A stretch of 64,000 bases of DNA from positions 3,808,001-3,872,000 of the forward strand of contig CBDCNP010000002.1 in NCBI GenBank assembly GCA_965219415.1. The letters are read 5' to 3'. Position 1 is the first letter of the stretch. Each line of letters begins with the position of its first letter. The notes beneath the pieces were generated by a model. That model was not told where the DNA came from. It saw only the letters and a program-made list of their open reading frames with translations, and did no database searches. Positions 1 to 64,000 of the stretch are shown here, piece by piece. Made by a program: the position numbers and the translations under genes. The DNA comes from Candidatus Marinacidobacterales bacterium. Lineage in GTDB: Bacteria; Acidobacteriota; Vicinamibacteria; Marinacidobacterales; DATDRI01.

Positions 1-31
1 GCTAGGCCGTCTTAAGAAGCGTATCGAAAAC

Positions 32-2579
32 TTGATGGGGGACACCTCCGCGGTGACGGCGGAGCCCACCACGGAAGTCCCCGACCCCTCCTCAACACAC
101 GGGTTCGTCAAAGCGTCTCGGCAGCGGCCCAAATGGCAGCCGGATCCCGAGGTGGCCGAAAAACTAGCCCGCCGGGAAGCTCAGCGACGGGAGGTGAGGC
201 TCCTCCTAAAGGAAAGGATTCACAATCGCAGTGTCGTTCTAATGAGCGAGCTACGGAACCATCTCCTTTCAAAGATCCACAACTCCCTGGAGGAACATAG
301 TGGTCCGAAAACACTCAAAGGCATTCTCGAGATCACTTTGGATCCGAACTTCATTCGAACGCTTGACAAGAAAATCGACGCTGTGGCGTTCAAGCTCATC
401 GAAAGACTGAAGAGCGAGTTCCGAAAAGAAGAAGAAATTGATCCGCTGTTGCCGATGTCGAAGACTCTCGTCGGGGAGCTCAGGACATACCGAGACCAAA
501 TTGTTCGGACTCACCTACTCGACCAAGTAGAGGTCTTCGCTTTGCCGCAACTAGGGGAGGTCTTTCCAGAAGGTGGGGCGTCACCCGAGCAGCTGAAGCT
601 GGGTATCACAAACTATTGGAAGTCTTGCCACGATGCGGTCGACCTTTTTTCACGCCGTCGAGATGTCACTCCTGAACGGTACCAGAGAAGGTCTTCGAAT
701 TGACGCCACCGTTGTCCGAGAACGACTCCTCGCCGCGCAGTATCGCAATGGCTATCGCGCTCTCGGAGTTCGCCTAATTGAGGAGTATTCGCAAGTAGCT
801 CAGCTTCAAATGTCGAGAGGCAATCGCCTCGATAAAATGCGTCCCCAAATCGACCGCCAAGTCGTGGAGGGGATCATCGTTCCCCTGGCCTTCTTCATCC
901 GCGACCGCGCAGAGCCGGAGCCCCTGGAAGCGCTGCAAAGTCGAGCCGAGCTCTTTCGTGACATCGTAGACAAGATGGCCACTAGCGGGGATCCCTTCAG
1001 CCGAACGGCGGAAGCCCTGAAGCCCCTCTTGAGAAGAAGCATTGAACAAACCCGCCCTCTCGTGCTGGAGGCCTTTTCCTACCTTGCCGCTCCCATCGAG
1101 AGTCTAAAACCAACGGAAGTGCATCGTGCGACGGCCCTCCTTCACATGTTCGAGACACTCCTGAGACCCGATCTCGATGAGAAGGCGCTCCAAGCGGTCG
1201 AGCCGAAGGAGTTCGCGGTTCTCGCGAAGTCCGTGACTCAGCAATTTCGACCGACCGGCATCGGGGCCTACGACCGTCAGCAATCCATCGGCGCCCATCC
1301 GGTGCCGGTCGATCTCCCGACCGGCCTCACCGCAATCGGCTACCACCCGCACAAAGAGAACCGCCTCGAACTCTTCAGGAAAGAAGTCCGGGAACTCATC
1401 GAGACGGGCACGGCGCCGGATCTCCGCAAGGCGCTCGACTATCTCCGGCGTTTTCGTCGAGCGGTCGAGGAGCAACGCGTCAAACGAGGCCTAGTGGACA
1501 CCGAGACATCGCCCTACGTCGGCGAGATTTGGTTGAAGGAGTCCGAAGACATGGTCGGCATTCTTTCTTACGATGGTCCAGGGTTCGGCGAAGTTCCCAT
1601 CGAGCAGATGGTTCGTAAGCCGACCGGGGGAAACCATGCCGAGGTAGAACAAGCGCTCCGCCGGCAGCTCACGAATCAGGCGCTGATCTATAAAGCCTTC
1701 CACAATCTGTTCGTCGGCGAAAAAGACGTCGCTCTCTCCCACCGTCGGACCCTTCCCACTTATCTCAAGACTACCTACGAGAAGATCGAACCGAAACGAA
1801 ACACGCTGCTCATACACCTCCGCAACGCGCGTCTGCTCCTCAGGCGCATGGAGGAGTTTGCGGCGATGATTCTGGAGTCTCACCCTTCTGCCAAGAACGA
1901 TACCGTCGTTCAAATACTTACCGGTCTCGGCCGTAAAGTAGATCAGTTCCTGGCGGGAGTGGACAAGTCCTCATCCTCGAAAGATCTTTCACGGTTCGCC
2001 CGAGAGCACGAGCTCGTACTCAAGTACTTGAACACTGCCATCCTGCAGTCCGTCAACCCCTGGCTCGAGCGTCAGACCAGTGAGCTCGCAACCGAGTTCG
2101 AGTTCCGCGAGGAAGAAGTGGTGGAAGCCATTCGAGTGGCGGCGTTGGCAAATAAGATGGACTGGGAAGGCGTCACCGAGTGTAGGGTCAATCCGATCCG
2201 AGGCACGTTGGGGTGTCGGGCACTACTCAAGCTCAGAGATGGCGCATCCAAAGTGGTTCTTTGCGAATTCGATCGACGTTACCAGCGTTGGAAGGTCATC
2301 CACTTCGCACCGCTCGTCATGGACGTGGTCCGCGAGGAATTGGTTCGCCTCGGTCGTATCCTGCCACAGAAGTTCGACGAGAAGTTCGAGCAGGCGACGT
2401 TCAGTCTCGACGAACCGGCTTGCCGTTTCATGTTGAGGAAAGACGGTGTCACCCGTGTTGAAGCTACCTTGATTCTTAGAGCCCACCCCACCGGTCACGA
2501 ATGGCAGGTGGTCTACCTCAAATGGGACGACGAGGTTCTCATTGATCGCGCCAATCCTCTCGCCGAGCAAACCGCCTAG
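32..2579 (+). CDS. Large hypothetical protein (~850 aa), split by one apparent frameshift at the T6 run 645-650
   Basis: ORFs 32..703 and 633..2579 join as ...HDAVDLF/FHAVEMSLL...; no family motif recognised. Confidence 0.7.
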
Positions 2580-2629
2580 GTTCTTTGTTTTTGATTGGTT
2601 GACCTCCCCTTTTCACCGTATGATGCGGG

Positions 2630-5270
2630 GTGTCCCATCAATCGCCTCCGGCTTCCCCTCTTGGACACAGCGGTAGGTTTCTCCTTCTCCTTGCCTTCTT
2701 CCTAAGCGGCACTGCGGCTTTAGTCTTCGAGCTCATTTGGACGCGGCTCCTTCTCCTCTCCCTCGGGGCTACGTCGGCGGCGGTGGGTGCCGTCCTCGGT
2801 GCCTTCATGGGCGGCATGGCGATCGGAAGCGCTCTCGCCGGACGCAGTCTCTTCCTCGCCGTGATCCCATCATCACTTTTGCCCTGCTAGAGGGGTGGGT
2901 GGGACTCTACGGACTCGCTTCGCCCTATATGCTCCGTCTGGTGGGTTTCGTGCCTGCCGGACTCCAGTTCCCGCTCGCTCTGATCTTGCTTCTACCGGCG
3001 ACGATCGCGATGGGTGCTTCGCTCCCCATCCTCTCTCGCGCCTTCGGGCAGCACAACGACTGGCCGGCAACGGAGGTCGGGCGTCTCTACGCGGTCAATA
3101 CCGCGGGTGCAGTCCTCGGCCCGTTACTCGCCGTCTTTGCGTTCTTTCCGTCGGTCGGTCTCACGAGCACTCTCCACCTCGCAGCAGCAGCCGATCTCTT
3201 TGTGTTCGTCGGCGTTTTCGTCGGACGGAAGGCCTTGTCGGGCCTGTCGGGACTGACCGCAGCGGCGCCGACCGAGATCCTACCCGAACGCAACCGACCG
3301 GCGTTCATCCTTCTCGCAGCGATGGCGGTCTCGGGAGCGTCCGCCATGGTTTACGAAGTCGCCTGGGCCCGAACGCTCTCTTTGGTCTACGGCTCATCGA
3401 TCTATGGTGTCTCCATCATGCTCTCTACCTTTCTCTTCGGGATCGCTAGCGGCTCTGGCCTCGCGTCTTTGTTGCTGAGGGGAAGAACAAAGCCGGTTCC
3501 CTATCGGGTCACCACGTGGCTCTTGGTCGGATCGGCGGTCGGCGCCTTCCTGAGCCTGCTAGTTACTCGCAACCTCCCATTCGTCTTTCTCAACCTGTAC
3601 CGTTCGGCGCCTGATCGAGATCTCACTCTCTTCGCGACGCAGTTCGTGGTCGCGGCGGCGCTGATGCTCCCGTCGACGCTGTGCCTAGGAGCGATGTTGC
3701 CTGCGGTGATCGGCGCTCTTCCGGCGTCCAAGAGTGACTTAGGCCGGCGCGTTTCCTGGCTCTACACCGCGAACCTCGTCGGCTCTGCGACCGGCGCTAT
3801 CCTAGCCGCCGGCGTGTTACTCGGAAGCTTCGGCATCGAGCTCTCGGTCCGGGTGGCGTCGGTTGCCGCGCTAGCCGTTGCGGCGTTGCTCGCGGTGAGC
3901 TCTGACGGAAGGCGCTCCACCGTGCCCCTGACGGTTTCGATGGCGGCGTGCCTGATCATTCTCTCATTCGATCCCACTGGGGAGCTTTTAATCAAGAGTT
4001 TCGGCCTCTACATTGAACCGAAAAACCCTTCGCGTGATGCCTCTTCCCTCCGTGAGCTGGTCAATTCGCACCGGCTCCTTTATTACCGTGACGGTCCTAC
4101 CGCTACGGTCGCGGTGCAGCAGGTGGACCGCTTCATGCTTCTCAAGATCAACGGCAAGACCGACGCCTCGAACGGTCCGGGGGACATCACCACCCAACTG
4201 TTGCTCGGACATCTCCCGTTCATGGTCTCCGACGCGAGTCGGATCGCTGTCATCGGTTGGGGAAGCGACATGACTGCGGGAGCCATCCTGACCCATCCCG
4301 TCGAGTCGGTAGATGCTTTCGAGATCGAGCCTGCGGTGATCGAGGCCTCCCGATACTTCGAACCCTCCAAATACTTCAAACCCGGCAACGGGCGACCGTT
4401 GGACGACGAACGCCTCAACTTGGTCATGGGAGATGCGCGCACTAGACTACAACGCTCTTCAATAGTCTACGATCTGATCGTCTCCGAGCCCTCGAATCCC
4501 TGGATCACAGGAGTTTCAAATCTTTTCACTCAGGATTTTTTCGAGATCGCTTCTTCCAATTTGAAACCCGACGGAATACTGTGCCAGTGGTTTCACCTCT
4601 ACGGCATGTCCGAAGAGTCCACGCGTTCGCTGCTGGCCACGTTTCGCAGCGTGTTTCCACACACTTTGGCTTTCAAGGATCGTGATCTCATCCTTCTCGG
4701 TTCCAAGAGTCCGATCCGCCTTTCTATGTCGCGCATACGTCGAATGCTCGCAGAGAGTGCTACTCGAAACAGTCTTTCGCGCGCTCAAATCGACTACCCA
4801 ACCGACGTGCTGGCGGCGCTCCGTCTCGACGCAGACGGAGTCGCGGAGTTCTCTCGGAATGCGCCCTTCAACACCGACGACAATATGCTGCTCGAGCTTT
4901 CAGCGCCGCGCAGTCTGTACCGCGATCGCAGCGAGGCCATTCGCGCAGAGTTGAACCGTTATCCGCCTTCCGCCATGGACGTCCTCACCGACCACGAATC
5001 AGAAGGTGACATCTTGCTCGAGCTGGCCGCCTCGTACTTCACCGATGGAAGGAAAGAGCAGGCACTCGAAGTGTGCGAACGCGCACTGGCGATTCACGAC
5101 TCCTTCGAAGGACAGAAGTTGCTGGGTCAGACGCTGCAAAGCATGGGGCGAACCGACGAGGCCCGACGCGACGGGCATTGCAGAAGGCCTTGCATCGCGA
5201 GGACGGCGACGCCCAGGGAAGGAAGTTCGTCCAAGCTCTCCTACGCTCGCTGGACACGACTTCCGATTAA
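2630..5270 (+). CDS. Fused multi-TM membrane domain / spermidine synthase-like methyltransferase with C-terminal TPR-like helices; apparent frameshifts at ~2850 and ~5170
   Basis: FFLSGTAALVFELIWTR, GRLYAVNTAGAVLG, LKINGKTDAS, DLIVSEPSNPW and NTDDNMLLE motifs; C-terminus continues in ORF 5073..5270. Confidence 0.8.
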
Positions 5271-5299
5271 CATCGCTTCCAACTAACAACCGGCTTTAG

Positions 5300-6441
5300 G
5301 TGATGAGAGCTTCTTACTGGCTGATCGCACTGATGGTCTTGGTGCAGGGAGGTCAGGGTCTGACGGCGCGGGGCCAATGGATCTTCGACAGCAAGGGCCA
5401 ACCGCACGACTACTCTTGTGATGCGCTTCGCTTCGGCCTCCAGCCATCCGGACTCGCGTGGGATGGTGAGATCCTCTGGGCGGTGAGCGATCAGAGCTCG
5501 AGCTGTCCGGGATGTCTTTTTTCGCTCCGTCCGGGCTCGGGAGGATCCAGGCGAGATGCCCTTTTTCTAGACGATGATGGGATTCGGATCGTGTACCAAG
5601 GCCGGGAACTCGTCGTCGACGGCGAAGGGATCGCTCTGTTGAATAATTCAGCGGACGAGCTTGTCTTCGCGGTGGTGCTGGAGGAAGGCTACGAGAAGCA
5701 CATCGGCTGGGCAACCGACGAGCGAAGCCCCGGCGCGGCGTTGGTGATCCGCGTGAACCGTGAGTCGCGCGCCGCAACGGTGTACGCGGTATGGCGTTTC
5801 GAGCTTCCAGAAGGGAAGGCGGTCCGCCCCTACAAGGGGGACAGGAACCGACGGTTCGAAGGCATTGCCGTCGACCGGAGCTCCAGGCGAGGTTACTTGG
5901 CCTACGAGCAAGATGAAAACGGTTCCCCCTCGACTTTTCACTTTCGAGCTTCCCCCCTAGCCGGCCGACTCCGGGCACGGAGGAGATTTCGGTCTTGCTC
6001 GAAGCGGTGACTTTCAATGTCGATTCGGTGACTCGCGGAGCTCCAGGCGTTGCGATGAATTTCAACGACCTGGCTTTTCATTCTCCGAATCACCTTCTCG
6101 TTCTGTGTCGGGATCGCCAGTTACTACTAGTCCTGGAGCTCGTTGACCCAAAGACCGCTCAACTCTCCGCCCAAATACCCCTCGACCTGCGCTCTCCTTT
6201 GAACCAAGAGATCGTGTGGGGAAGTCCGGAGGGAGCCGCTATCGCCGAGGAAACGAACACTATCTTCATCGTTAGTGATCCGGATCCCAGGTGCGGCGGG
6301 AATTGGAAAGCGGCCACGGCGAGTGAACTCGACACGCGCCAACGCGTGGCTGAAGCGTACCTTTTTTCCCAGTTCGTGCCGCTTTTGTTCGAGCTCGAGC
6401 TATCTGCGATGGGCGAGGATTTCCCTGTAGAGGTCCAATAG
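5300..6441 (+). CDS. Secreted beta-propeller protein (SdiA-regulated / phytase-esterase-like), frameshifted at ~5930-5960
   Basis: Signal peptide; repeated blade motifs PSGLAWDG, DGEGIA, FEGIAVD, SPEGAAI, IFIVSDP across ORFs 5300..6010 and 5995..6441. Confidence 0.55.
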
Positions 6442-7665
6442 ACTCCCGACTCTTTCCGACCAACTGAAGTCCGATTCTACGCGGAGCCTTCCCACCTTCC
6501 CGAACGAAGCCAATTCTTCCCCGAGAGACAGGGCACGAACCATTGCCTCCCCCAGCGCCTCTACCTCACCCGGAGGAACGAGAAACCCGCTCTTGCCTTC
6601 TTCGATCTTGTCCGGGATTCCACCGGCGGTGGTTGCCACGACCGGCTTTCCATGCGCCATGGCCTCGAGAGTCACCAAAGAGCTTCCCTCATAGAGTGTC
6701 GGATGGACGAAGAGGTCCGCACGCCCATAGAGGGCGGATAGCTCTTCATCGGAGACTCCTCCGGCGAAACGAGTGCGGTCGGTAAGTCCCGTTTTCTCGA
6801 TCCGCTCTCGTAAACTGGACTCGGTCGGGCCGGATCCGACTAGGACCCAGACCCAATCACTCGGAAGTCTCTCTCTGACTCGACCCAAGGCATCCGCCAG
6901 CACTGAGAAACCCTTGTAGGACTCGAGACGCCCAACTGAAAGCAAAACGGGCATGGAGGGTTCGAGACCCAGGCGTCGGTAAAGCGCTTCGGTCGCCTCG
7001 TGTGAAACCGGACGATCGATTTCCTCTAGGTCGATCGGCGTTGGCAGGATAGCAGCCTGAGCAGGCTCGATACCGAGGTACCGGCGAACTTCCTCCATCA
7101 TGACTTGGTCCGGTACGATGACTCTCTCGGCGCGGCGGGCCGCGTAGCGTCCACCCGCTCGCAATGGTAAATATCCGACTCGTTTCAGCCCCTGGGCCTT
7201 GAACTCTTCCATGCCCACCGGATGGACCACCATCGGCGGATCGTCCCTTGTTCGCGAGAGCGCATAGCCGAAACCGGCTGCTCCTTCCGCCTGAACGATG
7301 TCAGGCATCTCAGTGGGCCCGGCCATCATGCGGCGAGCCGCACGGACGCTCCAGGCGAGATAATTGGTGCTCCGATCCGCGATCACGAAACCAGATCGGC
7401 GAGGCCAAGGAACGATCCGGTAAGGTACGAAACGAACCCGCGCGCCCTCGAGAAGTTTTTCTCCTATAGAAGCCGCATCTGCGGGTGGAGCCGGGGGGCC
7501 AGCCGTCGAAGCCGGAGGATCAGCCGGCGGAGCCGGGGGTGACGTATAGAGCGTCACCTCGACCGCGTTGCGGACCAAGTGTCGCACCATCGCGCCCACG
7601 TGCCGCTCGAAACCTCCCACCCCGTGAAGAGGGTGAGCGACGCGGGAGATCACTGCAACTTTCAT
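6400..7665 (-). CDS. Glycosyltransferase family 4
   Basis: GGFERH, VGRLESYKG, EGSSLVTLEAMAHGKPVV. Confidence 0.9.
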   Translation of the reverse strand: MKVAVISRVAHPLHGVGGFERHVGAMVRHLVRNAVEVTLYTSPPAPPADPPASTAGPPAPPADAASIGEKLLEGARVRFVPYRIVPWPRRSGFVIADRSTNYLAWSVRAARRMMAGPTEMPDIVQAEGAAGFGYALSRTRDDPPMVVHPVGMEEFKAQGLKRVGYLPLRAGGRYAARRAERVIVPDQVMMEEVRRYLGIEPAQAAILPTPIDLEEIDRPVSHEATEALYRRLGLEPSMPVLLSVGRLESYKGFSVLADALGRVRERLPSDWVWVLVGSGPTESSLRERIEKTGLTDRTRFAGGVSDEELSALYGRADLFVHPTLYEGSSLVTLEAMAHGKPVVATTAGGIPDKIEEGKSGFLVPPGEVEALGEAMVRALSLGEELASFGKVGRLRVESDFSWSERVGSLLDLYREILAHRR

Positions 7666-8864
7666 CGTTCGTCGATTACCCGACGGTAGAGCTCCTCGAG
7701 GCGAGGGAGAACGACTTCCTTGGAGAACCGATCCCGCGCCCTTCTCGCGGCCCCTTCCTGCAAGCGTGAAGCGAGCCCGGGGTCGTCGAGAACGCGTTTG
7801 AGGGCGGCGGCCAATTCGGAAACCGTGCGGCCCAAGAGACCGCTTTCTTGGTCGACTACCATCTCGTGACTACCCCCGGTAGGCTGCACAATCAGAACTG
7901 CCCCCACGCCGAGGCCTTCCAGCAACACGCGCGAAAGAGGCTCCTCCCATCTGGACGGGAAAAGGACAGCGGAAGCCCGTTTCATGAGCAGAAGAGCCAT
8001 GTCCTCGCTCACCCAACCGAGCAGGTGCGCGTCGACTCCCAATCGCTTCGCTTCTTCACGCAAAGAGCGCTCCAGGCGACCGCTCCCGGCAATCAGGAAG
8101 GGCAAATTCACACCAGACTCGTGCATGATCGAGAGAGCACGATCCGGCGCTTTGTTCGGCTCCAGCTTGCCAATGAAAAGCACGAATTTCTCCGGAAGCA
8201 TGGGCGAGGATTTCGCGAGAGATTGCTCCATCGTTTCGAAGTCGACCACATTCGGCATCACGGAAGCGTTCGTTGATGGGAGCAACTTCTGCACATGATC
8301 GCTCACGGCAACGACCGCCGCCGCTTCTCGGAGGGTCTCCTGTCGCCGAGCGATCTCGGCACCCACTTTGAGAGGAAGCAAGGGTGCCACCGGCCAGAGA
8401 AGTGGATAGCGTCGTCCGACACAAACGACTCGCCGGGCGTAACTGCAACCCGGGCAGCGAACTTCACCCGAAAGCATCGTGGACCAAATGCACACCGGCC
8501 AGTAGTCGCGTACGGTGACAACGACGGGCAAACCGGTTTGGCGGCTAGCACGGATCGTGGCACCCGCGGAAAGCCAATGCTGCGCATGTGCTAGATCGAA
8601 CCGTTCATCCCATCCTTCCAAGAAGGAAGCTAAGTTCGCCTCCCGGCGGGAAGCACTCCCGAATGTTGCCGGTCCTACGCCGACCTCGATCACCTTCGTT
8701 CGTTCCCATTCTTTCTCTTCCTGTTTCGGACGATCCCATGGCTTGCTGACCACGACCGTCACATCATGTCCTCGGCGAGCAAGCGCCCGGGTCAGTACCG
8801 CTGTGGACTGACCGCTTCCTCCCGCTCCAGGAGGAAATGCGTCGGTTGTGATGAGGATCTTCAC
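7662..8864 (-). CDS. Glycosyltransferase family 4 (start re-assigned to GTG at 8864)
   Basis: VKILITTDAFPPGAGG start overlaps the upstream stop (GTGA); RDYWPVC, EEPLSRVLLE. Confidence 0.85.
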   Translation of the reverse strand: MKILITTDAFPPGAGGSGQSTAVLTRALARRGHDVTVVVSKPWDRPKQEEKEWERTKVIEVGVGPATFGSASRREANLASFLEGWDERFDLAHAQHWLSAGATIRASRQTGLPVVVTVRDYWPVCIWSTMLSGEVRCPGCSYARRVVCVGRRYPLLWPVAPLLPLKVGAEIARRQETLREAAAVVAVSDHVQKLLPSTNASVMPNVVDFETMEQSLAKSSPMLPEKFVLFIGKLEPNKAPDRALSIMHESGVNLPFLIAGSGRLERSLREEAKRLGVDAHLLGWVSEDMALLLMKRASAVLFPSRWEEPLSRVLLEGLGVGAVLIVQPTGGSHEMVVDQESGLLGRTVSELAAALKRVLDDPGLASRLQEGAARRARDRFSKEVVLPRLEELYRRVIDER

Positions 8865-10042
8865 GCTGCGGCACCCGCGGTGACTCCGGCAAGGACTCGT
8901 TCGAGCGCTTCGCAATGCACCTGCCAACTGAAGAGGGAAACGATCCGCTGCCGCGCCGACTGTCCCATAGCTCTGGCTCGCTCGGGAGAGCTCACCAATT
9001 CGCCGATCGCCTCGGCGAGCCGCTCGGTGTGGTTCTCCGGAAACAAAAGGCCTTCCAGCCCCGGCCGTACGATCTCTCGCAACGGCTCGATGTCGAGGGT
9101 TATCACCGGAAGCCCGCTCGCCATGTACTCGAATATCTTGAGCGGCGACCAGTAGAAACCGAGCTGCAGTTGTCCGTGAAGCGACGGTTGATAGGGAGCA
9201 ACGCCGATGTGGGCGCGTGCCAAATAGTGAGGCATCTCTTCGTACGGCACCGCGCCGGTGCAGTGAATACGAGACAACACCCCGAGCTCCTCGGCGTGCT
9301 GCTTCACCCTGGCAAGCATCGGCCCCTGGCCTATTAGTAGGAAGAACGCGTTGGGGGCGCGCTCGAGAACTCTCGCCGCAGCCCTTACCAAGAGCTCCGC
9401 TCCATGCCACGGACGAAAGCTACTCGAGAAGACGACTACGCTAGCGTCACCGGGGATAGGGAGCTCCCCTGACGAACCGGAGGCCGTCACACTGGGGTGG
9501 AAGACGTCTACGTTCGCTCCCCAATGAACGGGATGGACCTTTTCTCGAGGCACCGAGCGAGGGATAATCGTGGGAAGAGGAGTGACCAGCGCCGAAGCCT
9601 TTCGACAAAGATCTTCGCGCACGGCTTTCAAAGAACCGAAGAGCACGAATCGGTCGAGCCATGACTTGGCTGAGCCCGGGTGATCCACGGCCGGAGAGTT
9701 CACTTCGAGCACCGACGGCACGCCGCGGCGATATGCCGCGCGAACACCCTCGCCGCCGAAGTTATAATAGCGCTCCAAGACGACCTCGACCCCGAGTCTA
9801 TCGATCAGCTCTCCGACCGTTTTCTCCGCTGTCCAACGGAAGAAACGGTGAGGCAAGAACGGTCGCGCCGGATGAAGAGTGAACTCCGTTTCGGTACTAG
9901 GAGACGGTCCGTCACCCCTTCGAGCAACGACATGCACCTCGTGACCTCGGCTAGCCAGCCCGCGCGCTACCTCCAACACGTGGACCGATCCCCCCGTCGA
10001 TCCAGGAATCGTTTGGTCTGTGGCGACGTAGAGAAGTTTCAC
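8861..10042 (-). CDS. Glycosyltransferase family 4
   Basis: GGSVHV, LEVNSP, SFRPWHG, SPLKIFEYMASGLPV. Confidence 0.9.
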   Translation of the reverse strand: MKLLYVATDQTIPGSTGGSVHVLEVARGLASRGHEVHVVARRGDGPSPSTETEFTLHPARPFLPHRFFRWTAEKTVGELIDRLGVEVVLERYYNFGGEGVRAAYRRGVPSVLEVNSPAVDHPGSAKSWLDRFVLFGSLKAVREDLCRKASALVTPLPTIIPRSVPREKVHPVHWGANVDVFHPSVTASGSSGELPIPGDASVVVFSSSFRPWHGAELLVRAAARVLERAPNAFFLLIGQGPMLARVKQHAEELGVLSRIHCTGAVPYEEMPHYLARAHIGVAPYQPSLHGQLQLGFYWSPLKIFEYMASGLPVITLDIEPLREIVRPGLEGLLFPENHTERLAEAIGELVSSPERARAMGQSARQRIVSLFSWQVHCEALERVLAGVTAGAAA

Positions 10043-10054
10043 AATTTCACAATT

Positions 10055-11224
10055 TTACAGAGCACGGAGGAGCAGAAAAAACGGCCCGGTGCGGACGCGT
10101 CCGAAAAGAGCCACATCGAGGCGAAGAAGTGACGTAGCTAAGGCGAGAGGTGCGTGGGCCCACCGCCCCACGTTAGGCCGCTCCGCGCTCGGCTCGCTCG
10201 CGCTTTCGGATGACGATGCGTTCGCCTTCTGACCACGCCGCCACACGTTGTGTTCCACAAGCGGAAGGAAAAGATCCTCGATCACGGCCTTCATGACGAC
10301 GTTGTAGTAACGGATACTCTCGATACGAAACCCGGAGTCCGCCAGGATACTCTCGAGCTGCTCGTAGCTCTTGAGCGCGTTTACGTGGTCGGACTTGCGG
10401 TCGCGCTCTGGCTTATTGTCCACCAGCCCCTTCCCGTCGAGCCACGCGACGAGACGATTCACCCCGCGCTGAAACCCAGCCAGGCGCGAGCTCATCATGA
10501 CGTGAGAGTAGACGAAAAAGAGTCCTCCGGGACGTAGAATGCGACGCGTCTCGGCGAGCATGGCGCGCACGCCGTCTTCCGGTAAATGTTCCATCACGTC
10601 GAGCGAGTAGGCCTTGTCGAAGCTACCGGTGACGAATGGAAGGCGGCGAATGTCGCCACGCGTTAGATCGACCGTGGCGGCGGCCTCCGCGGCAAAGTGC
10701 TCTCCCGCATCGATCCCCACCATCTGCGCGCACCTCGCTCTCTTGAAGAATACGACGCGACCGTTCCCGCAACCGACATCGACCACGCGGTCTTTCGTCG
10801 AGAGCCCGAGCATGCGCGTCATCATATCCGTCTTGATGCGGGCAGAAAGAAAGAGCGGGCGCAGCGGCCCGGGACGATGATGAAACTCCTCTTCGGCATA
10901 CTGGGTGAGATCGGAAAAGGTCCCCTCGGGAGGTCGCATGTCGAGGAAGCCTTGTTCTTTCGAGAAGGAATACGAGGAGCCGCAACATGCGCAACGCGCG
11001 CCGCCCTCGTCGAGCGTCAGCCTCCTCTTGGACACCATGCCGTCGGGACATCTCCAGACCGCAGAGTAGTGCGCCAAGCATAGAGCGTGGTCAGGCCTTT
11101 CGAGGCCTCCCAAGGCCTCCACCGCCTCGCGGCACGAGCCTTCCATATCGGCTGATGTGGTGCGCGACGGCGCCTCGATGCAAACTGGGCACCGCGCCAA
11201 CGAGAGGAGGTATTCCGAGATCAC
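10055..11224 (-). CDS. Class I SAM-dependent methyltransferase with Cys-rich Trm112-like N-terminus
   Basis: VVDVGCGNG, LPFVTGSFD, VMEHL, RILRPGG; N-terminal CPVC...CACC. Confidence 0.85.
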   Translation of the reverse strand: MISEYLLSLARCPVCIEAPSRTTSADMEGSCREAVEALGGLERPDHALCLAHYSAVWRCPDGMVSKRRLTLDEGGARCACCGSSYSFSKEQGFLDMRPPEGTFSDLTQYAEEEFHHRPGPLRPLFLSARIKTDMMTRMLGLSTKDRVVDVGCGNGRVVFFKRARCAQMVGIDAGEHFAAEAAATVDLTRGDIRRLPFVTGSFDKAYSLDVMEHLPEDGVRAMLAETRRILRPGGLFFVYSHVMMSSRLAGFQRGVNRLVAWLDGKGLVDNKPERDRKSDHVNALKSYEQLESILADSGFRIESIRYYNVVMKAVIEDLFLPLVEHNVWRRGQKANASSSESASEPSAERPNVGRWAHAPLALATSLLRLDVALFGRVRTGPFFLLLRAL

Positions 11225-12618
11225 GGCTCCTCCTGCCCACCGCCGGAAAGTTCTTCCCGCTCCGTAAAGTAACGACCGATTGCCGACACGATGCGGGGAG
11301 GCACTTCGTAAACATGGTTATGGAGCACTTCTCGCCAAACGATCCGGTCACGATTCATTAGCCCGAGTCCGAACTGAACCATCAGCGAAAGGTTCCACAG
11401 GATGAAGAGACCCACCGCGGCATAAGAGCCGGCACGCCTAAGGAAAGGGCGCAGCGTCTCCATCACCAGCCCACCCCAAACCGCGAAGATGACGGTCGTG
11501 GCGACGAAACGCCGGGCGCCGAAGGCTCCCGCCATAGTCCAGGAATCCACCGCCCCCGAGATGTAAACCTGAGACAGGAAGCTCACCGCAAGCACGAAGC
11601 CTGCGCCGACCTCGCGCCGAAAGAGGAGTACCGCCCCCACGAAAAAAAGCACCAGCAACGGGCTCCAGAAAAGCAGGCCGTGCTCGCTCGAGAACAGCAC
11701 TTTGAAAAAGTGCGGCGAGTTCCAATACATCTTATTTGCAACGTGCGGCGAGGGAGCGGGGCGACCATAAAGGATTTGGTATACGAGTAACTGCGGCGCG
11801 AAAACGAAAAATGCGGCGGCACCGAAAGCCAGGACCCTTCTCACACGACCAGTTAGATCCGTTTCGAGCCGAGGAGACAGTGCCGCCACCAGAGCCGCCA
11901 CCGCGAACAAACCGTCCTGCTCGCGGATCAGCGCCATGAGCCCGGCCGAAACGCCCCACAGTGCCCAACGACCTAGCGAGCCCTCCGTTACCCACGGCCA
12001 AAGGCTGAAAAAAAGGGCGACCGCAAAGAGCGAAGCCGCATGGCTCATGCCCGGGGCGACATACATGTAGAAAGCCACCGGAGTCCCCCACCATAGACCC
12101 ACGACCGCTAGGAAGCAGGATTCCGCATCCGCGTAGCGACGTGCCAGCCGGTAGGAGAGAATGAGACCGATCGATCCGTAGATTGCCGAGGCCAGTGTCA
12201 CCGCCCATCGATAAGCACGTGAAAGACCATCGGGTTCGACCTCGGCACCGAACGATTGTGCCACCGAGGTCCCAGTGTGAGCGACCAGATAGAACGGTGC
12301 CCAGAGTAAAGCTGTTCCGATGGGGCCGAAGTTGTTCTTGAGCCCGGTGGGGGTCTCTCGATCGAGGAACGTCTCCTTGAAACCTTGGCGGCCTTCGGGA
12401 TCCTCCAGATAGAAGTACGTGTACTCGTTCGTGAAATCGAGATCCTGATCGAAGAGGATCGAGTGCAGGTAGGAAAAATACTCTACCGCGTCCGATTCCG
12501 CGATGCGGGGAGTTACCAGCACCAGCGATGCCAGCAGTAGGAGAGCCAGCAGAAGCTCGGCTTTTTCTCGGAAGGGTCGGAAAGACTTCAAAGCTCCTGT
12601 TTGAACCTCAGCCGCCAA
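11221..12618 (-). CDS. Polytopic membrane glycosyltransferase-like protein (GT-C fold)
   Basis: SDAVEYFSYLHS first-loop acidic motif, many TM segments, HGLLFWSP, FGARRF. Confidence 0.7.
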   Translation of the reverse strand: MAAEVQTGALKSFRPFREKAELLLALLLLASLVLVTPRIAESDAVEYFSYLHSILFDQDLDFTNEYTYFYLEDPEGRQGFKETFLDRETPTGLKNNFGPIGTALLWAPFYLVAHTGTSVAQSFGAEVEPDGLSRAYRWAVTLASAIYGSIGLILSYRLARRYADAESCFLAVVGLWWGTPVAFYMYVAPGMSHAASLFAVALFFSLWPWVTEGSLGRWALWGVSAGLMALIREQDGLFAVAALVAALSPRLETDLTGRVRRVLAFGAAAFFVFAPQLLVYQILYGRPAPSPHVANKMYWNSPHFFKVLFSSEHGLLFWSPLLVLFFVGAVLLFRREVGAGFVLAVSFLSQVYISGAVDSWTMAGAFGARRFVATTVIFAVWGGLVMETLRPFLRRAGSYAAVGLFILWNLSLMVQFGLGLMNRDRIVWREVLHNHVYEVPPRIVSAIGRYFTEREELSGGGQEEP

Positions 12619-13750
12619 CCGCCGCTTTGTAGAGACTCAAGTATGTTTCCAACGCCGCCTCGGGGCGGAACCGTTCTTCGATGTGTTGCAAGGTCTCCGC
12701 CGTGGAGCGGCGTGGCGCGGAAATCGAGGCCAGGACCTCGCGTGCCAATGCGCCCGGGTCACGCAGCGGAACGAGTTGCACATCGCCAGGAAAGAGCTCC
12801 TTCAACTCCGTTCCGCCGGGATGCTCCGCGGAAACCACCGGTGTGCCCGACGCGAGAGATTCCGCGGCCACGGTGGGGAAGGCTTCGAGAACGGACGGCA
12901 ACACAAAGAGATCGGCTGCCGTGTAATACGCGGGCAGCTCTCGATTGTCCACCAGTCCCAGAAGCTTGACCGCCTGGGCCAACTCCTTTTCCGCGATGAG
13001 TGCTTCCAACTCGGCGCGCGACTCGCCCTCGCCGGCGATCCACAACTTCGCAGAAGGAAAGCTTTTTAGAATCTCCGGCATCGCCTCGACCATGTAACGC
13101 TGGCCGGCCAGTGGATGGAGCCTCTTGACGTTCAGGATTAAAGGACCCGAGTCGGCACCCAGCTCCCGCCGCGTGTTCTCGCGCTCTTCCGCACCGACAA
13201 CGCGAAACGCGCGATCCACTGGCGGATAGACTACCGACCGATTGGAAGGCTCCACTCCCAATTCGATCGACCGCTCCAATAGACCCCGGCTGTAGTAGGT
13301 CACGTGTGCGGCGCGACGATTCATCCAGAGGAATGGATCAACGGGACGCTTGCGACGGAAGTGCCAGATCTCGGTTCCATAGTGCGTGAGAATAAACGGC
13401 CGTCCATGTTGCGAAGCGAGGGCCGCCGAGACCTGGTTCATGAACGTGTTGCTATGGACGTGCACCACGTCCGCACGCGAGATGGGTTTTCGCGCCTTGG
13501 CGAAAACCGTCGACGCGGTCGATAGCTGCGAAAGCTTGAGCTTCTTGCTCCAGCCGTGAGTTCCCGGCCGGTCGATGTAGACGACGTCCGACCGTCCCGA
13601 CGTATTGACCGGCTCTCCGTGTCGAGGCCGAAAAGCCACGAAGCTCACTTGGTGCCCGCCTGCCACCAAACCGTCCCCGAGCAACTGCGGTAGGAGCGCG
13701 TTGGCGGCGAGATCGGGTGGCAAATGGGGCGTCACCATACAGACTCTCAA
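12608..13750 (-). CDS. Glycosyltransferase family 4 (start re-assigned to TTG at 13750)
   Basis: LRVCMVTPHLPP start coupled to the upstream stop; DLFVLPSVLEAFPTVAAESLASGTPVV. Confidence 0.85.
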   Translation of the reverse strand: MRVCMVTPHLPPDLAANALLPQLLGDGLVAGGHQVSFVAFRPRHGEPVNTSGRSDVVYIDRPGTHGWSKKLKLSQLSTASTVFAKARKPISRADVVHVHSNTFMNQVSAALASQHGRPFILTHYGTEIWHFRRKRPVDPFLWMNRRAAHVTYYSRGLLERSIELGVEPSNRSVVYPPVDRAFRVVGAEERENTRRELGADSGPLILNVKRLHPLAGQRYMVEAMPEILKSFPSAKLWIAGEGESRAELEALIAEKELAQAVKLLGLVDNRELPAYYTAADLFVLPSVLEAFPTVAAESLASGTPVVSAEHPGGTELKELFPGDVQLVPLRDPGALAREVLASISAPRRSTAETLQHIEERFRPEAALETYLSLYKAAVGG

Positions 13751-14694
13751 GCCCGCTCTCCCCACTCCCGGTGAAACTCGCGGAAGGTCCTTCCAGCGGC
13801 GCCCCTCTCGGCTAGGAAGCGGAGCAGCGTCGATAGATTCTCGTAGAAAGTCTCGACGTCCTCCGGCGTGCTGTTGTAAGGGCTTCCTCCCGGAATCAAC
13901 TCGCTGGAGTGGAAGATGATGTTCGCCACCGGCATCTTGGCTTTCAACAAGTGCTCGGCTAGCCACAGCATGTCTTCGGTCTTCGAATAGGACGGTCGCA
14001 GCCATATCGGTCGGACGATACGCAGAAGTCGTAGCACTCGACGGAAGGTATAGGCGGGGGTAAAGTCCGCGTAGGCGGTTTCTAGCCGATGAGGTAGCCT
14101 TCGATTGAGAGCACTGGTGATCGGTATCTCTAGGAGTCGACTCGCTCCTGCACGGCGCGGATCCCCGCCGCTAACAAAGTAAGGCTCGAGACGAGCACCC
14201 GCGAACGAGGGCCCTCCTTTCGTCCGCTCGTTGAAGAAGGGATCGACGCTCGAGTCCACCGTATACCCTTCTGACTCCAAGGCTCCGACGTGGGATCCGG
14301 TAAAACCATTCCGGCCCGAACGGTAGGAAACTGGAGATTCCCCGGTCACTTCTCCAACCGCTTCGGTCAAGGCGCGAAGCTGAGAACGAAATTGCTCCAG
14401 GCTCAGATTGAGCGGAAAGAGATGGCCGTCGCTCGGCGGGGGCGTCGTCCACGGGTGGTGGTGAGAACCGATCTCACATCGACCCTCATGGGCAAGGTCC
14501 CGGAGAATGGAACGGCTTACCGGATCCTTGGCGACTTCATAGGTGACGAGATAGGTAGGTCGAACTCCATACTGATCGCACAGTTTCTGTAGCCTCGGAA
14601 GCTCGGTAATGTTCCGAAGCATGATCTTGTCACGGCCCGCCGCGCTCCACTGGTCATCCGCCTCGGTGTCGACACCGAGCAGAACCCGCGTCAT
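13747..14694 (-). CDS. Polysaccharide deacetylase family protein (WalW-like)
   Basis: VDTEAD, EIGSHHHPW, SYRSGR, VDSSV, FHSSEL motifs; ATG at 14694 overlaps the GNAT stop. Confidence 0.85.
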   Translation of the reverse strand: MTRVLLGVDTEADDQWSAAGRDKIMLRNITELPRLQKLCDQYGVRPTYLVTYEVAKDPVSRSILRDLAHEGRCEIGSHHHPWTTPPPSDGHLFPLNLSLEQFRSQLRALTEAVGEVTGESPVSYRSGRNGFTGSHVGALESEGYTVDSSVDPFFNERTKGGPSFAGARLEPYFVSGGDPRRAGASRLLEIPITSALNRRLPHRLETAYADFTPAYTFRRVLRLLRIVRPIWLRPSYSKTEDMLWLAEHLLKAKMPVANIIFHSSELIPGGSPYNSTPEDVETFYENLSTLLRFLAERGAAGRTFREFHREWGERA

Positions 14695-15812
14695 TGATGT
14701 CGATCCTGATCGGAATCCCCGAACGCCACATGCCAACGGGAGGTGTCACGGAAAAAGGACTCGCTCGCGTACTGTTCGCGGATCCGCAAGCAGAACTGCA
14801 TGGGGCTCCCGATCTCGAAAAAACCCTTGTAACGAAGTCGCCGCGCGAGGCGTTGATCGAACGTGAAACTTTGAAGCCGGGCCACCCGATTCTTTCGTCC
14901 CCACGCCGCGGCACGATCGAGTAGCGCGTCGAGCACCGTCCGATCTTCAGGGTGCGCGAACAAGTCTACGATCAGCCCCAGTCGAACACCGCCTGCCTCA
15001 GCGGCGCGAAGAACGATAAAGCCCGCCACTTCCCCGTCGCGCAGCGCTTGAAAGATCTCGTAAGACACATGGGGAGCACGGTGGTACTTCCATTCCAGGT
15101 AAGTCGCCTTCCGCTCGGCAACGAAATCAAAGCCGGGGGAAGCCTTTTTCCACAGGCGATCGAAACCGTCACCAAACGCTCCTTCGAGCCGCTGCACGTC
15201 GACCCCTTCTCGGGATGTCGGCGATGTCCCGCCGGCTTTCCGACCGCGAGCCGGAAACGCGGCGCCCAAAAAGGTCTTGGCCAACGGCGAGACGAGGCGG
15301 GCGGGTAGAGATCCGATCCGTCGCGCGAAGAGCATGGCGGGATCGAGAATGCGTGTGTAGCAGGGGACGGGTCCCACGTCGTGCCATTGGAGCTTTTGGA
15401 AAAGAGTGTAGGATGCGAGGGATAGCCCCAGGCCAAGCGATGCCTCGACATTCTGGTCCCAGTACAAAAATAGCCGGGAGCCCACTCCCTTTCTTTGCAC
15501 CGAAGAACGCACCATCACGTCCATGCCCCAGGATGCGCGCACGATATGGTCCTTGACCTTGAGGCGGACCGGCATGGATGCGTATTGCCCTAGAACCTCC
15601 CCACCCTCTTTGGCCACCCAGATCTCAGGCCCCTCGTCCGGGCAATGGGGGTTCTCCTGGTATTGCCACTGCCAGCGCCCGCGGTTGAGTCGCGCGGCCT
15701 CGGTACCGAAAACCTCGGCGTACATGCCCTCGAGGGCTTCCTCGTCTTCGGGTTGTCGCCGGCCGATCACGATCTCGTCCCGAGCGCGGGTAGATCCGTT
15801 GCCTGAGCTCAT
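14691..15812 (-). CDS. GNAT-family N-acetyltransferase (tandem GNAT, polysaccharide-locus type)
   Basis: WQWQYQENP, DVMVRSSVQRKGVG acetyl-CoA motif, YLEWKY. Confidence 0.8.
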   Translation of the reverse strand: MSSGNGSTRARDEIVIGRRQPEDEEALEGMYAEVFGTEAARLNRGRWQWQYQENPHCPDEGPEIWVAKEGGEVLGQYASMPVRLKVKDHIVRASWGMDVMVRSSVQRKGVGSRLFLYWDQNVEASLGLGLSLASYTLFQKLQWHDVGPVPCYTRILDPAMLFARRIGSLPARLVSPLAKTFLGAAFPARGRKAGGTSPTSREGVDVQRLEGAFGDGFDRLWKKASPGFDFVAERKATYLEWKYHRAPHVSYEIFQALRDGEVAGFIVLRAAEAGGVRLGLIVDLFAHPEDRTVLDALLDRAAAWGRKNRVARLQSFTFDQRLARRLRYKGFFEIGSPMQFCLRIREQYASESFFRDTSRWHVAFGDSDQDRHQ

Positions 15813-15890
15813 CGTGAAACAGTGGATGTTAGCACAGCGACCCGAGAGACCGCATGTAAGCCCTGCTAAAGAAGAGTGATAGACGCCGAG

Positions 15891-17262
15891 GAGCTACCCT
15901 CAGAAGGTGTGGAAATAAAGTAAAGGCGGAGTAACCTTCCGCGTCACGAAACACGGCGTGAAGGGGCCAACGGAAGGAGACACCGCCATGAAGGAAAAGA
16001 CCACAAGACGACGGAGCTCGTCAAGGGTGGCTTGGGAGTCGCTGGAGAAGTGGGCGAGGCTCGAGATCCAGGATTGGGTGCAGGAGCTGATGGTAGCCGA
16101 AGTCACGGAGCTTCTCGGGCGTGAGAAATCGGAGAGACGGAAGCCCGTGGACACAACGGCGGGCTATCGAAATGGATACGGTAAGCCTCGGAAGCTGACG
16201 ATGAGCGTGGGCACGGTGACGGTTCGCCGGCCGAGAGTAGGGGACGTGGAGGAGAGGTTCGAAAGTCGAGTGCTTCCGCTGTTCAAGCGTCGGAGCGAAA
16301 CGGTGAGCGAGTTGATTCCGGAGCTGTACCTGCATGGACTAGCTCACGGAGATTTCGATTTGGCGCTCCGCGGGCTTCTAGGGGAGGACGCTCCACTTTC
16401 TCCCAGCACGGTGTCGCGGCTGAAACAGAAATGGCAGGGAGAGTACGAGCAGTGGCTAGCTCGCCCACTGGACGAACTCGAGCTCGTGTCCCTGTGGGTA
16501 GATGGCGTGTACGTGAAGGCCGGCCTTGAGAAGGACAAGGCGGCGGTGCTAGTTGCGGTTGGTGGCCTGTCCGACGGGACGAAAATCGTCCTGACGCTGG
16601 AGGCCGGGCATCGAGAATCCGAAGCGTCATGGTCGTCGCTGCTACGGAGACTGAAGAAGCGCGGTCTGAGATGTCCCCGTTTGGTGATCGGTGACGGTCA
16701 TCTCGGCATCTGGGCCGCGACCCGAAACGTATTTCCAGGAGCTGAGGAGCAGCAGTGCTGGAACCACCGAATCCTCAACGTACTGGACCGGATTCCGAAA
16801 AGGGACCAGGCGCAGGCCAAGCCGCTGTTGACGGCGACCCCCTACCCCACCAGCCTGCAGGAGTGCGAGACGAAGAAGGCCAAGTTCCAGGATTGGTGCT
16901 TGCGCAAGGGTCTTCCGGGGGCCGCGCACGTGCTCGACGAGGACTGGGAGCGGATGGTCAGCTTCTATTCCTTTCCCAAGCCTCACTGGCAACACCTTCG
17001 CACGAGCAACGTCGTGGAGTCACCGTTCGCTGCACTGAGATTGAGAACGGATGCGGCCAAAAGGTTCAAGAAAGTCGAGTCCGCCACTGCGACAATCTTC
17101 AAACTGCTTCTGGTTGCGGAGAAGAATTTTCGCCGGCTCAACGCACCGGAGCTGATGCGAGAGGTTCACCTGGGCGTTCGATTTGAAGATGGAGACAGGG
17201 TAACGGAGTCGTCGAAGGTTGCTGCTGCCTAAACTTTTTTACACACCTATTGACAAGAGCTC
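15891..17262 (+). mobile_element. IS256-family insertion sequence
   Basis: Imperfect terminal inverted repeats GAGCTaccctcagaAGGTGTGgAAATAAAGT versus reverse complement GAGCTcttgtcaatAGGTGTGtAAAAAAAGT; 9-bp flanks GACGCCGAG (15882-15890) and GACGCCTAG (17263-17271). Confidence 0.9.
15988..17232 (+). CDS. IS256-family (Mutator-like) DDE transposase, intact
   Basis: YRNGY, LWVDGVY, LVIGDG, QQCWNH, RTSNVVESPF; RBS GGAAGGAG before ATG 15988. Confidence 0.92.
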   Translation: MKEKTTRRRSSSRVAWESLEKWARLEIQDWVQELMVAEVTELLGREKSERRKPVDTTAGYRNGYGKPRKLTMSVGTVTVRRPRVGDVEERFESRVLPLFKRRSETVSELIPELYLHGLAHGDFDLALRGLLGEDAPLSPSTVSRLKQKWQGEYEQWLARPLDELELVSLWVDGVYVKAGLEKDKAAVLVAVGGLSDGTKIVLTLEAGHRESEASWSSLLRRLKKRGLRCPRLVIGDGHLGIWAATRNVFPGAEEQQCWNHRILNVLDRIPKRDQAQAKPLLTATPYPTSLQECETKKAKFQDWCLRKGLPGAAHVLDEDWERMVSFYSFPKPHWQHLRTSNVVESPFAALRLRTDAAKRFKKVESATATIFKLLLVAEKNFRRLNAPELMREVHLGVRFEDGDRVTESSKVAAA

Positions 17263-17341
17263 GACGCCTAGCCCCACACACTCTGCGCCGTGGTAGGGAC
17301 GGTTGGAAAGGCGTCACTATTGCCTGATAAGGTAGCCGGGT

Positions 17342-17623
17342 ATGCACTGTCTGATGGGATGTTTGGCTCTTCTGACTCCTCGCCTGGCCATTCTCCTGGT
17401 GTTTTTCTTCAGCAACTACATCGGTCGCGCCTATGAGACGGCGCTCTGGCCCCTCCTAGGCTTCGTCTTCATGCCCTTGACGGCCCTCGCGTACGCGTGG
17501 GCGGTTAATACCAATTCCACGGTGACGGGGATTTACTTGGTGGTGGTAGTGATTGCCGTTCTGATCGATTTGGGGCTTGTCGGAACGAGCGCGTCGGCTC
17601 GGCGAAGAAGGGGGAACTGGTAG
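17342..17623 (+). CDS. Small membrane protein, hypothetical
   Basis: 93 aa, about three hydrophobic segments, PRLA...WPLLGFVFMPLTALAY. Confidence 0.75.
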   Translation: MHCLMGCLALLTPRLAILLVFFFSNYIGRAYETALWPLLGFVFMPLTALAYAWAVNTNSTVTGIYLVVVVIAVLIDLGLVGTSASARRRRGNW

Positions 17624-17673
17624 AAAGGGACAGGCCAGTCGAGTGACCAGCGTGTCCCCGAGATTCGGTAATT

Positions 17674-17904
17674 TTAGTCGTGAGTGACGGTTAACTGGTA
17701 GATGGCGTTATCGGCCATGACCCGGATCTTGTCGTCGATCATGATGCGCCGGACATACGAGATGTCGTTGTGGACGCCTTCCACTCCCTTGACCTTCTTG
17801 GCGGCCTCTTCGGCGTCAGTCCGCAACTGCGTGCTGATGGCCATGCCCTTGAGGTCGACGACATTACCCGAGCACGCCACCGATGTAAAGCGCTGTCCCG
17901 TCAT
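17674..17904 (-). pseudogene. Short BON-domain ORF, probably a fragment
   Basis: VVDLKG...AEEAAKKVKGVEGVHNDI BON motif followed by the start of a second BON (DDKIR); no signal peptide. Confidence 0.5.
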
Positions 17905-18767
17905 TGGTTCTCGAGGACCGGCACGCCGAGCACAACCGACAAGACGATGGACAACACGGTGAGCGCAATGCAAACGAGCGCCACCAGCAGATGGTCTCCC
18001 CTCTCCGGCAACAAGGGATCCAAGAAGCGTGCCGTGTAATATCCACCGGCGAAACCGCCCGCGTGAGCGTAGTTGTCGACACCGGGAAAGACCAGCCCGA
18101 AGATAAAAAGGATCACCGCGTAGCTCACCGCCTGTCGGCCCAGGAGACTGCTCCCTCCGCGCTTTCCATAGAAAACGAGCGCCCCGAGCAAGCCGAAAAT
18201 AGGAGCCGAAGCCCCTACCGTGAAAATAGCACCTCGCAGAAGGGGGAAAGGGAAAGCTCCGAGGTAGTATCCGGCGAGGCTGCTGAGTACGAAGCCGGTG
18301 ATCGAGGACACGGTGTAGATGACGACCAGGCGGGCCGGGCCGTAGGCCTCCGCAGTCGCGGGAGCCAGTTGGCGCACCCACATCATGTTGAAACCGATGT
18401 GAATCAAGCCGCCGTGGAGCCAAGCCGCACTCAGGACGGTCCACCACCGACCATACTCGAAGACCGGCGCCGCCCCGCTTGCTCCGAAGAGAAAGAGCGC
18501 GCGGACGCCCGGCGACAAAAAAGACAATGCGCCGCCGGTTCTAATGCTCGAGGGATCGATCAGAAGCGTCGCCACGTAGAGCGTCACGCATCCCGCGAGC
18601 ACCATCTGCGTGAAACCCAGATCCATGCCCAGCCGACGCAGCATCGGAGCATAGCCCCAGAGGCCCGGGTTCCACCGGCTGCAATTCATGCAGCGCTCGT
18701 CGTTCACGCCCACCAAACTGCCGCAGCCGGCGCAGAGCACCGATCCGGTCTTTTGTGGTCCCCACAT
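17901..18767 (-). CDS. Rhomboid-family intramembrane serine protease with N-terminal Cys-rich (zinc-ribbon-like) segment
   Basis: WLHGGLIHIGFNM, VGASAPIFG (catalytic Ser), DNYAHAGGF (His); CAGC...CMNC. Confidence 0.92.
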   Translation of the reverse strand: MWGPQKTGSVLCAGCGSLVGVNDERCMNCSRWNPGLWGYAPMLRRLGMDLGFTQMVLAGCVTLYVATLLIDPSSIRTGGALSFLSPGVRALFLFGASGAAPVFEYGRWWTVLSAAWLHGGLIHIGFNMMWVRQLAPATAEAYGPARLVVIYTVSSITGFVLSSLAGYYLGAFPFPLLRGAIFTVGASAPIFGLLGALVFYGKRGGSSLLGRQAVSYAVILFIFGLVFPGVDNYAHAGGFAGGYYTARFLDPLLPERGDHLLVALVCIALTVLSIVLSVVLGVPVLENQ

Positions 18768-18769
18768 AG

Positions 18770-18836
18770 TTGCTATCATTATGTTCCAAAGGGCTGCTAT
18801 GGCCGAACGAGTTGTGTAGTCGTTGCAGCCGGTGTG
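18770..18836 (+). repeat. Degenerate copy of the mutT upstream region and first ~13 codons (direct repeat of 23344..23413)
   Basis: TTGCTATCATT..ATGGCCGAACGAGTTGTG-TAGTCGTTGCAGCCGGTGTG aligns with TTGCTATCATT..ATGCCCGAACGCGTTGCGTTAGTCGTTGCAGCCGGCGTG. Confidence 0.85.
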
Positions 18837-18888
18837 ATCTGAGGAATCTGGCAGGCCTTCAGCCCGTCAGCCTACCGGTCGGACGTTC

Positions 18889-19777
18889 TTATTGGGCGTC
18901 TTGGGCTACCCACTGCGGATCCGCACTTGTCCGCCCCCGGATTTTCTCCGCGGAAACCGTTGTTGCCGGCCGCCGAGAGATCGGAGACAACCTGTCCCGA
19001 GCCTTCGTCGAAGCTCCAATAGCCCACCAGAGCGGGGGAGTCTCGATCCACGCCGGAGTCGAAAACCTCGTTGATCTCACCGTCAGTTAGAACGACGTTC
19101 CACATGGCGGGCTCGTCTATGAGCCCGGGGAAAAACCAAACCGGAGGTTCCCGCCCGCCGGGGGGCGGTCCGATCGTGCCGAAGGTGCACCCGACCGACA
19201 ACACCTGGAAGTTGTTCGAGGAAGGGACGCCGGTGCTCTGGCAGCTCGCCTCCCTGTTTCCATCGACGTAGACGCTCAACTCGCCGAAACCACTGCGTGT
19301 GACGGCGACGTGGTGCCAAACATCGTCGGCCACGAAGAGGTTGCCGCTGCTGCACGAGCCTGACGGCGTGCAGCTGTTCGAGGGATAGCAGTAGTTGTTT
19401 TCCCTCGAGTCCTCGAGCATGACCTCGAGGGTTCCGTCCGGCAGCACGTAGAGCTGCCAACTCAGATTGAAGGAGTTGTCATCCTCGCCCAGGGCGATGA
19501 CCGAGGCCCGCCCCTGCGGCGGTGTGAGCTTGATCCAGGCACCGATGGTGAAGATTTCCGTGGGGAACGACGGGTCGTATGGCACCGTGACGCGATCGTC
19601 GGATCCGTCGAACCTGAGCGCACTCGCGCCTCCCGGGACCGCCGGAGCGTTCTCGACAGCGTCCGGCTCCTCGACGACGTCGGGCCCGGTCGGCCCGGCG
19701 TCATCCGCGTCGTCGCCACATGAGAGGAGCGCAATCGCGGAAAGTCCAATGAAAACTACGAGACAACGTCTATGCAA
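18889..19777 (-). CDS. LamG-like jelly-roll lipoprotein; C-terminal frameshift at ~18930 (likely true end SADPQWVAQDAQ)
   Basis: Lipobox LLSC, ALRFDGSDD, FTIGAWIK, WHHVAVT, VYVDG, LVGYWSFDEGSG. Confidence 0.8.
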
Positions 19778-20043
19778 CGTTCACCTCTACGGCTTCTCCC
19801 GCTCCGGCCGCTGACTCCTAAATCTCTCGATGCGCTCCCTCCGGGAATGCAGGCCCTCCGGGTTGAGCCAATCGTTTTACGAAGCATGTTCCACACTCCT
19901 CTCCGCGTTCTCGCTGGTACATTGTAGCCAGCTAGAACCCTCTGGCTCATCAAATTTTCGTAAAGGTTCTGTTAAGAATGTAAAGGAGGGCGAACTTTAT
20001 TTCACCAAGCTTTTCCGCTCGTCTGAGACGTCCGCTCGGCTTC

Positions 20044-21678
20044 CTATTGAATCGTGACCATCGCCGGAGAGGAGCATGACTCGTTGCCGGCCGCGTCAGT
20101 GGCGCAGATCCGGTAGGTCAGCGTCTCCGCCGATGGGGTTTCGATCCCTGCTCGCCAGAGGAATTCTCCGTACCAAATCATCGGCAGCTCACCGGTCTGG
20201 CTGTCTGCCGTCCAGCGCACGACAACGGATTGCCAATCGTGAGGCATGGTGGGGCTCTTGTTGTCGTGGACTCGGGCGCGAATGCTCAGCGTCGCACCGA
20301 CTTCGGAACTCTTGATCTCTTCTACGAGGGATATGACAGGCGGTGCTGTGTCGACCGGGATATTCGTGCCCAAATACACTTTGTCCTCGAAAGCACCTTG
20401 GTCGATCTTCGCGATCGTCTCGCCCTGCGCCTGAACGACGTCGAGTCTGTGATCCCCGTTCAGATCGGCAACGGCGTGGTGAAGCGTTCCGTCGGTGGGC
20501 CTGCCGCCGTAAAAGACATCCGGGGCCTGCCGCAAATACCCTACGCCGTCGTTGAGAAGAAGCCGGTCGGGACCGGTCAGGGATGCTATGAGCACATCGG
20601 CGTCCCCATCGGAATCGTAGTCGAGATAGACGGCAACGTTGTCGTCGTAGCCGGGGTTTTCCTCATCCGGCCAGTGGGTCGGAGAGACGTCGACGAATCC
20701 CCCACTCCCGTCGTTGAGAAAGATGTGCTGGCGGTGAGTGTACCTACCTAACCCTCCGGAAGCTTCTCCGTCATTGATGGTTATCAGGTCAAGAAACTCG
20801 TCCCCGTTTAGATCGATCGCCTCGAAGTCGTAATTGTTCTGGTACTGCGGGAGTTTTTCCCTCGAAACGTCGGTGAATCTCCCGTTCCCGTCATTCTCGA
20901 AAAGGAGGCTGCTCGCGTTGAAACGGGCGGTCACGAGCACATCGAGGTCGTAGTCGTTATCGACGTCCACCAGCTCACACTCCCAGGCGAGCTTAGCCGA
21001 GACGGGGGGCATCCGGTCCTCGGTCGCATCCTTGAAATGGCCGCTTCCGTCGTTGAGCCAAAGCATCGACCGCCCGCCATCGTTCTCTGCCGGGTCTCCC
21101 AGCCCCCAATCGGACAACAACACGTCCAGGTCACCGTCGCCGTCCACATCTCCGAGCTCGAGGTCCGAAACACTCGCTTTCAACTGAGGGAGGTGACCGG
21201 CAGTGACATCGGTAAAGCCTCCTTTGCCGTCTCCCAGATAGAGCCTGCTCTGATCCTGGAACACCGTTCCGATGATGATGTCCGGATTGCCGTCCGAGTT
21301 GATGTCTCGTGCCTTGATGACGCGCGAAAGCCATCGCTGGTCACCATAGATCGATTCGCTTGCATCGGTGAACGTGTTGCCCGGCCCTTGGTTTAGATAG
21401 ACACGGCTCATCGTCGGGTCCAGGGGTTCATGGTTTGTGCCGCCCATGGCAAAAAGCAGATCGGGTAAACGGTCCCCGTTCAGGTCGGCGATATCGACCC
21501 GGTTCGTCCAGTACTCGGTGACACCGATGGTTTCTGCAGTGGCATCTTTCCAGAGGTCGGCAGGGAGCTCCTCGATGCTTTGCCGCGCCGGTTCGGCAGC
21601 ACACCCGACCATAGCGCCCAGCATCAAGGAAACACCGCTTAGAAGCACGTATGTGTGAGTTATTTTTCTCATCGTCAA
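20044..21678 (-). CDS. FG-GAP/VCBS-repeat lipoprotein
   Basis: Lipobox MVGC; multiple DxNGDxxxD calcium-binding repeats. Confidence 0.85.
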   Translation of the reverse strand: MTMRKITHTYVLLSGVSLMLGAMVGCAAEPARQSIEELPADLWKDATAETIGVTEYWTNRVDIADLNGDRLPDLLFAMGGTNHEPLDPTMSRVYLNQGPGNTFTDASESIYGDQRWLSRVIKARDINSDGNPDIIIGTVFQDQSRLYLGDGKGGFTDVTAGHLPQLKASVSDLELGDVDGDGDLDVLLSDWGLGDPAENDGGRSMLWLNDGSGHFKDATEDRMPPVSAKLAWECELVDVDNDYDLDVLVTARFNASSLLFENDGNGRFTDVSREKLPQYQNNYDFEAIDLNGDEFLDLITINDGEASGGLGRYTHRQHIFLNDGSGGFVDVSPTHWPDEENPGYDDNVAVYLDYDSDGDADVLIASLTGPDRLLLNDGVGYLRQAPDVFYGGRPTDGTLHHAVADLNGDHRLDVVQAQGETIAKIDQGAFEDKVYLGTNIPVDTAPPVISLVEEIKSSEVGATLSIRARVHDNKSPTMPHDWQSVVVRWTADSQTGELPMIWYGEFLWRAGIETPSAETLTYRICATDAAGNESCSSPAMVTIQ

Positions 21679-21719
21679 GGCAAAAGGCTGTCTAGAGCTC
21701 CCCTGTACGATTTGCGAAT

Positions 21720-23198
21720 CTATTTGATGAGATAAAGCTCCTTTTGCGAAGGAGAAAAATACTCGATCCCACTTTCGGTGGCAATCGCCTGCTCATGATT
21801 CCAAAAGAGCAAATATTGGTCTTTGCTTTCGTTGGAAGTAGGCGACGGCATATAGAAAAAATATTCTATGACGAATTGGTGATTGGGTGAGAGGGGTATG
21901 TCATGAGTCCAATCCGGACCATAAGAACCCATCCTGGGGCCAAACATATTGCTATGCTTCCTCTCACGCGCTCCTTTTCCATAGCCATGGAGGTCGATAG
22001 AAAGCAGGGTTTTTTCAAGATCAAGACCTATGGAATAAACGGGGAAATTGTTCTTTGGCTGAAACATATGCAATTGGGGATCCACAACGATAATCCCTTC
22101 AGCATCAAATTGCCGCTTGTAGTTTTGCATTATCTCACGAGGGGTAAGTCCCGCCCTCACGGTCTCTGCAAAAATCTCGTCGATTTTCAGATATTCTGCC
22201 CAGAGTTCCTTGATTTCTGGAGGCGGTTCCGTCTCTCCGTCACGGAGCACATAGGCGTACATTCCCTGGCTTGGTGCTGCAACGATGTCGCCACCCTGGA
22301 CCACACTGTTTTCCCAGCCTGCACTTCTTCCCCTTTGCGATAATCCTGTGCTCATGCGACGAAAGACAACTACATCCGCCTCATAATCCCCGGTTTCACC
22401 CACCTCGCGAGTTTTGGTTACACCAGGCTTGATTCCAGTAAAGGCTTTCTCTACAAGTTCAACTTCGTCCTTACGGAGTTTCTTGAGCAGTTCAATTTCG
22501 CTCGGCGCCGTTCTCTTAATGTAATCCATCATCACATATTCAGAGGAGACGAGCCTCTTGGCATATTTATCTCCGAGCTCTTGGGTCAATAAGAGGTAGT
22601 CTGTATGCGAAATGCCGTCTTGTGCCCTACTGGAAGTCGCCCACGTTCCCAGGTTTTCCCTGTAATTTACAGCAATACGTTTGGGGTCGCGCGCTTCAAC
22701 AAATTCTCTGAGGCCCTTAAATCGGTAATCATATTCTGTCATCGGGCTTGCTACCGGTTCCCCCACAAAAACTGGCTCGTGGATTATGTCGTAGGCTCCA
22801 CTTTCTTCAACCAACGTCTTTCCCGCTCTGCCCTTTCACGCTGTGTAGCTCCCCAGCGACGTCCGAGAACGGCGCATTCGATCTTGTCATCGCCACGGTC
22901 CGTGAAGACGAAAACACCCGAGGTACTGCCCAGCTCTTCTGCACCAAAGGGATCAGGAATTGCCACTCTCATCACATGAATCCACATGTCGATATTGTTC
23001 TCTCTCATGGCTGGGGGCAGATCGAGATCAAACTTTTCCAGGCGAATCTGATTGTTCCATTCCTTCATGCTGGAGTTCTTCCTGAGCCTGTGCTGTGGCT
23101 TGAACCTGAGCAGAAAGGCCGACCAATAGAAACAGGTACAAAAAGCTCAACGAAGTCGTCCGTGAACTCAACAAAATTTTCTGTTTCTTTTTCACCAT
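21720..23198 (-). CDS. Secreted M24 (Xaa-Pro aminopeptidase-like) family protein; apparent frameshifts at ~23070 and ~22810
   Basis: Signal peptide from ATG 23198; EKFDLDLPPAMRENNIDMWI, RDPKRIAVN, DGISHTDY, AYVLRDGETEPP. Confidence 0.65.
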
Positions 23199-23374
23199 TA
23201 CCTCCATGACTGCTAGGCGTATCTAGCACGACGCACTTGCACCGTGCAACTTGTTCACCCGAAGTAGCTGACCGGGCCATCCTTTCGAGTTGTTACTTTT
23301 GGTTACTCGGTATCTGGACCGAGTAGGTCACAGAACCCTACAATTGCTATCATTAGTGTTCTAAGAGAGCCGTT

Positions 23375-23773
23375 ATGCCCGAACGCGTTGCGTTAGTCGT
23401 TGCAGCCGGCGTGCTGTCGGTCGACGGAAAGATCCTGGTCGCTCGACGCAAAGCCGGTACGCATTTGGAACGCCGGTGGGAGTTTCCGGGTGGCAAGCTC
23501 GAGCCCGGAGAGGCCCCCAAGGAGTGTTTGATCCGCGAGTTTCGCGAAGAGCTCGACGTCGGGATCGAAGTCGGTGAAGTCTTAGAAGTGATCTTTCATC
23601 GCTATCCAGAACGCAACGTCCTTTTGCTGCTCTACGCCTGCCGGCTCGTCGAGGGAGAGCCTCGTGCCATCGGCTGTGAAAAACTGCTGTGGCTAGAAAA
23701 GAAAGAACTCGAGCGCTTGGACTGGGTCCCCGCCGATCGCGCCTTCGTACGCCGCCTCGCCTCCGAAGGCTGA
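23375..23773 (+). CDS. mutT: 8-oxo-dGTP diphosphatase, NUDIX hydrolase
   Basis: WEFPGGKLEPGEAPKECLIREFREEL Nudix box; C-terminal PAD motif. Confidence 0.88.
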   Translation: MPERVALVVAAGVLSVDGKILVARRKAGTHLERRWEFPGGKLEPGEAPKECLIREFREELDVGIEVGEVLEVIFHRYPERNVLLLLYACRLVEGEPRAIGCEKLLWLEKKELERLDWVPADRAFVRRLASEG

Positions 23774-23852
23774 GAACAACTTTCGTAGTAGGAACTATCA
23801 CCGGCGGCACCGATTCCTCTTTGACCAGGGCGTCGAATTCCGCGAGCTCCGT
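23701..23852 (+). repeat. ~150-bp direct repeat, copy 1 (mutT 3' end plus 3' end of the convergent BNR/VPS10 gene)
   Basis: Aligns colinearly with 26111..26262 with scattered mismatches; adjacent 23856..23900 matches internal BNR sequence 27213..27256. Confidence 0.92.
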
Positions 23853-23900
23853 TTCGCATGTCGGTGAAAGGAGTAAGCGGCAAGTTGAGCTGCCAGAGAT

Positions 23901-23978
23901 AGGGAGGTCCTCGAGCGACGCGCTCAGGCCGATGGCGAGGATGAGGGCGGAAACCGTAACTTTCAGAACGACAAGCAC
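23901..23978 (-). pseudogene. N-terminal fragment of a membrane transporter (bile acid:sodium symporter-like)
   Basis: LVVLKVTVSALILAIGLSASLEDL, truncated at the BNR remnant. Confidence 0.35.
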
Positions 23979-23988
23979 AAAGCTGTCT

Positions 23989-24895
23989 CTACAAGGTGAG
24001 CACCAGCGAGAACTTCACTACCGTGTCCAGCTTCTTCCTAGGTACCACGGCGGATCCGATTTGGATGCCACCGTTGCTCGGGTCGAGATCGAACAAGTCG
24101 ATCTCTTCCAAGGTCGGAGAGTTCTGATACAGCAACTGAAGCGAAAAACGTAAGGCCAGGACCGAGGTGACGTTGGTGGCCACCGCGTTGATGGTGTTGA
24201 AGCGATTGTCGCTCGCGTCACTCCCGTAGACGAAGAAGATGAAATCGCTGTCGAAGCGGGTGTTCTCTACGAACTGGTGCATATATTCCCAAGAGAGACG
24301 GACTTCCGAGAGGTTCGCGTCCCGCTCGGGATCCTCGATCTCGTCGATACGTCGCGTATAGGTGATCGTATAGTCGGTCTTGAACCGGAGGTGATCATCG
24401 TCTCTCCAGGGGTTGTCGACACCGGCGTAAACGACCGTCCGGTTCTCGATGCCGGCGTTGGAATCACGGTCCCACCCCGCGCCGGCCACCCAGAACCACC
24501 GCTCCGTGATATCTCGGTCGTACCTTCCCGACAAGTAGTACCGCTCGACGTCGAGCTCCCGTGAATCGTCCTCGATGATCTGAAAATCATCCGGCGTCCC
24601 TATGGCGAACGGATCGTCCCACGGTCCCCGTTCTTAGCGCACCGCCGCGGAACGAAAGCTCCGCATTACTCCAAGCGCGAGTCAGCAAGTCGTCGAACGT
24701 TAATGTCGAGGTCGAAGAGTTCCCCGACGTGCGGACGAACCCGAAATCGGCGGCGTTGGACCAGCCGAGCTTCCTCTCTTCGTCGCGGTTCGGCTGGTCG
24801 GTCGCGATCTGGGCCCGGGCCTGGAGAGCCCAACCGAACGCAAGAACGGTTAAAAGCATGAAGCGCCTAACTCTCCTCATCCGACTTGCTTTCAA
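23989..24895 (-). CDS. DUF481 / YdiY-like outer-membrane beta-barrel protein; frameshift at ~24620 (extra G)
   Basis: Signal peptide, WSNAADFGFVRTSGNSST, WDRDSNAGI, C-terminal DTVVKFSLVLTL. Confidence 0.75.
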
Positions 24896-24904
24896 CCGAT
24901 CCCC

Positions 24905-25268
24905 TCAGGCCGAGCTATCCTCCCCAACCCGATACAGGTGGACGTCCCGCTGCGGGAAGGGAATGCCGATGCCCGCCTCGTCCAGCGCAGTTTTCACGGC
25001 ACGAATCGTCGCCTCCTTGACGGATAGGAAGTCCGCCTTCGACGCCCACACCCGCACTTGCCAATCTACCGAGGAAGCGCCGAGCCCGGTCAAGACGACT
25101 TGGATGTCCCTTTCCGAGGATCGACCGGGGACGTTGGAGGCGGCCCGCTCCAGTACGTCTCGGGTGCGGTCGACGCTCGCGGTGTAGTCGACCCCAACGT
25201 CGACGTCCGCGCGGCGAATGGAATGGTGCGAGACGTTCTCGATAGTAGTGCCGAAGACGGAACCCTTG
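24905..25268 (-). pseudogene. C-terminal fragment of an MscS small mechanosensitive channel
   Basis: IENVSH..RRADVDVGVDY, LGASSVDWQVRVW, GIGIPFPQRDVH; TM N-terminus absent, replaced by an intron remnant. Confidence 0.8.
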
Positions 25269-25269
25269 A

Positions 25270-25434
25270 TGAGAAGTGTGCAAGAGCGCGTAGTGCGAGA
25301 AATCCGCATGCTGCGTGCGACGTGGTGGGCGCTGGAAACGGGCTCACGGTGTGGCTAGTGAGGCACTCCCAGAGGAAATGGGGAGCAATGGATAGGCCAC
25401 CCCTATTTGGTACCGCGCCAGCCCTCGACCCAAC
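25270..25434 (+). mobile_element. Group II intron 3' remnant (domains V and VI), no RT gene
   Basis: Domain V-like GAGCGCGTAGTGCGAGAAATCCGCATGCTGCGTGCGAC; domain VI GCTGGAAAC...ACCGCGCCAGCCCTCGACCCAAC ending in AC. Confidence 0.8.
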
Positions 25435-25472
25435 CAGGCAGTCATCAACTTGCGGACGTTTTCGTAGACCGA

Positions 25473-25758
25473 TTAGCCCTTCGCCATCGCGTTCTTGATG
25501 AGTCCGATGATGGCGAGGAGGACTCCCCCACCGACACCGGACCCGGCGACGTTACCAATGATGTTGCCGATATCCATTGCGGAACCGCCGCCACCACCCA
25601 GAACGCCGAGGGCGCCGAGTATCTGTCCTCCCAGACCGCCGCCCACGATCCCGACAACGGAGTTCAACAAAGTGCCTAAGCTAAGATTCTTCATCAGGGC
25701 ACCGGCCACGTTACCACCGACCGCACCGCCGATAAGGTTTCATGATTAAGCTTTCCAT
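25473..25758 (-). CDS. Small Gly-rich membrane protein; apparent frameshift at ~25740
   Basis: MESLIM/NLIGGAVGGNVAGALMKNLSLGTLLNSVVGIVGGGLGG; RBS GGAGG upstream. Confidence 0.7.
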
Positions 25759-26026
25759 TTAACATTCCTCCCAAATGAATGAAGGGCGCTGATACATCAT
25801 ATTACTGTCACGAGGTCAACGGTCACCCCCGCGGTCGCTAGCGACCCAGCGTTCCCGCCAAACACGACGACATTGAGGAAGGCTTGAAGCATCGCGTTTT
25901 CACACGCGGACGGATTTCGATGAAGGCGGTGGGAGTGTCTGTGTCCGTCGAGATGTGAATGTGAAGAGCCACTCCAGCCGTCTCGTGTCGGGGTATCGAA
26001 CGAGTGGCGTGGTCGGAAGCCAGTGG

Positions 26027-26116
26027 CTAGGGCTCGGGTGGCGAGCGCAATTCGCTGTTTCGCTTTTCGAGATGAGCCAAGATTTTGCGGATCACCTTAT
26101 GCTCGGTAATGAAGGA
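26027..26116 (-). pseudogene. C-terminal remnant of an IS91/ISCR-like (Y2) transposase
   Basis: Translates as SFITEHKVIRKILAHLEKRNSELRSPPEP*, matching the typical 'FITEP.VI.KIL.HL...R.PP' C-terminus. Confidence 0.65.
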
Positions 26117-26262
26117 ACTCGAGCGCCTGGACTGCGTCCCCGCCGATCGCGCCTTCGTACGCCGCCTCGCCTCCGAAGGCTGAGAACGTCTTACGTAGTA
26201 GGAACTATCACCGGCGGCACCGCTTCCTCCTTGACGAGGGTGTTGAAATCCGCGAGCTCCGT
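26111..26262 (+). repeat. ~150-bp direct repeat, copy 2 (orphan mutT 3' end plus BNR gene 3' end)
   Basis: Aligns with 23701..23852. Confidence 0.92.
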
Positions 26263-29200
26263 CGCGGTGACTTTCTCGAGAGCGCTCAAATGCTCTGACA
26301 GCTCCGCCTTCAGCTCCTCGTATCGATCATACGAGCCATCGGTCGGCTTGGCCTCGGAGCCGATCACAATGCCGTACAAGTAAACGATTTGATTGTCTAA
26401 CATCGGCGGGAAGTTGAGCGGATCCTGATTGCTTTCCAACTTGGTTTGATAGAGTTTTTCCTCGATGGCAGTTAGCGCTTCGCTCACCCGTTTTGCCGCT
26501 TCTTGGATATTGTCTCCGCGGCCTGCTTTGCTCAAACGCTCCGCCAAGTCGTCGACCTGTTTGCGCGTCTCCCGTATCCGTGTCACCGCTTCATGGGCGT
26601 CGACCACCAAGGCTCGGATCTTCATTGCCAAGTCGAACTGCTCTTGGAAGTCTTCCTGCGTCGTTGCAAGCCGGGGATCCTTCTTCACTTCGAAGGTCCG
26701 AGTAGCCGTCCACTCGCCGATCGTCATCCTCACCTTGTACGTCCCGGGTACGGCTCGGGGGCCCTGTTTGGTACCCCAAATAATGGCCCCTTCGGTCACC
26801 TCCGTCTCCGGGTAGCGCAAGTCCCAAACAAATCGGCTCATCCCCGCATCGGTTGAAACCTTTTCCTCTCGTCCTTCATCGAAGAAAGTCTCAGGCTCTG
26901 CCTCCTCTTCCTCGGTGCTGGAAAACGACCGCACGACCTCGTCGGCAGCGTCGAGGATGTCCAGAGTGACCTCCTCCTCCGCTGAGTTCTCCAGATAGTA
27001 GTAGACGGCTGCCCCGTTCGGTGGATTCTCGCCGATCCCGGAGCGACGCCGGGTGCGGCCGGCACGTCCCATACGGTACGTATCCCGAGTAGAGAATAAA
27101 AAGGCTTCGATGCCCGTCACTTCGTTCGTCAGCTGCTGCAGCGTCGTGAGATCGTCGAGGATCCAAAACGACCTACCTTGGGTCGCAACGACCAAGTCGC
27201 CATCCTTCACTTGCATGTCGGTGATGGGAGTAACGGGCAAGTTGAGCTGCAGGGATTGCCAGGTTTGGCCATCATTGAAGGAAACGTACATTCCGAACTC
27301 GGTCCCGGCGTAGAGCAGGCCTTGACGACTCGGGTCCTCTCTCACCACGCGAACGAAGTGGTTCGACGGGATCCCGTTTCGGCCGTTGGTAAGAAGCTCC
27401 CAGGTGGCGCCGAAATCATTGGTCCTGAAGATGTACGGACGAAAGTCATCCGTCTTGTATCGCGTTACCGCCACGAAAGCGCATCCCGGAGAGAACACGG
27501 AGAGCTCGAGCATATTGACCTGGCCCCACTCCGGCATCGCCTCGGGTGTGATGTCTGCCCAGTTCGACCCGCCGTCCCGCGAGAGTTGCACCAGGCCGTC
27601 GTCGGTACCGACCCAAAGAAGTCCCGCTTGATCCGAAGATTCCTCCAGAGCAAAAACGGTCCCATAGACCTCGACGCCGGTGTTGTCCCACGTTAGGGGG
27701 CCTCCGGAATAGTCTTGTTTCTCCTTGTCGTTGCGCGTCAAATCTGGACTGATAACCTCCCAGCTCTGGCCCTCGTTGGTCGACTTATGAACCACGTTCG
27801 AAGCGTGATAGAGCACTTCGGGATCGTGCGGTGAAATCCGAATCGGGGCGTTCCACTGGAAGCGATACTTCATATCGCGCGGAGCATGCCCTAACTGGAG
27901 CTGCGGATAGTCAAGGATGTTGCGTCGATAGCCGGTCCGGTGGTCGTAACGGGTGATCGTCCCGCCATAGCTTCCCGCGTAGACGATGTTGGTATCCCGT
28001 GGGTCCACCGCGATGTGGCCGCTCTCGCCTCCGCCCACCGGGTACCAGTGCTGGATGGTGATGCCTCCGGAGGCGGTGCGGCTCGGGATGGAAACGGTCG
28101 AGTTGTCCTGCTGGGCACCGTAAACGCGGTAGGGAAACTGATCGTCGACAATGACTCGATAAAACTCGGCCGTGGGTTGATTGGTTTGCGTCGACCACGT
28201 CTTTCCGCCGTTGAACGAAACGTTGGCTCCCCCATCGTTGCTATTGATGAGAATCTTCGGATTTTTCGGATTGAGCCATAGATCGTGGTTATCCCCATGC
28301 GGCACCGGTATCGCCTCGAACGTTTTGCCGCCGTCCACGGATTTGTAGAGAGCGGTGTTGAGTGCATAGACGGTGTTTTCGTCTAGTGAATCGGCATAGA
28401 CGTGCGTGTAGTACCAGGCTCGTTGTCGATGTTTACGATCCTTGTTGATGAGTCGGAACGTCTCCCCGCTGTCATCGGAGCGGAACATGCCGCCTTCCTC
28501 CGCTTCGATGAGCGTCCAAACGCGTTCCGGGTTGGCCGGTGATACCGCCACCGCAATGCGGCCGGTCATGCCTTGGGGCAGTCCCTCCGTCAATTCGGTC
28601 CAGTCGTCTCCACCATCAGTGCTCTTATAGAGACCGCCATCCTCGCCCCCGCTGATGAGTGCCCATGGCTTTCGGGCCACGCGCCAGATCGCGGCGTAGA
28701 GAATCCTCGGGTTCCGCGCGTCCATCGCCAGATCGACGGCTCCCGCCTGGTCGCTCACGAAGAGAACCTTCTCCCAGCTCGTGCCTCCGTCGCGGGACCG
28801 AAAGACGCCGCGTTCTTCGTTGGGTCCGAAGATGTGGCCGAGCGCCGCGACGTAAACGAGATCCGGATCTTTAGGATGGACTCGAATGCGACCGACCTGC
28901 CCTGCCTCGCGAAGACCGATGTGGGTCCAGGTCTTGCCGGCATCGGTGGAGCGATAGACCCCATCACCCGGCGACACGTTCCCCCTCGGGCATGCGGAGC
29001 CCGTGCCGACGTAAACGACGTTGGGATCCGACTCGGCAACTGCGATGGCCCCGATGGAACCGCTACCGAAAAAAGTATCGGAGACATTGGTCCACGTCTC
29101 GCCCGCGTCGGTGGTCTTCCAGACGCCTCCACCGGTTGCGCCCATATAGTAAGTCTCGGGATCGGACGGGACGCCAGTGACCGCTGTCACGCGCCCGCCA

Positions 29201-29346
29201 CGAAAGGGTCCGATGTTTCGATACTGAAGCGCACTGAAGAGCGCCGGGTCGTGGGTCGGCGGCACGTCGGCTTCTGGTGCCGTCGACCATGCGATCGATG
29301 CGGAGAGAAGGGGTAACGACACCCAGATCGAGATCCATTTCTTCAT
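26191..29346 (-). CDS. Secreted BNR/Asp-box (VPS10/sortilin-like) beta-propeller glycosyl hydrolase-like protein
   Basis: Signal peptide, RNIGPFRGGR, repeated SxDxGxTW Asp-boxes, 1051 aa. Confidence 0.9.
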   Translation of the reverse strand: MKKWISIWVSLPLLSASIAWSTAPEADVPPTHDPALFSALQYRNIGPFRGGRVTAVTGVPSDPETYYMGATGGGVWKTTDAGETWTNVSDTFFGSGSIGAIAVAESDPNVVYVGTGSACPRGNVSPGDGVYRSTDAGKTWTHIGLREAGQVGRIRVHPKDPDLVYVAALGHIFGPNEERGVFRSRDGGTSWEKVLFVSDQAGAVDLAMDARNPRILYAAIWRVARKPWALISGGEDGGLYKSTDGGDDWTELTEGLPQGMTGRIAVAVSPANPERVWTLIEAEEGGMFRSDDSGETFRLINKDRKHRQRAWYYTHVYADSLDENTVYALNTALYKSVDGGKTFEAIPVPHGDNHDLWLNPKNPKILINSNDGGANVSFNGGKTWSTQTNQPTAEFYRVIVDDQFPYRVYGAQQDNSTVSIPSRTASGGITIQHWYPVGGGESGHIAVDPRDTNIVYAGSYGGTITRYDHRTGYRRNILDYPQLQLGHAPRDMKYRFQWNAPIRISPHDPEVLYHASNVVHKSTNEGQSWEVISPDLTRNDKEKQDYSGGPLTWDNTGVEVYGTVFALEESSDQAGLLWVGTDDGLVQLSRDGGSNWADITPEAMPEWGQVNMLELSVFSPGCAFVAVTRYKTDDFRPYIFRTNDFGATWELLTNGRNGIPSNHFVRVVREDPSRQGLLYAGTEFGMYVSFNDGQTWQSLQLNLPVTPITDMQVKDGDLVVATQGRSFWILDDLTTLQQLTNEVTGIEAFLFSTRDTYRMGRAGRTRRRSGIGENPPNGAAVYYYLENSAEEEVTLDILDAADEVVRSFSSTEEEEAEPETFFDEGREEKVSTDAGMSRFVWDLRYPETEVTEGAIIWGTKQGPRAVPGTYKVRMTIGEWTATRTFEVKKDPRLATTQEDFQEQFDLAMKIRALVVDAHEAVTRIRETRKQVDDLAERLSKAGRGDNIQEAAKRVSEALTAIEEKLYQTKLESNQDPLNFPPMLDNQIVYLYGIVIGSEAKPTDGSYDRYEELKAELSEHLSALEKVTATELADFNTLVKEEAVPPVIVPTT

Positions 29347-29412
29347 AGTACGACTCCCTTACATAAGACGAGCTCAGCTGGCTAGCTCGGGGTGTATCAG
29401 AAAACCCCCCGC

Positions 29413-30553
29413 TTAGGAAGCGACGATGATGCGGGGTAGGAAAGGGTTAATTCGGGCCAGAACCTCATAGGGGATGGTCCCGGTCTTCTCGGCGAGCTCT
29501 TCCACAGCGATCTCTGCCTCGCCTTGCTTTCCGATCAGAACGACCTCGTCGCCAACAGAGGCCCCGGTCGCGGTTACGTCCAAAACGACCATGTTCATCG
29601 CCACCCTTCCTACCATCGGAGCCGGTTGCCCGCGGACCAGCGCGCGCCCGGAATTGGAAAGCCTCCCATCGAGTCCCGTCGTAGTAGCCGACGGGGATCA
29701 CCGCTACCTGCATAGGTCGTGTTACTTCGTACGTGAGGCCGTAGCCGATGAAATCGCCCGCCGCCACGTCCTTGATCTGAGCGATGCGCGTCTTCCAGGT
29801 CAGAACCGGCTGCAGCGAGATCTGCTTGCCGCGCTCGCGGAATGCGAGCCGAGTCTCTCGGGAAGGCCAAACTCCGTAAGCGCCGATTCCGACTCTCACC
29901 ATGCTGAAATGAGTTTCGGGATAGAGGAGAGCTCCCGCCGTTGCCGCGGCGTGAATGAGACGCGGCTCGATGCCAGCGCGTTCCGTGATCTCGAGGGCCT
30001 CACGAAATCGTCGAAGCTGGAGCTCGGCGAAGGAAGGATTCAACGTGTCTTCGATGTTCGCAAAATGCGTGTACATTCCTTCGACCCGGAGGCCCGACAG
30101 CTTGTCCATCTCTCCCGAGAAAGCTTCCAGCTCCGAGACCGGAACTCCCAATCGGTGAGTGCCCGTCTCTATTTTGATGTGTGCCAGCGCGGTGCGATTC
30201 GCTTCGCGACCCGCTTCGGAGAGACTCTCGGCTGAGTCGATCCGAAAAACCACCTGGTGGAAACCGTGGCCGACCACTTCCCCGGCCCGGCTCTCCGGGG
30301 TGTAACCGAAAATGGCTATCGGCTTTCCGATACCCAGACGATGAAGCGCCAAGGCTTCATCCAGAGAGTTTACGCCGAGCCAATTGGCCTCCTCGGCGAC
30401 GAGCGGTGCGACTTCCGAAAGGCCATGACCGTAAGCATTCGCTTTCACGACGACCATGAGAGCACACTCAGGATCCATCAAATCTCTGAAGGCACCGACG
30501 TTCGCGCGCAAGCGTTGGCGATCGATCTCGATCCAAGAAGTGGCTTGAGTCAA
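29413..30553 (-). CDS. alr: Alanine racemase; single extra G at ~29675 (probable sequencing error)
   Basis: VVKANAYGHG PLP-Lys motif, HIKIETG, IGYG, GYYDG, VGRVAMN, TIPYEVL. Confidence 0.92.
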
Positions 30554-30560
30554 CTTTCCC

Positions 30561-31763
30561 TCACTCGGGAGCTCTTTCCATTACCGCCTCCACCAATGGC
30601 TTCATGGTGAGTGTTTGGATGACTAGCGAGAAGAAAACCAAAAAGGCTGCGAGAACCAAGAACTCGGTGCGAAACGGAACATTCGAAGGCATCCCCAAGA
30701 CCAGGGCGATGGGAATCGACCCCTTGAGCCCACCCCACCACATGACATGTGACCAAGAGAACGGATATTTCTGTGGCGTCCTGCTGACCATGAACCAAAC
30801 CGGATAGACGGTCAGCGCCCGGGACGCGAGGACGATAGCTATCACCAAGAGCCCGGGCACGAGGAATTTCGGGAGGTCTGGAATAAAAGCCTTCATCTCG
30901 AAGCCAATGAGCAGAAACAAGAGTGCGTTGATCAGGAAATCGATCACCTCCCAGAAGTTCTCCACCGTGTCCCGCGTTTGTTCCGACATCGAGAACGCAC
31001 GGCCGTAGTTGCCGATGATCAGTCCGGCCACTACCACGGCGATCACTCCCGACAGATGAAAGACCTCCGCCACCAGAAAGCTTCCGAAGACAAGTACCAC
31101 GGTCAGGGTCACTTCGAGCAGGTGATCGTCGAGTCGCTTCATGGTCTTGTATGCGATATAACCCAAGGCCAAACCCACCGCCGCCCCACCGGCGACCACC
31201 TCGATAAATTCCAGTGCCGCTCCCGTCGCAGTCACTTCCTCCCCGCCGTAGAGCGCCCCGTAGATCACTCCGAACAAAACGACACTCGTTCCATCGTTGA
31301 AGAGGCTTTCGCCCTCGACGAGTGCTTTTAGTCGTTCCGGGGTCTTCACTTCGCGGAAGACCGCCAAGACGGAGATGGGGTCGGTCGCCGCCACCATGGC
31401 CCCGAAAAGCATCCCCTTGAGCCAAGGCATTCCCATCGCGTAGTGGAGCATGCCACCCATCAGAAGCGTCGCCACGATGAGTCCTGGAACGGCAAGCGTC
31501 ACGATGGGCAGAAGGTTGCGCCGCAACTGCTCCAGATCCATATGCAGCGCCCCTTGGAACAGCAAAGGTGGCAGGATGATCAGAAGGACAAGCTCCTTGC
31601 TTAGTTTCACCTCGAGGTGGAAGGGCAGGAAACTGACCCCTATACCGACCAAAACCAAGGCGGTCGTGTAGGGTATATGGATCCGTTTGACCGCAATCGC
31701 GACAACGCACGCGAGAAGAAGGATCTCGACCAGATTCTCTAGTACGATCTCGGTCTCACCCAA
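30561..31763 (-). CDS. CPA1 Na+/H+ antiporter (NhaP-type)
   Basis: ATDPISV, EGESLFNDG, GGLKGSI. Confidence 0.92.
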   Translation of the reverse strand: MGETEIVLENLVEILLLACVVAIAVKRIHIPYTTALVLVGIGVSFLPFHLEVKLSKELVLLIILPPLLFQGALHMDLEQLRRNLLPIVTLAVPGLIVATLLMGGMLHYAMGMPWLKGMLFGAMVAATDPISVLAVFREVKTPERLKALVEGESLFNDGTSVVLFGVIYGALYGGEEVTATGAALEFIEVVAGGAAVGLALGYIAYKTMKRLDDHLLEVTLTVVLVFGSFLVAEVFHLSGVIAVVVAGLIIGNYGRAFSMSEQTRDTVENFWEVIDFLINALLFLLIGFEMKAFIPDLPKFLVPGLLVIAIVLASRALTVYPVWFMVSRTPQKYPFSWSHVMWWGGLKGSIPIALVLGMPSNVPFRTEFLVLAAFLVFFSLVIQTLTMKPLVEAVMERAPE

Positions 31764-31790
31764 GGCGGAAACCCGTTCGTTTCACCGTCA

Positions 31791-33680
31791 TCAATGGTAA
31801 CGCTCCAGGAGACAATAGAGATAGTTTCCGAACCCCACCACCGTTAGGTAGCCGAGCGCGACGACGCCAGCAAGACGACCGCTCCACCTTCTCTGAAACG
31901 CACCCGAGATGAAGCTTCCCGCAAAGAGCGCCAACAAAGGCAAAACTTGAAGGACGTAACGCACCTCGAGCGCCGTCGTCAGGTCCAAAAAAAAGAACAC
32001 CGCGGTCACCCCTAGCCATGCGGTAGCGGCCGCATGGAATGGGGACTGTTGCCACTTCGCGACAATCGGAATGGCGCCCGCAAGAGCCAGTAGCGCGAAC
32101 ATGATTCCCACTTGCTCTCGAAAAAAGGCCCAGTTGAAGGCCAGCTTCGCCAACGGCCCTTCCGTAACTTGATCCCCGGTGGCGTAGTCACTCGAGAAGG
32201 CGCGTCCCCATTGATCGAGGAACAACTCCGCATAACCCAAGTAATAGATACATGCCAGCGCCAAGCTCGTAGTCACCACCGCGACAATGCGTTTTCTCTG
32301 CTGAGACTCTAGCTCGCCGGGTGCGATCCAACAGACGGCAACCAACCACGCCAGCCATAGCAAGATGCCATAGAGAAACGACCCAAAGTGGGCGGTCATG
32401 GCGATCAAAGAAGCTGCGAAAGCGCCTAGCAAGGGCAGGGAGTGCTGGCTTCGTGTCGCCAGCAACAAGAACGCGAGGAAGATAACCGTCAACGCGGCGC
32501 CGAAGAGGTTGGTGTAGTTTCCCGAAGAAAATGCCAAGAAGTTCAAGGGAACCAGCTGATAAACCGCGGCGGCCAGTATACCGGCGCGGACGTCGCGTAA
32601 GAATCGCGCACCGAGAAACGCTAACACTAAACCTACCGAGAGGTCCGCCAACGTCGTCAACAACTTCAGAACCGTTACCGGATCGACTCCCAGGCTGGTA
32701 AGGGGTACCGCCAGAACATACAGGGAAACGGGATACGGTATCTGGAACGGGGGATCATGCTGGGTTACGGAAGTAGTGAAGAGATTCCCTCCCACAACCT
32801 CTTCCAGACGGTTGGCCTGAAACTGAGCGTCCGAGCTGAAAAAGAGCGGATAGAACTGGCCGGCCAGTTTCAATAGCAACGTTCCGGCTAGCACTCCGAT
32901 TAGGATCGATCTTTCCATCGACCCGAGCCACTGGGCCCGACGAAGGACGACTCGAAGGACCGCACTCGCCCCGAGCGCCGTCCCCGCCAGCGTCATCACG
33001 CGTTGGGGGTAAGAGGAGAAGAGGACCGTGTCTTGCCCAAGTAGATAGGCGAAACCACCGATGAAGACCGAGGCCGCCAGCGATGAGACGGACAGTGGAA
33101 GGCCGGCCAGAAGCCCGGCGGCAAGCAGTATTGCGGCCGCGAGCGCCATGCGAACCGCAGGAGCCCTCCATCTCGGTGCTCCACCCTGAGGCTCGACCCT
33201 CACCGAGAAGATCTGAACCCCCAGCACGCGGGCGTCTTCGCGATCGTAGTCGGTCGGAACGAAGATCTCGGGATGGATCCCGAGCGTGAGCGACTCCCCG
33301 GGCAAAGTCGTACCGAAGCGATAGGTCACGAGCCCCGGATCCGATACGGTCTCGAAGACGGTGGCCCCGTTGGCGGTGAAACGGACTCGGGGCAACGCCA
33401 CCCCGTTTGGCCGAAGTGCCCTGAGCCTGACCTCGATCCGCAGTCGTTGTTGGGGAGGGAGGTTCTCTAAATGAACGAAGCTGTCCGCGGTGCTCCAACG
33501 GAAGCCCCGACCACTCATGCGCTCGTGGCCGTGGAAGCCCGATACGAACCCGTCTTCGTAGCGGCGCTCGAAGTCTACGTAGGCGGCGCGAGGTTGGCCG
33601 TAGACCCAGTAGGTCGCAAGGCCGGCCACCACCATCGGAAGCAGGACCAGCGCCGCGATTAGGGCTTTTCGAGCGACCAT
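31791..33680 (-). CDS. Membrane protein with extracytoplasmic jelly-roll-like domain plus GT-C-like TM region
   Basis: SGFHGHE...FRWS, DARVLGV domain; SSDAQFQ, IPYP and many TM helices. Confidence 0.6.
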   Translation of the reverse strand: MVARKALIAALVLLPMVVAGLATYWVYGQPRAAYVDFERRYEDGFVSGFHGHERMSGRGFRWSTADSFVHLENLPPQQRLRIEVRLRALRPNGVALPRVRFTANGATVFETVSDPGLVTYRFGTTLPGESLTLGIHPEIFVPTDYDREDARVLGVQIFSVRVEPQGGAPRWRAPAVRMALAAAILLAAGLLAGLPLSVSSLAASVFIGGFAYLLGQDTVLFSSYPQRVMTLAGTALGASAVLRVVLRRAQWLGSMERSILIGVLAGTLLLKLAGQFYPLFFSSDAQFQANRLEEVVGGNLFTTSVTQHDPPFQIPYPVSLYVLAVPLTSLGVDPVTVLKLLTTLADLSVGLVLAFLGARFLRDVRAGILAAAVYQLVPLNFLAFSSGNYTNLFGAALTVIFLAFLLLATRSQHSLPLLGAFAASLIAMTAHFGSFLYGILLWLAWLVAVCWIAPGELESQQRKRIVAVVTTSLALACIYYLGYAELFLDQWGRAFSSDYATGDQVTEGPLAKLAFNWAFFREQVGIMFALLALAGAIPIVAKWQQSPFHAAATAWLGVTAVFFFLDLTTALEVRYVLQVLPLLALFAGSFISGAFQRRWSGRLAGVVALGYLTVVGFGNYLYCLLERYH

Positions 33681-35329
33681 ATTTCGATAAGCGGTCCTTT
33701 GTACGACAGCCCAGCGCGTGCCGGCCAATCCTCGTTGTCCGTATAAGGATGCAGAGGATCCTCCCGTTTCTCGCGAAAGGGCGTGATACGGGCGAGCCGC
33801 GTTCCGTTACGCGCAACGCTTTCGAAAAAGGCTTTCACCTGGGGAGCCATTGGTCCGGGCGGGTAACGGAGCACGATGGCTTCAACACCGCGTGCGGCCA
33901 AAGGCTCCAAGTCTCGCGCTACGACTTCCTGATAATCGAAGTAGTTGCGGTTTCTTTCGTCACCACGACCAAGAAAGAATAGTTCATACGTAGGGTGGCT
34001 ACCCTCAGCGACCGCGAGCAGGTGGGAGTACTTCCCTTTGCGCTCCAGTTCGGCGAGCGCATCGTTTTCAATGAGGCTCTCCCTTACACTGTCGGCCGAT
34101 TGTGGAACCGGCACCGAATACGATTGCAGCGCAAGCGGAGTTCCATCGGCCAGCTCATTCACGATCCAGTCTCTCGCGAGCGTGCGTGTGTCTTCGCCCG
34201 CGAAGAGTCGATCCACCTGCACATCGTTGTATAGAGGCTGCAACGTGGCTATTAGTGCGACCGCCCAGGCAACCCGCGGTCCGAAACGCTCGCCTAACGA
34301 AGCAACCGCAAGTCCGGCGGCCACCGCCAGGCTGGGAAGAATCGGATTGAGATAGCGTCCCGCAAAGAAGGTGTAAGCGATGAACAGAAGGAACAAGAGG
34401 GGGAACCCTCCCCACAGCGCTAGCAAACGTCGATCCCGCCGAGCCATCAGAACCCAACCCACGACGATCAACGCGCACAGAAGATAGCCGAACCCCTGGT
34501 GCATCATGAACTGAACGTAGGCGGGCAGGCTCGGCAGAAAGAGTGATCCGCCGGAAACGCTCCGGTCCATCACGACTTGCCGGTTCGCGATCATGTGATC
34601 GATCGCGATAGGCAAGTCGATTACCACGAACGGAGAGAGCGCGAAGAACGTTGCGCCGGCCACCGCCCCGGTGAGAAGGACCTTCGCGACATCACGAAGG
34701 CCCGCGACCAGGAGGTGGTAGGCCACGAACGCGGGAGCCAAGAAGACCGTGTAATAGTGCGTCGCAAATGCCAATCCCATCGCCAGGCCCGAAAGCACAT
34801 AGGAACGGATCCGTGGATCTTCTCGGATCCGATCGAACGCGGCGAGAGCCAGGACCAGCAACAGCCCGGTGGGTACATCGTGCTTCAGATAGTGAGAATC
34901 TCGCACATGGAAGTATGCGACCGCCATGAAGAGAGCACCGGCTCGGGCTGCGGTTTGTCCGAAGTGTCTCGCCGCCAAGCGATAAGTAAGAACGATCGTC
35001 GCCAGCGCGCATAGGACGCCGAACAGCCGGCCCGCCACGAAGAAGTCCGTGGGGTCCTCGAAAAAGCGCGCCTCGAAGCCGGCGAGATTGGCGTAGTGGC
35101 CCACCAACCGGCCCACCACGAAGAGGCCACCCATGACACCGAACAAGAGGAAGAAAAAGAAGTTGGGATAAAGAAAATAGTGAGGATTGAGATCACGCGC
35201 AATGGAAAGTGCCCGGGCCATGATGTTGACTTCGTCGGGGTTGTAGACGTGGGGGAGCCCGTGTCCCAAGCCGTAGATTCGGAGCCCGGCGGCCAGAATC
35301 AAGATGCCCGCCAGCCAGGGGTCGCGCAC
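33659..35329 (-). CDS. ArnT/PMT-like GT-C glycosyltransferase (GT39/GT83-like)
   Basis: LRIYGLGHGLPHVYNPDE (DE motif), LNPHYFLYP, multi-TM, RYLNPILP. Confidence 0.82.
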   Translation of the reverse strand: MRDPWLAGILILAAGLRIYGLGHGLPHVYNPDEVNIMARALSIARDLNPHYFLYPNFFFFLLFGVMGGLFVVGRLVGHYANLAGFEARFFEDPTDFFVAGRLFGVLCALATIVLTYRLAARHFGQTAARAGALFMAVAYFHVRDSHYLKHDVPTGLLLVLALAAFDRIREDPRIRSYVLSGLAMGLAFATHYYTVFLAPAFVAYHLLVAGLRDVAKVLLTGAVAGATFFALSPFVVIDLPIAIDHMIANRQVVMDRSVSGGSLFLPSLPAYVQFMMHQGFGYLLCALIVVGWVLMARRDRRLLALWGGFPLLFLLFIAYTFFAGRYLNPILPSLAVAAGLAVASLGERFGPRVAWAVALIATLQPLYNDVQVDRLFAGEDTRTLARDWIVNELADGTPLALQSYSVPVPQSADSVRESLIENDALAELERKGKYSHLLAVAEGSHPTYELFFLGRGDERNRNYFDYQEVVARDLEPLAARGVEAIVLRYPPGPMAPQVKAFFESVARNGTRLARITPFREKREDPLHPYTDNEDWPARAGLSYKGPLIEIWSLEKP

Positions 35330-35334
35330 TTACG

Positions 35335-36297
35335 TCAGGCCTGGGAAAAGAAGTCGATGACCCTCTGTAGCGTCTGTTCGAGTGTGAGGGAAGGTTTGTA
35401 CCCAGTGAGTTCCTGGATCTTGCTGACATCGGGAACACGCCGCGGCATATCCTCGAATCCTTCCTCGTACGCCTTCTCGTAGGGAACGAAGACGATGTCC
35501 GCCTTGCTCCCCGTCATTTCCTTGACCTTCTTCGCGAGATCCAAAATCGTGATCTCATTACCGGTGCCAATGTTGAAAACCTCTCCCACCGCACCGGGGT
35601 GAACCGCCAGATCGGCAAGCCCCTTGACCACGTCGGACACGTCGGTGAAGCATCTGGACTGCTTACCGTCACCAAAGACCGTGATCGGCCGCGCCGATAG
35701 AGCCTGTTTCACGAATGTCGGAATCACCATACCGTACTGGCCAGTTTGCCGCGGCCCAACCGTATTGAAGAGTCGCACGATGACGACCGGAAGTTTCTTT
35801 TCTTTGAAGTAGGCGAGCGCCAGGAACTCGTCGATGGCCTTCGAACAAGCATAGCTCCATCGGCCCTTGTTGGTCGGTCCCATGACCAGATCCGAATCTT
35901 CTCGGAAGGGAACATTGCTGTTCTTACCGTAGACCTCGGACGTCGATGCGATGATGACCTTCTTTTTCTTCTTGTTGGCAATGGTGAGAATGGTCTCGGT
36001 GCCGTACACGTTGGTTTCGATCGTATGCACTGGGCTTTCCACGATGAGTCGCACGCCTACCGCCGCCGCCAAATGGAAGATTGTGTCCACTCGGTCTATG
36101 AGCTCGGCCGTTACCGGTTGGTTGGATATCGTGTTGATGGTGTAGTGGAAGCGGGGATGGTCCTTGAGGTGTTCGATGTTCTCGATGCTCCCGGTGGAAA
36201 GATTGTCGATGACGTAGACTTCGTCGCCGCGCTCGAGAAGGGTGCCCGCCAGATGCGAGCCGACGAAGCCGGAGCCTCCCGTAATCAGGTATTTCAT
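35335..36297 (-). CDS. NAD-dependent nucleotide-sugar epimerase/dehydratase/decarboxylase (extended SDR)
   Basis: TGGSGFVG, STSEVYG, YACSK, RLFNTVGPRQ. Confidence 0.9.
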   Translation of the reverse strand: MKYLITGGSGFVGSHLAGTLLERGDEVYVIDNLSTGSIENIEHLKDHPRFHYTINTISNQPVTAELIDRVDTIFHLAAAVGVRLIVESPVHTIETNVYGTETILTIANKKKKKVIIASTSEVYGKNSNVPFREDSDLVMGPTNKGRWSYACSKAIDEFLALAYFKEKKLPVVIVRLFNTVGPRQTGQYGMVIPTFVKQALSARPITVFGDGKQSRCFTDVSDVVKGLADLAVHPGAVGEVFNIGTGNEITILDLAKKVKEMTGSKADIVFVPYEKAYEEGFEDMPRRVPDVSKIQELTGYKPSLTLEQTLQRVIDFFSQA

Positions 36298-38005
36298 CGT
36301 CTCAGACCTCCCGCCGCGGGTCCCCGCTGTACCGCGTTTTTGACTACTTCCGCAACCCTCTGTGCTCCGCGCGCGTCGACCAATTTTTGGCCCGACTCGC
36401 TCATCGCCCGACGACGGGTTTCGTTGGCGAGGAGTGCCTCGGCGGCCTGGGTGATGTGTTTCTCTTCCAGCTCGGTGCCCAAACCCAGGTGCTCGATCGA
36501 CCCCGAGCGCGAGAAGTGCTCCATCCGCCGCACCTCACGCGCGTTTTGACACATGACGAGGCCCGGAACGCCCAGAGCTGCGATCTCATAGACCGTCATG
36601 CCTCCCGCACAAAAAACTAGATCGGCTTCTGACAGAATCTCCGCCATGTGCTCCACGTTCTCGAGCAGGATCGGCTGATAGTGGAGCCTCGGTAAGAGCT
36701 CACGGAGCTCCTGCCCGTAACTGAACGCCGGACCGAGAACCGCCTTGACGCCGAGCTCGCTCTTCATTATTTCCGGGCTGTCCAGCGCCCGAAGCACCTT
36801 CAAGGTAAGTCCTTGCGGATCGCTCCCACCGAAACTGATCACCACTTGACGGGCGTCGGCCCGCACCGGTTTGGCAGCTCCCGCAAAAGACTCTCGCAAG
36901 ATCGCGTACTCCGGACCACCGTAGAAGTCTTCGAGCTCCAACTGATCGACGCGCAGCGTCGCAATGATCATCGACGTAATCTCGGCGGGTTTCTCGATGT
37001 CCTCAAGGGTATCTACCAAATTCACCGTTGACGCCCCGAGCCTCGACAGCGCTTCCAGATACTCTTTCTCCAAGAAGGGTCGGTCGTTGACCACAATGTT
37101 GGGAGAATACTCTTGGATCGCGTCCACGATCGCATTGACTCCACCATTCGACAGAACGCGCACCGTGTAGCCTGCCCCGGAAACTCGTTTCACGCCTTCG
37201 GGGTGGTCAGCACTCATCAGGAATTGCACGTCCGCCGAAGAGATAGAACAGAGCTCGTCGGCTATCGCCAGGCTCCGATAAACGTGCCCCATGCCGATCT
37301 CAGCGCCACCGTCGACGCGAAAGACGATGCGTGGGAGACGCACGAGCTTTTCCGCAACCCAGAAGTCGTAAATGTCATGGATCGTAAAGGAAGATTCTTT
37401 GCCCATGAGGACATATCCGACCCGCTCGCCCAGTCGCTCCGACGAATCCAGGGTTTCTCGACGCATCGCCCAGATGGCGCCGTCCTCGCGAAAAAGCGGC
37501 TCCATGTCTTCGCGTCGGCCAGCCTTTCCGAACGCTTGTTTCAGCTTTCCGTCCACCAGCCGCCACATCAGAGCCTTTTCCTCACGCAAGGAAACGACCG
37601 AGTCCAAATCCTCTTTCACCAGCTTGTCCAAGGCCTCATCGATCTGCTCGGCGGTGCGGAAAGGCGACGTGGCTTGAGCATCACCACCAGATCGCACTTC
37701 TTCTTTTGCTCGGTCTCGACGAACTGCACGGCGTGCGCGATGACGGGCTTGATCAAGGGAACCGTGGCTAGCTCGGCGGGGCGGAGAAACGGGGCGTCGG
37801 CTCCGTAGTCACGCGCCACCGCCGCCACCTTTTCATCGTCGGTCGATACGACGACGCGATCGATGTAGCGACTCTTCGCCGCTTCTTGGAGCGTGTGAGC
37901 AATCAGTGGAATGGGGCCCAGCTTCTTGATGTTCATGTAGGGGACTTCGTCGTATCCCCCGCGGGCGGGCACGATGGCCACGACGCGCTGCTTTCCCACG
38001 GTCAC
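36294..38005 (-). CDS. Cytidylyltransferase-like (NeuA/PseF) domain fused to a PseG/SpsG-like GT-B hydrolase; 1-nt frameshift at ~37675
   Basis: IVPARGG, VSTDD, APFLRPAELA, (L)QATSPFR, then FRVDGGAEIGMGHVYRSL, FGGSDP, GGMTVYE. Confidence 0.85.
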
Positions 38006-39055
38006 TTAGAACATCTCCCACTGGAGCACGGCGTCTTCGGGAATGTCTTCTCGGGCGTTCCGGCCCACCACCATGTCCACGAACTTGGGGTAAATGCCGG
38101 TTCCCGGCCTTTTGAAAGTCAGCATGTCCCGGGTAATGCGTTCTCCCTGAGCGATGGCCTTGGCAGAGACGATGCTGCGACGAGCATATTGATAGGCCGC
38201 CGATTCCGCTTCGACCGGTCCCTTCTCATAACGTCCCAGAGCTTTCTCGATCGCACGGATGGAGTCCATCATCTGGCGAAGATCCTTCGGATCCACCGAC
38301 AGGTGATGGTCAGGGCTTCCAGGCAGTGTTTTGTCGACGGTGTAGTGTTTCTCGACCGCCACCGCTCCCAAGGCAACCGCGGCCTGAGGCACGGCGATGC
38401 CGAGGCTGTGATCGGAAAGGCCAACGGGGATTTCTGGAAAGGCAGCCTTCAGATGAAGCATCATGCGGAGGTTGACGTTCTCGTAGTCGCAGGGGTATTG
38501 AAGCGTGCATTGGAGCAGGACCACCTGGTCGTTTCCGGCCCCGCGCACGACCTCAACCGCTTCTCCCACTTCGGCGATGGTGGCAAGCCCAGTCGACAGC
38601 AGGACCGGTTTCCCCTTGCGTGCCACTCGCTCGATCAACGGATGATCCGTCAGATCCGCCGAAGCGATTTTGTACCCAGGAACGCCGAGCGCCTCTAGCA
38701 TGTCGACCGCTTCGTCGTCGAACGGAGTCGACAAACATAGGATCCCGACCTCCTTTGCATAGCGGAAGAGCTCGCGGTGTTCTTCTTCACCGAAGCCATC
38801 CAGCTTGGCGAAGGTGTCGTACTGAGAGCCATCGGGGTCGTCGGGCTCCACCCAATACCGCGGGGCGGTTCGCGTCGAAATCTTTCCCGCCTTGTAGCTT
38901 TGAAACTTGACGGCATCGGCACCGGCCTGCTTGGCCTCCCGGATGAGTGCCCGACCGAGCTCCATGTCACCGTTGTGGTTCACTCCCGCTTCGGCGATGA
39001 CGAAACAAGGGTGCCCCTCGCCGATCGGTCGATCTCCAAAGTGCACGGTCTTCAT
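38006..39055 (-). CDS. neuB: N-acetylneuraminate / nonulosonic acid synthase (NeuB/PseI/LegI family)
   Basis: IAEAGVNHNG, VKFQ, STPFD, KIASAD, GLSDH, EKH, C-terminal SAF domain (KRPGTGI). Confidence 0.92.
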   Translation of the reverse strand: MKTVHFGDRPIGEGHPCFVIAEAGVNHNGDMELGRALIREAKQAGADAVKFQSYKAGKISTRTAPRYWVEPDDPDGSQYDTFAKLDGFGEEEHRELFRYAKEVGILCLSTPFDDEAVDMLEALGVPGYKIASADLTDHPLIERVARKGKPVLLSTGLATIAEVGEAVEVVRGAGNDQVVLLQCTLQYPCDYENVNLRMMLHLKAAFPEIPVGLSDHSLGIAVPQAAVALGAVAVEKHYTVDKTLPGSPDHHLSVDPKDLRQMMDSIRAIEKALGRYEKGPVEAESAAYQYARRSIVSAKAIAQGERITRDMLTFKRPGTGIYPKFVDMVVGRNAREDIPEDAVLQWEMF

Positions 39056-39816
39056 GGTGTTTTGTCTAGCTCCACCGAACGTAGGTTCGCCGCCCGGTGC
39101 TGAAGGTGGGCGTTGATCGCGACCAGCCGCGGCTCCTCATCGAGCAAGCGGATAGCTTCGGCGGTCTCCAGCACCTCTCCGGGGCGATACAGTTTATCGA
39201 AGATCGCTCCCATTAGCTCCAGGTCCTCGGGCTCGTCGACGGTGAGTCGGTAGGCAGGGCGATAGAGCTGCTCCGGAAGCTCCGCGGTGACGATGCGAAA
39301 CCGCTCCGGGTTCTCCTTAATATAGAGGTTCACCAGCTCCGATCGGTGTCGATCCTCCCCGTCGTGATGGCTCACCGTGAGCGCGCGGCGGGAGATGACC
39401 TCGGGGAGAATCCCCATGAGCAAGGCGTCGCCGGGCACATAGGTGTAGTCAGCGTCTTGGCGTCGATGGAGATCGACTAAATTCCGCACCAACGATAAGT
39501 CGGTGAGGGGATTGTCTCCCGTCACCCTCACCACCGCGTCGGCCTGCCAGCGATCGGCCGCTTCGACGTACCGTCCCAAGACATCCTCCTCGTCGCCAGC
39601 GAAGACACCGACCCCCACCCTCTCACCCAGTTCCACGAGCACCTGGTTCTCAGGTGACTCCGATGTTGCCAGAACCACCTCGTCCAGCTCGTCGACGGAG
39701 AGAAGGCGGTTCAACAAATGCTCGAGGAGGGGCTTTCCAGCGAGAGGCGCGATGGCCTTTCCGGGACATCGACTGGAGCGCATGCGAGCGGAAACCACGC
39801 CGACGACCTTACTCAA
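39052..39816 (-). CDS. spsF: SpsF-like cytidylyltransferase
   Basis: ARMRSSRCPGK, GDEEDVLGRY, VRVTGDNP, RLTVDEPED. Confidence 0.85.
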   Translation of the reverse strand: MSKVVGVVSARMRSSRCPGKAIAPLAGKPLLEHLLNRLLSVDELDEVVLATSESPENQVLVELGERVGVGVFAGDEEDVLGRYVEAADRWQADAVVRVTGDNPLTDLSLVRNLVDLHRRQDADYTYVPGDALLMGILPEVISRRALTVSHHDGEDRHRSELVNLYIKENPERFRIVTAELPEQLYRPAYRLTVDEPEDLELMGAIFDKLYRPGEVLETAEAIRLLDEEPRLVAINAHLQHRAANLRSVELDKTP

Positions 39817-40831
39817 AGAGCTCCTCCGTCAACGGCTCCCAGGCGGGGATGTCCCGCCGCGGCTTTCTTCCTAAAAGGCGCGGCATATCAAGGGGTGCCA
39901 CCCCTCTTTCGTTCCGCACCAAGGCCAATTGCTCGGCCCGCAGAGGCTCACCTTTTTGCAGAGCTTCCCTCGAGACGACGGCACGGCGCATCAACTGATG
40001 GTAGCGGTGAGCGCTTTCAGAGAGGGTCATCACTTCGTCGCCGCGAGCCAGCTCCGATTGCCGGATCAGACCGACCATCTCGCCGAACGGCCCGGGCTCG
40101 AGAGAAGACTCGCAGTCGAACCCCTTCGCTTGCCTGTCTCTGGTGATATGTTTTTCTACGAGATCGGCACCGGAGGCGACGGCCAGCGCCGGAAGAAGTT
40201 TCGCCATGAGCGAGCCTCCATCCACGTGGTCGAGAAACCCCACCGGGAGCCCGAATTTCGTTTTGAGGGTTCGGATGTAGCGCAGGTGTGAGTCGTCAAC
40301 TTTGGTTGGGAAGTTCTGCACGCCATGGAGCAGAACGACCTCTCGATTGCCTTCGCGAGTCGTCGCCTCGATCGCGGCTTCGACCGTTCCGAGGCCGCTT
40401 CCGCCCGTCGACAACAGCACCGGTTTGCCGGTGGCGGCAACGGCGCGGATGAACTCCGGATTCTCCATGTCGGTCGAATGGATCTTGTAGGCGGCTATGC
40501 CGCCCCTCTCTCCAATACTCAGGCTTGGGCGATCGAAGATATCCGCGAATACCGGAAGCCCCTTCTCGCTGGCTTCGTCGAGAATCCGTTCCCACTCTCG
40601 GGGCGCGATCTCAATCTGGCGAAACGTGGGAAAGCGGGAATCGGTGGGAGCGATGAGCTCCTCGGCGGCGAACAGCTGAAACTTGATGCCGTCGGCTCCC
40701 GCGCGTTGGGCGTAGCGAGCCAGTTCAAGGGCTTCCGCAGGCTCACCTTGGTGGGCGGAGGCCACTTCGGCAAGGACGAAGCAGTTCGCGCCGTCGCCGA
40801 TCTGGCGATCTCCGACGTTAACGGTCATCAC
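39809..40831 (-). CDS. Second, divergent NeuB/SpsE-family synthase
   Basis: AEVASAHQG, IKFQ, KIHSTD, GFLDH, VEKHIT, SAF domain. Confidence 0.85.
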   Translation of the reverse strand: MMTVNVGDRQIGDGANCFVLAEVASAHQGEPAEALELARYAQRAGADGIKFQLFAAEELIAPTDSRFPTFRQIEIAPREWERILDEASEKGLPVFADIFDRPSLSIGERGGIAAYKIHSTDMENPEFIRAVAATGKPVLLSTGGSGLGTVEAAIEATTREGNREVVLLHGVQNFPTKVDDSHLRYIRTLKTKFGLPVGFLDHVDGGSLMAKLLPALAVASGADLVEKHITRDRQAKGFDCESSLEPGPFGEMVGLIRQSELARGDEVMTLSESAHRYHQLMRRAVVSREALQKGEPLRAEQLALVRNERGVAPLDMPRLLGRKPRRDIPAWEPLTEELFE

Positions 40832-40852
40832 TTAATGCTCGCATTTCAATTA

Positions 40853-40965
40853 GTGGCGCGGGGCCCCACCCCCACGCTTCATGCTCCGCCGGCAAGCGGC
40901 TCCGCATCGGCTCAGGGCGGCACTCGGGCCGCCTGGCTGCGGGTGCCCCGGTGAGCCCGAACTAC
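40853..40965. repeat. GC-rich multi-hairpin intergenic element (REP/MITE-like)
   Basis: Stems such as CAGGGCGGC..GCCGCCTG and GCGCGGGG..CCCC.ACGC; single copy in this window. Confidence 0.35.
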
Positions 40966-41038
40966 TGAGAGTAAACGAGATCGAAGCTTGATTCCACCGG
41001 GGCAACGGAAACTCCTGTTTCCGACATAAGATAGGCCG

Positions 41039-42523
41039 ATGGTTCTGGCTCACCTCAAGACCCTGTTTCGCCACTCCGCCATCTACGGAGCCGCCGACGT
41101 TTTCGGCACTCTAGTCAACTTCGTCCTCCTACCAATCCTCACCCGCCACCTCACCTCGACCGATTACGGCACGCTCGGCATTCTTCTGCTCTTCGGGGTC
41201 TCGACCAAGATTCTCTTCCGGATGGGGTTGGATTCGGCTTTCTTCCGCATCTATTACGAGCAGCAAAGTGACCGTGACCGGCGCGTCTTCACCACCACCA
41301 TCTTCACGACCGTCAGCCTGATCAGCCTCAGCCTGTTTGCATTGAGCGTCGCCCTCGCCGAGCCCATCAGCCGGCTCTTGTTGGGAAGCGACCAAGGCAA
41401 GCTGGTCGTACTCGTGGCGGCGGATACGCTCCTCATGGGTTTCGCCTTCGTTCCCATGAATCTCTTCCGCATCGAAGAACGGGCCGGTTACTTCGCGACG
41501 GCAACCGTTTTTCGAAACTCGCTCAATGCCGGCCTCAAGGTTTTTCTCGTTCTCCGCGGTTGGGGAGTGGAAGGAGTCTTGTGGTCGGACGTCCTCTCGT
41601 CAGCCCTCTTCGTAGTGGCACTCGTTCCAACCTTGCGGCGGAATCTCACTCTCGGTTACTCGACCGCCATGCTTCGCGAGGCCTTTGGCTTCGGACTACC
41701 CAAAGTGCCCCACGGGCTCGCCTACCAGGTACTCAACCTCGCCGATCGCAAGATTCTCGATTTCTTCTCCACCCGCGCCGAGGTCGGGCTCTACCACGTG
41801 GGCTACATGTTTGGGACCGGAATCAAGTTCCTGCTTTCCGCTTTCGAGCTGGCCTGGGGTCCTTTCGTCTACTCCCAATTGACTCAGAAGGACGCGCCCC
41901 GGACACTCGCCCGACTCGCCACCTACGTGGCCGTCGTGGTCGGCGGGTTCGGGTTGCTTCTCGCGGTGCTCGGCCGGGAGCTCCTCTACCTCATGACGGC
42001 TCCCGCCTTCCACGCCGCCTATTCGGTGATCCCGGTCATCGTCCTCGCCTATTCGATCCAAGGGCTCTTCACGCTCACTTCGATCGGGATCGGTATCAGC
42101 AAGAGAGCCTATTACTACCCAATCCTCACTTTCTCCGCGGCGTTCGTGAATATCAGCATGAATTTCTTGCTCGTTCCTCTATACGGGATGATAGGGGCCG
42201 CCTGGGCCACCGTCGGCGGTTACGCCATCATGGCTGGACTCGGCTACCTGTTTGCCAATCGCCACTACCCGATTCCCTTCGAGTGGAAGCGGATGGGCGT
42301 CGTCGGCTTGGCGGCAGTTTTCTCGTTTGCGGCTTCCCGTTTGGCTGGCGACCCCTCGCTGACTTCTTTCCTCATCAAGGTAGGGGCTTTGGCGATCTAT
42401 CCCACTGCTCTCTTCGCGTTCGGGTTCTTCCGGGAAGACGAGATCCGCAGACTCAAGCGTTTGATCGGCCGGACGCCCGACCAAGTTGAGCCAGCGCCGC
42501 CTCCATCACTCGATCCACGCTGA
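41039..42523 (+). CDS. wzx: Wzx-type oligosaccharide flippase
   Basis: SAIYG, LLPILTRHL..DYG, DRKIL...EVGLY, many TM segments. Confidence 0.88.
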   Translation: MVLAHLKTLFRHSAIYGAADVFGTLVNFVLLPILTRHLTSTDYGTLGILLLFGVSTKILFRMGLDSAFFRIYYEQQSDRDRRVFTTTIFTTVSLISLSLFALSVALAEPISRLLLGSDQGKLVVLVAADTLLMGFAFVPMNLFRIEERAGYFATATVFRNSLNAGLKVFLVLRGWGVEGVLWSDVLSSALFVVALVPTLRRNLTLGYSTAMLREAFGFGLPKVPHGLAYQVLNLADRKILDFFSTRAEVGLYHVGYMFGTGIKFLLSAFELAWGPFVYSQLTQKDAPRTLARLATYVAVVVGGFGLLLAVLGRELLYLMTAPAFHAAYSVIPVIVLAYSIQGLFTLTSIGIGISKRAYYYPILTFSAAFVNISMNFLLVPLYGMIGAAWATVGGYAIMAGLGYLFANRHYPIPFEWKRMGVVGLAAVFSFAASRLAGDPSLTSFLIKVGALAIYPTALFAFGFFREDEIRRLKRLIGRTPDQVEPAPPPSLDPR

Positions 42524-43697
42524 TCCCCCCAATACACTCCGGCGCCTCCGGGCGAGAGCATTCGGTCGGGGGCTTTCGAATCATGTTGCAGGGCGAACAA
42601 TAGACCTCGTTGCGAATCACGGTGCGATAGTCACCGTGCTCGGGTCGATAGCGGCGAGGATCCGACGGTCCGAATATGGCGACTCCGCGACTGCCTACCG
42701 CGTCGGCCAAATGCATCGGCCCGGTGTCTCCGGTTATGAACAGATCCAGTTTCTCGATGAGCGCTGTAAAACCTCGCAAACCCACTTCCCCGATCAATCG
42801 ATGGGGCGCGGTCCGGCATTTGGTCGCCACTTGTTCGACTAGAGCGCGGTCTGCGGGAGCACCGGTCAGGATGACGCTTCCCGAGGTCGACTCGGTCAAT
42901 CCATCAACAAGTGCGGCAAACTTGTGCACCTCCCATTGCTTGATCGCGCGTCCCGCACTCGGGTGAATTCCGATGAGGGGACGACGGGCGGTATCCAGGC
43001 CGTGTCGGTGGAGCAACTCTTCGGCTTGCCGCCGGTCCACGGGCAACAAGAAGTTGTAGGGCTCGATCGGCTCGGTAGTGTTCGCTTCAGGAAACAAGAC
43101 CTTAAGAAGCTCCACGTTCTGCCGGTACCAGCTCTTCGCTTCGTCCCAGAGACCGAGATGGGTCAGGAGATAGCCACCTCCGGTATCTCCATAACCGGCG
43201 CGCATCGACGCACCGGTGAACGCCATCAACAAATTGACGCGGACATCGCCCTGAAAATCCACGGCTAGATCGGGGGCCTCGCCCTCCTTCATCGCTCGCG
43301 CCGCCTGTCGCCATTGAGCCTTCTGCCCCCAAGCCGCCCAAGGGGCGTCTACGATTCGGAGGCGATCCACGAAAGGTAGTCCGCTCGCTATCTCTTCGTT
43401 CCAGCTGCCGACTGCGAGCTCGATCTGAGCGTCCGGTGCCAACTGTCGGAGCTCCTGGAGAGCCGGCAAGGTCATCAACAAATCGCCGAGCCGATCCAGC
43501 CTCAAAGCAAGTATGTGGCGAGCGGAACCTAGGTCGGGAGACGTCCCTCGAGGAGGGGCCCAGCCGGCAAGGGGCGCGGCAAGGCGGAGCATGAGATCGA
43601 AACCCGCGAGCGCCCATCGCTCGCCGCGATCGTAGACGCGCGGGCCGCCGTACTTAAGTCGACGCGCCGCTAGATCGCGTGACGGACCGAAAGACAT
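42453..43697 (-). CDS. Glycosyltransferase family 9 (heptosyltransferase-like); start uncertain
   Basis: RLDRLGDLLMTLP, IHPSAG..KQW, GDTGPMHLA, IFGPS, CSPC. Confidence 0.88.
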   Translation of the reverse strand: MSFGPSRDLAARRLKYGGPRVYDRGERWALAGFDLMLRLAAPLAGWAPPRGTSPDLGSARHILALRLDRLGDLLMTLPALQELRQLAPDAQIELAVGSWNEEIASGLPFVDRLRIVDAPWAAWGQKAQWRQAARAMKEGEAPDLAVDFQGDVRVNLLMAFTGASMRAGYGDTGGGYLLTHLGLWDEAKSWYRQNVELLKVLFPEANTTEPIEPYNFLLPVDRRQAEELLHRHGLDTARRPLIGIHPSAGRAIKQWEVHKFAALVDGLTESTSGSVILTGAPADRALVEQVATKCRTAPHRLIGEVGLRGFTALIEKLDLFITGDTGPMHLADAVGSRGVAIFGPSDPRRYRPEHGDYRTVIRNEVYCSPCNMIRKPPTECSRPEAPECIGGISVDRVMEAALAQLGRASGRSNA

Positions 43698-44889
43698 CTT
43701 CGAACTGTTCTCCCACCCGGCCCCAGTCGAATACGGACCGTGCCTTTTCTCTCGCCCTTGTTCCGAGCGCGTTTCGTCGCTCCGGCGAGCGCAGAAGCTC
43801 GAGAATTGAATCTGCTAAAGCCTTCGGGTCCCGCTCCGGAACAAGAAGCGCTTCTTTGCCTTGGCTCACCGCTTGGGGAATCCCTGCTACCGCACTCGCT
43901 ACGATCGGCGATCCGGAAGCCAGTGCTTCCAGCATGACGTTGGGAAGACCATCTACGTTGCCCGCATCGTCGTGCATCGAAGGGACCGCGGTGACCGTGG
44001 CCGCGCCGTAGTATGCGGGAAGCTCGTCTCGTAAAACGTTTCCCACCAACATTAAGTTTCCACTCACCCCCGCGTGAGCCGCGCGCTCGAATAATGTTTT
44101 CTCTAGATCACCACTTCCCGCGATGACGACTCTCATATCAGAATGTGCCGCCACGAGATCCGGCAAAGCCTCGACCAGCACTTCGAAGCCCTTCTTGTGC
44201 ACCAGCCTTCCCACCGCCAGCACCATGGGCTGGTCGGTGCCAAGACCGAGCTTTTTGCGCAGCTTGACCGACTCTTCGGAAGGGCCTCGGAATTGCTCGG
44301 TATCCACGCCGTACGGAATGGTCTGCGGGCGAGACGGCGCGCCCAAACGCTGACTCCTCTCCGCGAGGTCGTTGCTACAGGCGGTCGCCGCCGCGGCGCG
44401 GCGAAAAGTGAATCTTGCCGCCCGACGAAACAAAAACTTCTTCTCCGAGAGAAAGACGTCCGATCCATGGAGGCTTACCACGAGGGGCACACCGCCGAGC
44501 CATGCGGCCGGTAACGCCATCGCACCATTGGGAACGACCCAATGAGCGTGCACCAGATCATAGCCACCGTGTCGAACCTCGAGCATCATTCTTGTAGTGC
44601 CCGATGCGAGGGCTAAGGGTGAAACAAGGTACGTGGAGCGCCGCACCGTCACGTCCGCGTGCAGCGCCTCCGCGTAGCCGAATACCTGGAGGCTCCTGGT
44701 CGGCGCATATCGGTATGCCTCGAAGGACACTCCCGGCGCGGACGCGGGACCCAGATCCGCTCGGGCGGGCAGCACCACCGTCAGCTGGTGTCCCCTCGCC
44801 GCCAATGCGTGCGTAATCGACTGGATGAACGGAGCGGTCGTATCTCCTGGGTACTTGGGATACGAAGAGGTCAGGACGAGAATCTTCAC
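43654..44889 (-). CDS. Glycosyltransferase family 4
   Basis: LTSSYP, HAHWVVP, HGSDV, GRLVHKKG, DGLPNVMLEA. Confidence 0.9.
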   Translation of the reverse strand: MKILVLTSSYPKYPGDTTAPFIQSITHALAARGHQLTVVLPARADLGPASAPGVSFEAYRYAPTRSLQVFGYAEALHADVTVRRSTYLVSPLALASGTTRMMLEVRHGGYDLVHAHWVVPNGAMALPAAWLGGVPLVVSLHGSDVFLSEKKFLFRRAARFTFRRAAAATACSNDLAERSQRLGAPSRPQTIPYGVDTEQFRGPSEESVKLRKKLGLGTDQPMVLAVGRLVHKKGFEVLVEALPDLVAAHSDMRVVIAGSGDLEKTLFERAAHAGVSGNLMLVGNVLRDELPAYYGAATVTAVPSMHDDAGNVDGLPNVMLEALASGSPIVASAVAGIPQAVSQGKEALLVPERDPKALADSILELLRSPERRNALGTRAREKARSVFDWGRVGEQFEDVFRSVTRSSGAST

Positions 44890-45073
44890 CGCAAGGTTTT
44901 GTGAGCGCCCGTAATTATATCATTTTCCGACGACTGGCTCGTTTGATAACAGCAACGCGACAGTTCGGCGTCCAACAACGAACTCGCGAGGGATTTGCCG
45001 TCCCTCGGTTGGTTAGCCCTAGGCCGCGTGCTATGATCTGGGTCGGAGTTTTCGCGGGAGAGTGCGCTAAAAG

Positions 45074-47596
45074 ATGGAAGCTATGAACAACGTCTTGTTC
45101 CGGCACTGCACCGAACGGGTGATCGAGGCGATCAATATCGGCTCCATGGAGCTCGTCAACCTCAAGCAGAACGAGCTCTCTCCCGAGTTCGTTCTCATAG
45201 GGCTGCTGGAACAAGACGACTCGGAGGTGTTACGTCTGTTCAAGGATCTCGGACGCGATCCCGCCGAGACCAAGAAATCCATCCTCGATCTCGTTTACGC
45301 CGCGCAGCGGCACAAGGCCAAGCTCCACCGTGATGGGCCGGTGCAAATCTTGGTGTCCTCGCAGGCCGCGGAGCTGCTGCGCATGGCCAAAGAAGAGGCC
45401 GACAACCTCGGAGATCGATTCATCGGTGCCGGCGCGATGTTTTTGGCGCTTCATCGAGAGCCCGCTGGCCTTTCGGCTCGGATCCTCCGCGAAATGGGGT
45501 TCCGTGCCGACCGCACCAAGGAAGCGGTGCAGCGCATGCGGGGAGGCCGCACCGTTGACGACCGCCGGGCTGCCGACAGCAAGTTCGAGACCCTGCAAAA
45601 ATACACTTCCGATCTCACGGAGCTGGCCCGCAAGGGCGAGCTCGATCCGGTGGTAGGCCGCGAAGAAGAGATCCGGCGTGTCATTCAGATCCTCTCCCGA
45701 CGAAAGAAGAACAACCCCGTGCTCATCGGAGAGCCGGGGGTCGGAAAGACCGTCATTGTGGAAGGACTGGCGCAGCGGATCGTCGACTCCGAGGTCCCTG
45801 AGACGCTTCTCAACAAGCGCGTCCTCATGTTGGAGATGAGTGAGGTCGTCGCCGGTTCCAAGTTCCGCGGCGAGTTCGAGGAGCGCCTCAAGACCATCAA
45901 AGACGAAGTGCTCTCCGCCGACGGACAGATCATCTTGTTCATCGACGAGCTCCATACGGTAGTGGGGGCGGGCAACGTCGAAGGAGGCCTGGACGCTTCG
46001 AACATGCTGAAGAGCGCCTTGGCGCGTGGCCAGCTCCGCTGCATCGGGGCGACCACCCTCGAAGATTACAAGAAGCATATCGAGAAAGACAAGGCCCTCG
46101 AGCGACGCTTCCAGAGCGTTCTGATCTCCGAGCCCGGCGTCGAAGAAACGCATCTGATCTTGAAGGGATTGCAGAGACGCTACGAGCTCCACCACGATGT
46201 GAAATTCACCGATGAGTCCTTGATGGCCGCCGCCAAGCTCTCTGAGCGATACATCACCGACCGGTTCCTGCCGGACAAAGCGCTCGACCTCATGGACGAG
46301 GCCGGCTCACGAAAGCACTTGGAGCTCGTCTACGCGCCCCCAGAGGTCCGCGCCCTCAAGCGCGACCGCGAAAAACTCGGCGCCGACCAGCGCGATGCAT
46401 ATAATCAGCGGGACTACGAGCGCGCCGCCTTGGCACGACACAGCATCATCCGAATCGACAAAGAGCTGAAAGAAAAGGTTTCGGCGTGGCGCGACGCACG
46501 AAGTCCTCAGGATTCGACTGTGACGAGTGAGGATATCGCTGGCGTGGTTGCCGGCTGGACGGGAATTCCGCTAACGCGCATGTTGGAGTCGGAGGCGGAA
46601 AAGCTTACGCGGATGGAGGACAACATCCACCGGCGCATCATTGGGCAAGAAAACGCCGTGGCAGCCGTCTCGAACGCCATTCGAAGAAACCGTGCCGGTC
46701 TCAAGGGCAATTCGCGCCCCATCGGATCATTCATCTTCCTCGGGCCCACCGGTGTCGGCAAGACGGAACTCGCCAAGGCGCTTGCCGAGTTCTTGCTCGA
46801 CGACGAGGAGCGACTCATTCGCATGGACATGAGCGAGTACATGGAGCGACACTCGGTCTCCAAGCTCATCGGTTCCCCCCCCGGCTACGTCGGTTACGGT
46901 GAAGGAGGGCAGCTAACCGAGAGAGTACGCCGCAATCCTTACACCGTCTTGCTACTGGACGAGATCGAAAAGGCCCACCCCGACGTTTTCAACCTTCTCC
47001 TTCAGATACTGGACGACGGGCGACTGACAGACGCGCAGGGCCGGACCGTCAGCTTCGTCAATACCATCATCATCGGGACCTCTAATATCGGTAGCGAGGA
47101 CATCACCCGCGAGTACACGAGCATTGGTTTCTCGAGCCCGGTACCCTCCGTCAAGTACGAGGAGATCAAGAGGCGGGTGATGCGCGAGGTCAAAAAGGTC
47201 TTCAAACCAGAGCTGTTGAACCGCATCGATGACCTCATCGTTTTCCACCAGCTCGATGAGCAGCACATCCGCCAGATCGTGGAGCTGGTACTGGTCGACT
47301 TGGAGAATCGTCTCGCCGAACAGGGTCTTCTCATACAAGTTGCTCTGGCGGTCAAGGAGAAGCTGGCCGCTGACGGTTTCGACCCGCTCTTCGGCGCACG
47401 TCCCCTGAAACGCGGAGTTGAGACGCAGGTTGAAAACATCCTGGCGCAGAAGCTCATCGCCGGCGAGTTCTTCAAAGGCGATACCGTACGGGTAGACCTG
47501 GTGAACGGAGAGATCGTTTTTCAGCGGGGTGCGACCGAGCTGGCCCCCCAATCGGTGAACGCAGTCCCCGGTCCCGACGGGGCGCAGTCCGACTAA
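45074..47596 (+). CDS. clpC: ATP-dependent Clp protease ATP-binding subunit ClpC
   Basis: Double Clp-N domain, GEPGVGKT and GPTGVGKT Walker A motifs, short coiled-coil, IGF ClpP-binding loop. Confidence 0.9.
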
Positions 47597-47631
47597 AGCG
47601 AGGGTCCAGGCGCCCTCCCCTCAACTCTTCG

Positions 47632-49200
47632 ATGTTGTCGTCATCGAAAACCGTTTCCTACGTCGCGCTTCTCTCACTGGTGGGGCTCCTCGCTAGCTCC
47701 TGCGAATCCCCTCCTGCCATCGTGGCGCCCGCTCCTCCGAATCTACTCCTCATCAGCATCGAGACATTCCGCGCCGACCGACTGCGCGCCAACGGATATC
47801 GTCGGAGGACAACTCCCAACTTAGATCGCCTTGCGAGAGAGGGCGCGAACTTCCGGCAGGCGATCGCCCAAGCGCCGTTCACGCTACCGTCGCTCGCCAC
47901 GATGATGACCGGGCTCACTCCTCCCCTTCACGGGGTTCGCAATCACCCGGCCACCTTGTCCCCCGAGTTGACGACCCTCGCCGAGCACTTGGAGCAATCC
48001 GGGTACAGGACCGCGGCGATGACGCGACACAGTTGGCTCAGAAGAAAATCGGGTTTCGACCAAGGCTTTGCCGAGTACCACAACAACAAGTTTTCGGCTG
48101 GCCTCGATGCGAGGAGCTTGTCACTCGCCGCGGAGGACTGGCTCCGCGCGCAAGGGGGCGAACCGTTCTTTCTTTGGCTTCACTTCATCGATCCCCACTT
48201 GCCGTATACGCCGGGTTACCCATACTCGACGCTGTGGAATGGCGATCACCGCGACGACTCTCAGGTCAAGCACTTGCGCTCGATGATGCGACGAGAGCTC
48301 GAGACTTTTCTTCCGACGCCTTATGCCGATCTCTCTGGTGGCCCCTACCTCGACTTGGTATTGCGTTACTACCCGGACAACGAAGCGCTGTTGGATCTGG
48401 TCTTGCGGCGCCGACCCCGCGGGGAGATCTTCTTCGGCAAAGTTCAGTACTCGGAACAATCGCTGCAAGAGGTTCGCAACCTCTACGACGGCACTGTCCT
48501 TTATACCGACGACAATCTGGCGCGCGTTCTGGCGGCGCTCGGCGATTTGGGGCTCGAAGACAACACCCTCGTCGCCGTCGTTGGGGACCACGGCGAATCG
48601 CTCGGCGAGCACGATCTCTTCTTCACACATGACTTCTCTCTATACGACGAGGTTCTTCGCGTCCCGCTGATCCTTCGCATGCCAGGACGGATCCCTCCGG
48701 GGACTGTAGTCGATCAACAGGTTCGCCTAGCGGATCTGGCCCCCACGTTTCTCGATTTATTGGGGGCCGACGCCATGGAGAGAGCGGAGGGAGTCAGCCT
48801 AGCCCCCCTGATGGCGGGAGAATCGCTCCCGTTCCTCCCGGCTTTCGCGGAAAGTGCTCCTTATCGCAGGCTCTTTCCCGAGCAGAGTCGGATCTACTAC
48901 GAGGGCAACCTCGGAAAGTGGAGAATGGTTCGTACGGAAAAGTGGAAGCTCATTCTCATCCCCAATCCCACAGGGGACATTTATGAGCTCTATGATCTGG
49001 AGTCGGACCCTGCCGAAACGACGAATCTATACGAAAAGCTACCGGGTGAAGCGGGAAAGCTGTTGCCGTTGCTAGAAGGCTGGTTGGCCGGCGATCCCGA
49101 TCGCAACTCCGATCGCAGTGCGGAAGAAGAACGGGCGCTCGAGGCGCTCGATCCGGCGGCTAGGCAACAGCTGGAAACGCTCGGCTATATTGGTAATTAG
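47632..49200 (+). CDS. Sulfatase-like hydrolase/transferase lipoprotein
   Basis: Lipobox ASSC, ISIETFRAD, TLPSLATMMTG, WLHFIDPH, VGDHGE, ELYDL..DP.E, LGYI. Confidence 0.85.
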   Translation: MLSSSKTVSYVALLSLVGLLASSCESPPAIVAPAPPNLLLISIETFRADRLRANGYRRRTTPNLDRLAREGANFRQAIAQAPFTLPSLATMMTGLTPPLHGVRNHPATLSPELTTLAEHLEQSGYRTAAMTRHSWLRRKSGFDQGFAEYHNNKFSAGLDARSLSLAAEDWLRAQGGEPFFLWLHFIDPHLPYTPGYPYSTLWNGDHRDDSQVKHLRSMMRRELETFLPTPYADLSGGPYLDLVLRYYPDNEALLDLVLRRRPRGEIFFGKVQYSEQSLQEVRNLYDGTVLYTDDNLARVLAALGDLGLEDNTLVAVVGDHGESLGEHDLFFTHDFSLYDEVLRVPLILRMPGRIPPGTVVDQQVRLADLAPTFLDLLGADAMERAEGVSLAPLMAGESLPFLPAFAESAPYRRLFPEQSRIYYEGNLGKWRMVRTEKWKLILIPNPTGDIYELYDLESDPAETTNLYEKLPGEAGKLLPLLEGWLAGDPDRNSDRSAEEERALEALDPAARQQLETLGYIGN

Positions 49201-50288
49201 CAATCACCGAAGGAGGTCCCCAGGTCCCGCGCGGCGCGGATGATATCCGACCTCTTCGGCACGCGCTTCAATCGTCCCACCGCTTTCTCAAGAGGAACGG
49301 AAGTAATCGCCGGAGGAGCCAGTGCCACCATACGCCCCCATCCTCTATCCCGAGCGAGGCGTACTGCCGCGGAGCCGAAGCGCGTACCCAGCAGGCGATC
49401 GAAGTTCGTCGGCTGGCCACCACGCTGAAGGTGCCCCAACACGAGCGACCGGCATTCCTGCCCGGTGACCACTTCGATTTGCTCGGCAACCTGCTCGCCG
49501 ATGCCACCTAGCCGTCCCTCGTAGCCCTTCCCGACGTTTTCTCGGAAAAGCTTCATTCCCCCGACCGGTGTGGCACCCTCCGCGACGACGACGATACTGA
49601 AATTTCGCCCCCGTCGATTTCGGTTGCGGATCTTTTCCACCACCGCAGCCATGTCGAATGGAATCTCCGGGATCAGAATCACATCCGCACCACCCGCAAC
49701 CCCCGAGTGCAGAGCGATCCATCCCGTGTTGCGGCCCATGACTTCCAATACCATCACACGCCGGTGACTGGAAGCCGTCGTGTGAAGACGATCGAGAGCC
49801 TCCGTGGCAACGCTCACCGCGGTGTCGAAGCCGAAAGTAATGACCGTTCCCGAGAGGTCATTGTCGATCGTCTTCGGGACACCCACAACGGGCAAGCCCT
49901 TGCGGAATAATCCCAGAGCAATGGACAGCGTTCCATCGCCGCCGACCACGACGAGTCCCTCGAGCCCCAGGGTCCGAAAGTTCTTGACCACCTCATCAGA
50001 TCGATCTCGGTACTCGACACCGGAGGGTGTCTCTACCGGAAACTTGAAGGGATGCCCTCGGTTGCTGGTACCTAGTATGGTGCCGCCGGTGTGAAGAATG
50101 CCTCGGACGTCTTTGGGCTTGAACAGTCTCGTCTTCTTCGTCTGGAGCAAACCGCCGAAGCTTTCTTCGATTCCCAGTACTTGCCAACCGATGTTGTGGG
50201 CGGTACGGAAAACCGCGCGGATCACTGCATTCAATCCCGGGCAGTCTCCGCCGCCGGTCAAAATGCCGATTCGTTTGGTTTTTCCCAT
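49197..50288 (-). CDS. pfkA: 6-phosphofructokinase (ATP-type GGDG motif)
   Basis: TGGGDCPGLN, GGDGT, PKTIDND, EVMGR, LGHLQRGG. Confidence 0.93.
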   Translation of the reverse strand: MGKTKRIGILTGGGDCPGLNAVIRAVFRTAHNIGWQVLGIEESFGGLLQTKKTRLFKPKDVRGILHTGGTILGTSNRGHPFKFPVETPSGVEYRDRSDEVVKNFRTLGLEGLVVVGGDGTLSIALGLFRKGLPVVGVPKTIDNDLSGTVITFGFDTAVSVATEALDRLHTTASSHRRVMVLEVMGRNTGWIALHSGVAGGADVILIPEIPFDMAAVVEKIRNRNRRGRNFSIVVVAEGATPVGGMKLFRENVGKGYEGRLGGIGEQVAEQIEVVTGQECRSLVLGHLQRGGQPTNFDRLLGTRFGSAAVRLARDRGWGRMVALAPPAITSVPLEKAVGRLKRVPKRSDIIRAARDLGTSFGDC

Positions 50289-50306
50289 TCGATGGCTGGA
50301 CGCGAT

Positions 50307-51449
50307 CTAGCGGTAAAAAGAAACAATGGCGCGCACGACACGCTCGACCTGGGCCTCGTCAAGCTCCGGATAGAGCGGCAGGGAAACGATCTCCTGTGCG
50401 GCGCGCTCCGCTTCCGGACAGGCCCCCTCACCTTGCCCCAAGCCTCGATACGCCGGTTGAAGGTGCGCCGGGACCGGGTAGTGGATGAGGGTCTTTACTC
50501 CGGCTTCCGACAAGGCTTCCCGTAAGCGATCCCGCTCCGGGGCGCGTGCGACCAAGAGGTGAGTCGCCGTTTCGGTGTCGGGGAGAGCCTCTACCCAAGC
50601 GAGGGGCGTCTCGGCGAGGGCTTCGCGATATTGAGCGGCAAGATTCCGCCGGCGCTCGTTCCAGCCCGAAAGGTGTGGGAGCTTTGCGCGCAACACCGCG
50701 GCCTGAAGCTCATCCAATCGACTGTTGAACCCGACTTCTTCATGCACATAGCGGTTCGATTGTCCCCCGTTCCGGAGTCGACGGATCCGCAATGCCAGTT
50801 CCTGGTCGTCGGTGGTGACGAGACCCCCGTCTCCGAGAGCGCCAAGATTCTTGGTGGGATAGAAACTGAAACAGCCCGCACGCCCCCAACCTCCCACCGG
50901 CCGTCCACCGAACGTCGCGCCATGCGCCTGGCAAGCATCTTCGACGACGGGAATGCCTTTCTTATCGGCCAACTCTAAGAGCGCGGGCATCTCGCTGGGA
51001 CTCCCGTAAAGGTGAACGGGTAGCAAAGCTTTGGTACGCGTGCTCATTTTTTCGAAAACCGAGCGTGGCGAGAGGTTCAAGGTCACCGGGTCCACATCCG
51101 CGAAGACCGGCCGGGCGCCAGTGCGGCTGATCGCCAACGCGGTAAAGGTCGCGGTCATGGGGCTCGTGATGACGTCATCCCCGGGCCCCACCCCGAGTGA
51201 TAGAAGCGCTAGCGTCATCGCGTCGGTTCCGGAGGCCACTCCGACCGCGTGTGCGGTCCCCGACATCGACGCGAACTCCCGTTCGAAGGCTTCCACTTCC
51301 GGACCCAAGACGAACCAGCCGCTTTCTATCACGCGGGTCAAAGCATCTCGGATCTCCACGGCGAGCGCCGCGTGTTGGGCGGTCAGGTCGACAAAAGGAA
51401 TGGGGGGGATGGGTTGTTCGGCGTTGTTTTGGGAAGGCACCTTAGCCAA
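50307..51449 (-). CDS. DegT/DnrJ/EryC1/StrS sugar aminotransferase
   Basis: EDACQAHG, SFYPTKNLGALGDGG, NSRLDELQAA. Confidence 0.93.
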   Translation of the reverse strand: MAKVPSQNNAEQPIPPIPFVDLTAQHAALAVEIRDALTRVIESGWFVLGPEVEAFEREFASMSGTAHAVGVASGTDAMTLALLSLGVGPGDDVITSPMTATFTALAISRTGARPVFADVDPVTLNLSPRSVFEKMSTRTKALLPVHLYGSPSEMPALLELADKKGIPVVEDACQAHGATFGGRPVGGWGRAGCFSFYPTKNLGALGDGGLVTTDDQELALRIRRLRNGGQSNRYVHEEVGFNSRLDELQAAVLRAKLPHLSGWNERRRNLAAQYREALAETPLAWVEALPDTETATHLLVARAPERDRLREALSEAGVKTLIHYPVPAHLQPAYRGLGQGEGACPEAERAAQEIVSLPLYPELDEAQVERVVRAIVSFYR

Positions 51450-52470
51450 GGTAGTGGTCGATGTTGGCGCGGTAGTATTCGACGGTTCGACGGAGACCCT
51501 CGCGAAGGTCGATGCGAGGCTCCCAACCGAGCTTTTTCTTTATCTTGCTGAAATCGTTGTAGAAGTCCCCGATGTCGATGCGCTTGCGTTCCTCTGGAAA
51601 GGGAACCAGCTGAAAACCACCGGCCCCGCCGGCGACATCCAATAACGTTTCTACGAACTCCAACAGGCTGACCGGGGGGCTGGCGCCGAGGTTGTAGACC
51701 TCTCCAACGGCTTCGTCGGTGGAGGCAGCGCCCAAGAAGGCCTCAACGACATCGTCGACGTAGTTGAAATCACGCTTCTGGGTCCCGTCGCCAAAGAGCT
51801 GGATCTCTTCTCCCTGGACCGCGAGACGTATGAACCAGCTCGCGAACCCTTGCCGGTTGTGCTTGATCAGCTGTCGTGGACCGTAGGTATTGGTGAGCCG
51901 CAGGGACGTGGTGCGCAGTCCATAAACTTGATGATAGAGCCGATGATACATCTCACCGCTCGCCTTGTTGACACCGTTGACGTCGGTCGGCTGAATAGGA
52001 TGTCCCTCATCGGCCGGCAGTCGCACCGGTCGACCGTAGATCTGCCGGGTGCTGGCGTAGAGGATGCGGACGTTCGGGTTGCCCTTGCGACAAGCTTCAA
52101 GGATCGAGAGCTGGCTACCGCAATTGATCTCCAAATCGGTCTCCGGATCGCGCATGCTGTCGATGTGACTTACTTGACCCGCCAAATTGAAGAGGTATTG
52201 CTGACGCTGCAGGAGGTACTGCATCCCGTTCACGTCTCGGACATCGGCGATATTGATCCGAAGCTTTGGCTCGAGCCCATCGACGTTGTACAAGTTCCCG
52301 CCATAGTCCGGGATGAGGGAGTCCACCAAAAGAACCTCGGCGCCGAGCCCTACCAAGCGCCGCGCGAGGTTGCTCCCGATGAAGCCAAGCCCTCCGGTGA
52401 TCAGGACGCGCTTGCCGAAAAATGTATCGCGGTAGCGGGCCTCCAGGTCGGTTGGCGCGTCAGTTGGCAT
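51442..52470 (-). CDS. NAD-dependent nucleotide-sugar epimerase/dehydratase
   Basis: TGGLGFIG, STRQIYG, NGVNK, RLTNTYGPR. Confidence 0.9.
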   Translation of the reverse strand: MPTDAPTDLEARYRDTFFGKRVLITGGLGFIGSNLARRLVGLGAEVLLVDSLIPDYGGNLYNVDGLEPKLRINIADVRDVNGMQYLLQRQQYLFNLAGQVSHIDSMRDPETDLEINCGSQLSILEACRKGNPNVRILYASTRQIYGRPVRLPADEGHPIQPTDVNGVNKASGEMYHRLYHQVYGLRTTSLRLTNTYGPRQLIKHNRQGFASWFIRLAVQGEEIQLFGDGTQKRDFNYVDDVVEAFLGAASTDEAVGEVYNLGASPPVSLLEFVETLLDVAGGAGGFQLVPFPEERKRIDIGDFYNDFSKIKKKLGWEPRIDLREGLRRTVEYYRANIDHYLG

Positions 52471-52512
52471 GAACGGTTGGCCGGAAGAAACCGGCGAAAG
52501 GCTTGCGGTCGG

Positions 52513-53286
52513 CTAAGACGCCAACCTCTGCCCGTCTCGGGTGGATTCCCGTTTGGCAGACGGGGAGCTCGGCGCACGGTGGACTTTCCGTATAACCAAG
52601 TCGACCCAAAGCCGAGAGAGATCATATAGGGTTCGGATGACGCGGGGAAAGTTGAAGAACTGACTCTTTCCATAGGCACGGTGATAGTGGTGGACGGGAA
52701 CCTCTCGAATCGAGTACCCAGCGTCTTGTACCTTTTTCATCAATTCGACACAGATCACACCGCTCGACTTGGTGAGCGCAACGCGGTCGAAGATGTTTTT
52801 CCGAAACAGACGAAAATCGCAATCTACATCGCGCAGCTTGAGTCCGAAGGCGATTCGTACCGTCCAGTGATACAGCCTTCCAACAATGATTCGGTGGACG
52901 GGATCGGAGCGGCCGATTTTGTATCCGTTGACGAAATCGACGCCGTCATCCATCGCTTCCACCAAGGCTTTCACCTCACGGGGATCGTACTGCGCGTCAC
53001 CGTCGGTATAAAAAACGAGCTCTTTGGTGGCGGAGGCGAAACCGGTACGGAGCGCACCGCCGTAGCCCTGGTTCTTCTCATGTTGCACGACTCGGAGCTC
53101 GGGGATGATGCTCGCAAGCTCGGCGAGAACGTCTGCGGTGTGATCCCGACTGCCATCGTTGACCACCACGATTTCGAAATCATCGGTGAGCTCACGTACC
53201 GTCATGCGTGCCGACACGACCATGCTGGCGATGGTACCGGCGTCGTTATATGCGGGGAAGAAAACGGAAATGGCGGGACGGGTCAC
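52513..53286 (-). CDS. Glycosyltransferase family 2 (polyprenol-phosphate glycosyltransferase-like)
   Basis: FPAYND, VNDGSRD, NQGYGGAL, TDGDAQ, DVDCDF. Confidence 0.9.
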   Translation of the reverse strand: MTRPAISVFFPAYNDAGTIASMVVSARMTVRELTDDFEIVVVNDGSRDHTADVLAELASIIPELRVVQHEKNQGYGGALRTGFASATKELVFYTDGDAQYDPREVKALVEAMDDGVDFVNGYKIGRSDPVHRIIVGRLYHWTVRIAFGLKLRDVDCDFRLFRKNIFDRVALTKSSGVICVELMKKVQDAGYSIREVPVHHYHRAYGKSQFFNFPRVIRTLYDLSRLWVDLVIRKVHRAPSSPSAKRESTRDGQRLAS

Positions 53287-53472
53287 GGTGCGGAATTCCT
53301 TGCCTAATAAGGCGTTTCAAGCCTGCAGACGCTGGAAAACTATCATAGCAATCACGGGATGTCAATGTGAGCCAAGGAGTTCCGCCCTCGCAGCGAGACC
53401 CAACAGAAGCGAGAGTTGAGAGACGATAGCCCCTATGCTAACGTCCGACGCCGTCTCCCGAAGGTCGACTTG

Positions 53473-54315
53473 ATGCCGGCAACTCTCTACGTCGTAGCCA
53501 CGCCCATCGGGAATCTCTCCGATATCTCCACCCGCGCGCTCGAAGTGCTCGAATCGGTCAAGCTGATCGCTTGCGAGGACACGCGCACCACGCGACGACT
53601 GCTCAGTCGGCATGGAATCAGAACCCCTACCATCAGCTACCACGAGCACAACGAACACCAGCGAGCTCCCCAGCTCGTGAAACGGCTTCACACCGGCGAA
53701 GACCTTGCCTTGGTCTCGGACGCGGGAACGCCGGGCGTCTCCGACCCCGGCTACCGCCTGGTAGCCGCGGCTCGAGAGGGCGGGGTTCCGGTGCGAGCCG
53801 TGCCGGGGCCAAGCGCCACCATCGCCGCTCTTTCCGTCTCCGGTCTCCCCACCTCGAGCTTCTGCTTCCGGGGCTTCTTGCCGAGTCGCGGCCGGGCCCG
53901 CGCCCAGGCCATTGAATCCCTGGCGTCGGCAACCCACACGTCGATCCTCTTCGAGTCGGCGCGACGCGCCCCTGCGTTGCTGCAACTGCTCTCACAACGG
54001 CTCGGTCCTCGACCGGCGTTCCTTGCCCGCGAGATGACCAAAGTACACGAAGAGCACCGAAACGGTACTTTGATCGAGCTCGCAGAATGGGCTCGTGAGA
54101 AATCGCTCAGGGGAGAGCTGACTCTTATCATCGGTCCCGCCGAACGGAAGGCGCGTTCTTCCCTCACGCCGGACGAAATCGCGAAACGTTATTCGGAACT
54201 AACCGCGGAAGGGATGAAGCGGCGTGAGGCGGTCAAGATCGTGGCCCGGGAGACCGGGCTTCCCTCTCGCCTGCTCTATCGTCAGTTGCTAGTGCTAGGC
54301 TCCGACTCAGAATGA
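53473..54315 (+). CDS. rsmI: 16S rRNA (cytidine1402-2'-O)-methyltransferase
   Basis: LYVVATPIGNL, ACEDTR, VSDAGTPGVSDPG, REMTKVHEE. Confidence 0.95.
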   Translation: MPATLYVVATPIGNLSDISTRALEVLESVKLIACEDTRTTRRLLSRHGIRTPTISYHEHNEHQRAPQLVKRLHTGEDLALVSDAGTPGVSDPGYRLVAAAREGGVPVRAVPGPSATIAALSVSGLPTSSFCFRGFLPSRGRARAQAIESLASATHTSILFESARRAPALLQLLSQRLGPRPAFLAREMTKVHEEHRNGTLIELAEWAREKSLRGELTLIIGPAERKARSSLTPDEIAKRYSELTAEGMKRREAVKIVARETGLPSRLLYRQLLVLGSDSE

Positions 54316-55382
54316 AGATCCTCGAGGGCATGGCCCAAGGCGGCTTCGAACAGGTCGTCGCGTTGAATGACGCTTCCTGTGGCCTCTCCGGTTTTCTCGT
54401 CATCCACGACACCACGCGCGGACCAGCCGCTGGGGGTATTCGAATCTACTCATATTCGACAGAAGAAGACGCTCTCGCCGACGGTTTCCGACTGGCAAGT
54501 GCCATGACGTTCAAAGGGGCGGCCGCCGGCCTTCCGGTGGGTGGGGGCAAAATCGTACTCCGAGAAAGTCCAGACATGAACCGCGAGGAAGTGTTACGCG
54601 CCGTCGGTCGCTTCATCCAAGGCCAAGGCGGGCGCTTTCTAGCCGGCAGAGACGTGGGAGTACCGGTCCCGCACGGAGCTTGGGTCCGTAGCGAGACCCG
54701 CTTCATGGTCGATGAAAGCGAAAACGGGGTGGGGGATCTCAACCGCTCGACGGCTATTGGTGTCGAGTCTGGCGCACGAGCGGCATTGAATTTTCGGCTC
54801 GGGTCCGATCGCTGGAGAGGTGTACGAGTTGCGATTCAAGGCGCGGGAGGCGTGGGAAGCTGGCTAGCGAAGATCCTGGCCGAACAGGGAGCAGAGCTTT
54901 GGATATCGGATACCCGACCGGAAGCTCTCGAAACCTTGTCGTCGGAAGTTCGTTTTCACGAAGTCGCTCCCGCCGAGATCTTCGGTGCCTCGGAAGACTT
55001 GTTTTGCCCCTGCGCAGTGGGTAGCGTGATCAACGACCAGACGCTCGACAAACTTCGGGCGCGTGTGGTGGCGGGCTCTGCCAATAACGTGCTCGCCGAA
55101 TCGAGACACGGTGAGACACTCCGTGCACGCAACATCACCTATGCCCCCGACTTCTTGGTCAACTCCGGCGCTCTGATCCAAGGCATTCGGTTCTTGCTCA
55201 ACGGAGAGACCGACAGCAGCGAGGCCATCTCGGCGATCGGTGACAAAACGCGTCGACTGCTCGATGAAGCGGCCGTGAAAGGAGAGCCGCCGGAAGCTCT
55301 TTTGTTGAGTCAAACCCTCGAGACGATCGACCGTCGGAGCACTTGGCGGGACTGGAGCTGGCCGGAGGCCCGAGACTCGTGA
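54312..55382 (+). CDS. Glu/Leu/Phe/Val dehydrogenase family protein
   Basis: IHDTTRGPAAGG, GGGK, QGAGGVG, PCAVG, GSANN, PDFLVNSG. Confidence 0.88.
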   Translation: MKILEGMAQGGFEQVVALNDASCGLSGFLVIHDTTRGPAAGGIRIYSYSTEEDALADGFRLASAMTFKGAAAGLPVGGGKIVLRESPDMNREEVLRAVGRFIQGQGGRFLAGRDVGVPVPHGAWVRSETRFMVDESENGVGDLNRSTAIGVESGARAALNFRLGSDRWRGVRVAIQGAGGVGSWLAKILAEQGAELWISDTRPEALETLSSEVRFHEVAPAEIFGASEDLFCPCAVGSVINDQTLDKLRARVVAGSANNVLAESRHGETLRARNITYAPDFLVNSGALIQGIRFLLNGETDSSEAISAIGDKTRRLLDEAAVKGEPPEALLLSQTLETIDRRSTWRDWSWPEARDS

Positions 55383-56470
55383 GCTGGTTTCGTTTGTTTC
55401 TCACACACTGCCGGCTCCCTTTGGTGCTGGCGGTGGTCGGCGTGGTGCTGACTCTACCAGCGGCATGTACATCGATCCGTTGGCCGAGAGCCGTTGAGCT
55501 TCGCCGCGGCGGTGTCGAGCGGGCGCCGGCGATGCTACTGGCGCTGTGGGCGCAACCCCCCGCCGACCTGGCAACGGTCGGCCCGGAGCCGCTGCCGACG
55601 GTGATTTGGCTAATGGGGACGACTCTCGTCGTCTTGCTGGTCATCCTTCTCAAACCCTTGCTCGAAGAGGAGCGGACCGCGCGGTTTTGGGCAATGGGCA
55701 TGATCTTGTCGCTCTTGCTGACGAGCACAAGCTATCCCGCGAATCGCTATCTCCTCGTCCCAAGTTTGGGGGCGATGGGACTCCTCGCGCTTTTCCTGCA
55801 AGGTTGGCGCGAGGGATGGCCCGACTCTTCCCGATCGCAAGTATGGAGGGGCGTGGCAAAAGTGAGCGCCGTTTTCTTTGTCGTCATCCACCTGTTGCTC
55901 GCGCCCTTGGCGCTTGCATACAGCACCTGGGCTCTAGCGGCTCCCGCGCGGCTCCCCGCGAACGTCGCCCGCTCGCTTCCCGACGACCCTGCGCTCTCTG
56001 AGCAGCAACTGGTCATCGTCAACGCTCCCGACTTTCTTCTCTTCACCGGTTTCCTTTTCCCCATCCGTTTCATGGAACAGCTACCGATCGCGAAGCGCCA
56101 ATCGGTTCTGGCCACCGGCCCGGTCGATCTTTCGCTACGGCGCGTCGACGAACGAACGATTGCCATCAGGAGTGACCATGGTTTCCCTTCCGGGTTCACG
56201 GACGGCCTCTACCGGAGCGGCGACCAGCCCTTCGCCGCCGGTCAGAAAATCCAACTTCCAGGAATGGCTGTGGAGATCCTCGCGACCCATGACGAGAACC
56301 TAGTCACCGAGGCGGTCTTTCACTTTGATGTGCCTTTGGAAGATCGGTCACTGCGTTGGTTTCGGTGGGAGACAGGATCCTTCGTTTCCTTTCAACCGCC
56401 GAGAATCGGCGACACCATTCGGCTCGACCCCGCCCTTTTCCCCGGCACCGCACCGCGTAAGCCGCGGTGA
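55379..56470 (+). CDS. Hypothetical membrane protein, probably internally deleted or frameshifted near the N-terminus
   Basis: TM segments, ARFWAMG, NRYLLVPSLG, VIVNAPD; out-of-frame MYIDPLAE directly after the first TM. Confidence 0.55.
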   Translation: MSWFRLFLTHCRLPLVLAVVGVVLTLPAACTSIRWPRAVELRRGGVERAPAMLLALWAQPPADLATVGPEPLPTVIWLMGTTLVVLLVILLKPLLEEERTARFWAMGMILSLLLTSTSYPANRYLLVPSLGAMGLLALFLQGWREGWPDSSRSQVWRGVAKVSAVFFVVIHLLLAPLALAYSTWALAAPARLPANVARSLPDDPALSEQQLVIVNAPDFLLFTGFLFPIRFMEQLPIAKRQSVLATGPVDLSLRRVDERTIAIRSDHGFPSGFTDGLYRSGDQPFAAGQKIQLPGMAVEILATHDENLVTEAVFHFDVPLEDRSLRWFRWETGSFVSFQPPRIGDTIRLDPALFPGTAPRKPR

Positions 56471-56505
56471 CGGGGCAAGTCCCAAAACCGCCCGAACTAC
56501 GGGGT

Positions 56506-56535
56506 TTGACCCTAAACCGCTCCGGATCTTATAAT
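56506..56535 (+). promoter_or_regulatory. Sigma70-type promoter for the TPR-glmR gene run
   Basis: TTGACC (56506-56511), 18 nt spacer, TATAAT (56530-56535). Confidence 0.65.
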
Positions 56536-56682
56536 TGTGGTCTGTCTTCGATAAACGACTCGCCCAACCGAGTATCTATTTCGTATTTTCGAAGTTTGAG
56601 GGCTCCACGCTGTTGTCGGCGTTAACCGGCTCTACCGGCATTAACTTCAGGGGCTCGGCTTTTCGGGCAAGAAACGTATTTC

Positions 56683-58068
56683 GGGTTTACGCGGATTCGT
56701 GTGGGTAAGTTCTGACGGAAAAACAGTGTAACTCATTGTGTGGAAAAGGTATCGAGTACTTCATCAGGTGCTGAAAAGTGGTCCATTTTTAGGATAGGCT
56801 AACCGAGTGAAAAATTCCCAGTCGATCCGCTCGCTGTTTGCGCTGCCAGGTTTCGTGGTTGGTGCCGGATTGAAGGGTCTATTCGGTGACCGATACGCCC
56901 GCGTCATCCAGCTCAAGAGGCGAAAAAAACAGCTGTGTGCTCTTACTGTGGGCAACGGTGCCGGGGGCGCTATGACAAGCAAGTGTGCCGGGTCCGCGAC
57001 CTGTCGTTGGCTGGCTGGCGGATCTATCTGGAATACGAGCGTCGGCGCGTCAACTGTTCTGGGTGCGGCGGTGTGCATGTAGAACACCTAGACTGGCTGG
57101 CGAACAACTCGCGCTACACCCAGCGTTTTGCGACGCCATGTGGGCAAGCTGTGCCGGGATATGCCGAACAAGGCGGTGGCCGAGATGGAACGTCTGCACC
57201 ACGGTACGGTGAAGGCTCTGGATACACTCTACATGCAAGAGTAGGTCGAACCGGGCGGGGCTACCGGCGCCTCGGGCCATCGGTGTCGATGAGATCTCCA
57301 TCCGCAAGGGACATAACTATCGCGTCATTGTCAGCGACCTGGAGCGGGCGCGTCCCATCTGGGTGGGCGGTGAGGGTCGCAAAGAAACCGACATCGATTT
57401 GTTCTTCAAGGCGCCGGGCGGAAAGAAAAGCGCCCGTATCAAGCTGGCCGCCATGGATATGTGGAAGCCCTTCCGGAACTCGGTGATTCACAACGCGCCT
57501 AATGCGCGGATCATCTTCGACAAGTTTCATATCATGCGTCATCTGTCAAAGGCCCTCGATGAGGTCCGGCGCGGTGAGTACAAACGCCTCAGCGGCAAGG
57601 ACCGGTCGTACATCAAGGGGCAGCGTTACACTTTGCTTTCCCGGCGGGAGAACCTGAGCCTAGACGGTCGCCGCGCACTCAAAAAGTTGCTCCAGGCCAA
57701 CCGGCGCCTGAACACCGCCTATATTTTGAAGGAGGCCTTCGGGCAACTCTGGGATTACCGCACCGAACGCGGCGCTCGCGCCTTTTTCACCCGTTGGAAA
57801 GACAGCCTCAAATGGCAACGCCTGCATCCGTACCAGAAGTTCGCCGGTATGATTGAGTCCCATTGGGATGGTATCGCCTCCTACTGTCATCCGGAGAACA
57901 AAGTCAGTCTCGGCCTAGTTGAAGGGGTCAACAACAAAATCCGTGTTCTGCAACGACGCGCCTACGGCTATCGCGACGAGGAATATCTCAAGCTGAAGAT
58001 CGTGGCGGCTTTCCTTCCGCCATTACCCAGAAATGCAGTTTTCAACCCACACGAATCCGCGTAGACCC
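56683..58068 (+). mobile_element. ISL3-family insertion sequence
   Basis: Inverted repeats GGGTTTACGCGGATTCGTGTGGGT / ACCCACACGAATCCGCGTAGACCC; perfect 8-bp target duplication CGTATTTC (56675-56682, 58069-58076). Confidence 0.95.
56807..58064 (+). pseudogene. ISL3 transposase, disrupted (in-frame TAG at ~57242 and frameshifts)
   Basis: CSYCG / CSGCG zinc finger, IGVDEISIRKG, MDMWKPF, FDKFH, EGVNNKIR spread over several frames. Confidence 0.88.
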
Positions 58069-58089
58069 CGTATTTCTATAGGAGGTTCT

Positions 58090-58656
58090 ATGGCAAAGAA
58101 GGCCACCACTCGCTCCAAGGGGGGGCTGTTCTCACGAAAGAAACTGGCGAAAAAGACCGCCAAGCGCGAAGGCTACGGCAAGTCACTCGAGGCCTTCGAG
58201 AAGGCCTTGAAGGTGCTGCACAAAGGTGACGTCGACCGGGCCCGGGACCAGTTCAAGAACCTAGCCGGCGAGCTCGGTTCTGACCCCGAGCTGGCCGACC
58301 GAGCGCAGGCGTACATTACGATTTGCGACCGCCAGAAGAAGAGCAAGGGCTCGTTCGCGCCCCGTACGTTCGAAGAGGTGGTGACCTACGGTGTTTTTTG
58401 CCACAACCGGGGCGATTATGATCGCGCCATCAAGTACCTCTCTAAAGCCGTCGACATGGAGCCTAAGAGTGACCACGCGCATTACTGCCTCGCCGCCGCC
58501 TATTCGCGACACGGAGACACCCGAGATGCGGCTCGACATCTCAAACAAGCGGTGGTCGGAGATTCATACAACCGCGTCCTAGCCAAAAACGACGAAGATT
58601 TCGCCACGATCAGGGACGAAACAGAAGTAGCCCAGCTGTTGGCAACAACCGAGTAG
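58090..58656 (+). CDS. TPR-repeat protein with basic N-terminus
   Basis: RBS GGAGG; GDYDRAIKYLSKAV, AHYCLAAAYS, AKNDEDF TPR-type motifs. Confidence 0.85.
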   Translation: MAKKATTRSKGGLFSRKKLAKKTAKREGYGKSLEAFEKALKVLHKGDVDRARDQFKNLAGELGSDPELADRAQAYITICDRQKKSKGSFAPRTFEEVVTYGVFCHNRGDYDRAIKYLSKAVDMEPKSDHAHYCLAAAYSRHGDTRDAARHLKQAVVGDSYNRVLAKNDEDFATIRDETEVAQLLATTE

Positions 58657-58679
58657 TCAAGAGTAATTGGGGTTGGGTC

Positions 58680-59708
58680 GTGATCTATGGTCTACGGGTC
58701 GTCGCAGTCGGCGGGGGCACTGGGCTCGCCGCTCTGCTGACCGGCCTCAAGAAGTTCGTCGACCCACCTGATTCCCGCTCTCTCTCGAGAGACTCGGTTT
58801 ATTTCGCGGACCTTGCCGCGTTGGTAACGGTCACCGACGATGGCGGCAGCTCGGGGAGGCTGCGCGACGAGCTCCAGATACTCCCGCCTGGAGACGTTCG
58901 GAACTGCTTGCTGGCACTTTCGAGCGACGAGTCGCTGCTGTCTTCCCTGTTTCAGTATCGTTTCAAGGGCGACGGTGGTCTTGGCGGCCACAACTTTGGC
59001 AATCTTTTCCTGGCAGCGCTCACTTCCGTGACCGGCGACTTCTACAGCGCGGTCCGCGCCGCCTCACACGTCCTCGCCATCGAAGGACGTATCTTCCCCT
59101 CGACGACTCAGAATGTCTCATTAGTTGCCGAGCTCGAGGACGGGAGCGAGGTTCGTGGGGAAACACGCATCAGCGCTTCGACCGAGACCATTCGCAGCGT
59201 TCGTCTGGATCCGCCCGATTGTCCGCCGCTCGAAGACTCTCTCGCCGCTATCGAGGAAGCGGATCTCATCCTCATCGGGTCGGGATCGCTCTATACGAGC
59301 CTGATTCCCAATCTTCTCGTCCCGGGCGTCGCCGAGGCGATTTCTCGATCGCAAGCTCTCGTGGTGTATCTGTCGAACATCATGACCCAACCGGGCGAGA
59401 CGACCGGCTACGGCGTGCGCGATCACGTGGAGGCGTTTTCGACACACTGCCCGGGGCTCGAACTCTCTTTCGTTCTCGCCAACGGGACCGCAGTACCGGA
59501 GCCGACGCGCGAACGCTATCGCTCCGAGGGTGCGGAACCAGTCACCTGCTCCCCCGCCGACGAGAACGCGCTGGCCTGCCCGGTACTGGTGGAAGACCTT
59601 CTCGGCGCGGGAGAACCGGTACGCCACGATGGCAGGAAAACCGCGGAAGCACTTCAAACGCTCTTTCCTCAGACTCGCTTCGAGACAACGCGCAGTAAGG
59701 GCGTCTGA
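58680..59708 (+). CDS. yvcK: YvcK/GlmR (CofD-like) UDP-GlcNAc-binding protein
   Basis: GGGTGL, VTDDGGSSG, PPGDVRN, GHNFGNL, GSLYTSLIPNL, NIMTQPGET, RHD. Confidence 0.93.
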   Translation: MIYGLRVVAVGGGTGLAALLTGLKKFVDPPDSRSLSRDSVYFADLAALVTVTDDGGSSGRLRDELQILPPGDVRNCLLALSSDESLLSSLFQYRFKGDGGLGGHNFGNLFLAALTSVTGDFYSAVRAASHVLAIEGRIFPSTTQNVSLVAELEDGSEVRGETRISASTETIRSVRLDPPDCPPLEDSLAAIEEADLILIGSGSLYTSLIPNLLVPGVAEAISRSQALVVYLSNIMTQPGETTGYGVRDHVEAFSTHCPGLELSFVLANGTAVPEPTRERYRSEGAEPVTCSPADENALACPVLVEDLLGAGEPVRHDGRKTAEALQTLFPQTRFETTRSKGV

Positions 59709-59757
59709 CGGCCCGGAAGGCGCAGTTAATAAGAAAGTGCTAGTCTAAGATCAACCA

Positions 59758-60960
59758 ATGCCATCACAACTTACGCTGGTTCTTTGGTCCGGGTCCGGCG
59801 AAGACTCCGCAAAGGACCTTCTCGGTAGGCCGCTCTGGAAACGAACCCTCGAGGCCGCTCAACCGCTCCGACCAAAGCGCACTCTGTTGGTTCTGAATAA
59901 AGGCGGCCGCGCTGCTCTAAACGGGCTCAACGGCATCGAGCCGGTGACCAAGAGACGCTTCTCCGAGGCGCTTGCCGGACTGAGGGGAAAGTTGCTCCTC
60001 CTCCCTGCCGAGATGCCATGTGTGACCCTTCGCAGCTTGAGGCGTCTGGTAGCCGCAGCTCGGTCTGGACCTTCTCGGCTAGTAGTAGAGAACGGGACAC
60101 CGATCGTATGCTGCACCGCGGGGCGCCTTCGAGCCGCAAGCGGCGCATTCCGAAACGGTCTCGATTCCCTAGCCGATCACATACAAGCCTCCGAAGTTCG
60201 ACCCGCGACAACGGAAGAGCTGCTGCTGGTCAAGACCAACGCCGACTGGGCGAAGGCGATGCAGATCATTCGTCGCCGAACCGTAGAGCGCCTCATGGCG
60301 AGCGGGGTCCTCGTCGACGATCCATTGACCGTGCACATCGATCCCGATGTGAAAGTGGGCCGCCGCACCAGAATCCGTGGGTGGGTCGTGATCGAAGGCG
60401 CAAGCCGTATTGGAACCGACTGCGATGTGGGAAGCTTCACCCACGTTGTGGACTCGGTCGTGGGTTCGCGTACCGTGCTCCTCGATCATTGTTTCATCCG
60501 CCAGAGCCGTATCGGTCGCGGCGCCCAAGTCGGGCCCTTCGCTCATCTGCGCCCGGAATCCATCCTCGGCAACAAGACGAAGGTCGGGAACTTCGTGGAA
60601 ATGAAGAAATCGACGCTCGGTGCAGGGAGCAAGGCTCCGCACCTGACCTACCTGGGCGATGCCGAGGTCGGACGCGGCGTCAACGTCGGCGCCGGAACCA
60701 TCACTTGCAACTACGATGGGAGCACCAAACACCTTACGGTCATCGAGGACGGCGCGTTCATCGGAAGTGATGTGCAACTGGTAGCCCCGGTTCGGATCGG
60801 ACGGGGAGCCTATGTCGCGGCCGGCTCTTCGATCGTGGACGATGTTCCGGCCGGTTCGCTGGCGATCGCTCGGGGCCGGCAAGTTGTCAAGCTCGACTAC
60901 GTACGTGATGTGGCTCGCGCCCGAACCAAGAAGTCTAGACCTTCCAAGAGACGATCGTAG
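59758..60960 (+). CDS. glmU: GlmU-like protein: intact left-handed beta-helix glucosamine-1-P acetyltransferase, degenerate uridyltransferase domain
   Basis: [42 protein letters not shown] retained; N-domain lacks LAAGxGTRM and related motifs. Confidence 0.85.
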
Positions 60961-60967
60961 ATCACCT

Positions 60968-62809
60968 ATGTGCGGAATCATCGGTTACGTGGGACCCCAG
61001 CCGACGGTCGAAGTGCTGATCGATGGGCTCAAGCGCCTCGAATACCGAGGCTACGACTCGGCGGGTTTAGCGGTCGTCCGGAACGGAACACTCAACGTCC
61101 TCCGCTCCCAAGGGAACCTCAACAATCTCGAGCGCCAGCTATCGAAAGCCGAGCTCGATGGAAGCTACGGCCTCGGCCATACCCGTTGGGCCACTCACGG
61201 CCGTCCCAACGAAGAGAACGCGCACCCTCACCGAGACTGCACCGACACTTTGGTCGTCGTTCACAACGGCATCGTCGAAAACTATCTCGAGCTCAAAGCC
61301 AAGCTCTCGGAGGAGGGTCATCGTTTCGTCACCGAGACCGATACCGAGGTCATCGCTCACCTGATCGAGAAGCATCTCGATAAGAGCCTGGAGCGGGCAG
61401 TCTTGGACGCTCTCAAGGAGCTCGAAGGCGTTTTCGCATTCGCCTCCCTCTCCGCGAAAGACCCGGACAAACTTGTCGCCGCTCGTAACGGTCCACCCCT
61501 GGTCATTGGGCTGGGAGAAAACGAGGCCTTCATCGCCTCGGACGTTCCGGCCTTCCTCGCTCACAGCCGCGACGTCGTCTTTCTCGACGATGGTGAGGTG
61601 GCAGTCGTTCGTTCCGACGGGGTTGTCCTCATGGATCGTGACGGCGTCGAAAAAGACTGCTCTCCGACGCGCATTACGTGGGACCCGGTCAAGGTGGAGA
61701 AACAAGGATTCAAGCACTTCATGCTCAAGGAGATCTATGAGCAACCGCGCACGGTCCGAGACACTCTACTCGGGCGGTATTCTCTCGATAGCGGGTGCGT
61801 ACACCTCGAGGAAGCCGGGTTGCAAGAGGATCTCATCAAGCGGCTCGAGAAGATCACCATCCTTGCCTGCGGTACGAGCTGGCATGCGGCGCTTGTCGGA
61901 AAATTCCTCATCGAGGCCAACGCACACTTGCCGGTGCAAGTAGACGTGGCTTCGGAGTTCCGCTACCGACACCTCATTCTCGGGAAGGACGATCTGGTCG
62001 TCGGCATCAGCCAATCGGGAGAGACCGCGGACACGCTGGCGGCACTTCGCGCGGCCGGTGACAGTGGCGCCACAACCCTGGCTATCTGTAACGTGACCGG
62101 GAGCATGGCGACCCGTGTCTCAAGCGCGACGCTATACACCCACGCCGGACCCGAGATCGGTGTGGCCTCCACGAAAACGTTTGCCGCGCAGCTGGTGGCG
62201 CTGCACCTGCTGGCCCTTTACCTCGCGCAGGGTCGAGGCGGCCTTTCTTCCGAACAAGTGCGAGAGCGACTCAACGAGCTTGCGAGGGTCGCCCATTTTA
62301 TAGAGCAAGTGCTCACCCTCTCTCCGGAGATCGAGTCCATCGCCAGAGATTTCTATCTGGCGCCCAATTTTCTCTATTTGGGGCGCGGCCTCCTCTACCC
62401 CATTGCGCTCGAGGGGGCTCTCAAGCTCAAAGAGCTCTCCTATATTCATGCCGAGGGATACCCGGCGGGCGAAATGAAACACGGACCGATCGCGCTCATC
62501 GATGAACGCATGCCGGTGGTAGCGCTCGCTCCGTCCGACTCGCTTTTCGAGAAAATGGCCAACAACATCCAGGAAGCCAAGGCGCGCGGCGCCCGCCTCA
62601 TCGTTTTTGGAACCGAGGGCGAGTCCCGCCTCAAGGAGATCCTCGATGACGAGCACGATCGGCTCGTCGAGCTTCCGCCGCATCCCGCAGCCGTTTCCCC
62701 ACTGCTCATGGTCGTGCCGCTCCAACTGCTCGCTTATCACATCGCCGTCGCTCGCGGGTGCGACGTCGATCAGCCCCGCAACCTGGCGAAGTCGGTGACT
62801 GTTGAGTAG
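60968..62809 (+). CDS. glmS: Glutamine--fructose-6-phosphate aminotransferase
   Basis: MCGIIG start, LEYRGYDSAG, GHTRWATHG, SQSGETADT, PRNLAKSVTVE. Confidence 0.97.
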   Translation: MCGIIGYVGPQPTVEVLIDGLKRLEYRGYDSAGLAVVRNGTLNVLRSQGNLNNLERQLSKAELDGSYGLGHTRWATHGRPNEENAHPHRDCTDTLVVVHNGIVENYLELKAKLSEEGHRFVTETDTEVIAHLIEKHLDKSLERAVLDALKELEGVFAFASLSAKDPDKLVAARNGPPLVIGLGENEAFIASDVPAFLAHSRDVVFLDDGEVAVVRSDGVVLMDRDGVEKDCSPTRITWDPVKVEKQGFKHFMLKEIYEQPRTVRDTLLGRYSLDSGCVHLEEAGLQEDLIKRLEKITILACGTSWHAALVGKFLIEANAHLPVQVDVASEFRYRHLILGKDDLVVGISQSGETADTLAALRAAGDSGATTLAICNVTGSMATRVSSATLYTHAGPEIGVASTKTFAAQLVALHLLALYLAQGRGGLSSEQVRERLNELARVAHFIEQVLTLSPEIESIARDFYLAPNFLYLGRGLLYPIALEGALKLKELSYIHAEGYPAGEMKHGPIALIDERMPVVALAPSDSLFEKMANNIQEAKARGARLIVFGTEGESRLKEILDDEHDRLVELPPHPAAVSPLLMVVPLQLLAYHIAVARGCDVDQPRNLAKSVTVE

Positions 62810-64000
62810 TTCGGACCCCAAGGCTCCCGACATACTCTCCGAGCTCAATCCCGGCCAGACGGCTGCGGTCACGGCACCGGACGGACCCGTGCTAGTGCTC
62901 GCCGGCGCGGGTTCGGGAAAGACTCGAGCCATCGCGCACCGCGTGGCCTTTCTCATAGGAGAAAGGAACGCCCCGCCTTGGACGATCTTGGCGCTCACGT
63001 TCACCAACAGGGCGGCCGGCGAGATGCGCTCGCGCGTCGAAGCCTTGGTCGGAGAAGCGGCACCCGATCTGTGGATCTCGACGTTCCACTCTCTCGGCCT
63101 TCGCCTCCTCCGGCGCTTCGGCACCGATATCGGTTTACCTTCGGAGTTCGTCGTTCACGACGAACAAGATCGCCGAACTCTGCTCCGGCGAGTTCTCATG
63201 GAGATCGGCGTCACCGAGCGCGAGTATCCGCTTGCGCGAGTCGCGTCCGCCGTATCCGCCAGGAAAAACGCCGCCTTCGGAAGTGAGGTGTCTCCCCGCT
63301 GGTGGAGAGAACGCGATCGACTCGTCCTCGACCGCGCTCTCGAGCGCTACCAAAAATCCCTTGAAGATGCAGGCGGTGTCGACTTCGACGACCTTCTCAT
63401 CCGCTCCGTAGAACTGCTGGAGTGCTCCGAAAAAACACGCGCCTTCGCCGAGCGACGCTTCCGGCACCTCTTGGTGGATGAGTACCAGGACACCAACCGG
63501 ATTCAGTACCGTTTGATGCGGCTCCTCGCCCCCCACCAAAACGTCTTCGTGGTGGGTGACGAGGATCAATCCATCTACAACTTTCGGGGGGCGGATCTTC
63601 GAAACATTCTCGACTTCGAGAAAGACTTCCCGGGCGCGCAGCTGGTTAAGCTCGAGGACAACTACCGTTCCACCAGTGCCATTCTTGAGGCGGCGAGCAG
63701 TCTCATCGCCCACAACGAAGAACGCAAAGGGAAGAAACTTGTCGCTAAGCGCGGCGAAGGAGAGGCGCCTCGAGTCTATGCGGCAGAGACGGATTGGACC
63801 GAGTGTCACTTCGTCGCGGATCAGATCGAGTCGCTCCGCCAAGAGTCGACCACTAGCCGCGTCGCGGTTCTCTTCCGCACCCACGCACAGACACGTCTCT
63901 TCGAAGAGGAGTTCGTACGCCGAGGCATCCCTCACCTCCTGGTGGGCGGGCAGCGGTTCTACGAACGGCGTGAGGTCAAAGACGCCCTCTGCTACCTGCG
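62802..64000 (+). CDS. pcrA: UvrD/PcrA superfamily 1 DNA helicase (runs off the window end; absent from the supplied ORF track)
   Basis: Manual translation: LNPGQTAAV, VLAGAGSGKT, LTFTNRAA, STFHS, VDEYQDTN, VGDEDQSIYNFRGA, NYRST. Confidence 0.93.
   Translation, partial: MSSSDPKAPDILSELNPGQTAAVTAPDGPVLVLAGAGSGKTRAIAHRVAFLIGERNAPPWTILALTFTNRAAGEMRSRVEALVGEAAPDLWISTFHSLGLRLLRRFGTDIGLPSEFVVHDEQDRRTLLRRVLMEIGVTEREYPLARVASAVSARKNAAFGSEVSPRWWRERDRLVLDRALERYQKSLEDAGGVDFDDLLIRSVELLECSEKTRAFAERRFRHLLVDEYQDTNRIQYRLMRLLAPHQNVFVVGDEDQSIYNFRGADLRNILDFEKDFPGAQLVKLEDNYRSTSAILEAASSLIAHNEERKGKKLVAKRGEGEAPRVYAAETDWTECHFVADQIESLRQESTTSRVAVLFRTHAQTRLFEEEFVRRGIPHLLVGGQRFYERREVKDALCYL

Follow-up and report, generated by a model that had tools for sequence, protein, structure and literature searches.

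GlmU is normally a bifunctional enzyme that unites an acetyltransferase with a uridyltransferase. The bacterial form (E. coli, S. pneumoniae; TIGR01173) consists of two domains joined by a linker helix, its acetyltransferase beta-helix carries the motifs HLxYxGD and NYDG, and glmS is its operon partner. GlmU is not universal: as described by Fong et al. (2026; bioRxiv 10.64898/2026.06.23.733835), some bacteria possess only the acetyltransferase part of it together with another uridyltransferase, and the taxa treated in the main text of that work are NagU carriers. GlmR/YvcK of Firmicutes (B. subtilis, L. monocytogenes) is encoded in a yvcJ-glmR-whiA operon; the proteins from Listeria, B. subtilis and S. 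aureus synthesize UDP-GlcNAc in vitro, for which D40, D41 and N198 are needed (PMC10128056), and a B. subtilis D38A D39A mutant did not complement (PMC13046274). The archaeal relative is ST0452 of S. tokodaii (PDB 2ggo/5z09; TIGR03992), whose His308 and Tyr311 have been described as needed for acetyltransfer (review PMC4909775).

The locus described here lies in a window of 64,000 nucleotides (the whole stretch of DNA analysed) from Candidatus Marinacidobacterales bacterium, Acidobacteriota. According to the ORF analysis of the window, the genes for a TPR protein, YvcK, a degenerate GlmU, GlmS and a helicase follow each other in this order, all on the plus strand (Table 1). The intergenic gaps are 23 bp (TPR-yvcK), 49 bp (yvcK-glmU) and 4 bp (glmU-glmS), and the helicase gene overlaps glmS by 8 bp. 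The MCGIIGY start of GlmS is at 60965, with the listed ORF opening at 60812; the true start of the TPR protein is likely near 58090, since the alignments of its relatives begin at about residue 17. At all 23 loci of families f1 and f2 of the order, a TPR gene stood immediately 5' of yvcK or glmU, as it did at 18 of the 80 loci taken from other taxa, and GlmS immediately 3' of the degenerate GlmU. The helicase gene came next after glmS, or a SIS-only gene, in 34 of 38 loci of relatives.

Table 1. Features of the locus and of the paralogue encoded elsewhere in the same genome.
Feature	Position	Strand	Basis
TPR protein, first gene in cluster	58033..58656	+	Pfam TPR_2/TPR_1; NCBIfam TPR_END_plus 56.8 bits
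YvcK/GlmR, CofD-like UDP-GlcNAc-binding protein, reported accessory uridyltransferase	58680..59708	+	TIGR01826, Pfam CofD
Degenerate GlmU, whole ORF, 400 aa, one unbroken frame	59758..60960	+	window ORF list
Degenerate GlmU, residues 1-150, vestigial uridyltransferase domain	59758..60207	+	hhalign, alignment, AlphaFold model
Degenerate GlmU, residues 151-400, linker helix, left-handed beta-helix of predicted GlcN-1-P acetyltransferase, basic tail	60208..60960	+	TIGR01173, Pfam Hexapep
GlmS, glutamine--fructose-6-phosphate aminotransferase, full length	60965..62809	+	TIGR01135 823 bits, NF001484 831 bits
UvrD/PcrA-type helicase, runs past window end	62802..63998	+	Pfam UvrD-helicase E 4.7e-79
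ST0452-like nucleotidyltransferase-LbH protein, 387 aa	C1:1483621-1484781 (outside window)		TIGR03992

The C-terminal half of the degenerate GlmU is that of an ordinary GlmU. It keeps HLTYLGDA and NYDG, whose HLxYxGD and NYDG columns were invariant in an alignment of 37 sequences with canonical GlmUs, on which the motif states given below are also based, and it shared 42% identity with the E. coli C-domain structures 3twd and 4aa7. The AlphaFold model (pLDDT 92.1 overall) has the two-domain fold of GlmU with a long helical arm between the domains, and Foldseek superimposed the whole model on GlmU chains with TMq of 0.81-0.84 over about 445 columns. The protein is predicted to be acetyltransferase-only; the analysis documents anatomy, conservation, phyletic patterns and motif states, from which the enzyme activities discussed here and the substrate of the paralogue are inferred.

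In comparison, the N-domain falls about 75 residues short of that in bifunctional GlmU and has no uridyltransferase signature motif. Against TIGR01173 the protein matched profile positions 205-449 of 452 only, scoring 295.3 bits where the cut-off is 366.85; by sequence, solved GlmU structures matched only its residues 138-386, leaving the N-domains unmatched, and the sole Pfam signal in the N-part was a sub-threshold NTP_transf_3 (E 1.4e-3, residues 21-110). In the alignment with canonical GlmUs, LAAGxGTR..PK is absent, with a gap of 6 residues in its place, a deletion has removed the QxxQLGTGHA block, PAEMPCV stands in place of GDxPL, the GYGR...EKD...EINxG region is missing through a deletion of about 45 residues, and EYYLTD and GVN are lost. 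K25, Q76 and D105 of H. influenzae GlmU are absolutely required (PMC10128056); the Lys and Gln positions fall within deleted or unconserved stretches, and the required, metal-binding Asp of GDxPL is Glu in this protein and in most f1/f2 members and Gly in family f3. What is left is, nonetheless, homologous: profile-profile alignment with canonical N-domains (hhalign) gave 94.7% probability at E 6e-8, pairing residues 19-104 with canonical positions 23-117, and the model was confident over residues 1-150 (pLDDT mostly 81-95, one 10-residue block at 65). The N-domain is a trimmed Rossmann-like core without catalytic loops or a sugar-binding lobe. The preliminary description, made from the letters alone, had correctly recognized a single uninterrupted reading frame, the loss of the uridyltransferase motifs, the fold-like remnants and the intact acetyltransferase motifs. 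Its estimate of 170-180 residues before the linker was too long, as the domain spans about 150 and the helix occupies residues 161-181 of the model.

The spread of this form was followed in 41 genomes of the order belonging to three families (f1, f2 and f3); the genomes compared in this work are kin of one another and the counts do not represent independent events. The 400-residue form was present in 40 of the 41, and the same number gave a TIGR01173 match to the C-half only. A canonical GlmU above the cut-off was found neither in the genome itself nor in any of the 41, so the search for a second, intact glmU came back empty. Intact N-domains in close relatives, which the preliminary description had named as the mark of purely local decay, did not appear, the dead N-domain being shared by 40 of 41. 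In six close pairs, dN/dS was 0.15-0.32 for the N-domain and 0.07-0.13 for the C-half; the remnant is under purifying selection. On these three grounds local decay can be dismissed, and the degenerate GlmU is an order-wide, selected form.

The genome has both the upstream pathway to UDP-GlcNAc and a need for it (GlmM, 498.6 bits; MurA, 586.4 bits; LpxA/LpxD-like matches). No candidate of the NagU/UAP1 type (Pfam PF01704, UDPGP) was found in it, whereas the same search detected this type in 6 of 201 Acidobacteriota with 359-423 bits. The arrangement is similar to the partial GlmU with NagU of Fong et al. (2026) in having an acetyltransferase-only GlmU and, putatively, a separate uridyltransferase, but differs in that a NagU/UDPGP gene is missing from this genome, a vestige of the N-domain remains where it could have been cut off altogether, and the putative partner belongs to the archaeal ST0452 type.

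This candidate is a paralogue of 387 residues encoded outside the window. It aligned with positions 2-384 of 393 of the NCBIfam Arch_glmU profile TIGR03992 at 275.1 bits, below the cut-off of 292.1, and its best solved relative was ST0452 (5z09/2ggo; 160-164 bits, positions 3-369 of 373), with which it shares the two-domain architecture, full-length alignment and nucleotidyltransferase motifs. G10, R14, K24, Q78, G83, T84, G104, D105, E149 and K150 were invariant in the family and its archaeal outgroups, and the Asn in LNGDD is common to the paralogue and the ST0452 Y97N variant crystallized in 5z09/5z0a. The acetyltransferase side, in contrast, has decayed. The His and Tyr of HLSYVGDS and the Asn of GAGTxxAN were kept in all six outgroups but replaced in five of five family members and in a further homologue (L191), so that the equivalents of His308, Tyr311 and Asn331 of ST0452 are lost; in the five members the first position reads D/R/R/A/A and the second R/L/V/T/R (ST0452 numbering). 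Against the candidate count its score just short of the curated cut-off, a sequence that does not disclose its sugar specificity, and the Asn of the ST0452 INAGIY motif, which is Val or Ile in the family. The genes are intact, and the stops flagged in f2 are natural ends. Intact nucleotidyltransferase motifs together with the missing acetyltransferase His and Tyr suggest a reciprocal division of labor with the degenerate GlmU.

The paralogue occurred in 39 of the 41 genomes and in all three families (E<=1e-60). Outside the order it was found in 1 of 200 other Acidobacteriota; in the phylum sample (201 genomes, 45 without an over-cut-off GlmU and 156 with one) it was confined to G000 (589 bits) and G051 (295 bits), all others scoring 128 bits or less, and G051 had no GlmU match at E<=1e-40. 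It was hence present in 2 of the 45 genomes without canonical GlmU versus 0 of the 156 with it. Its nearest outgroups, which share 30-37% identity with it, come from archaea, Hydrogenedentota and Patescibacteria. Members of the family bear the automatic JGI name of bifunctional GlmU. The gene neighborhood gave no clue, with FeoB nearby in this genome and MetK in f3.

YvcK itself is a full family member, with 349.2 bits to TIGR01826 (cut-off 196), a Pfam CofD match at E 9.5e-101 and 268 bits to the Bacillus halodurans YvcK structures 2hzb/2o2z. Its TVTDDGGSSG and NIMTQPGET align with the B. halodurans protein, from which an insertion of 15 residues behind the first beta-alpha unit sets it apart, and D53, D54, N233, Y280 and R315 were invariant in 18 orthologues. 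The DD and N correspond, through their motifs, to D40, D41 and N198 of Listeria GlmR. In B. subtilis GlmR, Y265 and R301 bind UDP-GlcNAc; Y280 and R315 fall in the corresponding region of the B. halodurans alignment and may be their equivalents. The protein resembles the Firmicutes ones in its DD and N, and tentatively in the Tyr and Arg, but departs from them in the insertion and in its operon, as within the window it is flanked by the TPR gene and glmU, not yvcJ/rapZ-whiA. An accessory uridyltransferase role is possible on these residues.

The preliminary description went further and proposed that YvcK had replaced the uridyltransferase half of GlmU, taking the adjacency of the two genes as a sign of displacement, and that the dead domain and the TPR protein may serve as scaffolds. 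Its split pathway stands, given the lack of canonical GlmU across the order, but YvcK as the main GlcNAc-1-P uridyltransferase, with the operon link as a mark of such a partnership, is quite unlikely. The in vitro synthesis by GlmR (PMC10128056), the non-complementing double mutant (PMC13046274), the invariant DD and N and the position of yvcK 49 bp upstream would all agree with it, as would genomes G004 (73% complete) and G005 (96% complete), which have the degenerate GlmU and YvcK with no ST0452-like paralogue (best scores 72-73 bits) and in which YvcK may be the main enzyme. However, in other Acidobacteriota the order TPR-yvcK-glmU(-glmS), with yvcK directly upstream, also occurs with a canonical full-length glmU, at loci L047, L088 and L111 and, as coordinates compared by hand show, in at least 33 genomes from the phylum sample; TPR-yvcK-glmU-glmS is the ancestral acidobacterial UDP-GlcNAc operon, and adjacency does not point to displacement. 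Co-occurrence in relatives also breaks down: in f3 the degenerate GlmU was present in 15 of 16 genomes and YvcK in none, and it is kept in G040, without YvcK, and in G018, with YvcK fragments only. Moreover, in the phylum sample YvcK is found less often in genomes without an over-cut-off GlmU (4 of 45) than in those with one (85 of 156). Because of the ancestral operon, the absence of YvcK from f3, this rarity and the better candidacy of the paralogue, YvcK is not the best candidate.

It is also rather unlikely that another nucleotidyltransferase (long RmlA, ManC-like, MurU/ManC-like with a beta-helix tail, or GalU) supplies the activity through relaxed specificity while the paralogue serves a different sugar. 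Five further NTP_transferase genes are present in this genome, and G004 and G005 do without the paralogue. ST0452-type and RmlA-type enzymes have a broad substrate range. The title of PDB 5z09, 'dual sugar-1-phosphate nucleotidylyltransferase', is in line with this. Yet the long RmlA (471.7 bits), GalU (377.9 bits) and the ManC-like protein (317 bits, with an adjoining phosphomannomutase-like gene) score above or near their own family cut-offs, and the same gene types, taken together, occur in same-class genomes with canonical GlmU (at most 128 bits to the paralogue profile), so their presence does not track the loss of GlmU. Purifying selection, the conserved core fold and the Glu at the metal-binding Asp in most f1/f2 members might be taken to mean that the shortened N-domain is still a uridyltransferase with an unconventional active site. 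This is highly improbable: deletions and unconserved stretches have taken the place of the P-loop-like Gly-x-Gly-Thr-Arg, the Lys, the QxxxGTG block that binds uracil and the entire sugar-binding lobe, M1, G23, W27 and L94 are the sole invariants in 17 f1/f2 N-domains, and those of f3 have diverged further. The paralogue cannot be the sole solution either, as G004 and G005 have none, and about 39 of the 45 phylum genomes without canonical GlmU lack the paralogue, a NagU-like gene and YvcK (with three exceptions for YvcK), therefore other routes must exist.

Overall, a split pathway is the probable arrangement, in which the degenerate GlmU would transfer the acetyl group and the separate ST0452-like protein most likely the uridylyl group. 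The glmU of the ancestral operon would have lost its uridyltransferase catalytic apparatus in this order, leaving a protein that acts solely as GlcN-1-P N-acetyltransferase, with its N-domain of about 150 residues held as a selected, non-catalytic remnant whose role is probably structural (trimer or arm packing) and possibly regulatory. The conversion of GlcNAc-1-P and UTP to UDP-GlcNAc would most likely fall to the archaeal GlmU/ST0452-type protein, so that two enzymes of bifunctional type each retain one activity. YvcK would then be an ordinary GlmR that regulates GlmS and the flux of UDP-GlcNAc, with a possible side activity as accessory uridyltransferase.

More tentatively, and with somewhat less than even confidence, an ancestor might have held the bacterial GlmU and an archaeal-type enzyme, probably acquired by transfer, followed by reciprocal degeneration in which the dead N-domain became a selected pseudoenzyme module, e.g., a surface that docks or senses GlmR or the new uridyltransferase. 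That the N-domain has decayed faster in f3, where YvcK has been lost, would fit such a module. If true, an essential and supposedly indivisible bacterial enzyme would have been re-split over two genes of different ancestry.

The 400-aa GlmU-like protein encoded in the window (hereafter the degenerate GlmU) is very probably an acetyltransferase with a vestigial N-domain. In the NCBIfam scan its TIGR01173 match was confined to profile positions 205–449, and the N-part gave a sub-threshold NTP_transf_3 match alone (Pfam, E 1.4e-3). The protein was aligned with 27–28 of 38 counterparts from relatives and nine canonical or partly degenerate GlmUs; locus L124 was left out due to an internal stop, as were L117, L123, L128, L132–L134, L143, L146, L149 and L151, which are near-duplicates or call for the same caution as L124. 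In the N-domain, a gap of 6 residues accompanies the replaced LAAGxGTR..PK motif, no QxxQLGTGHA block remains, PAEMPCV stands for GDxPL, a deletion of about 45 residues covers GYGR...EKD...EINxG, and EYYLTD and GVN are missing. The acetyltransferase half, including HLxYxGD and NYDG, is nearly invariant. The alignment and the partial TIGR01173 match thus bear out the preliminary description, which had reported a shortened N-domain without its signature motifs and an intact C-half, except that the N-domain, estimated there at 170–180 aa, is slightly shorter (about 150 residues, followed by a linker helix at 161–181).

The fold-like remnants noticed in this domain proved to be homologous to canonical N-domains: profile-profile comparison aligned residues 19–104 on canonical positions 23–117 with 94.7% probability (E 6e-8), and by this comparison the remnant is a homologue of the uridyltransferase domain. 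Solved GlmU structures were matched in a sequence search by residues 138–386 only. The AlphaFold model (pLDDT 92.1, pTM 0.87) aligned with whole GlmU chains at TMq 0.81–0.84 over about 445 columns, and in the ESM Atlas the nearest named clusters to residues 1–150 were NTP_transferase/MobA-like (score 0.90, a lead only). All 11 aligned proteins of family f3, one of the three families of the order (f1, f2 and f3), share an acidic C-terminal tail, RFEGAD(E/D)(V/I), whereas those of f1/f2 and the canonical GlmUs have a basic one.

Features in and around the operon of the degenerate GlmU
Feature	Position in window	Strand	Evidence
Glu/Leu/Phe/Val dehydrogenase-family gene	54312-55382		
Hydrophobic ORF	55343-56470		375 aa
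ISL3 transposase, Zn_ribbon_ISL3 part	56935-57483		
ISL3 transposase, DDE_Tnp_ISL3 part	57363-58061		204 bits
TPR protein	58033-58656	same strand as cluster	ORF, Pfam/NCBIfam
YvcK	58680-59708	same strand as cluster	TIGR01826, 349.2 bits (cut-off 196)
Degenerate GlmU	59758-60960	same strand as cluster	400 aa; TIGR01173, 295.3 bits (cut-off 366.85)
GlmS	60965-62809	same strand as cluster	TIGR01135, 823 bits
UvrD/PcrA helicase	62802 to window end	same strand as cluster	Pfam/NCBIfam

From the TPR gene to glmS, the genes are spaced by 23, 49 and 4 bp, and those for GlmS and the helicase overlap by 8 bp. Directly 5' of the TPR gene, overlapping its annotated start, lies an ISL3-family transposase in two frames (56935-58064), probably a frameshifted insertion sequence heading the operon. 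The hydrophobic ORF between the transposase and the dehydrogenase gene had no Pfam match.

The degenerate form was found in 40 of the 41 genomes of the order (three families, 18 genera; the order-wide tallies include the unpublished genome G007), a count which, like all phyletic counts here, comes from related genomes and hence does not represent independent events. The sole exception is G033 (91% complete). None of the 41 reached the cut-off of the GlmU family model, and 40 matched in the C-half only, so the assumption that no canonical glmU exists elsewhere holds across the order. In six close pairs dN/dS was 0.15–0.32 for the N-domain vs 0.07–0.13 for the C-half; the remnant is therefore maintained, under a constraint roughly twofold weaker than that on the C-half. 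Both its distribution and this selection speak against local decay. With GlmM (498.6 bits) and MurA (586.4 bits) also encoded in the genome of the window (8.05 Mb, 3 contigs, 96% complete, 8.45% contamination), the organism needs UDP-GlcNAc and must have an enzyme that uridylylates GlcNAc-1-P.

The preliminary description suggested that YvcK/GlmR may have taken over this step, replacing the lost half of GlmU. In its favor, this YvcK is a normal GlmR (268 bits to B. halodurans YvcK) and keeps the Asp-Asp and Asn reported as needed for GlmR uridyltransferase activity (PMC10128056; PMC13046274). That YvcK is the main uridyltransferase, or one in general use, is contradicted by four results, one of them being the presence of a better candidate, an archaeal-type paralogue resembling ST0452 that is described below. 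The gene adjacency that had suggested replacement is not specific: TPR-yvcK-glmU(-glmS) loci with a fully canonical GlmU N-domain occur in Acidobacteriaceae and Pyrinomonadaceae (L047, L088, L111), and in at least 33 of 201 Acidobacteriota genomes (two of them, G089 and G192, unpublished) yvcK precedes a same-strand, over-cut-off glmU at a distance of no more than about 530 bp, as judged from coordinates compared by hand. The TPR-yvcK-glmU gene order is older than the N-domain decay. Nor does the distribution of YvcK fit replacement. Over-cut-off GlmU was found in 156 of the 201 genomes and YvcK in 89, the latter being present in 85 of the 156 genomes with such a GlmU vs 4 of the 45 without (G000, G151, G175, G238). 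All 15 f3 loci have the order RsmI-GlmU-(GlmS-like)-PcrA, with the degenerate GlmU and without TPR or YvcK, and the YvcK family was found in none of 16 f3 genomes. YvcK is best read as the ancestral GlmR of the operon.

The 23 f1/f2 loci follow the order RsmI-(dehydrogenase)-TPR-YvcK-GlmU-GlmS-PcrA. In 21 of them YvcK is either intact or truncated by a contig end; it is fragmented in G018 and missing in G040. Both exceptions belong to f2: in G018 (L126) yvcK consists of two fragments (80.5 bits, positions 182–308 only), and in G040 (L137) no yvcK lies between the TPR gene and the degenerate glmU. Both genomes have the degenerate GlmU and the ST0452-like paralogue intact.

The genome of the window has six NTP_transferase genes, of which five were scanned, the sixth being a short match at C3:4716435; the scans named a long RmlA, a GalU, a ManC-like and a MurU/ManC-like protein. 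The paralogue, the fifth of those scanned (C1:1483621-1484781, 387 aa), gave a full-length match of 275.1 bits to the archaeal GlmU model TIGR03992, vs a cut-off of 292.1. A profile built from it and five f3 orthologues recovered it at E<=1e-60 in 39 of the 41 genomes of the order, in all three families; in the phylum sample it recovered only G000 and G051 (295 bits), all others scoring at most 128 bits. No GlmU match at E<=1e-40 was found in G051. The best solved relative is ST0452 of S. tokodaii (160–164 bits, full length), and the nearest relatives beyond the order are from archaea, Hydrogenedentota and Patescibacteria (30–37% identity). In an alignment with six outgroups the nucleotidyltransferase residues are invariant, whereas the His and Tyr of HLSYVGDS and the Asn of GAGTxxAN, present in all six outgroups, are replaced in all five family members and in L191. 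For acetyl transfer by ST0452, His308 is essential and Tyr311 and Asn331 are important (PMC4909775). The best reading of the paralogue is thus a predicted nucleotidyltransferase with a dead acetyltransferase domain. GlcNAc-1-P is its predicted sugar substrate. Members are named automatically as bifunctional GlmU (JGI) or sugar phosphate nucleotidyltransferase (NCBI), and the gene neighborhood gives no functional hint. Pseudogenization in f2, implied by "1 stop inside" flags, was rejected because the flags mark the normal stop codons of intact 381–385-aa genes. An origin from contamination or a chimera is unlikely, as in single-contig relatives such as G001 a single chromosome encodes both the paralogue and the degenerate GlmU.

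In the proposed division of labor, the degenerate GlmU would supply acetyl transfer and the paralogue nucleotidyl transfer, the two jointly replacing bifunctional GlmU. This scheme as a whole, with YvcK as ancestral GlmR, is a prediction from sequence in which we place moderate confidence, somewhat better than even. The paralogue is absent from G004 (73% complete) and G005 (96% complete), where the best scores were 72–73 bits; these keep the degenerate GlmU and YvcK, so YvcK or another nucleotidyltransferase must serve in these genera. Among other enzymes considered, the alternative bacterial GlmU (TIGR03991) gave only weak beta-helix matches (<=36 bits) in the genome of the window, and no NagU/UDPGP-type gene was found there. 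As a positive control, the same search found NagU/UAP1-like genes in 6 of the 201 Acidobacteriota, four of the six without canonical GlmU.

Several further architectures were seen in the phylum. About 39 of the 45 genomes without over-cut-off GlmU gave no match to any of the three candidate uridyltransferases. Several families (f20, f48) have two separate GlmU matches, which may be split genes. Within the same class, G238 has a stand-alone 237-aa acetyltransferase and G099 an acetyltransferase within a very long open frame. In two Aminicenantes loci (L094, L050) the GlmU N-domains are full-length or shortened with eroded motifs, e.g., IPAGGEGAGFGS and LPALYPLL, a sign that the uridyltransferase half may have decayed independently in a second class. 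In f3 (L138, L140–L152), the gene after the degenerate glmU encodes a GlmS-like protein with the SIS/isomerase half only (about 340 aa; TIGR01135 positions 254–604, 158 bits). Of five f3 genomes searched for a full-length GlmS, four have none anywhere, and the fifth, G029, encodes it at a different locus. With YvcK and TPR also absent, both operon enzymes are thus halved in f3.

GlmU is regarded as universal and essential in bacteria, as bifunctional and as an antibiotic target. A literature search combining GlmU and Acidobacteria gave no relevant paper among those listed. Staphylococci and some other bacteria are reported to bypass the uridyltransferase half of GlmU by a eukaryote-like enzyme; S. 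aureus depends on the UAP1-like NagU, and in many bacteria with NagU, GlmU is missing entirely or in part, with acetyltransferase-only forms among them (10.64898/2026.06.23.733835). The principle of an acetyltransferase-only GlmU with a separate partner is therefore already known, but the version in Marinacidobacterales differs: the pseudo-uridyltransferase domain is under selection, and the candidate partner, of archaeal type, is predicted to have lost the opposite, acetyltransferase activity. It would represent a second, different GlmU bypass, fixed throughout an order of Acidobacteriota. "GlmU" calls in genomes of the order should not imply a bifunctional enzyme. G004 and G005, in which the GlmU N-domain is dead, YvcK is present and no further candidate stands out, allow a clean test of a disputed point, namely whether uridyl transfer by GlmR/YvcK can suffice physiologically. 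Overall, because 45 of the 201 genomes have no GlmU over the cut-off and show several other architectures among them, the phylum is a natural laboratory for the dismantling of an essential two-step enzyme.
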